DNA of 37,028 nucleotides from Gemmatimonadaceae bacterium (GTDB lineage Bacteria; Gemmatimonadota; Gemmatimonadetes; Gemmatimonadales; Gemmatimonadaceae): contig JBBDYC010000001.1 of NCBI GenBank assembly GCA_040901985.1, forward strand, positions 146,201-183,228. Direction: 5' to 3'. The stretch's first letter is position 1; each line of letters opens with the position of its first letter. The notes under the pieces were generated by a model. It did no database searches and had not been told where the DNA came from. It saw only the letters and a program-made list of their open reading frames with translations. Position numbers and translations under genes: made by a program. Shown piece by piece: positions 1 through 37,028 of this stretch.

Positions 1-1379
1 GCACCCCGCAGGGTGGTGGGCGCGGTGGGCTGGGCAGGGCGCGGCGCTGCTTGCGGCGCGGCCGGCGACGGCCGCGTCGTGCGCGTCGTGCGCGTGGGGA
101 TGATAGTGCGTGTCGGGTTCGCGCTACGGGTCGGTGTCACATCCCGGCGCGGCGCGCTGGTCGGTGTAACGTCCCGGCGCGGCGCGCTGGTCGGTGTAAC
201 GTCCCGGCGCGGCGCGCTGGTCGGCGTCACGTCCCGGCGCGGCGCGCTGGTCGGGGTCACCCGGCGAGTCGGCGTCGGTGTCGCTTGGCGCGTGCCGGGT
301 GCCCAGGGCGGCTTCGGCACGACCTCGCGACGAGTGGTCACGGTGCGCGTCGGGACGGGCGTCTCGCGACGGCCGTTCCGACGGTCGTAGTCCGGCCGAT
401 CATCCCGGCGGTCGTTCCGCCGGTCGTAGTCCGGCCGGTCGTCGCGCCGGTCGTCGCGCCGGTCGTTGCGCCCCACGTCGCGCCGGTCGTCGCGCCGGTC
501 GTTCCGCCCCACGTCGCGCCGGTCGTCCCAGCGGCCGCGGCGGTCGAACGTCGCGTGGCGGTGCACCACTGTATGCCGGCGCAGATACCACGGGTTGAAC
601 GGCCGGCTGGAGATCCCCCGATTGATGACGATGACCGTATGGCGGGGTGATATATAGATGGGATTGATCACGATCCACGGCCGCGAGACCACGACCCAGC
701 CACCACTGTGCCAGCCGTGGTAATAGACACGATGTCCGTACCAGTCAACGTCATAGGTCAGCCAGACGCCGATCGGATAGCCCATTCCCCACGACCAGTA
801 CGCGGGGTGCGCGTGGACCACGTAGACGGGGCGGAAGTAGATGACGGCCGGGTCGTACGTCGGCACATAGATCACCCGCGGCTGGGCCGGCACGATCCGG
901 ATCACCTCGCGCTCGACGATCACCTGCTGCTGCTCGGTCGTCACGAGGTTGCCCTGCGCGTTGGCCATCCGGCGGAGACTCTGCACGGCGGCCATCACAT
1001 CCGTGGACTGCTCGGCGTACGCCTGCCCGAGCGCAATCATCCAGTCCTCGCCCTCGGCCATCAGGTTCAGGACCGGTGGGTAATGCGCCACCGCCTTGAC
1101 GCTGATCTCCCAGGGCTGACGGTCGATTCCCTGGGTGCCGTTGACGCGAACGTAGGCCGCGGCGAGCGCGATCTGGTCGGGGAACGTCGCGGCGATGAGG
1201 ACCTGCGCGAGGATCGGGTCCGGGTAGAGCGCAATCGGCGCGAGGAGGTTCTCGAGCTCCTCCGCCGTCCACGGCTCCACGGCCTGCGCAGGGAGTGCGC
1301 CGTCCTGGGCTGCGGCGGGCGTTGCGGTCGCGCCGAGCGCGAGGGCGAACACGAGTCCGACACTGAGGGCGTTGCGCAT
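1..1379 (-). CDS. DUF3300 domain-containing exported protein with low-complexity repetitive C-terminal tail (3' end beyond window)
   Basis: Not in the ORF track because it is open at the edge. Manual translation from ATG 1379 (RBS AGGAGGT at 1384-1390): signal peptide MRNALSVGLVFALALGATATPAAAQ, then ELENLLAPIALYPDPILAQVLIAATFP...LGQAYAEQSTDVMAAVQSLR...IVPAQPRVIYVPTYDP, typical of DUF3300. No stop codon down to position 3. Confidence 0.88.
   Translation of the reverse strand, partial: MRNALSVGLVFALALGATATPAAAQDGALPAQAVEPWTAEELENLLAPIALYPDPILAQVLIAATFPDQIALAAAYVRVNGTQGIDRQPWEISVKAVAHYPPVLNLMAEGEDWMIALGQAYAEQSTDVMAAVQSLRRMANAQGNLVTTEQQQVIVEREVIRIVPAQPRVIYVPTYDPAVIYFRPVYVVHAHPAYWSWGMGYPIGVWLTYDVDWYGHRVYYHGWHSGGWVVVSRPWIVINPIYISPRHTVIVINRGISSRPFNPWYLRRHTVVHRHATFDRRGRWDDRRDVGRNDRRDDRRDVGRNDRRDDRRDDRPDYDRRNDRRDDRPDYDRRNGRRETPVPTRTVTTRREVVPKPPWAPGTRQATPTPTRRVTPTSAPRRDVTPTSAPRRDVTPTSAPRRDVTPTSAPRRDVTPTRSANPTRTIIPTRTTRTTRPSPAAPQAAPRPAQPTAPTTLRG
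129..260. repeat. 30-bp tandem repeat, about 4.4 copies, encoding (RRDVTPTSAP)n on the minus strand
   Basis: Units GGTCGGTGTCACATCCCGGCGCGGCGCGCT and close variants start at 129, 159, 189 and 219, with a partial copy at 249; in frame with the DUF3300 CDS. Confidence 0.92.
381..526. repeat. Nested 12/36/39-bp coding repeats encoding DRR(D/N)-rich tract
   Basis: Repeated CCGGTCGTCGCG units plus duplicated CGGTCGTAGTCCGGCCG and CCCCACGTCGCGCCGGTCGT blocks; translate to DRRDVGRNDRRDDRR...DRPDYDRRN in the DUF3300 frame. Confidence 0.8.
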
Positions 1380-1675
1380 CTGTACCTCCTGAGACGCCGA
1401 AGCCAACTGACGTGTGCTTCGGGATCCGTGATTCCACCAGGCGCGCGCTCACGTCGTCGTGCGTCTGCGCCGTCGTACCATGGGTCCAGTGCCAAGTTCC
1501 GGTCGAGTTCCACGCCGCGCAATAGGGAGAATTCAGCCGTGCGCGAGCGACACGGCGCGGGACGGTTGAGTGACCTGCGGAGAGGACGCCCGCACTGACA
1601 CCGCGGGGTCACGATGCGCGTACTGAGCAGGAGGACAAGGAATCGGGACGAATCATCCCCACCAGGAGCGCGGTC

Positions 1676-1927
1676 ATGGAAGAGATCAAGGTCACCGGCG
1701 CCAAGCTGATCGAGCGGCTGAAGGCGCTGATCAAGGAAGGGAACGTCCGGCGGATTCTGCTGCGGAACCCCGAGGGCCGGGTCCTGCTCGACATGCCGCT
1801 GAATGCCGGGATCGCCGCCACCGCGCTGTTGCCGTTCTGGGCGGCGGTCGGCTCGATTGCCGTCCTCGCGACGGACTACACCATCCAGGTGGAGCGCGAC
1901 CCGGGCGCCGGCGTCACGAAGGCGTGA
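1676..1927 (+). CDS. DUF4342 domain-containing protein
   Basis: EEIKVTGAKLIERLKALIKEGNVRRILLRN...LLDMPLNAG...TDYTIQVER matches the DUF4342 pattern; AGGAG about 8 nt upstream. Confidence 0.85.
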   Translation: MEEIKVTGAKLIERLKALIKEGNVRRILLRNPEGRVLLDMPLNAGIAATALLPFWAAVGSIAVLATDYTIQVERDPGAGVTKA

Positions 1928-2044
1928 CCCACCTCACACCGGCGTGGCGACCCGGCCCTTTACCGTGTACACTAGGGGTCGGCTGACGGCGTCAGACCGC
2001 GCCCCCCAGCCGAGTACACGAACCCTCCACGCCTGGTGGTGCCT

Positions 2045-3136
2045 ATGGTGTCCCAGTTTCGCCTTCGCGCGGCCGTCGGCCTTGTCGCCGCGGCCTTCAC
2101 GTTTGCCGCCTGCGGTGAGGGCACGACCCTCCCGACGACGGTGGACCCGGTCGAGATGCAGGCCGATATAGAGGCCGTCGAGTCGGCGTTCGCGCCCCCC
2201 GCGACGCAGTCATTCGCCACGATGGGGTACTCGATGGACGCGGCGCTGGCCGCCATCGGCGGTGCCACCGTCGTGCATCACCTGCCCGCACAGATGCTCA
2301 CCGAAGGGCCCGTGCTCCCGCTCCGCCGGATGCGCGACCGCATCGTGGACGTGACGGCCAGCGAGACCGCCGACGCCGTCCCGGTCACGGCGCTGGGCAA
2401 GACCTTCGTGTTCAACGCGTCAACTTGGGCATACGAGATTGACAACACGAGGACGGGTGCGCCGGCCGGCGGCGTCCGGTTCATCCTCTATGCGCTCGAC
2501 ATTGATGGCTTCATCATCGTCCCGTTGAGCGAGGTCGGATACGCCGACCTGACGAGTTCGGGAAGCGGCTCATCGGCCACCGCCACGGTCAGCGTCTTCG
2601 CGACCGGCGGGACGAAGGTGATGGAGTACACGGCCACCGTCGGTGGCACGACGTCCGTCCCGACGTTCGCGGTGGACGGGTTTGCTGGCACCGGCGTCAA
2701 CCAGGTCACGTTCGAGCTCGCGGTCGGCATCTCGGTCAACACGGGCGCCATTACAGTCTATTGGCGCGCCGATGTCCCCTCGCGCGGACTGAGCACGCGT
2801 ATCCAGCTGGCAATCGGGAGCGGCGATGACCCGTCGGTGACAATCGGCGCGCTGATGCGAAACGGCGTGCGCAAGGTCGAGATTGGCGGCACGGTCAGCT
2901 ACTTCGGCGGCGGAACGCTCACCGTGAAGGTCGGCAACAAGGTCTTCGCGACGATCACGCTCGACGAATACGGCGACGCGGTGATCGTGGACAAGAACGG
3001 GGCGCCGCTCTCGGCGGAAGACGAGGAGACGCTGGAACGAATCTTCAACTGGTTTGGCAACGCATTCGGGATGGCCGACGCCCTGCTGGCGCCGCTCTTC
3101 GTGCTGCTCGGCCTGGACGACGGCGGCACGGTCTGA
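2045..3136 (+). CDS. Hypothetical lipoprotein
   Basis: Hydrophobic N-terminus ending in lipobox FAAC (MVSQFRLRAAVGLVAAAFTFAA-C); beta-rich Gly/Thr/Val body; coding-like codon usage; no family recognised. Confidence 0.75.
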   Translation: MVSQFRLRAAVGLVAAAFTFAACGEGTTLPTTVDPVEMQADIEAVESAFAPPATQSFATMGYSMDAALAAIGGATVVHHLPAQMLTEGPVLPLRRMRDRIVDVTASETADAVPVTALGKTFVFNASTWAYEIDNTRTGAPAGGVRFILYALDIDGFIIVPLSEVGYADLTSSGSGSSATATVSVFATGGTKVMEYTATVGGTTSVPTFAVDGFAGTGVNQVTFELAVGISVNTGAITVYWRADVPSRGLSTRIQLAIGSGDDPSVTIGALMRNGVRKVEIGGTVSYFGGGTLTVKVGNKVFATITLDEYGDAVIVDKNGAPLSAEDEETLERIFNWFGNAFGMADALLAPLFVLLGLDDGGTV

Positions 3137-3151
3137 CCGCTCCTGCCGTGG

Positions 3152-3191
3152 CGACGCCCCCGGGGACCGCGGTCGGTCCCCGGGGGCGTCG
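3152..3191 (+). terminator. Perfect 18-bp GC-rich hairpin downstream of lipoprotein gene (putative terminator or mRNA stabiliser)
   Basis: CGACGCCCCCGGGGACCG-CGGT-CGGTCCCCGGGGGCGTCG, 15 nt after the stop at 3136; no U-tract. Confidence 0.6.
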
Positions 3192-3333
3192 TGCGTCTGG
3201 CCGGGTCGAAACCCCCCTCCCCGCGCATCGTAGGGGAACGGCGACCAAACCATTGGCCGGCGGCCGGTGTCGAAGGGCAGACCGCCGCAGCACCGCCACA
3301 ATAACGGAGACCGTCTCCCACCCTCGGGCCCCG

Positions 3334-5838
3334 ATGCGGAACGTCAAGCTCGCCATCCGGATGCTGTTCAAGACGCCCTTCGTCACGACGGTGGCGGTGC
3401 TTTCGCTGGCGCTCGGCATCGGGTCGAACGCGGCGATTTACTCGCTCTTCGAACAGTTGCTCCTGCGGTCGTTGCCGGTGCACGCGCCGGCGCGGCTGGT
3501 GAACTTCTCGGCGCCGGGTCCGATGCCGGGGTCCACGTCCTGCAACCAGCAGGGCGGCTGCGACGAGACATTCAGTTACGCGATGTTCCGCGACCTGGAG
3601 AAATCGCAGACCGTGCTCGCGGGCATCGCCGGGCACCGGATTTTCGGGGCGAGTCTCTCGGTGGACAACGAGCCGAGCGTCGGCGACGGCGTCTGGGTCT
3701 CGGGCGGCTACTTCTCGACGCTCGGCGTGCAGCCGGCGCTCGGTCGGCTCATCGGGCCGTCGGACGACGCGGTGGTCGGCGCGCACGACGTGGTGGTGCT
3801 GAGCCACGCGTTCTGGACGGACCGGTTCGGGGCGCGTCGTGACGTGATCGGCCGGACGATGATCGTGAGCGGGCGGACGATGGAGATCATCGGCGTCACG
3901 GAAAAGCGCTTCGAGGGGGCGACCGCGGGGTCACGACCGATGGTCTACGTGCCGCTGGCGATGCGGTGGGAGTTCGGGTCGCCGACCTACCGCGGCTACG
4001 AGAACCGCCGCGACTATTGGCTCTACGCCTTCGGGCGGCTTAATGAGGGCGGCTCGATTGAGCAGGCCGCGGCGGGCCTCAACGTGGTCTACCGGCCGAT
4101 CCTCAACGACGTCGAGGCGCCGCTGCAGCAGGGGATGAGCGAGCAGACGCTGGAGCGCTTCCGGGCAAAGCAGGTCGTTCTCGCGCCGGGCCGGCGCGGC
4201 CAGAGCAACATCCACGAGGAGGCCACGACGCCCCTCCTGATGCTCCTGTCAATCACCGCCGTGGTGCTGCTCATCGCCTGTGCGAACATCGCCAACCTGC
4301 TGCTGGCGCGCGGGGCGGGCCGGGCGACCGAGATGGGGGTACGCCTCGCGCTCGGCGCCTCGCGGCGGCACCTCCTGTCGCAGTTGCTCACCGAGTCGCT
4401 GATCCTCGCGATCGCCGGCGGCGCGGTGAGTCTTCTTGTCGCGCGATGGACGCTCGACGCGGTGGCCTCGTTCCTGCCGCCGGACGCCGCTCAGTCCATC
4501 AACTTCAGCCTCCAGACGCCGGTGCTGGTCTTCGCCGGGGTGCTGGCGATCCTCACCGGACTGATCTTCGGGATGTTCCCGGCGCTGCACAGCACGCGCC
4601 CCGACCTGATCGGGGCGATCCGCGCTGGGGCCGGCCAGATCGCCGGGGGCCGCGCCGCCGCGCGGTTCCGCGCCGCGCTGGTCACGGCCCAGATCGCCCT
4701 CTCGATGGGACTGCTGATCTCGGCCGGACTCTTCCTCAAGAGCCTGGTGAACATTTCCAAGGTGGATCTTGGCATCGCGGTGGACGACGTCGTGACCTTC
4801 TCGATCTCGCCGTCCCGGATCGGCTACGACACCCTGCGGGCGAGCGTGATGCTGCATCGCGTGAGCGACGAGCTCGCCGCGCTGCCGGGGGTGACCGGCG
4901 TGACCTCCTCCCTCGTGCCGCTCCTTTCCGGGAGCAATTGGGGCAACAGCGTCCGTGTCCAGGGCTTCGAGTGCGGCCCCGATACGGATTGTGGCTCGCG
5001 CTACTCGGAAGTCGGGCCGGATTTCTTCTCGGTGCTCGGGTTCGAGATGATCTCCGGGCGCGGGATCACGGCGGCCGATGCCGCCGGCGCGACGCGGGTG
5101 GCGGTGGTCAACGAGGTGTTCGCCGAGAAGTTCGGGCTCGGCCGCGACGCCGTCGGCAAGTTCATGGGACGCGGCGGCCAGGGTGGCGACTCGCTCAACA
5201 TCCTGATCGTTGGCCTGGTGCGGAACGCCGGCTACTCCGACGTGAAGGGGGAGACGCCGCCAGTGTTCTACACGCCGTGGCGGCAGAACACGCGGACGAG
5301 CTACATGAACTTCTACGTCAAGTCGGCGCTCCCGCCGGAGCAGCTCCTGGGCACGATCCGGACGGTGATGAAGGGCATTGACTCGTCGCTTCCGGTCGAG
5401 GAGTTGAAGACGATGCCCCAGCAGATTCGCGAGAACATCTTTCTCGACCGGATGATCAGCGTCCTCTCGGCGTCGTTCGCCATCCTGGCCACATTGCTGG
5501 CGGGGGTGGGCCTCTACGGCGTCCTGTCCTATTCGGTGGCGCAGCGGACGCGCGAGATCGGCGTGCGAATGGCGCTCGGCGCGAACAGTGGGAAGGTGCA
5601 GCGCCTCGTGTTGCGCCAGGTCGGCTGGATGATCCTGATCGGGGGCGTGATCGGGATCGGAGGCGCCCTCGCCGCCGGCCGCGCCGCGCAGTCGCTGCTC
5701 TACCAGCTCGAGGGGCACGACCCGATCGTCTTCACGCTCGCCGTCCTCCTGCTGAGTGCAGTGGCGCTGACGGCGGGGTTCCTGCCGGCGCTCCGGGCGT
5801 CGCGCGTGGACCCGATGCACGCCCTCCGCTACGACTGA
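3334..5838 (+). CDS. ABC transporter permease, duplicated MacB-PCD/FtsX (ADOP-type)
   Basis: LALGIGSNAAIYS, LLIACANIANLLLAR, EMGVRLALGA, REIGVRMALGA and RASRVDPMHALRYD motifs; start moved to ATG 3334 (MRNVKLAIRMLFKTP). Confidence 0.93.
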   Translation: MRNVKLAIRMLFKTPFVTTVAVLSLALGIGSNAAIYSLFEQLLLRSLPVHAPARLVNFSAPGPMPGSTSCNQQGGCDETFSYAMFRDLEKSQTVLAGIAGHRIFGASLSVDNEPSVGDGVWVSGGYFSTLGVQPALGRLIGPSDDAVVGAHDVVVLSHAFWTDRFGARRDVIGRTMIVSGRTMEIIGVTEKRFEGATAGSRPMVYVPLAMRWEFGSPTYRGYENRRDYWLYAFGRLNEGGSIEQAAAGLNVVYRPILNDVEAPLQQGMSEQTLERFRAKQVVLAPGRRGQSNIHEEATTPLLMLLSITAVVLLIACANIANLLLARGAGRATEMGVRLALGASRRHLLSQLLTESLILAIAGGAVSLLVARWTLDAVASFLPPDAAQSINFSLQTPVLVFAGVLAILTGLIFGMFPALHSTRPDLIGAIRAGAGQIAGGRAAARFRAALVTAQIALSMGLLISAGLFLKSLVNISKVDLGIAVDDVVTFSISPSRIGYDTLRASVMLHRVSDELAALPGVTGVTSSLVPLLSGSNWGNSVRVQGFECGPDTDCGSRYSEVGPDFFSVLGFEMISGRGITAADAAGATRVAVVNEVFAEKFGLGRDAVGKFMGRGGQGGDSLNILIVGLVRNAGYSDVKGETPPVFYTPWRQNTRTSYMNFYVKSALPPEQLLGTIRTVMKGIDSSLPVEELKTMPQQIRENIFLDRMISVLSASFAILATLLAGVGLYGVLSYSVAQRTREIGVRMALGANSGKVQRLVLRQVGWMILIGGVIGIGGALAAGRAAQSLLYQLEGHDPIVFTLAVLLLSAVALTAGFLPALRASRVDPMHALRYD

Positions 5839-5962
5839 GCGGGAAGGGCCGAATCTTCCAAGCGTGCCGCACCGTACAGAGGGGGGTCAGCACCCCGCCC
5901 TGGGGTGCTATCATGCGGGTCGGGCCTCTCCCGCCCCGCGTTCACCTTGAGAGCTGACTGAG

Positions 5963-7207
5963 ATGGACATCGTCCGTGCCCCCAAGAAGAAGACCGGCCG
6001 CAACATCGCCATCGCCGGCGGTGGAGCGGCCGTGCTGTTGCTGACCGTCGCCCTCGGCCGGCTCGACCCGGCGGTGCCCACCGTGCCGCGCGCGGCGGTG
6101 CTCGTGGACTCGGTGCGCCGCGGCGACGTCGTGCGCGAGGTGCGCGGCCCGGGCACCCTTGTCCCGGAGCACATCCGCTGGATCACCGCGCAGGCGTCGG
6201 CCCGCGTGGAGCGCAAGCACGTCGAGTCGGGCGAGCAGGTGACGGCCGGGCAGATCCTCCTTGAGCTGTCCAACCCCGACCTGCAGATCCAGACGATGCA
6301 GGCCCAGCAGCAGGTGCGGCAGGCGGAGATTGACCTGCTGAACCTGCGGACCAATCTCCGCAGCTCGATCCTGACGCAGGAAGGCGTCGTGGCAAGCACG
6401 CGGACGCAGTACGTCAGCGCCACGCAGGAGGCGACAGCGGCCGATTCGCTGGTCCGACGGAACCTCATCTCGAGCTTCGAGGCGGCGAACCGGAAGGCGC
6501 AGGCGGACGAGTTCACGACCCGCTACCGGATCGAGCAGGAACGGCTCCAGCTGATGGTGCAGGCGATTGACTCGCAGGTGGCGGTGCAGGCGGCGCAGGT
6601 CGTCCAACTCCGCGCCATCGCGGCCAATCAGGAGACGCGGCTGCGGTCGCTCCAGGTGCGCTCGCCGGAGACCGGCGTGCTGCAGGAGCTGACCCTCCAG
6701 TTGGGGCAGTGGGTGCCCGAGGGGACGACGCTCGCCAAGGTGGTCCAACCGGGCCGGCTCAAGGCCGAGCTACGGATTCCCGAGTCGCAGGCCAAGGACG
6801 TCGTGATCGGCCAGCGGGCCGCGGTGGACACGCGCAATGGCATCGTGGCCGGCGTCGTCTCGCGCAAGGATCCCTCGGCGCTCGGCGGCACCGTGACCGT
6901 GGACGTGATGCTGGAGGGGCCGCTGCCGGCGGGCGCGGTGCCCGACCTCAGCGTGGACGGGACGATCGAGATCCAGAAGATGACGGGAATCCTCTATACC
7001 GGGCGTCCGGCGTTCGGCCCGGGCTCGGGGACGGTGGGGCTCTTCAAGATGGAACCGAACGGCACGCACGCCGTACGGGTGCCGGTGGAGCTGGGGCGGA
7101 GCTCGGTGAATACCATCGAGATCATCCGCGGGCTCGAGGTGGGGGACCGGGTGGTGTTGTCGGATATGACGCAGTACGCGAACGTGGACCGCGTCCGGAT
7201 CAAGTGA
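5963..7207 (+). CDS. Efflux periplasmic adaptor subunit (HlyD/MacA family)
   Basis: N-terminal TM segment, lipoyl half-motifs (VESGEQVTAGQILLEL; VRSPETGVLQEL...GQWVPEGTTL), coiled-coil hairpin, C-terminal GLEVGDRVVLSD. Confidence 0.92.
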   Translation: MDIVRAPKKKTGRNIAIAGGGAAVLLLTVALGRLDPAVPTVPRAAVLVDSVRRGDVVREVRGPGTLVPEHIRWITAQASARVERKHVESGEQVTAGQILLELSNPDLQIQTMQAQQQVRQAEIDLLNLRTNLRSSILTQEGVVASTRTQYVSATQEATAADSLVRRNLISSFEAANRKAQADEFTTRYRIEQERLQLMVQAIDSQVAVQAAQVVQLRAIAANQETRLRSLQVRSPETGVLQELTLQLGQWVPEGTTLAKVVQPGRLKAELRIPESQAKDVVIGQRAAVDTRNGIVAGVVSRKDPSALGGTVTVDVMLEGPLPAGAVPDLSVDGTIEIQKMTGILYTGRPAFGPGSGTVGLFKMEPNGTHAVRVPVELGRSSVNTIEIIRGLEVGDRVVLSDMTQYANVDRVRIK

Positions 7208-7262
7208 TGCGCGTGACCAGCAGCGATTGACCAGTGCCATCTCATACGAGGAGACGACGCGG

Positions 7263-7967
7263 ATGACGACGAACGGAAGCAACGGGACCGCCTTGATCAA
7301 GATGGAAGGGATCAAGAAGGTCTTCTACACCGACGAGGTGGAGACGCACGCGCTGGCCGACGTGCACTTCGAGATCAAGAAGGGGGAGTATGTCGCGATC
7401 TCCGGTCCGTCCGGCTGCGGCAAGACGACGCTCCTCTCGATCCTCGGGCTGCTCGACACGCCGACGTCCGGCTCGTACGACCTGGCGGGCCACGCGGTGG
7501 CGCAACTGGCGCCGGCCGAGCGGGCGCAGGTCCGCAATCGGCAGATCGGGTTCATCTTCCAGGCGTTCAACCTGATCGGCGACCTGACGGTGTTCGAGAA
7601 CGTCGAGCTTCCGCTGACCTACCGCGATATGAGCGCCAAGGAGCGCGCGGAGCGCGTGAACACCGCGCTCGAGCGGGTGCAAATGAGCCATCGGGCCAAG
7701 CACTATCCGATGCAGCTCTCGGGCGGTCAGCAGCAGCGCGTGGCGGTGGCACGCGCGGTGGCGGGCGACCCGGCAATCCTGCTGGCCGACGAGCCGACGG
7801 GAAACCTCGACTCGAAGAACGGCGAGGCAGTGATGGCGCTCCTGCAGGAGCTGCACCAGGCGGGGAGCACGATCTGCATGGTGACGCACGACCAGCGGTA
7901 CGCGCAGCACGCGGACCGGGAAGTGCACCTGTTTGACGGAAAGGTGGTGGAGGCGGCGACGGTGTGA
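7263..7967 (+). CDS. ABC transporter ATP-binding protein (MacB/LolD family)
   Basis: Walker A GPSGCGKT, signature LSGGQQQR, Walker B LLADEPTGNLD, H-loop VTHD; GAGGAG RBS before ATG 7263. Confidence 0.95.
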   Translation: MTTNGSNGTALIKMEGIKKVFYTDEVETHALADVHFEIKKGEYVAISGPSGCGKTTLLSILGLLDTPTSGSYDLAGHAVAQLAPAERAQVRNRQIGFIFQAFNLIGDLTVFENVELPLTYRDMSAKERAERVNTALERVQMSHRAKHYPMQLSGGQQQRVAVARAVAGDPAILLADEPTGNLDSKNGEAVMALLQELHQAGSTICMVTHDQRYAQHADREVHLFDGKVVEAATV

Positions 7968-7983
7968 GGGGTCGCGCCGAGGT

Positions 7984-8409
7984 TCACCCCGGCATCACCG
8001 CCATACACTCGATCTCGACCTTCGCGCTCGGCACCACGAGGGCCTTCACGACGACCGTACTCCGTGCCGGCGGGTGCTGCGGCCAGAATTCGCTATAGAC
8101 CGCGTTCATCGCCTGGAAATCGCTGGCCTCGACCAGGAAGACGGTGCAGCGCACCGCGCGATCCATTGTCGTCCCGGCCTCCTCGAAGACGCGCTTGGTC
8201 GCTTCGAGGGCGAGCCGCGTCTGGCCGGCGATGGTCGAGTCGCGGAGGCCGAGCTGACCAGAGGCGTAGACCATATTCCCGACGCGGATCGCGGCGGTGA
8301 GGGTGGCGGTCGAGCGGCCGATCGGCTCGCGCGCCTGCGCACTTGCCGTGAGCGGAAGCAGGACAAGCAGGGGGGAGACGGTCCAGCGGAGTGGCGCGCG
8401 CATCGTCAT
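7984..8409 (-). CDS. RidA/YjgF/UK114 family imine deaminase with N-terminal signal peptide
   Basis: VYASGQL, TVFL, MNAVYSEFW, PARSTV (catalytic Arg) and VEIECMA motifs; N-terminus MRAPLRWTVSPLLVLLPLTASA-Q looks like a Sec signal. Confidence 0.9.
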   Translation of the reverse strand: MTMRAPLRWTVSPLLVLLPLTASAQAREPIGRSTATLTAAIRVGNMVYASGQLGLRDSTIAGQTRLALEATKRVFEEAGTTMDRAVRCTVFLVEASDFQAMNAVYSEFWPQHPPARSTVVVKALVVPSAKVEIECMAVMPG

Positions 8410-8822
8410 CTCGGGGCGGAGGTGTGGGGAGGAAACGCGAGGCGAAAGCTCACGAGGGTGACGGAATCGGTGGTCAGCGGAACGGTCCCCGCGGCCAGCC
8501 CATTGATCCGCAGCAGATACGCCACGACATCGGCGTAGGCGCGGCGCGAAAGGGACCCGGGTTCGGCCTGCGGCATCGTCGTGCTGATCCGCTCGTAGAG
8601 CTCAAGCGCGGTCCGGCCGTTCCAGCGAAGCTTGAAGTCCGCCGAGGTCATATCACGCGTCGGGTGGCAGCTCAGGCAGGTCGCTTCGAACCACTGCTGG
8701 CCGCGCACGGACTGGGAGTCGGTGAAGAAGCTCCGCAGGTCGGACTGGGCTCGTGCTTCGCGCGCCTGTGCCAGGCACAGCGCGGCACTGATCATCACGA
8801 GGGCGCGAAGGTCACGGAGCAC
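8406..8822 (-). CDS. Monoheme cytochrome c (exported)
   Basis: CLSCH heme motif, distal Met in TTMPQAEPG, signal peptide; start GTG 8822 or ATG 8795; stop overlaps the RidA start (ATGA). Confidence 0.85.
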   Translation of the reverse strand: MLRDLRALVMISAALCLAQAREARAQSDLRSFFTDSQSVRGQQWFEATCLSCHPTRDMTSADFKLRWNGRTALELYERISTTMPQAEPGSLSRRAYADVVAYLLRINGLAAGTVPLTTDSVTLVSFRLAFPPHTSAPR

Positions 8823-9019
8823 GGCGGGAAGGCTGGCGGTTTGGGGGATGCCGGGGGAAAGTGAGATGCGACGCGCGCGGCGGCAACCCTCCGTCGGGCG
8901 CGTCGAGCGTTGGGGCGGGTCGTGCCGTCCGGGCGGCGGTGGCGAAATTCGGAGTCTCCGATTGCGAAGACGGGTGTCGGCGCGCAATTTCGCCCGGTCC
9001 CGCACCCCTCTCGCCTCAT

Positions 9020-10426
9020 ATGGCTCCCCCCTCAGACAGCGGCGACGGCCGCGACCTGCCGCGCCGAGACTTCGTTCGCCTCGCCGGACTCGGCGCCGGC
9101 GCGTTGATCGCGCCCTCGGTACTTGCCGCCGGCACCACGCACGCAGCCCCCTCGGCCCGACGCCGGCCGCCGAGTGAGTCGATGTGACTCGCCGGAGAGA
9201 AGTGAGGGGCGTGGGGCGTCTGGACGGCCTTTCACCTCGCCAAGTCGGGCGTGCGCGTCACCCTGGTGGACCAGTACGGCCCCGCCAACTCGCGCGCGAC
9301 GAGCGGCGACGAGACGCGCGGGATCCGGTCGTCGTACGGCGACCGCTCGACAGGCGAGCAGTGGGCCGCGTGGGCCCGCGAGTCCATCACGCGCTGGCGC
9401 GACTTCGACGCCGAGTACGCCGCGCGCTTCGGGACACGGTTCTTTGTCACCACCGGGGATCTCATCTTCCGGGAACGCGAGGAGCCCTTCACCACGCGCA
9501 CGGCCGAGCATTGGGACAGGCTCGGCGTGCGCTATGAGCGCCTCACGCCGGCCGAGGCCGCGCGACGCTGGCCGATGATCCAGGCGGAGAGCTACGAAGT
9601 GATCCTGCACGAGCCCGACGCAGGCGTGGCGCGTGCGCGGCACTCGATCCAGGCGCTGGCCGCGGTCGTACGGGGGATGGGCGTGGAGTTTCGCCTCGAA
9701 CGCGCGCAGCCCGGGGCGGTGCGGAACAACGCAATGGGAGAGATCCGACTGGACGACGGCACGACGCTTGGCGCCGACGCGTACGTCTTTGCCTGCGGTC
9801 CGTGGCTGCGGAAGGTCTTTCCCGAGCACCTCGGCAACCGGATGCGGACGCCGCTCGGCCACGTCTGCTACTTCGGCACGCCGGAAGGCGACGCGCGATT
9901 CAGCACGGACGCGATTCCGAGCTGGAACTTTCCCGGCGTCACTGGCTGGGGCGCGCTGCCGGTGGACAGTCGCGGCTTTCGCGTGCGCGGCGGGTTCGCG
10001 CCGCCGCGTCCGCCGCGAGGCGACGACGAGGACGAGCCACCGCCGCCGCCGCGTCCGGTGCAGGACCCGACGCTGCAGGACCCCGACCTCAGCGTGCGCA
10101 CGCCGGGCCCGGAGCGGATCGAGGGCTCGCGTCGCGTGCTCGCCAAGTGCTTTCCCGCGCTCGCCGAGGCGCCGCTGCTGGAGACGCGGGCCTGCCACTA
10201 CGAGAGCAGCTCCAACCGCAACTTCATCATTGACCGGGTCCCGGGCGTAGGGAACGCGTGGGTCGTCGGCGCGGGACAGGCCGAGGGGTTCAAGTTCTCG
10301 CCGCTGGTCGGCGAGTACGCCACGCGGCGCGTGCTCGGCCAGCCAACCGACGCCGCGCTCGACGAGGCGTTCAAGTTTCCCACCGAGGATTATGAATCGC
10401 CGCGATCCGGCGAGGAGGAGGAGTGA
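9020..10426 (+). pseudogene. Tat-exported FAD-dependent oxidoreductase (DAO/sarcosine oxidase-like), interrupted by two in-frame TGA stops
   Basis: One frame carries the Tat signal (PRRDFVRLAGLGAGALIAP), TGA at 9185-9187 and 9203-9205, then GAWGVWTAFHLAKSGVRVTLVDQYGPANSRATSGDETR...FACGPW...FIID...GFKFSP. The first beta-strand and first Gly of GxGxxG are missing. Confidence 0.7.
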
Positions 10427-11535
10427 TGCGGACTCGCTCGAACCTTCGGCGGAGCCGTGGCGCGTCGAGCGTGACGGGCGCGCTGCGCGCGGCTCTGTTG
10501 CTGGCGCTGGTGGCCGGTACCGTGAGCGCCCAGACGATGGTGCCGGTCAACGATCGGCCGAATCCGTACCGGACGGTGGAAGGCTGGGCGAAGATGCCCG
10601 AGGGTCGTACCTGGGGCTCCACGAGCGCGGTGGCGATAGATCGCGATGGCGTCAGCATCTGGGTCGGAGAGCGTTGCGGGCAGAACAACTGCGTCGGCTC
10701 CGACCTCGACCCCATCCTCAAGTTCGACGCCCACGGGAATCTCGTGAAGGCATTCGGGCGGGGGCTGATTGCCTGGCCGCACGGGATGACGGTGGACCAC
10801 GACGGCAACGTCTGGGTCACCGACGCGCGCGACAACTCGGCGGCGCTCGCCGCGGCGGCGGGCCAGGGGAACCCGATTGACTCGACGAAGCTCTACGGCC
10901 ACCAATTGCTCAAGTTCTCGCCCGAGGGCGAGCTGCTGATGCGGCTCGGCGCGCGCGGCGGCGGGCGCGAGCAGGACTACTTCTGGCAGCCGAACGCCGT
11001 GCTCGTCGCGCCGAACGGCGACATCTGGGTGGCCGAGGGGCACTCGTCGCAGCCGACGGCGAATGCGCGGATCTTCAAGTTCGACCGAGCAGGGACACTG
11101 CTCCTCGTGATTGGGCGGAAAGGCACGGGACCCGACGAGTTCGACCAGCCGCACGCGCTGGCGATGGATTCGCGCGGACGGCTCTTTGTGGGCGACCGCA
11201 GCAACAACCGCATCCAGATCTATGACCAGCAGGGAACCCTGCTCGACACCTGGTACCAGTTCTCGCGGGCGAGCGGGCTCTTCATTGACGCGAACGACAC
11301 GATCTACGTCGCCGACTCGGAGTCGGGGTCGGTTGCGCCGACGCGTCCGGAGTGGAAGCGCGGGATCCGCATCGGGAGCGCGCGCACCGGGGAGGTGACG
11401 GCGTTCATTCCCGATCCGGTGGATCCGACACGGGGCACGAGCGCGGCGGAGGGGGTCGCGGTGGATCGCAATGGGGTGATCTACGGTGCGGAGGTGGGAC
11501 CACGGGCGCTCAAGCGCTACGAGAGGATCAAGTGA
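10426..11535 (+). CDS. Exported NHL-repeat beta-propeller (peptidyl-alpha-hydroxyglycine alpha-amidating lyase-like)
   Basis: Signal peptide; NHL repeats WPHGMTVDHDGNVWVTD, QPNAVLVAPNGDIWVAEG, FDQPHALAMDSRGRLFVGDRSNNRIQIYD. Confidence 0.85.
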   Translation: MRTRSNLRRSRGASSVTGALRAALLLALVAGTVSAQTMVPVNDRPNPYRTVEGWAKMPEGRTWGSTSAVAIDRDGVSIWVGERCGQNNCVGSDLDPILKFDAHGNLVKAFGRGLIAWPHGMTVDHDGNVWVTDARDNSAALAAAAGQGNPIDSTKLYGHQLLKFSPEGELLMRLGARGGGREQDYFWQPNAVLVAPNGDIWVAEGHSSQPTANARIFKFDRAGTLLLVIGRKGTGPDEFDQPHALAMDSRGRLFVGDRSNNRIQIYDQQGTLLDTWYQFSRASGLFIDANDTIYVADSESGSVAPTRPEWKRGIRIGSARTGEVTAFIPDPVDPTRGTSAAEGVAVDRNGVIYGAEVGPRALKRYERIK

Positions 11536-13286
11536 CGCGAGTGACGATCCGCGGCGGGGCCGCCGCGGCAATCCTGACGCTTCTTCTGTGGGCGCCGCTT
11601 GGTGAGCCGCTGGGTGCGCAGCGCCTGGTGCCGCCGGCGCCGACGGCGCAGAGCGAGCTGCGCGACACGATTCTGCTCTACGGGTCGGACCGCGGTGCCC
11701 TGTTGCGGCGCTGGTCGGTGGACTACTCGGAGGCCCGGGCGGCGCGGCTGCGCGAGTTCTACGGGGGGTGGCGCGCGCGCCTCGCGGCGGTGGATTTCGG
11801 CCGGCTGAGCCAAGAGGGGAAGATTGACTACATCCTCCTCGACAATCGCCTGCGGCAGGAGCTCGACCAGCTTGCCCGGGACGATCGGCTCGCCGCCGAG
11901 ATGCGGCCTCACGTGCCGTTCGGCCCGACGATCACCGGCTTCGAGGAGGCGCGTCGGCGCTTCGAGACGCCCGACGGGCCGGCGGTGGCGCGTGCGCTGG
12001 CCGACATCGCCAAGCAGGCGGACAGCCTGACCCGTGCGGTCCGGGCGCGGCAGACGGCGACGATCCCGCGCGCCGAGCGGATCATCGGCCTGCGGACGAT
12101 CGCCTACCTTGCCGACCTGCAGACCACGATGCGGAACTGGAACCGCTTCTCGGCCGGCTACGACCCGACGTTCTCGTGGTGGACGGCCGATCCCTACCGT
12201 CGCGCCAACGAGGCGATCACCAACTACACGCGCGCCATCCGCGAAGTCGTGGTCGGACAGAAGCAGGGGGAAGAGGAGCCGATCATCGGCGACCCGATTG
12301 GAGTGCCCGGCGTGAACGCCGACCTCGCCTTTGAGATGATTGCCTACACGCCGCAGGAGCTGCTGGCGCTGGCGGAAAAGGAGTTTGCCTGGATCGAGGC
12401 CGAGCAGAGGAAGGCGGCGGGCGAGATGGGGTTCGGCGACGACTGGCGCGCGGCGCTCGAGAAGGTGAAGCAGGCGTACGTGCTGCCGGGCCAGCAGCCG
12501 GCAATGGTGCGCGACCTCGCGCGCTCCGCCGTGGCGTTCGTGACCTCGCGCGACCTCGTCACGGTGCCGCCGCTCGCCGACGAGGTCTGGCGGATGGAGA
12601 TGATGCCGCCGCGCCAGCAGCTCGTCTCGCCCTTCTTCCTCGGCGGCGAGGTGATCCAGGTTGCCTACCCGACCGACTCGATGCAGCACGCCGACAAGCT
12701 GATGGCGATGCGCGGGAACAATCCGCACTTCTCACTGGCCACGGTGCACCACGAGTTGATCCCCGGACATCACCTGCAGGGTTTCATGACGCAGCGCCAC
12801 AACCAACACCGGCAGATGTTCGGCACGCCGTTCTGGGGCGAGGGCTGGGCGCTCTGGTGGGAGATGCTCCTGTGGGACCAGGGCTTCCCGCCGACACCCG
12901 AGGACCGGATGGGGATGCTCTTCTGGCGGTCGCACCGTGCGGCGCGGATCATCTTCTCGCTGCGATTCCAGATGGGGCAGATGACGCCGCAGGAGGCGGT
13001 GGACTTCCTGGTGGACCGCGTCGGCCACGAGCGCGCGAACGCCGAGGCCGAGGTGCGGCGGTCGTTCAACGGCACCTACTCGCCGATGTACCAGGCGGCG
13101 TATATGCTCGGCGGTCTCCAGTTCCGGGCGCTGCATCGGGAACTCGTCGAGTCGGGGCGGATGACGAACAAGGAGTTCCACGACGCGATCCTGCAGGGCG
13201 GCCGGATGCCGGTCGAGATGGTGCGGGCGCGCCTGGTCGGCACGCCGCTCACGCGGGACTACAAGGCGTCCTGGCGGTTCTACTAG
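11532..13286 (+). CDS. DUF885 family exported protein (putative metallopeptidase)
   Basis: GTG start overlapping the previous stop (GTGA); signal peptide; HHELIPGHH, EGWALWWE, RAARII, EVRR and YQAAYMLG motifs of DUF885. Confidence 0.88.
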   Translation: MTRVTIRGGAAAAILTLLLWAPLGEPLGAQRLVPPAPTAQSELRDTILLYGSDRGALLRRWSVDYSEARAARLREFYGGWRARLAAVDFGRLSQEGKIDYILLDNRLRQELDQLARDDRLAAEMRPHVPFGPTITGFEEARRRFETPDGPAVARALADIAKQADSLTRAVRARQTATIPRAERIIGLRTIAYLADLQTTMRNWNRFSAGYDPTFSWWTADPYRRANEAITNYTRAIREVVVGQKQGEEEPIIGDPIGVPGVNADLAFEMIAYTPQELLALAEKEFAWIEAEQRKAAGEMGFGDDWRAALEKVKQAYVLPGQQPAMVRDLARSAVAFVTSRDLVTVPPLADEVWRMEMMPPRQQLVSPFFLGGEVIQVAYPTDSMQHADKLMAMRGNNPHFSLATVHHELIPGHHLQGFMTQRHNQHRQMFGTPFWGEGWALWWEMLLWDQGFPPTPEDRMGMLFWRSHRAARIIFSLRFQMGQMTPQEAVDFLVDRVGHERANAEAEVRRSFNGTYSPMYQAAYMLGGLQFRALHRELVESGRMTNKEFHDAILQGGRMPVEMVRARLVGTPLTRDYKASWRFY

Positions 13287-13303
13287 GCGCGGCTACGGCG
13301 CAG

Positions 13304-15502
13304 CTATGGCAATCGCAGCGCCACCAGGCTGGTCGTCGTCCCGGCGCCGGTCGCGAAGACGATGTACTGCCTGCCCTTGTGCAGGAAGGTCATCGGCATC
13401 GCGGTGGTGCGCGACGGAATCTCGACGGCTCCCACCTCGCGGCCGGTGGCCTTGTCCACCGCGAAGAGACGCGGCGGGGAGTTGGGGACGCCCCCGCTGC
13501 GGCCGGTGCCGTAGATGACGAGGGTCTTCGTCACGATGACCTGGGCCTGGCCGCCGGCAGGGCGCGGCGGGAGGGTCACGCCGCGGAACAGCGGGTCATT
13601 GCTGGTGACCGGGATCCAGCCGCCGTTGGGAATCCACCAGCGCTTGTCGCCGCTGCGCATATCGTAGGCGGTGACGCCGCCGAGTTCCTTCGGCTTGAGG
13701 ATCGAGACGCCGTGGAGCATTGACGCGGCGGAGCGCCCCGCAAACCCGCCGCCGCGGTCGGCCGGCGGCACGTAACCCTCCGGTGGCGGCAGCGCGCCGA
13801 TCAGGCCGCAGTTGTCGCGCGGCGAACTGAAGCGGAACTCGGAGCAGGGGTCCTTGGCGAGCGCCATCGTGCTCAGGCCGCTGAGCGCGGCGACGTACAG
13901 CGTGCCCGTCTCGGGGTCCATCGCGGCGCCGCCGTCAATGTTCACGCCGCCTGACGCGCCCGGGGCGTACCACGCGCAGCGCAGTCCGGTCGGGCCGGAT
14001 CCGTCGGCGAGCACGGGGGGGATGAAGTACGGTCCCATCCGGCACCGCCGCGCCATCGCCAACGCGGAGTCGCGGATGGCCGGCGTGTAGGCGATGATGT
14101 CGCTCTCGAGGAGTCCCTGCTGGGCGTAGGGCGCCGGCCGCGAGGGAATCGGCTGTGTCGGCGCACTGCGCTCGCCCGGGACATCGCTCGCCAGCACCGG
14201 CGTCTCGACGATCGGCCAGATCGGCTCGCCGGTCACGCGGTCGAAGGTGTAGATCCACCCCTGCTTGGTGGTCTGGGCGATCACCTTGCGTGAGCGGCCG
14301 CTGACCACGGCGTCGTAGAGATTCGGTGCCTGCGGCGTGTCGTAGTCCCAGATGTCGTGATGCACCATCTGGAAGTGCCAGCGGCGCTGTCCGGTGCGCG
14401 CATCGAGCGCGACGAGCGAGTTGCCGAAGAGGTTGTCGCCCGGGCGATGGCCGCCATACTCGTCCATCAACGGCATCCCGACGGGAATGTAGACGAGCCC
14501 AAGCTCGGGGTCCGCCGAGTAGGTGGCCCACGCGTCGTTCTTGCCGACGCCCTCGGTGCCGACGCGCGACCCGCGCTCCCACGTCTCGGCGCCGAACTCG
14601 CCCGGCTGCGGCACGAGGTTGAAGAGCCAGAGCTGCCGGCCGGTACGCACGTCGAAGCCGCGGATGTGGCCAGGCAGGTTGCGGACGCGGATGGGATAGT
14701 AGCCGTGGATGCTGGAGTTACCGACCACGATGACGTCGTTCACCATGATTGCCGGCGAGCTGTTGGCGATCTGTCCGTGCACCGGGTCAATGCCGACGGT
14801 GCCGTCGGCGCCGGTCTTCTTCACCGGATCCCAGGTCTCGCCGGGGCGTGCGCGGCGCGCTGGCGCGGCGTCGGAGATGATCAGCGAGCCGGAGTCGTCC
14901 ACGGCGAGCGGGACGAGCGGGAAGCCGAGTCCGTCCTGGAGGTCCACGATGCCGTTCCGGCCGAACTTCGGATCCGGGATCCCGGTGCGCGCGTCGAGCG
15001 AAACCATGTGATAGCCCGGCGTCACGACGATCACGCGCTCCTCGACGCCGTCGGTCCAGTAGGTGAGGCCGCGTCCGGCGAACTGCCGGGGCGCCTTCTG
15101 CCACCGGATCCCCTCGTCGAGGCGGTACATCCAGAGCGTCTCGCCCGTCTCGGGGTCAATCGCCATCGTCGAGCGGCGGGTGGTCGCCACCGTGAAGAGG
15201 CGGCCGTTCGCGTAGAGCGGGGTCGTGCGATAGTACTCGTCGGGGCCGAAGGTGCCGGCGTTCCACTGCCAGGCGACCTGCAGCGAGTTGAAGTTCTGCG
15301 CGGTGATCTGGTCGAGCGGCGAGTAGCGGGTGCTCCAGGCATCGCCGCCCCAGACGCGCCACTCGCCGGGCACGTTCCCGCGCACGGTGGGGGTCGCCAC
15401 CGGGCCGACGCCGCCCGGCGCGCTCACGGGGCGCGGCGGTTGCGCGAGCGCGATGGCGGGCAGGAGCAGCGCGGCCAGGACGGCGGTGTGTGAAAGCGTC
15501 AT
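13304..15502 (-). CDS. PQQ-dependent dehydrogenase (quinoprotein glucose dehydrogenase-like, soluble exported form)
   Basis: Signal peptide; RYSPLDQIT, RGLTYW, GHIRGFDVRTG, ALDARTGQRRWHFQMVHHDIWDYD, TKQGWIYTFDRVTGEP, PMTF...GRQYIV. No N-terminal TM bundle. Confidence 0.92.
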   Translation of the reverse strand: MTLSHTAVLAALLLPAIALAQPPRPVSAPGGVGPVATPTVRGNVPGEWRVWGGDAWSTRYSPLDQITAQNFNSLQVAWQWNAGTFGPDEYYRTTPLYANGRLFTVATTRRSTMAIDPETGETLWMYRLDEGIRWQKAPRQFAGRGLTYWTDGVEERVIVVTPGYHMVSLDARTGIPDPKFGRNGIVDLQDGLGFPLVPLAVDDSGSLIISDAAPARRARPGETWDPVKKTGADGTVGIDPVHGQIANSSPAIMVNDVIVVGNSSIHGYYPIRVRNLPGHIRGFDVRTGRQLWLFNLVPQPGEFGAETWERGSRVGTEGVGKNDAWATYSADPELGLVYIPVGMPLMDEYGGHRPGDNLFGNSLVALDARTGQRRWHFQMVHHDIWDYDTPQAPNLYDAVVSGRSRKVIAQTTKQGWIYTFDRVTGEPIWPIVETPVLASDVPGERSAPTQPIPSRPAPYAQQGLLESDIIAYTPAIRDSALAMARRCRMGPYFIPPVLADGSGPTGLRCAWYAPGASGGVNIDGGAAMDPETGTLYVAALSGLSTMALAKDPCSEFRFSSPRDNCGLIGALPPPEGYVPPADRGGGFAGRSAASMLHGVSILKPKELGGVTAYDMRSGDKRWWIPNGGWIPVTSNDPLFRGVTLPPRPAGGQAQVIVTKTLVIYGTGRSGGVPNSPPRLFAVDKATGREVGAVEIPSRTTAMPMTFLHKGRQYIVFATGAGTTTSLVALRLP

Positions 15503-15930
15503 CGGCGGGAACCCGGTGGGGTGGAGGCAGTCACGACGGAATCAATGCGGATACGATGCAGCGCAACGGAGTCCGCCGCGAGGGTGCGTGCCGCCGCGGG
15601 CATCCCGTTGATCCGCATCAGGTAGGCGATCAGCGCTGCATACTCGACGTCGCTCATCGTCCCGGGGTCGGTCTGTGGCATCTCGCGGCGCAGGTAGCCG
15701 AACAGCTCGCCGAGCGTGCGGCCGAACCACCGGCCGCGAAAGACCGGCCCCGCGTGCTGCGTCGGGGCGTGGCAGCTCTGGCACGCGTAGGCCCAGAGGT
15801 CGCGCCCTTGGTCGGCCTGCTGACGGGAGTAGACGCCATCGGCGGTGGAGAGATGCGCCGCCTGCGCCGCGCCCACGAGTACAAACGCGGCGAGGAGGAT
15901 CACAAGGCGGCGTGGTGGGGCGATGGTCAT
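15499..15930 (-). CDS. Monoheme cytochrome c (exported)
   Basis: Start ATG 15930 overlaps the upstream stop; signal peptide; DGVYS..Q, CQSCH, EMPQTDPG; stop overlaps the PQQ dehydrogenase start. Confidence 0.88.
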   Translation of the reverse strand: MTIAPPRRLVILLAAFVLVGAAQAAHLSTADGVYSRQQADQGRDLWAYACQSCHAPTQHAGPVFRGRWFGRTLGELFGYLRREMPQTDPGTMSDVEYAALIAYLMRINGMPAAARTLAADSVALHRIRIDSVVTASTPPGSRR

Positions 15931-17288
15931 TCCGGAAGCAGTCGCTGGAGAATCTGCTGGAAGGCCAGCGCGACGGCCAGCGCCACGGCCGCCAGGAGCG
16001 CGACGCGGACGGCGCCAATGGCAAAACTGAGGTCCAGCACCGGCCACCGGAACGCGGCGCGATACTCGCCGAGCACGTTCGCGCGCTCGGCCATCCAGTG
16101 GTATGCCGTATGCGCGATGATCGCCGAGCCAATCCAGGTGATGCGGAGCGCACGCTCGGCGGCCACCGCGCGATGGAGCGCGCCGAGAAGGACGAGCGCG
16201 ACCGCCAGCACCAGCAGTTGCCCCAGCTCGACGCCGAGGTTGAACGCGGCAAGCGCGGTCAGGAGGTGTCCGCCCGCGAACTGCAGCTGCTCGGCGAGCG
16301 CGAACGAGAATCCAAACCCGTGGATCAGCCCGAGCCCGAAGGCCATCCGCCATCGGCGTGCCAGCCGCTCCTCGGAGAGGAAGAAGTTCTCGGCGGCGAG
16401 CCAGATGATGGACGCGGCAATCGCCGTCTCGACGAGCGACGGGAACCAGGCGGCGGTGGGGACGAGGCCGAGCGCGGCGGCGGCGAGCGTCAGTGAGTGC
16501 GCGAGCGTGAATGCGGTGACGATCGCCACGAGCGAGCGCCACTGCCGTACCGGGAGCACCAGGCAGAGCACGAAGAGGAGGTGGTCCAGCCCGCCGAGGA
16601 TGTGACGGAAGCCCTCGCGGACAAATCGCTGCGCGGCGTGCGACCAGCGGGGGTCGAGCTCAATCCGCCCGGGGTCGCCCACGTAGTGGAACGCGCGCTC
16701 GACACCGCTGGGCAGGACGAGTCGGAGGACCGTGCTCGTGCGCACGCCGAGGTGCGCGAGGGCTGGGGTGAGCGAGAGTCGCGCGCCGGGCGCGGCGGCG
16801 GGATACACGATCTCGACGTCGAGCAGCGCCTGCTGCCAGCGGATGGCGACCTCGTTGCCGTGTGGGGCGGTGCCGACGTGGGCGAGCGCGCTGTCGAGCG
16901 AGGCGAAAGAGCGGTCGTCGGGGAGCGAGACTCGGGCGGTGACGATGCGCCCATCGCCCACGGGCGACCCATCGGCCCAGAGCGCGAGCGCGCCGGCGAT
17001 CCAGAGGCGCGCGGCCTCGGCGAGAAGTGGCCGGACGCGCACGAGGTCGAGCGTGCTGTCGGCGCGGAGCGGGAAGTCGAGGTCGCGCATCGCCTCGAGC
17101 GGGACGCGCACGAGGACGCGCAGCGCCGAGTCCGTGGGCTGGACCCAGGCGATGACGGCCACGCGCGCCGGGACCTCGTGGCTGTCGAGTGGGCGCGGGA
17201 CGAGCAGCAGCGCGAGCGCGAGGACGCGCGCGATGGCGGCGAGGGCCGCGCGCACGGGGTCGCCTGCCGGAAGCGGTCTCTGGTGCAT
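15927..17288 (-). CDS. HupE/UreJ family (HupE_UreJ_2-type) membrane protein with N-terminal periplasmic domain
   Basis: GFRHILGGLDHLLF, TAFTLAHSLTL, FGLGLIHGFGFS and FNLGVELGQ motifs; signal peptide followed by His (SHEVP); start uncertain. Confidence 0.88.
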   Translation of the reverse strand: MHQRPLPAGDPVRAALAAIARVLALALLLVPRPLDSHEVPARVAVIAWVQPTDSALRVLVRVPLEAMRDLDFPLRADSTLDLVRVRPLLAEAARLWIAGALALWADGSPVGDGRIVTARVSLPDDRSFASLDSALAHVGTAPHGNEVAIRWQQALLDVEIVYPAAAPGARLSLTPALAHLGVRTSTVLRLVLPSGVERAFHYVGDPGRIELDPRWSHAAQRFVREGFRHILGGLDHLLFVLCLVLPVRQWRSLVAIVTAFTLAHSLTLAAAALGLVPTAAWFPSLVETAIAASIIWLAAENFFLSEERLARRWRMAFGLGLIHGFGFSFALAEQLQFAGGHLLTALAAFNLGVELGQLLVLAVALVLLGALHRAVAAERALRITWIGSAIIAHTAYHWMAERANVLGEYRAAFRWPVLDLSFAIGAVRVALLAAVALAVALAFQQILQRLLPE

Positions 17289-17362
17289 GGTCGCCGGGAG
17301 ATATAGCATTGGGCGCGAGTCCCCACAGGGGGCAGCGCCCGCCATCTCGCACGGAGTCGCCG

Positions 17363-18547
17363 ATGTCAGGACACCGCTCGTCCCTCGCGCCCGTGGCCGG
17401 AGTCCTCGGCGCCGTGATCCTCTCGCTGGTCGTCGTGGAGTCGCGGCTGAGCGCCACGCTCGCCCGGCAGCCAGTGCAGGCGCCGGCGTTCGAGGTGGAC
17501 CCGTTCTGGCCGAAGCCGCTGCCCAACAACTGGGTCATCGGCTCGGCGATCGGCGTCGGGGTGGATTCGCGCGACCACGTGTACATCGTGCACCGCGCGG
17601 CCTCGCTCAACGCCCGCACCGAGGTGGGCGCGGCGCAGACCCCGCCGACCGGGGAGTGCTGCGTGCCGGCGCCGCCAGTGCTCGAGTTCGACCCGGACGG
17701 CAATCTCGTGAACGCGTGGGGCGGTCCGGGCGACGGGTACACCTGGCCCAACTCCAACCACGGGATCGCCATCGACCACCGCGACAACGTCTGGATCGGC
17801 GGCAACGGGCAGGGCGATTCGCAGATCCTGATCTTCGGGCGCGACGGGAAGTTCGTGCGCCAGCTCGGCGAGCCGGGGAAGCCAATGGACAGCCGGAGCC
17901 GCGAGTGGTTCGGGCGCGTGGCGAAGATCTCGTTCGATGCGCGCACCAACGAGGCGTTCGTCGCCGACGGCTACGACCACAAGCGCGTTGCGGTGCTCGA
18001 TATGACCACGGGCGCGGTCAAGCGCTTCTGGGGCGCCTACGGGAACGTGCCCAACGATTCCAACCTTGGGCCCTACAACCCCGACGCGCCGCTCGCGCAG
18101 CAGTTCCGCAACCCGGTGCATTGCGCCGAGCCGTCGGCGGACGGGCTGGTGTACGTCTGCGACCGGCCGAACAATCGGATCCAGGTGTTCCGGGCGGACG
18201 GCGAGTTCGTGAACGAGGTGCGGATCGCGCCGCGCACACTGGGCGACGGCGCGGTGTGGGACATTGCCTTCTCGCGCGACCCGCAGCAGCGCTTTCTGTA
18301 TCTCGCCGACGGGAAGAACGAGAAGGTCTACGTGATGGATCGGCGCTCGCTCGAGGTGCTGACGAGCTTTGGCGGCGGGGGCCGCCAGCCGGGGCAGTTC
18401 TTCGCGGTCCACAGCATCGCGACCGACTCGCGCGGCAACATCTTCACGACCGAGACGTACGAGGGGAAGCGGGTGCAGCGGTTTGTCTATCGTGGAATGC
18501 GGGCGGTCTCGCAGCGCGATCAGGGGCCACCCTGGCCGGGGCGCTAG
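17363..18547 (+). CDS. Exported NHL-repeat beta-propeller protein
   Basis: FEVDPFWPKPLPNNW, HGIAIDHRDNVWIGG, FVADGY, VYVCDRPNNRIQVF, HSIATDSRGNIFTTE; GGAG RBS before ATG 17363. Confidence 0.85.
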   Translation: MSGHRSSLAPVAGVLGAVILSLVVVESRLSATLARQPVQAPAFEVDPFWPKPLPNNWVIGSAIGVGVDSRDHVYIVHRAASLNARTEVGAAQTPPTGECCVPAPPVLEFDPDGNLVNAWGGPGDGYTWPNSNHGIAIDHRDNVWIGGNGQGDSQILIFGRDGKFVRQLGEPGKPMDSRSREWFGRVAKISFDARTNEAFVADGYDHKRVAVLDMTTGAVKRFWGAYGNVPNDSNLGPYNPDAPLAQQFRNPVHCAEPSADGLVYVCDRPNNRIQVFRADGEFVNEVRIAPRTLGDGAVWDIAFSRDPQQRFLYLADGKNEKVYVMDRRSLEVLTSFGGGGRQPGQFFAVHSIATDSRGNIFTTETYEGKRVQRFVYRGMRAVSQRDQGPPWPGR

Positions 18548-18630
18548 GCGGCCGTTCGGGCCGTGCGGCAAGGCGCTAGTTTTCGTGATCGAGCGTGATC
18601 ACCGACTCCCCTTTTCACCCCGGAAAACTG

Positions 18631-20697
18631 ATGCGACGTTCGTCCGTGCGCCTGACCCTGGCGCTCTGCGCCCTCCTTGTCGCCTTTGCCTCGGTGGCCG
18701 GCGCGCAGGACCGGCTTCGCCAGATGCCGGGGTACGCCCGCTGGTCGGAGATGGGGCCGCGGATTGCCGCGTCGGTGCGGAGCGGCGCGGTCAACGCGCA
18801 GTGGGCCGACGACTCCCGGTCGTTTGAGTACGCGCTGGCCGGAAAGCGGTATCGGTTTGACCTGACGACGCGGCAGGCGAGCGAGATCACCGCCGCGGCC
18901 GCTCCCGCGCCGGTGCGGCGCGGCGGGCCGGCGCGCGGGCGGCAGTTCACCGAGGCGTGGGCCGACGACTCGTCGCGCAAGGCGCTCTACCGCGACCGCA
19001 ACCTCTACATCGCCGACCGTGACGGCAGCAACGAGCGCCAGGTCACGACCGACGGCAGCGCCGAGCGCCGGATCAAGTACGGCACGGCGAGCTGGGTCTA
19101 CGGCGAGGAACTCGACCAGGTCACCGCGATGTGGTGGTCGCCAGACGGCTCGAAGCTCGCCTACTATCGGTTCGACGAGTCGCCGGTCCCCGACTACGTG
19201 CTGCAGACCGACCAGACCACGGTGCAGGGGAGCGCGATGTACGAGGCCTACCCGAAGGCGGGGACCGACAACCCGATCGTGGATCTCTATGTCTTCGACC
19301 TCGCCACCGGCCGGAGCACCCGGCTCGACGTGCGGGACGGCCGGCCCCTCACCGACGAGGTCGTTGGCCACTACGTGTACAACATCCGCTGGAGCCCGGA
19401 CGGGCGCGAGTTGCTGGTCAACCGCACCAATCGGCGCCAGAACGTGCTGGAGTTTGCCGCCTGCGCGCCGGCCACCGGGGCCTGCCGTGTGGTGATCCGC
19501 GAGGAGTGGCCCACCGGGTGGGTGGAGAACTCCCCGCCGCTCACCTGGCTGGCTGACGGCCGTCGCTTCATCTGGGCGTCGGAGCGGACCGGCTTCCGCA
19601 ACTTTTACCTGTACGACCTCACCGGACGTCTCATTGCGACGCTGACGAACCACGAGTTCGAGGTGGGGCCGGTCGTCAAGGTGGACGAAGCGGCCGGCCA
19701 GCTCTGGTACTACGCGCGGAGCGGCGACAACTATCTCAAGCAGCAGCTGCATCGTGTGCGGCTGAACGGCCGCAACGGCCGGCGGCTCACCGACCCGACG
19801 TACCACCATACCGTGAGCGTGGCCCCCAACGGGAGACACTTCACCGACGTCGCGCAACGCCACGACGTCGCGCCGATCACGCGCCTGATGGACGCCAATG
19901 GCCGTCCGCTCGCGACAGTCGCCGAGAGCGACCTCGGCGGCTTCCACGAGGCCGGATTCAAGCTGGTGGAGATGATGCACTACACGGCGGCCGACGGCAC
20001 GACCGACCTGCCGTTGATGATCCACCGCCCCTCGGACTTCGACGCCAGCAAGCGTTACCCGGTGCTCTTCTCCGTGTACGCGGGGCCGGCGACGAACGGC
20101 GCGCGGGAGCTATTCACCACACCCAACGCGCTGACGGAATTCGGGTTCATCGTGGTGACGGTGGACACGCGCGCGGCGGCCGGCCGCGGCAAGCGCGCGC
20201 TCGACGCGCTCTACCTCCGGCTCGGTGAGGTGGAGGTGGACGACCTCGCGGCGGCCGCGCGTAGGGTGGCTGCGCTCCCCTTCGTGGACGGCGCCCGGGT
20301 CGGGATCTACGGCACCTCGTACGGCGGCTACGCCTCCGCACTGGCGCTGTTGCGGTATCCGAACGAGTTCCACGCCGCATCGGCGTCGAGCGCGGTGACG
20401 AGCTGGCACCACTACGACACGATCTACACCGAGCGGTATATGTACACGCCGCAGGCGAATCCCGAGGGGTACCGCAAGGGGAACGCGATGGAGTACGTGC
20501 AGGATCTGCGCGGGCGGCTGCTGATCTACTACGGCACGGCCGATGACAATGTGCATCCCAACAACTCGATGCAGCTGCTCCGCGCGCTGGTGGCGGCGGG
20601 GAAGAGCCACGACGTCCAGGTCGGGCCCGACGCCGGCCATTCGGGGATCAATCCCCAGCGGATGATGGAGTTCTTCATCGAGGCGCTGGCGCGGTAG
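18631..20697 (+). CDS. S9B dipeptidyl-peptidase IV family serine peptidase
   Basis: Signal peptide; WVYGEE, WWSPDG, YPKAG, nucleophile GTSYGG, YDTIYTERYM, DDNVH, terminal GH. Confidence 0.93.
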   Translation: MRRSSVRLTLALCALLVAFASVAGAQDRLRQMPGYARWSEMGPRIAASVRSGAVNAQWADDSRSFEYALAGKRYRFDLTTRQASEITAAAAPAPVRRGGPARGRQFTEAWADDSSRKALYRDRNLYIADRDGSNERQVTTDGSAERRIKYGTASWVYGEELDQVTAMWWSPDGSKLAYYRFDESPVPDYVLQTDQTTVQGSAMYEAYPKAGTDNPIVDLYVFDLATGRSTRLDVRDGRPLTDEVVGHYVYNIRWSPDGRELLVNRTNRRQNVLEFAACAPATGACRVVIREEWPTGWVENSPPLTWLADGRRFIWASERTGFRNFYLYDLTGRLIATLTNHEFEVGPVVKVDEAAGQLWYYARSGDNYLKQQLHRVRLNGRNGRRLTDPTYHHTVSVAPNGRHFTDVAQRHDVAPITRLMDANGRPLATVAESDLGGFHEAGFKLVEMMHYTAADGTTDLPLMIHRPSDFDASKRYPVLFSVYAGPATNGARELFTTPNALTEFGFIVVTVDTRAAAGRGKRALDALYLRLGEVEVDDLAAAARRVAALPFVDGARVGIYGTSYGGYASALALLRYPNEFHAASASSAVTSWHHYDTIYTERYMYTPQANPEGYRKGNAMEYVQDLRGRLLIYYGTADDNVHPNNSMQLLRALVAAGKSHDVQVGPDAGHSGINPQRMMEFFIEALAR

Positions 20698-21655
20698 CTC
20701 CGGCCGGGGGCGCGGGGCGCGTGAGCACCTCGGCGAGGAGGCGCTCCAGCACGTCGGGGCGGTTACCCTGCATATGGAGACCGGGGAGCCAGACGAGTTC
20801 CTTCGGCGCCCGCGCCGCCTCCCAGAGCAGTTCCACCGATCGGCGCGGGATCTTCTCGTCGTCCTCGGCGTTGAGCATCACCACCGGTCGCGGCGAGACC
20901 TGCGCAATCCAGCGCTCGGGCGCGAAACGCGGGCCGGAGATCAGGAGCGTCGCCAGCGCGGCGACCGTCGCGCGCGCCGGCGCGAATCCGATATCCCGCT
21001 CGAGTCCCCGTGCAATCAGCGCGTAGGGGTCGCCGCCGCCGTGGGCAAGCCAGAGTCGGGTGACGCGCCCGTCGCGCGCGGCGGCGATGATGGCGAAGGG
21101 TGTCCCGAAGCTGGCGCCGACGAGTTCCACCCGCGTGGGGTCAACGTCCGGGCGCTGCAGGAGATAGTCGAGCGCGAGATGGACGGCCGGCGGGATGTCA
21201 TAGAATGCCCGTCGGATCGCCGGCACTTGGGCGACAGCGGCAAGGCCACTCGCGCGATGGTCGCCGTCAAATGGGTACTCGAGGAAGGCGAACACATTGC
21301 CGTGCGTGTCGGTGAGGAGGTCGCCGGCGGCCTTTCCGCGCTCGTGGCCGCCGAGGACCAGGAAGAGCGGGCGCCGGACGATTTCGTCAGGGCGCTCCGC
21401 GCCGGCCGGCCGGCGAATCCCGACCTCGACGGTCAGGCCGCTGCTCGAGGTGAGCCGCACGTCCTGCGCGGCAGTAACGGTGGTCGCGGCGGTCGCCGCC
21501 GCCGCGGTGACGGCCTGCTCCTCGACCAGCGTCAACACCCCGCGGCGCGCCGCAAAGACCGGTTCGGGGTCGCGGAGGAGCCAGAGCACCGCGGCGGCCG
21601 AGCCGAGCGCGGAGGTGGCGACGAGAACGAGCAGGACGCGCCGGAGTCGGGTCAT
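20675..21655 (-). CDS. Membrane-anchored alpha/beta hydrolase
   Basis: N-terminal TM segment; DYLLQRPDVDPTRVELVGASFG nucleophile elbow; candidate Asp (NAEDDEKI) and His (PGLHMQ). Confidence 0.8.
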   Translation of the reverse strand: MTRLRRVLLVLVATSALGSAAAVLWLLRDPEPVFAARRGVLTLVEEQAVTAAAATAATTVTAAQDVRLTSSSGLTVEVGIRRPAGAERPDEIVRRPLFLVLGGHERGKAAGDLLTDTHGNVFAFLEYPFDGDHRASGLAAVAQVPAIRRAFYDIPPAVHLALDYLLQRPDVDPTRVELVGASFGTPFAIIAAARDGRVTRLWLAHGGGDPYALIARGLERDIGFAPARATVAALATLLISGPRFAPERWIAQVSPRPVVMLNAEDDEKIPRRSVELLWEAARAPKELVWLPGLHMQGNRPDVLERLLAEVLTRPAPPAGATAPAPR

Positions 21656-21702
21656 TGTCGGTCATATACCCCGGTGACCCCGCCTCCGGCCTCCCGGGGG
21701 AC

Positions 21703-22446
21703 TCAGGGGGAGACGAGCGCCCGAATCTCCGGCGGCAGTGCGAAGTGCACCGGGTCCTGCGGGCCGAACTCAACGGAGACCACCGTCAGGATCTGCTGCA
21801 TTCCCATCGCGCTCTGCGTGATCCTGTGCGCGATGAGGATCCCCTTGACCGGGCGGTAATCGGTGTACCGACCGACCGCCTCGATCACCCCTTGCGGGGA
21901 TTCCTGCGTCGTCCGGGTCTCGACCATCAGCCCGCTGACCTCCGAATAGCACTCCGTGGTCACGCGGCTCGAGAGCCAGGTCAGCTTCACGCAGAGGGCC
22001 TTCTCCCCGTCCACCTCGGCCTCGCCGGCCATCTCCATCGCCGAGAAGAGCTCGGGCGTCCGTCCCATGGCGCGAAGGTTCGCGCCGTCAATGATGACCG
22101 CCGCCTCCGCTCCCGTCATCACGCGCGGCCCCTGCATCGGATCGCTCGACCAGGCGGTCGTGCCGTTGTAGCCCGACTTCATCTCGCCGAGCCCGGGGAT
22201 GCTCATCAGCATCGCCATATGGCCCGGCTGGCGCTGATAGGCGGTGACGTTCGCACTCATCCCGGCCGCCGGGATCTCCATCGTGACGGTGGACTTCATT
22301 CCCTCGATCGCCGCGATGCGGCCGTCGGGATCGATGGTCCTGGTGTAGCGGGCAAGGATTTCCGCCGGCGTCGTCTGCGCCGCCAGGGGCGCGGCCAGCG
22401 ACAGGAGGGCGGCGGCAAGGAGCGTGGGACGGAACACGGATGACAT
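21703..22446 (-). CDS. Exported hypothetical protein (LolA-like/DUF620-type fold suspected)
   Basis: Signal peptide (LAAQ); EILARY..., SGYNGTTAW..DPMQGPR, YTDYRPVKGILIAH and C-terminal FALP resemble outer-membrane lipoprotein-sorting-like proteins. Confidence 0.65.
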   Translation of the reverse strand: MSSVFRPTLLAAALLSLAAPLAAQTTPAEILARYTRTIDPDGRIAAIEGMKSTVTMEIPAAGMSANVTAYQRQPGHMAMLMSIPGLGEMKSGYNGTTAWSSDPMQGPRVMTGAEAAVIIDGANLRAMGRTPELFSAMEMAGEAEVDGEKALCVKLTWLSSRVTTECYSEVSGLMVETRTTQESPQGVIEAVGRYTDYRPVKGILIAHRITQSAMGMQQILTVVSVEFGPQDPVHFALPPEIRALVSP

Positions 22447-22484
22447 CGGGTCCTCGGGACGAGTGGGGCGACCGCTGGGGCAGG

Positions 22485-23795
22485 TCAGGGAATCGTGCGG
22501 GCGAGCCAGGCCCGTGCGGCGTCGAGCGCCGCATCGCGACCGTCCAGCAGGTCACGGCGCGTGAGCGGAGTGACCTCGTCCGGCACCACGCCGCGTCCCT
22601 CGACGCGGCGACCGCCGGCATCCACGTGGTCAGCGATCGGGTGCATCAGGACATCGCCGTTCGGCAACCGCACCATCGCCGCCGGCAACGCCTCGCCGGC
22701 GCTGGTCTCCCCGAAGATACGGGCGCGGCCGAGCGCCTGCATCCCCGCCGCGAAGAACTCCGACGTGCTGGCCGAGAACGGGTCAATGAGAATCGCAATC
22801 GGGCCGGTGAAGACGTTTACGCGCTCGCCGGACGGGTTCACCAGCCGCGGGTTGGCGCGCAAGTTGAGCGTGGCGCCGCGGCCGTACATCACGCCGAGGT
22901 TGACCGCCGAGTCGGAGAAATGGCCGGCCACGCCGGCGAGCATCCCAACGACGCCGCCGGGATTCCCGCGCAGGTCAATGATCAGCGCCGGGGCCTCGCG
23001 GAGCGCGAAGAGCTGTCGGTCCAGCGTCGGGGCGATGACCGGGAACCAGGCCGAAATGGTGATCCGCGGCACGAGGATCGCGCGGCGCGCCGACACCACG
23101 CGGACGGAATCGGCGTGCGAGCGCACGACGAGGGGAGGCAGGTTCCCGAACCGCGTGGACTGGCCGGCGAGGGCCGTGCGGACCACGGCATAGCTCCGCG
23201 CGCGTCCGCGCCGATCGCGGACGGTGAGGCGCGCCGTGTCGCCGGTGGGGCCGCTCAGGCGGGCGTTGGCGAGCGAGGCGAGGAGAAGCGCCGACTTGCG
23301 CGGATTGTCGGGGAAGGCGCGCCCCAGCCGGTCCCGCAGCGAATCCACGGGCACGGTGTCCACGTGGGTAAGGGTACTGCCGGCGCGGATGCCGGCGCGC
23401 GCGCCGGGGCTCCCCGGGGCCACCCGCCAGACCACGGCGGTGTCGCCGATCATCCGAATCTCGATTCCGGTGGTGCCGGGTGGCCCGCCAGACGTCGGCG
23501 CATCGGGCCGCGGCACCGCATCGCCGGGAATGAGTGCGAAGTGCGACTGCCTTGGCACGGCAATCAGCCGGCGAATGGCGGCGCGCACGGCCGCATCCCG
23601 CGCCGTATCGCCCAGTGCGAGGCGCAGCGAGTCATAGGTGGAGCGCCAGGCGCCTTTCACCAGTGCCGTGTCGTAGTAACTGCGCCCGATGGACGCCCAC
23701 GCCGAGTCGAGGCTGGCGATGGGCGGCGGCGCGTCCTGCGCCGGGACCATCCCGCCGTAGAGAGCGAGCGCGAGGATCGCTACGGGCATTCGCAT
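22485..23795 (-). CDS. S41 family (C-terminal processing/tail-specific) peptidase with PDZ domain
   Basis: PDZ segment (GIEIR...VAPGSPGARAGI), IIDLRGNPGG, SASTSE (catalytic Ser), GETSAG, EGRGVVPD. Confidence 0.92.
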   Translation of the reverse strand: MRMPVAILALALYGGMVPAQDAPPPIASLDSAWASIGRSYYDTALVKGAWRSTYDSLRLALGDTARDAAVRAAIRRLIAVPRQSHFALIPGDAVPRPDAPTSGGPPGTTGIEIRMIGDTAVVWRVAPGSPGARAGIRAGSTLTHVDTVPVDSLRDRLGRAFPDNPRKSALLLASLANARLSGPTGDTARLTVRDRRGRARSYAVVRTALAGQSTRFGNLPPLVVRSHADSVRVVSARRAILVPRITISAWFPVIAPTLDRQLFALREAPALIIDLRGNPGGVVGMLAGVAGHFSDSAVNLGVMYGRGATLNLRANPRLVNPSGERVNVFTGPIAILIDPFSASTSEFFAAGMQALGRARIFGETSAGEALPAAMVRLPNGDVLMHPIADHVDAGGRRVEGRGVVPDEVTPLTRRDLLDGRDAALDAARAWLARTIP

Positions 23796-23893
23796 TGACG
23801 ATTGTAGTCCGCGGCGCGCGTCCGCGCCAAGCCCGGCCGCCTCGGCGCGCCAGTTCTGTTCCGAAGTGTGCGTCCGGTCGTCTATTATTCACT

Positions 23894-25072
23894 GTGACCG
23901 CGACCCAGATCACTCCTGCCGAGGCCCGTCGGATCGTCCCCGAGCTCGCGGCCACGCGAAACCCGAACGTCTGGGTCTACCGATTCGAGGAGCCGACCCG
24001 TGGCTGGGTCCTCTCGGTCGCCACCCACGCGCCCCCGGGATCGGGCAAGCTCTCCCTCGGTGGTTTCCGGATCGCGCCGGTCGAGCGCACCGCTTCACCT
24101 GGGTTCACGACCGACCGCGAGGCAATCGCGCTGGCCACGGGGATGGAAGAGAAGGTGCACTGGTCGCGGGTGATCGGCGCCGGCGGCCCGTTGGCGATGC
24201 GCGACATCAACCGGATCGTCGGCGGCAAGTGCGTCCTTGCGCCGTCGGCCGACGCGCGGGTGGGGCAGCCCCACGATGCCGAGCTGCTCGACTTCGCCAT
24301 CGCCGCGTTCCACGAGATCGAGTCCACCGCCGGCATCCACCTGACCACCGGCCAGGACCTCGGGCACGGCCTGATGCACGACGGCCGCACGTCGTCGCTG
24401 GCGTATCTCAATGCCCGCTACAAGGGGAGCGTCGTCGCCGACACGTCCATTCCGACGGCGGAGGGAAACTTCCACCTGCTCCACGGGATGATGCGCGCAC
24501 ACGGCCTGCCAATCGAGCGCTCGACGGTGGGGTTGATCGGCTGTGGCAACATCGGGATGCATATCATCCGGCGGCTGCGCGAGCACGCGAGCGGTGTGCG
24601 TCTGCTCGCCTGCGAGACGCGGGCCGACCGACGGGCGGAGCTGGAGGCGATGGGGGTCCGCACCTGGGCCGCCGAGGCGAAGGGGGGGTTCCTCGCGCAG
24701 CCGATGGACGCGCTGGTCGTGAACGCCGCCGGCGGCACACTCGACCGCGCCGCGGTGGACGCCTGCGTGGCGAACGCGGCGCTGCGGGTCATCTGCGGGA
24801 GCGAGAATCTCGCGATGCCCGACGCGTCTGACGCGCTCGTCCTGCGCGACGCGAAGAAGGTCTACGCCCCGGCCGAATTCGGCGGGATGATGGGCTACCT
24901 GACCGCCGTCGAGGAGTATCTCTCGGCGCTCGAGGGCGTGCCGTTCGACGTCACGACGCTGCTCGAGGCGTCGAAGCGACTGGAGACGGCCGGGCACGAG
25001 ACCACGGCGCGAATCCTTGCCGCCGCCGGCCGCGAGACGTTCGAAGAGGCGGTGACGGCGCTCTACGCCTGA
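23894..25072 (+). CDS. Divergent Glu/Leu/Phe/Val amino-acid dehydrogenase family protein
   Basis: LGGFR, GMEEK, GGKCV, TGQDLG, Rossmann GCGNIG and ICGSEN occur in the order seen in LeuDH/PheDH; GTG start at 23894. Confidence 0.75.
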   Translation: MTATQITPAEARRIVPELAATRNPNVWVYRFEEPTRGWVLSVATHAPPGSGKLSLGGFRIAPVERTASPGFTTDREAIALATGMEEKVHWSRVIGAGGPLAMRDINRIVGGKCVLAPSADARVGQPHDAELLDFAIAAFHEIESTAGIHLTTGQDLGHGLMHDGRTSSLAYLNARYKGSVVADTSIPTAEGNFHLLHGMMRAHGLPIERSTVGLIGCGNIGMHIIRRLREHASGVRLLACETRADRRAELEAMGVRTWAAEAKGGFLAQPMDALVVNAAGGTLDRAAVDACVANAALRVICGSENLAMPDASDALVLRDAKKVYAPAEFGGMMGYLTAVEEYLSALEGVPFDVTTLLEASKRLETAGHETTARILAAAGRETFEEAVTALYA

Positions 25073-25080
25073 GGCCCCGC

Positions 25081-25869
25081 TCAGCGCGCGCGGAACGCCG
25101 CCAGCGCGTCGCGGGTGAAGTCGGAGAGTACCATCCGTCCGCTCATCGCCGCGCGATCGGCCATCAGCGCGTCCCACCCCTCGGTGCCGCGCCAGAAGAC
25201 GCGCTTGAGCTCGGCCATCGCCTCGGGGTGGGTCGCCGCGAGCCGCGTGGCGTGCGCGGCGACGGTCGCGTCGAGCGCCGACGCGTCGGGACAGACCTGC
25301 CCGTACAGCCCGTGCCGCTCGCACCAGGCGGCGTCGTGCCAGTCGGCGTGGACGGCGAGATGCATGAACGGCGCCCGGCCGAGCTTGTGCTCAATCGCCA
25401 CGCCCACCACGAACGGGCCGAGCCCCACCTGCAGCTCGCTGAGTTTGACGCTCGCCTCGGGGACGGCGCAGGAGTAGTCGCCCGCGGCAATGATGCCGAG
25501 CGCGCCGCCGGCGGCGCGGCCCTGGACCCGCACGAGCACGAACTTCGGCGCGCGGATCATTGCCAGGATCACCCGCGAGAATCCGAGGAAGAATTCCTTG
25601 CCGGCCGCCGCGTCAGCGACGGCGCTGAACTCGTCGAACGACGCGCCGGCGCAGAAGGTGCCGTTGCCGCCGCTTCGCAGGACGATGACGCGCGCGGCGG
25701 GGTCGTTGCCGAGCGCGGTCACGGCCGACGCCAGTTCGTTGAGGAGCTTGGCGGGAAGTGCGTTGCCCTTGGGGTGGGAGAACGCGACCGTGGCGATGCC
25801 GTCGGCGATCGAGGTCCGGACCTCGCCGTCGGGGACCGGCGCTGCGGCGGGGGCGGATTTCTTGCTCAT
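25081..25869 (-). CDS. Enoyl-CoA hydratase/isomerase (crotonase) family protein, methylglutaconyl-CoA hydratase-like
   Basis: FCAGASF oxyanion motif, VQGRAAGGALG, LSELQVGLGP; only one of the two crotonase Glu residues is present. Confidence 0.88.
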   Translation of the reverse strand: MSKKSAPAAAPVPDGEVRTSIADGIATVAFSHPKGNALPAKLLNELASAVTALGNDPAARVIVLRSGGNGTFCAGASFDEFSAVADAAAGKEFFLGFSRVILAMIRAPKFVLVRVQGRAAGGALGIIAAGDYSCAVPEASVKLSELQVGLGPFVVGVAIEHKLGRAPFMHLAVHADWHDAAWCERHGLYGQVCPDASALDATVAAHATRLAATHPEAMAELKRVFWRGTEGWDALMADRAAMSGRMVLSDFTRDALAAFRAR

Positions 25870-25899
25870 GGCCCCAAAGATATCGTATAGATTCCAGCT
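25870..25899. promoter_or_regulatory. 30-bp divergent intergenic region with back-to-back -10-like hexamers (putative leaderless promoters)
   Basis: TAGATT (25888-25893) 6 nt before the paaA ATG; TATCTT on the minus strand (25882-25877) 7 nt before the crotonase ATG; AT-rich; no clear SD for paaA. Confidence 0.55.
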
Positions 25900-26871
25900 A
25901 TGGACCAGAGTCTTTTACCAGCCGCCCCCCAGGACGACCCGGCGCTCGTCGCGGGCTTTGAGGCCCGGATCGCGGCCGGCGAGAGCATCGAGCCGAAGGA
26001 CTGGATGCCGGACCGGTACCGGAAGCAACTCACCCGGATGATGGCGCAGCACGCGCACTCCGAGATCGTGGGCATGCTGCCGGAAGGGAACTGGATCACC
26101 CGCGCGCCGTCGCTCCGCCGCAAGTTGTCGCTGATTGCCAAGGTGCAGGACGAGGCGGGGCACGGACTCTACATCTACTGCGGCACCGAGACACTCGGCG
26201 TGGACCGCCACGAGTTGGTCGCGCAGCTGCTCGACGGCACGGCGAAGTACTCGAGCATCTTCAATTATCCGACGCTGAGCTGGGCCGATATGGGCGTCAT
26301 CGGCTGGTTTGTGGATGGCGCGGCGATCGTCAACCAGACGGTGCTCGCCAAGGCCTCGTACGGCCCCTACGCGCGCGCGATGGTGCGGATCTGCAAGGAA
26401 GAGAACTTCCACAAGCGCCAGGGCTACGAGATCTGCGCCACCCTGGCCAGCGGGACGCCGGCGCAGCGCGCGATGCTGCAGGACGCCGTGAACCGCTTCT
26501 GGTGGCCGTCCCTGATGATGTTCGGGCCGAGCGACACCGACTCGCCGAATTCGGCCGAGCTGCTCAAGTGGCGCGTCAAGCGAAAGACGAACGATGAGCT
26601 ACGGCAGCGATTCGTGAATCTCACCGTGCCGCAGGCGCAGGCGATCGGCGTGTTGCTGCCGGACCCAGACCTCACGTACGACGCCGCGACGAAGAACTGG
26701 GAGTTCGGCGCGATTGACTGGGACGAGTTCTGGCAGGTGGTCAAGGGCAATGGACCGTGCAACGCCGAGCGGCTGGCGGCGCGGAACAAGGCACACGCGG
26801 ACGGCGCCTGGGTGCGGGAGGCGGCGCTGGCCTACGCGGCCAAGCATCGGCGGACGACGGAGGCCGCGTGA
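25900..26871 (+). CDS. paaA: 1,2-phenylacetyl-CoA epoxidase catalytic subunit A
   Basis: [54 protein letters not shown]. Confidence 0.97.
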
Positions 26872-27155
26872 GCGAGGCGTCGTGGCCGCTGTGGGAAGTC
26901 TTCACGCAGGGGAGCGAGGGCGCGCCGTTCGAGCACGCCGGGTCGCTCCACGCCACCGATGCCGAGCAGGCGCTGCAGAACGCTCGCGACGTGTACGCGC
27001 GGCGTGGCGAGGCGGTGAACCTCTGGGTGGTGCCGAGCGCGGCGATCACGGCGTCGGCGCCGAGCGACGCCGGGCCCTTCTTCGATCCGGGAAACGAAAA
27101 GGCGTACCGGCACCCGCAGTTCTACAAGGTGCCGCGCGGCGTACGCGTCTTCTGA
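26868..27155 (+). CDS. paaB: 1,2-phenylacetyl-CoA epoxidase subunit B
   Basis: [43 protein letters not shown] start overlaps the paaA stop. Confidence 0.95.
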
Positions 27156-27997
27156 TGCCCGAGCTCGAAGGGGACGCCGGCGGGGTCGGTGCGGGGGAGG
27201 CGACGTCGGGCGTGGCGCCGGTCGCCGGACCGCGGAACGCGCCGGTGGGGGAGCCGCTTGTCGAGTTCCTCCTCCGACTTGGCGATGACCGCCTCGTGCT
27301 CGGACACCGGCTCTCGGAATGGACCGGCCACGGGCCGATTCTCGAGGAGGACATCGCCACCGCCAACGTGGCGCTCGACCTGATCGGCCAGGCCACGCTG
27401 CTGCTCAAGCTCGCCGGCGCCGCGGAGGGGCAGGGACGGGACGAGGACGCGCTCGCCTACTTTCGCGATGGCGTGGAGTATCGGAACTGCCTGCTCGTCG
27501 AGCAGCCCAACGGCGATTTCGGCGACACGATGGTGCGGCAGCTCCTGTTCGACACGTACAGTGTCCTGCTTTGGGAGGCCCTCGCCAAGTGCGGCCATGC
27601 CGAGCTCGCGGCGATCGCGGCGAAGGCGCTGAAGGAGGGGAAGTACCACCTCCGCCACTCGAGCGAGTGGGTCGTCCGGCTCGGCGACGGCACCGCGGAG
27701 AGCCACGCGCGCGTGCAGGGGTCGCTCGATCGGCTCTGGCGCTACACCGGCGAGCTCTTTGACCGCGACGAGGTGGACGACCGCGTGGCGGCCCACGGGA
27801 TCGGGGTGGATACGGCGGGCATCGAGCGGCGGTGGGAGGCGATGGTGCGCGACGTGCTGGCGCGCGCGACGCTCGAGCGCCCCGCCGATGGCCCGATGCA
27901 GCGCGGCGGCCGGCGGGGGCGGCACTCCGAGCACCTCGGCCACCTGCTGGCGACGATGCAGAGTGTCGCGCGGGCGCATCCCGGCGCGAGCTGGTAG
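27155..27997 (+). CDS. paaC: 1,2-phenylacetyl-CoA epoxidase subunit C
   Basis: LRLGDDRLVLGHRLSEWTGHGPILEEDIA, LVEQPNGDFG, HSEHLGHLL, HPGASW. Confidence 0.95.
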   Translation: MPELEGDAGGVGAGEATSGVAPVAGPRNAPVGEPLVEFLLRLGDDRLVLGHRLSEWTGHGPILEEDIATANVALDLIGQATLLLKLAGAAEGQGRDEDALAYFRDGVEYRNCLLVEQPNGDFGDTMVRQLLFDTYSVLLWEALAKCGHAELAAIAAKALKEGKYHLRHSSEWVVRLGDGTAESHARVQGSLDRLWRYTGELFDRDEVDDRVAAHGIGVDTAGIERRWEAMVRDVLARATLERPADGPMQRGGRRGRHSEHLGHLLATMQSVARAHPGASW

Positions 27998-28003
27998 GGG
28001 ACC

Positions 28004-28495
28004 GTGCTCACCCGCGCGCAGGCCCTGGAAGTTCTCGGCACCGTGCCCGACCCCGAAGTGCCGGCGGTCAGCGTGGTCGAACTCGGGATCGTGCGCGATG
28101 TGGAGGTCGCCGCTGACGGGGCGGCGACGGTGACGATCACGCCGACCTATTCCGGGTGTCCGGCGATGTTCGAGATCGAGAAGGACGTGCGCGCGGCACT
28201 GCTGGGCGCCGGGGCGGCCTCGGTGGACGTGCGGACGTTGCTGTCGCCCGCCTGGACGACCGACTGGATCGGCGCCGAGGCCCGCGAGAAGCTGCGCCAG
28301 TACGGGATTGCCCCGCCGGGACGCGCCCAAGAGGGCGGCCTCGTCACGCTCACGCGGCGGCACGCGCCGGTGCCCTGCCCGTTCTGTGGGTCGGGCGACA
28401 CGCAGCTCAAGAGCGAGTTCGGGTCCACGGCGTGCAAGGCAATCCACGTCTGCAACAACTGTCGGCAGCCGTTCGACGAGTTCAAGGCGATTTAA
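28004..28495 (+). CDS. paaD: 1,2-phenylacetyl-CoA epoxidase subunit D (SufT/DUF59 plus Cys-rich tail)
   Basis: VPDPEVP, TPTYSGCPAM, LSPAWTTDW, CPFCGS, FGSTACKA, C..CRQPFDEFK. Confidence 0.95.
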   Translation: MLTRAQALEVLGTVPDPEVPAVSVVELGIVRDVEVAADGAATVTITPTYSGCPAMFEIEKDVRAALLGAGAASVDVRTLLSPAWTTDWIGAEAREKLRQYGIAPPGRAQEGGLVTLTRRHAPVPCPFCGSGDTQLKSEFGSTACKAIHVCNNCRQPFDEFKAI

Positions 28496-28531
28496 CGACA
28501 GGCGAGAGCCCTGCACGCGGCGTCCCGGCGG

Positions 28532-30622
28532 CTATGCGCAGAGGAGTGCCGCGATCTCCGCCACGATCTCCTCCACGCCGGGGAGGACTGCCTCGAGAAG
28601 GTCGGGGTGGTAGGGCATCGGGATGTCGCGCGGGGCCAGGCGCCGCACCGGGGCGTCGAGGTGCCAGAACGCCTCCTGCGCCACGGTCGCCGCGATCTCG
28701 GCGCCGAACCCGGCGGTGAGATTGTCCTCGTGGACAATCAAACAGCGGCCGGTCTTTGTCACTGAGTCAAGCACGGCGGCACGATCCCACGGCGCAATCG
28801 TGCGGAGGTCGAGCAGCGTCGCGTCGGCGCCGGCGCGCTCGACCGCCTCGGCGCACCGATGCACCATCGCGCCCCAGGTCACGAGCGTGAGCGCCCGGCC
28901 CTCGCGCAGCAAGTTGGCGCGGCCAAACGGGAGCACATAGTCGTCCCCCGGATAATGCGCGCTGCCGTCGCCGGTCATCAGCAGCGACCGGTGCTCAAAG
29001 AAGATCGTCGGGTTCGGGCTCCGCATCGCCGCGCGGAGGAGGCCGACGGCGTCGGCGGCATTCGACGGCATCACCACCTGCCAGCCGTAGGCGTGGGCAA
29101 AGCGGACCTCGTCGCTCAGGCTGTGCCAGGGGTCGCCGACATCCTTGCCGAACCCGCCCGGCATCCGCACCACGATCGGCGCCGCAAAGCGGTTGGCGGT
29201 GCGCCAGCGGAGCGTACCGATGTTGTTGAGCTGCTCGGTGGCGGGGTCGGCGTACTTCCGGAACTGGATCTCGGCCACCGGCATCAACCCGCTGACCGCG
29301 AGGCCCACCGCGCGGCCGATGATCCCCTCCTCGGAGAGACTCGTGTCGAACACCCGGTGCGCGCCGAACTGTTTCTGCAATCCCTCGGTGACGAGATGCA
29401 CACCGCCCTTCCGTCCGACATCCTCGCCGAAGACGACGACCTTCGGATTCACCGTCAGCTCGTGGCGCAGCGTCCGCTTGATCGCCTCGGCCACGCGGAG
29501 CAGGTCACCGCCGCCCTTCGGCCGGTCGGTGGAGCGGGACGCCGCGCGCTCGGCGCGCGACAGGCCGCCGAACGCCTCGGGGGCACCGGGAGCGTCGTTG
29601 GCGTAGACGTATTCGGCAATCCGCGCCGGGTCGGGCTTCTTGCGGGCGCGGGCGGCGGCGAGCGCGCGGTCCACGTCGCGCGCGACCTCCGTCTCGATCT
29701 CGCTCCAGGCGGTGGCGCCCAGCACCTTCGGGACGAGGAACCTGTGGAGGCGCGGCAGGGGGTCGCGCGCCTGGTCGGCGGCGATCTCCTTGTCGGTCCG
29801 GTAGCCCTTCTGGTTGTCGGGGCCGGAGTGGCTGGAGAGGCGCGGCACGGCGAGGCGGACAAGGGCTGGGCCGTGGCCGGCCCGAACGTGCTCGACCGAC
29901 TCGGTGAGCAGCTGCGCCGAACGCTCGGGGTCGGTCCCGTCGCCGTCGCGGACGAAGAGATCGCCGAACGCGGCGAGATTCCTCGCGATGTTCCCGCCGG
30001 GCGTCTGCATCTCGCCCCGTACCGAGATGCCGAGGTCGTTATCCTCGATGTAGAAGAGCATCGGGAGCCTGAGCGTGGTGGCCATCGTGAGCGCCGACCA
30101 GAACCCGTTCGTGGCCACGGACGCCTCGCCGCCGAGCGCCACGCCGATTGCGCCGTTGAAGGCGCTGTCCTTGAGGATGTCGCGATGGTACGTGATGGCC
30201 TGGGCCCAGCCGGCGGTCGGCGTGTACTGCGAGCCGACGTCACCGGACATCGGCAGGACGACCGGGCCGTCGCGGTTGGGGAGATTGCAGACGACCCCGA
30301 TGTCGCGGCCGTCGGAGAATCCGCCGGCGCGCCCGAGCGGTGAGCCGAGCGCGTCCTCGAGGGTGAGGCCAAGGGCGAGCAGGAGCGGCCGGTTCCGGTA
30401 GTACGCCCCCGCGGCATCGCGCTTGCCGGTCAGCAGCGTCCCGAGGATGACCTGTGCCACGTCGTGCCCGCGCGCCGAGAACTGGTAGAGGACGACGTGA
30501 TCCTTCGGTACCGTCGCGCGATTGCGGTTGGTGGACTCCTCGATTTCATCGAGGGCGCGCGAGGCGAGGACGTGGTAGGCGACGCGTCGCCAGTCAATCG
30601 CCTTCGGTGGCTTGGGCGGCAT
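28532..30622 (-). CDS. Fused E1 alpha/beta 2-oxoacid dehydrogenase (ThDP-dependent)
   Basis: Alpha part: SARGH, YYR, GGEAS...EDN ThDP motif, RLSSHSGPD. Beta part: GEDVG..GGV, FDTSLSE, EIQF..Y, WHS, DLRTIAPWD, VHED. Confidence 0.92.
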   Translation of the reverse strand: MPPKPPKAIDWRRVAYHVLASRALDEIEESTNRNRATVPKDHVVLYQFSARGHDVAQVILGTLLTGKRDAAGAYYRNRPLLLALGLTLEDALGSPLGRAGGFSDGRDIGVVCNLPNRDGPVVLPMSGDVGSQYTPTAGWAQAITYHRDILKDSAFNGAIGVALGGEASVATNGFWSALTMATTLRLPMLFYIEDNDLGISVRGEMQTPGGNIARNLAAFGDLFVRDGDGTDPERSAQLLTESVEHVRAGHGPALVRLAVPRLSSHSGPDNQKGYRTDKEIAADQARDPLPRLHRFLVPKVLGATAWSEIETEVARDVDRALAAARARKKPDPARIAEYVYANDAPGAPEAFGGLSRAERAASRSTDRPKGGGDLLRVAEAIKRTLRHELTVNPKVVVFGEDVGRKGGVHLVTEGLQKQFGAHRVFDTSLSEEGIIGRAVGLAVSGLMPVAEIQFRKYADPATEQLNNIGTLRWRTANRFAAPIVVRMPGGFGKDVGDPWHSLSDEVRFAHAYGWQVVMPSNAADAVGLLRAAMRSPNPTIFFEHRSLLMTGDGSAHYPGDDYVLPFGRANLLREGRALTLVTWGAMVHRCAEAVERAGADATLLDLRTIAPWDRAAVLDSVTKTGRCLIVHEDNLTAGFGAEIAATVAQEAFWHLDAPVRRLAPRDIPMPYHPDLLEAVLPGVEEIVAEIAALLCA

Positions 30623-30723
30623 GGGGGAAATCTGTTTGGAGGGCGGGGAACCGCAACTACGGCGGCAGCGGCGTGCACGCCGAGCCCTCGCCGCACGACT
30701 CGCCGGTGAGGTAGATTCCCCGC

Positions 30724-31515
30724 ATGTCGTCCCCGACGATCCTCACGGAGTGTTCCGACGGCGTCCTGGGCATCACGCTCAATCGTCCCGACGTCCTCAA
30801 CAGCTTCCATAGCGGGATGGCGCAGGAGATGCAGCAGGCGCTGGCACGCGCGGGTTCGGACGACGCGGTGCGCGCGGTGTTGATCACCGGCGCCGGCCGC
30901 GGGTTCTGCGCCGGCCAGGACCTCCAGGAGGCGCTGCCCGCCGGGGACGGGCCGATTCCCGACATCGGTGAGATCGTCAAGGCGAGCTACAACCCGATCA
31001 TCCGCGCCATTCGAGCGCTGGAGAAACCGGTGATCTGCGCGGTGAACGGCGTGGCCGCCGGCGCCGGCGCCAACCTCGCCTTTGCCTGCGACCTCACGAT
31101 TGCCGCCGAGGAGGCCACGTTCGTCGAGAGTTTCGCCAAGCTTGGCCTCATCCCCGACACGAGCGGCACCTTCTTCGTGCCCCGCCTGATTGGGCCGCAG
31201 CGGGCAACGGGGATGTTCTTCCTCGCCGGGAAAGTCAGCGCCGCGCGGGCCAAGGAGTGGGGATTGATCTGGGACGTGGTGCCGCTTGCCGAGTTGATGG
31301 GGACGGCGCGTGCGCTGGCGGTCTCGCTCGCCGGCCAGGCGACCCGGGGATTCGGCCTGACCAAGCGCGCGATGAACGCCTCGTGGGCCAACGACCTCAC
31401 GGCGCAGCTCGACGTCGAGGCGCAGGCGATGCACGAGGCGGGGCGAACGGCGGATTACGCAGAAGGCGTCCGCGCCTTTCTCGAGAAGCGAACGCCCGTC
31501 TACCGGGGCGCCTGA
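30724..31515 (+). CDS. paaG: 2-(1,2-epoxy-1,2-dihydrophenyl)acetyl-CoA isomerase
   Basis: LNRPDVLNSF, GRGFCAGQDL, YNPII, VNGVAAGAGANLA, GLIPD (catalytic Asp), DYAEGVRAF; paa context. Confidence 0.9.
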   Translation: MSSPTILTECSDGVLGITLNRPDVLNSFHSGMAQEMQQALARAGSDDAVRAVLITGAGRGFCAGQDLQEALPAGDGPIPDIGEIVKASYNPIIRAIRALEKPVICAVNGVAAGAGANLAFACDLTIAAEEATFVESFAKLGLIPDTSGTFFVPRLIGPQRATGMFFLAGKVSAARAKEWGLIWDVVPLAELMGTARALAVSLAGQATRGFGLTKRAMNASWANDLTAQLDVEAQAMHEAGRTADYAEGVRAFLEKRTPVYRGA

Positions 31516-31517
31516 GC

Positions 31518-32732
31518 GTGACTGGCGGCGGTCCCCTCGGCAGGGAGGCGGTGATCGGCGTCGTCGGCGCCGGCGCGATGGGCGCCGGCATCGCGCAGGT
31601 CGCGGCGATGCAGGGGCATCGGGTGGTGCTCGCCGACGCGTCGGGTGCCGCCATCGGGCGCGCCACCGACGGCCATCGGCAGGCGATGGCGCGCGAGGTG
31701 CAGCGGAATCGCCTGACGCGGGCCGACGCCGATGCCGTGCTCGCGCGGATCACGGCCGTCGGCAGCGGCGTCGGCGGCGTCGGCGGCGCCGAGCTCGCGG
31801 CCTTTGCGCCGTGCCGGTTCGTGATCGAGGCCGTGGTCGAGGAGCTGACGGTCAAGCAGGAGCTCTTTCGCGCACTTGAGCGCGTGGTGATGCCGGACGC
31901 GATTCTCGCGACGAACACGTCGTCGCTCTCGGTGGCCGCGATTGCCGGCGCCTGCGCCCGCCCGGAGCGCGTCGTCGGCGTCCACTTCTTCAATCCGGCG
32001 CCGGTGATGCCGTTGGTGGAGATCATCCCGGCGATCGCGACGGCCGATGCCGTGACCGCCGCCGCGCGCTCACTCGTGGACACGTGGGGCAAGGTCACCG
32101 TCGTCGCCTCCGATACGCCTGGCTTCATCGTCAACCGGATCGCCCGGCCATACTACGGCGAGGCGCTACGGATCCTCGAGGAGGGGATCGCCGACTGCGC
32201 GACGATTGACTGGGCGATGCGTGAGCTCGGCGGATTCAGGATGGGGCCGTTCGAACTGATGGACTTCATTGGCAACGACGTCAACTATGCGGTCACGCGG
32301 TCGGTGTTCGAGGGGATGTTTTTCGACCCGCGCTATCGGCCCGCGCTGACGCAGCGGCGGCTCGTCGAGTCGGGCCGGCTCGGCAAGAAGTCCGGGCGCG
32401 GCCATTACGATTATCGCGACGGCGCCACGGTGCCGACGCCGGCGACCGATGCCGCGCTGGGGCGCGCGATCGTGGATCGGATCGTCGCGATGCTGATCAA
32501 CGAGGCGGTGGACGCGGTGCAGATGCGCGTGGCCTCGCCGGCGGACATCGAGGTCGCGATGACGAAGGGCGTCAACTATCCGCGCGGCCTGCTTGCCTGG
32601 GGCGACGCGCTCGGCGCCGGCGCGGTGCTGGCGACGCTCGAGGCGCTGCAGCAGGAGTACGGCGAGGACCGGTATCGTCCGAGTCCGCTCCTCCGCCGGA
32701 TCGCCGCGCGCGGTGGGAGACTGCTCGCGTGA
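31518..32732 (+). CDS. paaH: 3-hydroxyacyl-CoA (3-hydroxyadipyl-CoA) dehydrogenase
   Basis: [48 protein letters not shown], second C-terminal domain GVNYPRG...YRPSP. Confidence 0.9.
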
Positions 32733-33163
32733 CCGACGCCGACGCCAAGGCCCGCGCGGTCGTCGAGCGGATGATGGCCACCGACGCGTTCTCCCGCTGG
32801 CTGGGAGTCGAGGTGCTGGAGGTCGGCGTGAAGCGGGCGACGATCCGGATGACCGTGCGGCCGGAGATGGTGAACGGGTTCGGCACCGCGCACGGCGGAA
32901 TCGTCTACGCCCTGTCCGACAGCGCGATTGCCTTCTGCTGCAACTCCAACGGCGAGATCTCGGTGGCGCTCGACTGCTCGTGCAGCTATCCGGCGGCGGT
33001 GCGTCCAGGCGACGTGCTCACCGCGGTGGCCATCGAGGAGTCGAGCACGCGCAAGGTCGGATTCGCGGCCGTGACCACCCGCAATCAGGACGGCGTGATC
33101 GTCGGCCACTTCCGCGGCACCGTGTACCGCACCGGCAAGCCGCTCTTTCCGGGGACACCGTGA
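32729..33163 (+). CDS. paaI: Hotdog-fold acyl-CoA thioesterase
   Basis: [19 protein letters not shown]...LSDSA, FRGTVYR. Confidence 0.9.
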
Positions 33164-34389
33164 CCGCCCCCGGCAAGCTGACGGCCGCTTTCCTCGTGGA
33201 CGGCGTGCGCACGCCAATCGGCAGCCTCGGGGGCGCGCTCGGCGCCGTCCGCACCGACGACCTCGCCGCGCACGTGATCCGCGCGCTCGTCGCGCGCCAC
33301 GCCGCGCTCGACCCCGCGCGCATTGCCGACGTCGTGCTGGGCTGTGCGAACCAGGCGGGCGAGGACAATCGCAACGTCGCCCGGATGGCGGCGTTGTTGG
33401 CCGGACTGCCGGTCACGGTGCCGGGCGAGACGGTCAACCGCCTTTGCGCGTCGGGGCTGAGCGCGGTGGCGAACGCGGCGCGTGCGATCAAGGCGGGCGA
33501 GGGCGACCTGTACGTGGCCGGCGGCGTGGAGTCAATGTCGCGCGCGCCGTACGTGATGAACAAGAGCGCGCAGCCGTTCGGCCGCGATATGCAGCTCTAC
33601 GACACCACGCTCGGCTGGCGCTTCGTGAATCCGGCGATGCAGGCCGCGCACGGCACCGACTCGATGGGCGAGACGGCGGAGAACGTCGCCGAGCAGTACG
33701 GGGTGACCCGCGCCGACCAGGATGCGTTTGCGCTACGGTCGCAGCAGCGCGCGGCGGCGGCGCGGAGCGGCGGACGGCACGCCGAGGAGATCGTGGCGGT
33801 CGAGGTGCCGCAGCGGAAGGGCGCGGCGGTCCGCGTCGCCGACGACGAGTTCCTCCGCCCCGACACCACGCTGGCGACCCTCGCCAAGCTCAAGCCGGCG
33901 TTCCGCCACGACGGGAAGGGGAGCGTCACGGCGGGGAACAGTTCGGGGCTCAACGACGGCGCGGCGGCGCTGCTGCTGGCGTCGGAGCGCGCGGCGAAGG
34001 ACCTCGGGCTCACGCCGGCGGCGCGCGTCGTCGCGAGCGCGGCGGCGGGCGTGGCGCCGCGCCTGATGGGCATGGGCCCGGTGCCGGCCACGCGGGCGGT
34101 GCTGGCGCTCGCCGGGCTCACGCTCGAGGAGATGGACGTGATCGAGCTCAACGAGGCCTTCGCCGCACAAGGTCTCGCCTGCCTCCGCGAGCTCGGCATC
34201 CCCGACAACGACGCGCGCGTGAATCCGAACGGCGGTGCGATCGCGCTCGGCCACCCGCTTGGAATGAGCGGAGCACGGCTCGCGCTGACGGCGCTGCGCG
34301 AGTTGCAGCGCCGCAAGGGGCGTTACGCCCTCTGCACGATGTGCATCGGCGTCGGCCAGGGGTTCGCGCTCCTCCTCGAGCGTGTCTGA
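33160..34389 (+). CDS. paaJ: 3-oxoadipyl-CoA/3-oxo-5,6-dehydrosuberyl-CoA thiolase (PaaJ/PcaF)
   Basis: [40 protein letters not shown]. Confidence 0.93.
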
Positions 34390-34399
34390 GGGTGGCGCA

Positions 34400-34996
34400 A
34401 TGATCTATGCCTTCGACGGCTTCGTCCCGGTGGTGCACGAGAGCGCCTTCGTCCACCCGCTGGCGACGGTGACCGGGAACGTGACGATCGGCCGCGACGT
34501 GTATATCGGGCCCGGCGCAGCGGTCCGCGGCGACTGGGGCGGAATCGTGATCGAGGACGGCTGCAACGTCCAGGAGAATTGCACCATTCATATGTTTCCC
34601 GGCGTGACCGTCGTCCTCGAGGCCGGTGCGCATCTCGGCCACGGCGCGATTGTCCACGGTGCGCGGATCGGCGCCAACGCACTGATCGGGATGAACGCAG
34701 TGGTGATGGACAACGCGGTGGTCGGGAGTGGGAGCATCGTCGGCGCGCTCTGCTTCGTGCCGACCGAGATGCAGATTCCGCCGCGCAGCGTGGTCGTCGG
34801 CAACCCGGCCAAGATCGTGAAGGAAGTCACCGACGAGATGCTCGCCTGGAAATCGGACGGCACGGCGCTCTACCAACAGCTCCCGGCGGCAATGCGCGCC
34901 ACCTGGCGCGAGGTGGAACCGCTGCGCGAGGCGCCGGCTGACCGGCCGGCCCAGTCCAACGCCCTCAAGACGTGGAAGGAGACGAAGGCACGATGA
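34400..34996 (+). CDS. paaY: Hexapeptide-repeat gamma-carbonic-anhydrase-like protein
   Basis: PVVHESAFVHP, RGDWG, NVQENCTIH, GHGAIVHG; paa context. Confidence 0.88.
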   Translation: MIYAFDGFVPVVHESAFVHPLATVTGNVTIGRDVYIGPGAAVRGDWGGIVIEDGCNVQENCTIHMFPGVTVVLEAGAHLGHGAIVHGARIGANALIGMNAVVMDNAVVGSGSIVGALCFVPTEMQIPPRSVVVGNPAKIVKEVTDEMLAWKSDGTALYQQLPAAMRATWREVEPLREAPADRPAQSNALKTWKETKAR

Positions 34997-37028
34997 TGCT
35001 CGGGAACTACGCGCTCGGCGAATGGGTCGAGGGAACGGGAAAGGCCGCCGAGCTGTTTCACGCGGTGACCGGCGCGAAGGTCGCCGAGGCGTCGAGCGGC
35101 GGGCTCGACTTCAAGGCGATGGCCGCCTACGCGCGGAGCGTCGGCGGCCCCAAGTTGCGGGCGCTCACCTTCCACCAACGCGCGGCGCTCCTCAAGGCGC
35201 TGGCCAAGCACCTGCTGGAGCGGAAGGACGCCTTCTACGCCGTCTCGGCAGCGACCGGCGCGACCAAGCAAGACTCGTGGGTGGACATCGAGGGCGGGAT
35301 CGGCACGCTCTTCGCGTACTCGAGCCGTGGCCGGCGCGAGTTTCCCAACGAGACCTTCCACGTCGAGGGCCCGGTTGAGCCATTGTCGAAGGGCGGCACC
35401 TTCGTCGGTCGCCACATCGCGGTGCCGTTGGAGGGTGTCGCGATCCACATCAACGCCTTCAACTTCCCCTGCTGGGGGATGCTCGAGAAGCTGGCGCCGG
35501 CGTTGTTGGCCGGCGTGCCGTGCATCGTGAAGCCGGCCACCGCGACGAGCTTCCTGACCGAGGCGATGTTCCGGGAGATGGTCGCCGCCGAGATCCTCCC
35601 CGAGGGAGCCATCCAACTCATCTGCGGCAGCGCCGGCGACCTGCTCGACCACGTGACCGAGCAGGACGCGGTCGCCTTCACCGGCTCCGCCACGACCGGG
35701 CGGATGCTCAAGGAGGGCAAGGCGATTGTCGCGCACTCGGTGCGCTTCAACATGGAGGCCGATTCGCTCAATTGTTCGATCCTCGGGCCCGATGCGGCGC
35801 CGGGCACGGAGGAATTCGACCTCTTCGTCAAGGAGGTCGTGCGGGAGATGACGACGAAGGCCGGCCAGAAGTGCACCGCAATCCGGCGCACGATCGTCCC
35901 CGCGGGGATGGAGGAGGACGTCATCAAGGCGCTCCGCGCACGACTGGAGAAGACCGTCGTCGGGGACCCGGCGGTCGAGGGCGTCCGGATGGGGCCGCTG
36001 GCGAGCCGCGCGCAGGTGCGCGACGTTGGGGACGCGGCCGATCGCATCAAGCAGTCGGCCGAGCTGGTCTTCGGCGCCGCCGACTTCCCGGTGGTGGGCG
36101 CCGACCGCGAGAAAGGCGCGTTCTTCGGCCCGCGGTTGATGCATTGCGCCGACCCGTTCGGCCGCACCGAGCCACACGACATCGAGGCCTTCGGGCCGGT
36201 GAACACGGTGATGGCCTACCAGTCGCTCGACGACGCGATCGAACTGGCGCGGCGCGGCCGCGGCTCGCTCTGCGGGTCGCTCGTCACCGCCGACCCCGCC
36301 GTTGCGCGAAAGATCGTGGTCGGCGTCGCGCCGTATCACGGCCGCCTCCTCGTGCTCGACCGTTCGAGCGCCAAGGAGAGCACGGGCCACGGCTCCCCGC
36401 TGCCGAATCTCGTGCACGGCGGGCCCGGACGCGCCGGCGGCGGCGAGGAGCTCGGCGGCGCGCGCGGGGTGCTGCACTACATGCAGCGGACCGCGGTGCA
36501 GGGCAGCCCAACGATGATCACCGCCATCACCCGCGAGTGGTCCGCCGGGGCGGCGCAACGGTCGGACGCGATCCACCCGTTCCGGAAGACTTTCGACGAA
36601 CTCGAGATCGGCGACACGCTGCTCACGGACCGGCGGACGATCACACTCGACGACATCACACGCTTCGCCGAGTTGAGCGGCGACCGCTTCTACGCGCATA
36701 TGAACGACGAGGAGGCGCGGTCGAACGGGATCTTCGAGGGTCGGGTGGCACACGGCTACTTCATCGTCTCGGCGGCGGCCGGCCTGTTCGTGGAGCCGGC
36801 GCTGGGGCCGGTCCTCGCCAACTACGGGCTCGAGAAGCTGCGGTTCACCAAGCCGGTCTATCCGGGCGACGCGATCCAGGTGCGGCTGACGGTCAAGCAG
36901 AAGACCGCGAAGGACACCCCCGAGTCGGGGATCCCGCAGGGCGTGGTGGAGTGGGACGTGGACGTGCGCAACCAGCACGACGAGTCGGTGGCGCTCTACT
37001 CGATCCTCACGCTGGTGCGGCGCGCGTA
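34993..37028 (+). CDS. paaZ: Bifunctional oxepin-CoA hydrolase / aldehyde dehydrogenase (probable stop codon cut by window edge)
   Basis: Not in the ORF track; manual reading gives MMLGNYALGEW..., HINAFNFPCWGMLEK, FTGS, MEADSLN, GQKCTAIRR, EAFGP, HGSPLP, GRAGGGEELGG, and a MaoC domain (SGDRFYAH, AHGYF, NYGLEKLRF) ending LTLVRRA followed by TA at the edge. Confidence 0.95.
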   Translation, partial: MMLGNYALGEWVEGTGKAAELFHAVTGAKVAEASSGGLDFKAMAAYARSVGGPKLRALTFHQRAALLKALAKHLLERKDAFYAVSAATGATKQDSWVDIEGGIGTLFAYSSRGRREFPNETFHVEGPVEPLSKGGTFVGRHIAVPLEGVAIHINAFNFPCWGMLEKLAPALLAGVPCIVKPATATSFLTEAMFREMVAAEILPEGAIQLICGSAGDLLDHVTEQDAVAFTGSATTGRMLKEGKAIVAHSVRFNMEADSLNCSILGPDAAPGTEEFDLFVKEVVREMTTKAGQKCTAIRRTIVPAGMEEDVIKALRARLEKTVVGDPAVEGVRMGPLASRAQVRDVGDAADRIKQSAELVFGAADFPVVGADREKGAFFGPRLMHCADPFGRTEPHDIEAFGPVNTVMAYQSLDDAIELARRGRGSLCGSLVTADPAVARKIVVGVAPYHGRLLVLDRSSAKESTGHGSPLPNLVHGGPGRAGGGEELGGARGVLHYMQRTAVQGSPTMITAITREWSAGAAQRSDAIHPFRKTFDELEIGDTLLTDRRTITLDDITRFAELSGDRFYAHMNDEEARSNGIFEGRVAHGYFIVSAAAGLFVEPALGPVLANYGLEKLRFTKPVYPGDAIQVRLTVKQKTAKDTPESGIPQGVVEWDVDVRNQHDESVALYSILTLVRRA

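Follow-up and report, generated by a model that had tools for sequence, protein, structure and literature searches.

How does phenylacetyl-CoA reach a paa pathway in a genome where no phenylacetate-CoA ligase can be found? Among the main routes by which bacteria handle aromatic carbon is the paa pathway. Its presence is usually read from PaaK in genome surveys; together with an upstream phenylacetaldehyde dehydrogenase, PaaK constitutes the entry in E. coli and Pseudomonas. The window analysed here, a stretch of 37,028 nucleotides from a Gemmatimonadaceae genome, carries between positions 23894 and 37028 the paaABCD and paaGHIJYZ genes, as recognised by NCBIfam and Pfam models, with a gene for a fused E1 alpha-beta protein in between. 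A preliminary description of this DNA had proposed that the locus degrades phenylalanine through a phenylpyruvate dehydrogenase. The computational checks that it had suggested all turn out favourably and support this reading at the level of sequence, and we consider it probable that the locus converts phenylalanine via phenylpyruvate to phenylacetyl-CoA, by means of a dedicated 2-oxoacid dehydrogenase complex that would feed the Paa pathway.

The locus and the search for other entry routes

The features of the locus are collected in Table 1. The four epoxidase subunits PaaA, B, C and D all exceed their NCBIfam equivalog cut-offs, and PaaZ covers positions 3-664 of the 664 of its model, the window ending with the contig within the last codons of paaZ. 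For the PaaH-like and PaaY-like genes, PaaH and PaaY are the best hits, though below the equivalog cut-offs. The paaB gene starts with GTG at 26868, preceded by GGAGG, and the enoyl-CoA hydratase gene is transcribed divergently from paaA. No PaaE reductase is detected by the TIGR02160 profile in the window or in the whole genome, and only one of the 151 sampled Gemmatimonadota genomes has a PaaE above the cut-off of this profile. The crotonase gene, which adjoins PaaA in most relatives, probably fills the PaaF role. The E1 gene lies between paaD and paaG and is transcribed in the direction opposite to both paa operons. A search for RNA runs containing this DNA gave no match.

Table 1. Genes of the paa locus (positions in the window) and the evidence for their assignment.
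Feature	Position	Strand	Evidence
Divergent amino-acid dehydrogenase, ELFV fold, predicted Phe -> phenylpyruvate	23894..25072	+	392 aa; AlphaFold model, Foldseek, hhalign
Crotonase-family enoyl-CoA hydratase	25081..25869	-	ECH_1 95 bits; no equivalog above cut-off
PaaA, epoxidase catalytic subunit	25900..26871	+	TIGR02156 506 bits, cut-off 280
PaaB	26868..27155	+	TIGR02157 111 bits, cut-off 85
PaaC	27155..27997	+	TIGR02158 307 bits, cut-off 133; start inferred
PaaD	28004..28495	+	TIGR02159 197 bits, cut-off 108
Fused E1 alpha-beta, paa-linked clade, predicted phenylpyruvate-decarboxylating	28532..30622	-	E1_dh + Transket_pyr + Transketolase_C
PaaG isomerase	30724..31515	+	TIGR02280 345.1 bits, cut-off 345.15 (at cut-off)
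PaaH-like 3-hydroxyacyl-CoA dehydrogenase	31518..32732	+	NF006124 517 bits (cut-off 508); TIGR02279 480 bits, below cut-off 669
PaaI-like 4HBT thioesterase	32729..33163	+	PF03061 E 1.5e-10; position kept in relatives
PaaJ/PcaF 3-oxoadipyl-CoA thiolase	33160..34389	+	TIGR02430 644 bits, cut-off 597
PaaY-like hexapeptide protein	34382..34996	+	TIGR02287 232 bits, below cut-off 320
PaaZ, bifunctional oxepin-CoA hydrolase/aldehyde dehydrogenase	34972..37028	+	TIGR02278 1009 bits, cut-off 563

The absence of paaK from the window, pointed out in the preliminary description, is confirmed by the profile search and extends to the whole 2.64-Mb, 99.97%-complete genome, in which the best match to TIGR02155 reaches 29 bits for a cut-off of 646 and a tblastn search with two PaaK-like proteins of the same phylum gives no match at E<=1e-3. 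No PaaK-like gene was found in two genomes of the same genus either. Synteny with these two genomes places the continuation past paaZ at the end of contig C16, where a paaK of 1.3 kb would not obviously fit, and the presence of paaK directly beyond the contig end, just outside the window, is thus unlikely. Neither an indolepyruvate:ferredoxin oxidoreductase (best match 41 bits) nor a homogentisate dioxygenase was found in the genome, so that no further complete route for phenylalanine is visible.

The situation in the phylum is less uniform. Among the 151 sampled genomes, 30 have PaaA, 29 of them being relatives of the genome under study. A PaaK-like gene, defined by a score of at least 500 bits, occurs in seven of these 30 and is missing from the other 23; in two of the seven genomes carrying both (G031 and G124), it shares a locus with E1. 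The entry had been described as ligase-free, which would fit the 23 genomes without a PaaK-like gene, this one included, and is not universal, as seven carry one in addition to E1. Since the two genes coexist in these seven genomes, E1 is not simply a replacement of PaaK.

The E1 component, its partners and the dehydrogenase-like protein

The fused E1 is a protein of 696 residues in which the three domains E1_dh, Transket_pyr and Transketolase_C, all above their Pfam cut-offs, follow one another on a single chain, in agreement with the fused gene that had been described. The thiamine diphosphate/Mg2+ binding motif of such enzymes is of the G-D/E-G ... N-N type, and its form G[DE][GAS]...EDN is kept across 20 paa-type and 13 housekeeping E1 sequences. 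What we call the housekeeping fused E1 is carried by most sampled genomes and is 37-43% identical to the window E1 (40% for the copy of this genome). The paa-type proteins form a clade separate from it, a deep paralogue with an SH-aLRT support of 100, and an assignment of the window E1 as an orthologue of the BCKDH-type fused E1 of the lineage was rejected on these grounds. The alpha part is far more diverged from the housekeeping copy than the beta part (29% versus 45% identity), and its divergence appears again in the comparison with the T. thermophilus E1 alpha (98-100 versus 167 bits).

The distribution of this E1 follows that of the paa genes. It is present in 30 of the 30 PaaA genomes versus one of the 121 others; in the relatives it is 59-79% identical to the window E1, with more than 870 bits in 28 of them and a split copy in G124, and one genome (G097) has a diverged E1 of the paa-type clade, 50% identical, without paa genes. 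A paa gene lies less than 600 bp from E1 in 25 of the 29 relatives and at 0.7-3.2 kb in the other four, so the predicted linkage of this clade to paa genes is borne out in every relative. In G102, G067, G146 and G125, where paaABCD is displaced by 66 kb to 1.6 Mb, E1 stays with paaGHI. In two of the 30 genomes (G113 and G084), a class I/II aminotransferase gene comes after paaABCD, E1 and the crotonase gene.

The E2 and E3 components had been expected to come from elsewhere in the genome, and three E2 genes, one of them an orphan on contig C9 (205332-206651), and two E3 genes above the cut-off are indeed found, all outside the window. In seven of the 30 PaaA genomes, a dedicated full E2 with lipoyl, E3-binding and catalytic domains accompanies E1, either directly downstream (G052, G021, G118, G031, G143 and, in partial form, G109) or 2.4 kb downstream (G124). 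In this genome E1 lacks an E2 of its own, and there is no orthologue of the dedicated E2, the best match being 33-37% identical.

The protein encoded at 23894-25072 had been taken for a Glu/Leu/Phe/Val-type dehydrogenase flanking the paa genes. Its position, fold and aligned residues agree with this view; the Pfam ELFV threshold is the part that fails, since PF00208 reaches 13.5 bits (E-value 0.058) where 23.4 are required and the N-terminal model does not match at all. It receives no NCBIfam name, and its relatives in the database are all labelled 'hypothetical protein'. A PDB profile search detects leucine dehydrogenase, the match being confined to the C-terminal domain (E 3e-6). With its AlphaFold (AF2) model (pLDDT 92.9), the first Foldseek match is the phenylalanine dehydrogenase of Rhodococcus (1bw9/1c1d; E 1e-18, TM 0.68-0.78), aligned over the full length of the protein in 375 columns and followed by leucine, tryptophan and then glutamate dehydrogenases. 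ELFV dehydrogenases use a catalytic Lys, a carboxylate-binding Lys and an Asp. In the hhalign comparison with the canonical Leu/Phe dehydrogenase-type protein of the same genome (probability 79.7%, E 1.5e-5), K87, K112 and D155 align with the K, GGGK and AEDVG positions of the canonical enzyme and the GxGxxG motif is also aligned; the three residues are invariant in 22 relatives.

The gene is restricted to seven of the 151 sampled genomes, belonging to three genera only, and all seven are paa-positive. Among 55 species-genome loci with at least 3 kb downstream of it, PaaA follows in 50, in keeping with the co-localisation that had been anticipated; the other five have no PaaA nearby, two of them (L058 and L075) having unrelated neighbours. 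E1 is present in 22 of the 23 loci that have PaaD and at least 5 kb beyond.

The proposed route and its alternatives

In the route we propose, the dehydrogenase-like enzyme would carry out the NAD(P)+-dependent oxidative deamination of L-phenylalanine to phenylpyruvate. The fused E1 would then use thiamine diphosphate to decarboxylate phenylpyruvate, with reductive acylation of a lipoyl-E2. The E2 would have to be a shared one in this genome, most plausibly the orphan of contig C9; CoA would receive the phenylacetyl group from this E2, and E3 would form NADH in reoxidising the lipoamide. PaaABCD, G, Z, J, the crotonase, H, I and Y would then convert phenylacetyl-CoA to acetyl-CoA and succinyl-CoA. 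Such a route would spare the cell the two ATP equivalents that PaaK consumes and sidestep free phenylacetaldehyde and phenylacetate.

The E1 might instead be a second E1 of branched-chain or general 2-oxoacid dehydrogenase type that owes its place in the paa cluster to regulation or history, phenylacetyl-CoA being supplied by an unrecognised ligase or CoA-transferase that could activate phenylacetate. The JGI label of the E1 relatives ('2-oxoisovalerate dehydrogenase E1 component'), the BCKDH/PDH type of the best solved relatives, the generic AMP-binding enzymes of the genome (the 29-bit match to the PaaK model) and the PaaK-like gene kept in seven of the 30 PaaA genomes all speak for this explanation; we nevertheless regard it as unlikely, because a distinct housekeeping fused E1 is already encoded by most sampled genomes, the paa-type clade is tied to PaaA and follows paaGHI in split clusters, and a PaaK-like gene is missing from 23 of the 30 paa-positive genomes. 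It is quite unlikely that the complex acts on other or broader aromatic 2-oxoacids (4-hydroxyphenylpyruvate, indolepyruvate or phenylglyoxylate), phenylpyruvate being one of them or none, and the dehydrogenase-like enzyme on another amino acid: leucine and tryptophan dehydrogenases do match the model nearly as well as phenylalanine dehydrogenase, all at 15-21% identity, but the sole consistently linked pathway is one that consumes phenylacetyl-CoA, and the lack of a homogentisate dioxygenase in the genome argues against a tyrosine branch.

The 23 paa-positive genomes without a dedicated E2 could also suggest that in such genomes, including this one, E1 alone works as a phenylpyruvate decarboxylase yielding phenylacetaldehyde. 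This we hold to be most improbable, since phenylacetaldehyde would have to be processed by an aldehyde dehydrogenase followed by PaaK, whose gene was not found here, since the orphan E2 is at hand, and since the beta part, which docks E2 in alpha2beta2 E1s, is conserved. A bolder extension of the phenylpyruvate dehydrogenase route would make the Gemmatimonadota paa cluster a self-contained phenylalanine pathway with this complex as its obligatory entry, the two electrons of the decarboxylation being also routed to the PaaABC(D) epoxidase. It is suggested because 29 of the 30 clusters are without PaaE and the E1 gene comes after paaD, in the place of the E. coli paaE; we deem it very unlikely. 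If it were true, one 2-oxoacid would supply the substrate and pay for the epoxidation of its own ring.

If the phenylpyruvate dehydrogenase route is correct, paa clusters devoid of PaaK would be functional loci for phenylalanine degradation rather than incomplete pathways, and phenylalanine catabolism would earn NADH rather than cost ATP. Candidate functions would thereby be given to a paa-linked clade of fused E1 proteins and to a divergent dehydrogenase of ELFV fold annotated as hypothetical, and the enzymes could provide ATP-free arylacetyl-CoA precursors for engineering. A 2026 survey of the pathway anchors on PaaK and, in the portions of its text consulted, makes no mention of phenylpyruvate, 2-oxo acids or Gemmatimonadota (PMC13186573).

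Comparison with known systems

The dehydrogenase-like protein shares with the phenylalanine dehydrogenase of Rhodococcus and with leucine dehydrogenases the full-length two-domain fold, the Lys/Lys/Asp positions and the NAD-binding glycines; unlike them, it carries about 14 inserted residues between its two lysines and is extended by a further N-terminal segment, as aligned by hhalign. The BCKDH E1 enzymes, which are alpha2beta2 (T. thermophilus 1um9, P. putida 1qs0, human 1dtw), are the best solved sequence relatives of the window E1 and, like the housekeeping fused form, have in common with it the three-domain architecture and the TPP-Mg motif, whereas the window E1 belongs to its own deep clade, has a diverged alpha part and is linked to paa genes, the housekeeping form standing alone. 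An anaerobic ferredoxin-dependent entry, through indolepyruvate/phenylpyruvate:ferredoxin oxidoreductase, also leads to phenylacetyl-CoA without a ligase. The PaaK entry, the ferredoxin-dependent entry and the proposed route would converge on the same product, the last differing by its use of lipoamide and NAD+ and by its expected tolerance to oxygen; neither PaaK-like nor oxidoreductase-like genes were found in this genome.

The closest precedent, likened here by its proposed reaction only, would be PglB/PglC of the L-phenylglycine operon of Streptomyces pristinaespiralis, presented in two reports (PMC7089894, PMC10685826) as a 'pyruvate dehydrogenase-like complex' that is proposed to turn phenylpyruvate into phenylacetyl-CoA. 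We found no description of a catabolic counterpart in the literature. According to the same reports, PglB/PglC would have in common with the present locus the proposed reaction and an E1 alpha/beta pair borrowing its E2 and E3. PglB/PglC is, however, biosynthetic, belongs to an antibiotic cluster and consists of two separate subunits, whereas the E1 described here is fused, predicted to be catabolic and embedded in the paa genes.

Gene content of the cluster and of its genome

The gene order between positions 23894 and 37028, derived by GC3 framing and by scanning with Pfam and NCBIfam models, and collected in the table below, places a fused E1 alpha-beta gene between two groups of paa genes, with a dehydrogenase-like gene on their flank. 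The first 23.9 kb of the window bear no relation to paa and encode, among others, a DUF3300 protein, a MacB-type exporter, a PQQ dehydrogenase and S9 and S41 peptidases. A scan of 23500-37028 for promoter and terminator consensus sequences yielded no signal exceeding that of shuffles, and the sequencing-run search returned no RNA run containing the window's DNA and a single DNA run, probably that of the source sample.

Features of the cluster and related loci (C, contigs of this genome unless preceded by a G handle; L, fetched loci)
Feature	Location	Strand	Remarks
Dehydrogenase-like protein, 392 aa	window 23894-25072	+	first in 23894-37028
Crotonase		-	second
paaA-B-C-D		+	third; start and stop codons overlap
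paaD and the slot after it	window 28004-28532
Fused E1 alpha-beta, 696 aa	window 28532-30622	-	fourth
paaG-H-I-J-Y-Z		+	fifth; tight packing
Putative junction with C1	C16, about 59176-60319		end of contig
E2 copy	C4		in row lipA-E1alpha-E1beta-E2
E2 copy	C17		followed by an E3
Orphan E2, 439 aa	C9:205332-206651 (L042:7332-8651)		lipoyl, E3-binding and catalytic domains
Housekeeping fused E1 and hydroxylase gene	C8:158604-161908 (L011:3524-7179)
399-aa protein of G130	L015:15647-16846
E1 locus of G097	L040 (G097:C121:22500-42499)
E1 locus of G124	L041 (G124:C5:14000-33999)

The genome (G000), 99.97% complete, consists of 19 contigs with a total of 2.64 Mb, and the names of homologous proteins assign it to the family Gemmatimonadaceae of the Gemmatimonadota. 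The right end of the window is the end of contig C1, which truncates PaaZ, yet positions 3-664 of the 664 of its model are matched. The genes located 3' of paaZ in two genomes of the same genus map to the end of C16, and this synteny suggests that C1 joins C16 in reverse orientation, so that the unassembled gap would probably be short.

The preliminary description noted no phenylacetate-CoA ligase in the window, and none was found in the whole genome: the best match to the PaaK model (TIGR02155) reaches 29 bits for a cut-off of 646, and the PaaK-like proteins of G031 and G124, two relatives, gave no tblastn match at E<=1e-3. The probable shortness of the gap makes a paaK just past the window unlikely. 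The same-genus genomes G010 (7 contigs) and G090 gave no PaaK-like match either. In our sample of 151 Gemmatimonadota genomes, G000 included (G and a number), a PaaK-like gene (at least 500 bits) was found in only seven of the 30 paa-positive genomes (G084, G147, G146, G125, G091, G124 and G031), four of these genes exceeding the curated cut-off, and the remaining 23 gave no match to the PaaK model above 60 bits.

The epoxidase reductase PaaE (TIGR02160) gave no match in the cluster or elsewhere in this genome; across the 151 genomes it exceeds the cut-off in one, the paa-positive G067 (one of 30), where it adjoins a divergent second-type PaaA. In the window, the slot after paaD, which is the place of paaE in E. 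coli, is filled by the E1 gene. Neither indolepyruvate:ferredoxin oxidoreductase (best 41 bits) nor homogentisate dioxygenase was found in this genome. On C8, a housekeeping fused E1 lies about 700 bp from a gene for a biopterin-type phenylalanine hydroxylase; in G130, the crotonase of the paa cluster is adjoined by a 399-aa protein that weakly matches the N-terminal domain of homogentisate dioxygenase.

Linkage of the two genes to paa in Gemmatimonadota

Queried with the window's E1, the 151 genomes resolve two classes of fused E1. The window type is found in 28 relatives at 59-79% identity and more than 870 bits, and in addition G124 has a split copy and G097 an outlier of 50% identity; the housekeeping type, present in well over 100 genomes and located on C8 in this one, shows 36-43% identity and about 365-430 bits among the matches listed. 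The 30 genomes that encode PaaA are exactly those with the window-type E1. The outlier genome G097 has no PaaA, and its E1 has an asparagine synthase and a glycosyltransferase for neighbours.

Up to 20 kb were fetched around the E1 of the 30 relatives with a window-type or G097-type copy, and the window's proteins were mapped onto them by tblastn. In 25 of the 29 paa-positive relatives, E1 has a paa gene no more than 600 bp away, and in the other four (G055, G093, G139 and G029) the distance is 0.7-3.2 kb, so that the supposed co-localisation of this E1 clade with paa holds in all 29. E1 stays by paaG/H/I even when 66 kb to 1.6 Mb separate it from PaaA (G146, G125, G067 and G102) or when PaaA is on another contig. 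The arrangement itself varies: G113 and G084 carry paaGHIJYZ-paaABCD-E1-crotonase-aminotransferase on one strand, a second family carries paaG-H-I-E1(-E2), also on one strand, and a Pfam scan of the relatives' loci revealed insertions of MatE or MFS transporters, OmpA-like proteins and unrelated genes. The locus of G124 contains a PaaK-like gene, and its E1, PaaI, PaaH and PaaY are each in two pieces in different frames, a sign of decay of the cluster or else of sequencing errors in the assembly.

According to Pfam and tblastn, a complete E2 with lipoyl, E3-binding and catalytic domains directly follows E1 in G052, G021, G118, G031, G143 and G109 (cut by the contig end in the last), and in G124 it follows at a distance of 2.4 kb, which brings the total to seven of the 30 paa-positive genomes. 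No orthologue of this dedicated E2 is present in G000, whose three E2 catalytic domains (see table) are 33-37% identical to it. E2 and E3 would have to come from elsewhere in the genome, as had been anticipated, and both are available: besides the three E2 copies, E3 exceeds the cut-off on C17 and C4. The orphan E2 on C9 is surrounded by small ORFs without family match, with no adjacent E1 or E3, and is a candidate for a partner shared by both fused E1s. The other E1s are an alpha/beta pair on C4 and a 944-aa frame on C17, probably SucA-like to judge by its length.

The dehydrogenase-like gene has a narrower distribution, seven genomes of the 151, from three genera. As proposed beforehand, it too accompanies paa: all seven are paa-positive, and the distance to PaaA is 0.6-2.8 kb in six of them (about 0.6 kb in G000) and 21 kb in the seventh. 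The species-genome collection contains 196 stretches coding for a relative of this protein, and the best 80 of the 196 are all from Gemmatimonadota. PaaA is present in 50 of the 55 loci having at least 3 kb downstream, the five others being L056, L057, L058, L061 and L075, two of which have unrelated neighbour genes; of the 23 loci that include PaaD and extend at least 5 kb past it, 22 contain the E1. The complete arrangement is seen in L073, from a MAG that bears the name Gemmatimonas phototrophica.

Divergence of the two enzymes and predicted fold of the dehydrogenase-like protein

In a quick maximum-likelihood tree of 33 E1 sequences, with all rows kept, the paa type separates from the housekeeping type at 100% SH-aLRT on long branches, and the G097 protein, itself on a long branch, is placed as sister to the paa type. 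For the two paralogues of G000, identity is 29% over the alpha part and 45% over the beta part. Leaving out G097 and a truncated housekeeping row, 43 positions are invariant within each class and differ between classes, and 25 of the 43 belong to the alpha part. Compared with solved structures, both beta parts reach similar scores of about 257 bits (T. thermophilus 1um9_B); the score of the alpha part is 98-100 bits in the paa type, versus 167 in the housekeeping copy. A diverged alpha part and a conserved beta part would fit an altered substrate site and a retained E2-docking part. The TPP-Mg site G[DE][GAS]...EDN is kept in both classes; a broken motif ('GGE' versus 'GDG' in the HMMER pairwise alignment) was considered and rejected, as the family alignment has the acidic residue in register and the pairwise one is offset by one column.

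Among 1.84 billion protein representatives, only three homologues, P0241 (56%), P0243 (47%) and P0244 (45%), are near full length and closer than the housekeeping type. The cluster of P0243 includes a 698-aa Chloroflexota MAG protein named 'pyruvate dehydrogenase' (P0243/P0391), which at 47% identity is nearer to the window's E1 than G000's own housekeeping copy. Many representatives of 1016-1227 aa (P0254, P0284, P0289, P0303 and others) match the whole E1 at their N-terminal end with 32-37% identity and may be E1-E2 fusions.

The 392-aa protein had been described as an ELFV-type dehydrogenase, a designation borne out by fold and active-site alignment and not by Pfam, where ELFV_dehydrog remains under its cut-off (E 0.058, 13.5 bits versus 23.4) and the other matches are weak Rossmann ones; none of the 120 relatives listed carries a functional name. 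In a PDB search with a profile of 22 relatives, leucine dehydrogenases match in the C-terminal domain alone (E 3e-6). AlphaFold gives a confident model (pLDDT 92.9, pTM 0.88), whose top full-length Foldseek matches are three entries of phenylalanine dehydrogenase from Rhodococcus, 1bw9, 1c1d and 1c1x (E about 1e-18, TM 0.68-0.78, 18% identity), followed by leucine and tryptophan dehydrogenases and then by glutamate dehydrogenases. The genome possesses in addition a canonical Leu/Phe-dehydrogenase-type gene on C19 and a glutamate dehydrogenase gene on C6. The alignment of the 392-aa family with the C19 protein by hhalign (probability 79.7%, E 1.5e-5) pairs LGGxR, K87, GGK112, D155 (TTGQDLG versus TAEDVG), GCGNIG and CGSENL/CGGANNQL; the paired residues of the 392-aa protein are invariant across the 22 relatives, and we take the catalytic roles of K87, K112, D155 and the other aligned positions to be those of the ELFV literature. 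By its modelled fold and predicted active site, the protein is thus a divergent, unnamed ELFV subfamily member.

Proposed entry of phenylalanine into the Paa pathway

The best-supported reading combines these two families, the paa-linked fused E1 and the divergent ELFV-fold enzyme, whose functions are predicted. The ELFV-fold enzyme, replaced in G113 and G084 by an aminotransferase, would convert phenylalanine into phenylpyruvate; from this the E1, together with E3 and a lipoyl-E2, would form phenylacetyl-CoA, which would enter the Paa pathway. What is observed is the gene set of the cluster, the lack of any detected PaaK-like gene, the modelled fold of the flanking enzyme, the co-occurrence and adjacency of E1 and paa, and the dedicated E2 of some relatives; the substrates of both enzymes and the use of a shared E2 in G000 are what we infer.

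The rival readings concern the E1 itself, which could be a general or branched-chain enzyme, could act on another aromatic 2-oxoacid, or could serve as a decarboxylase only. Entry of phenylalanine through phenylpyruvate and phenylacetyl-CoA is better supported than any of the three. A role of E1 in the lower paa pathway was rejected because that part of the pathway is not known to have a 2-oxoacid intermediate. The observation of the preliminary description is confirmed, and its interpretation, a ligase-free entry of phenylalanine, gains genomic support.

In the open full-text literature covered by our searches, we found no link of a 2-oxoacid dehydrogenase E1 to paa catabolism, nor any paper that catalogues or assays phenylpyruvate dehydrogenase complexes of a catabolic kind. 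A 2026 paa survey anchors on PaaK, and the passages of it that were found mention neither phenylpyruvate nor Gemmatimonadota (PMC13186573). The finding would change the reading of paa clusters devoid of PaaK. Phenylacetyl-CoA, the product of the proposed route, is also that of the ferredoxin-dependent phenylpyruvate or indolepyruvate oxidoreductases of anaerobes. The reaction itself has a precedent in the phenylglycine operon of S. pristinaespiralis, where PglB/PglC are described as a pyruvate-dehydrogenase-like complex that converts phenylpyruvate into phenylacetyl-CoA (PMC7089894, PMC10685826).
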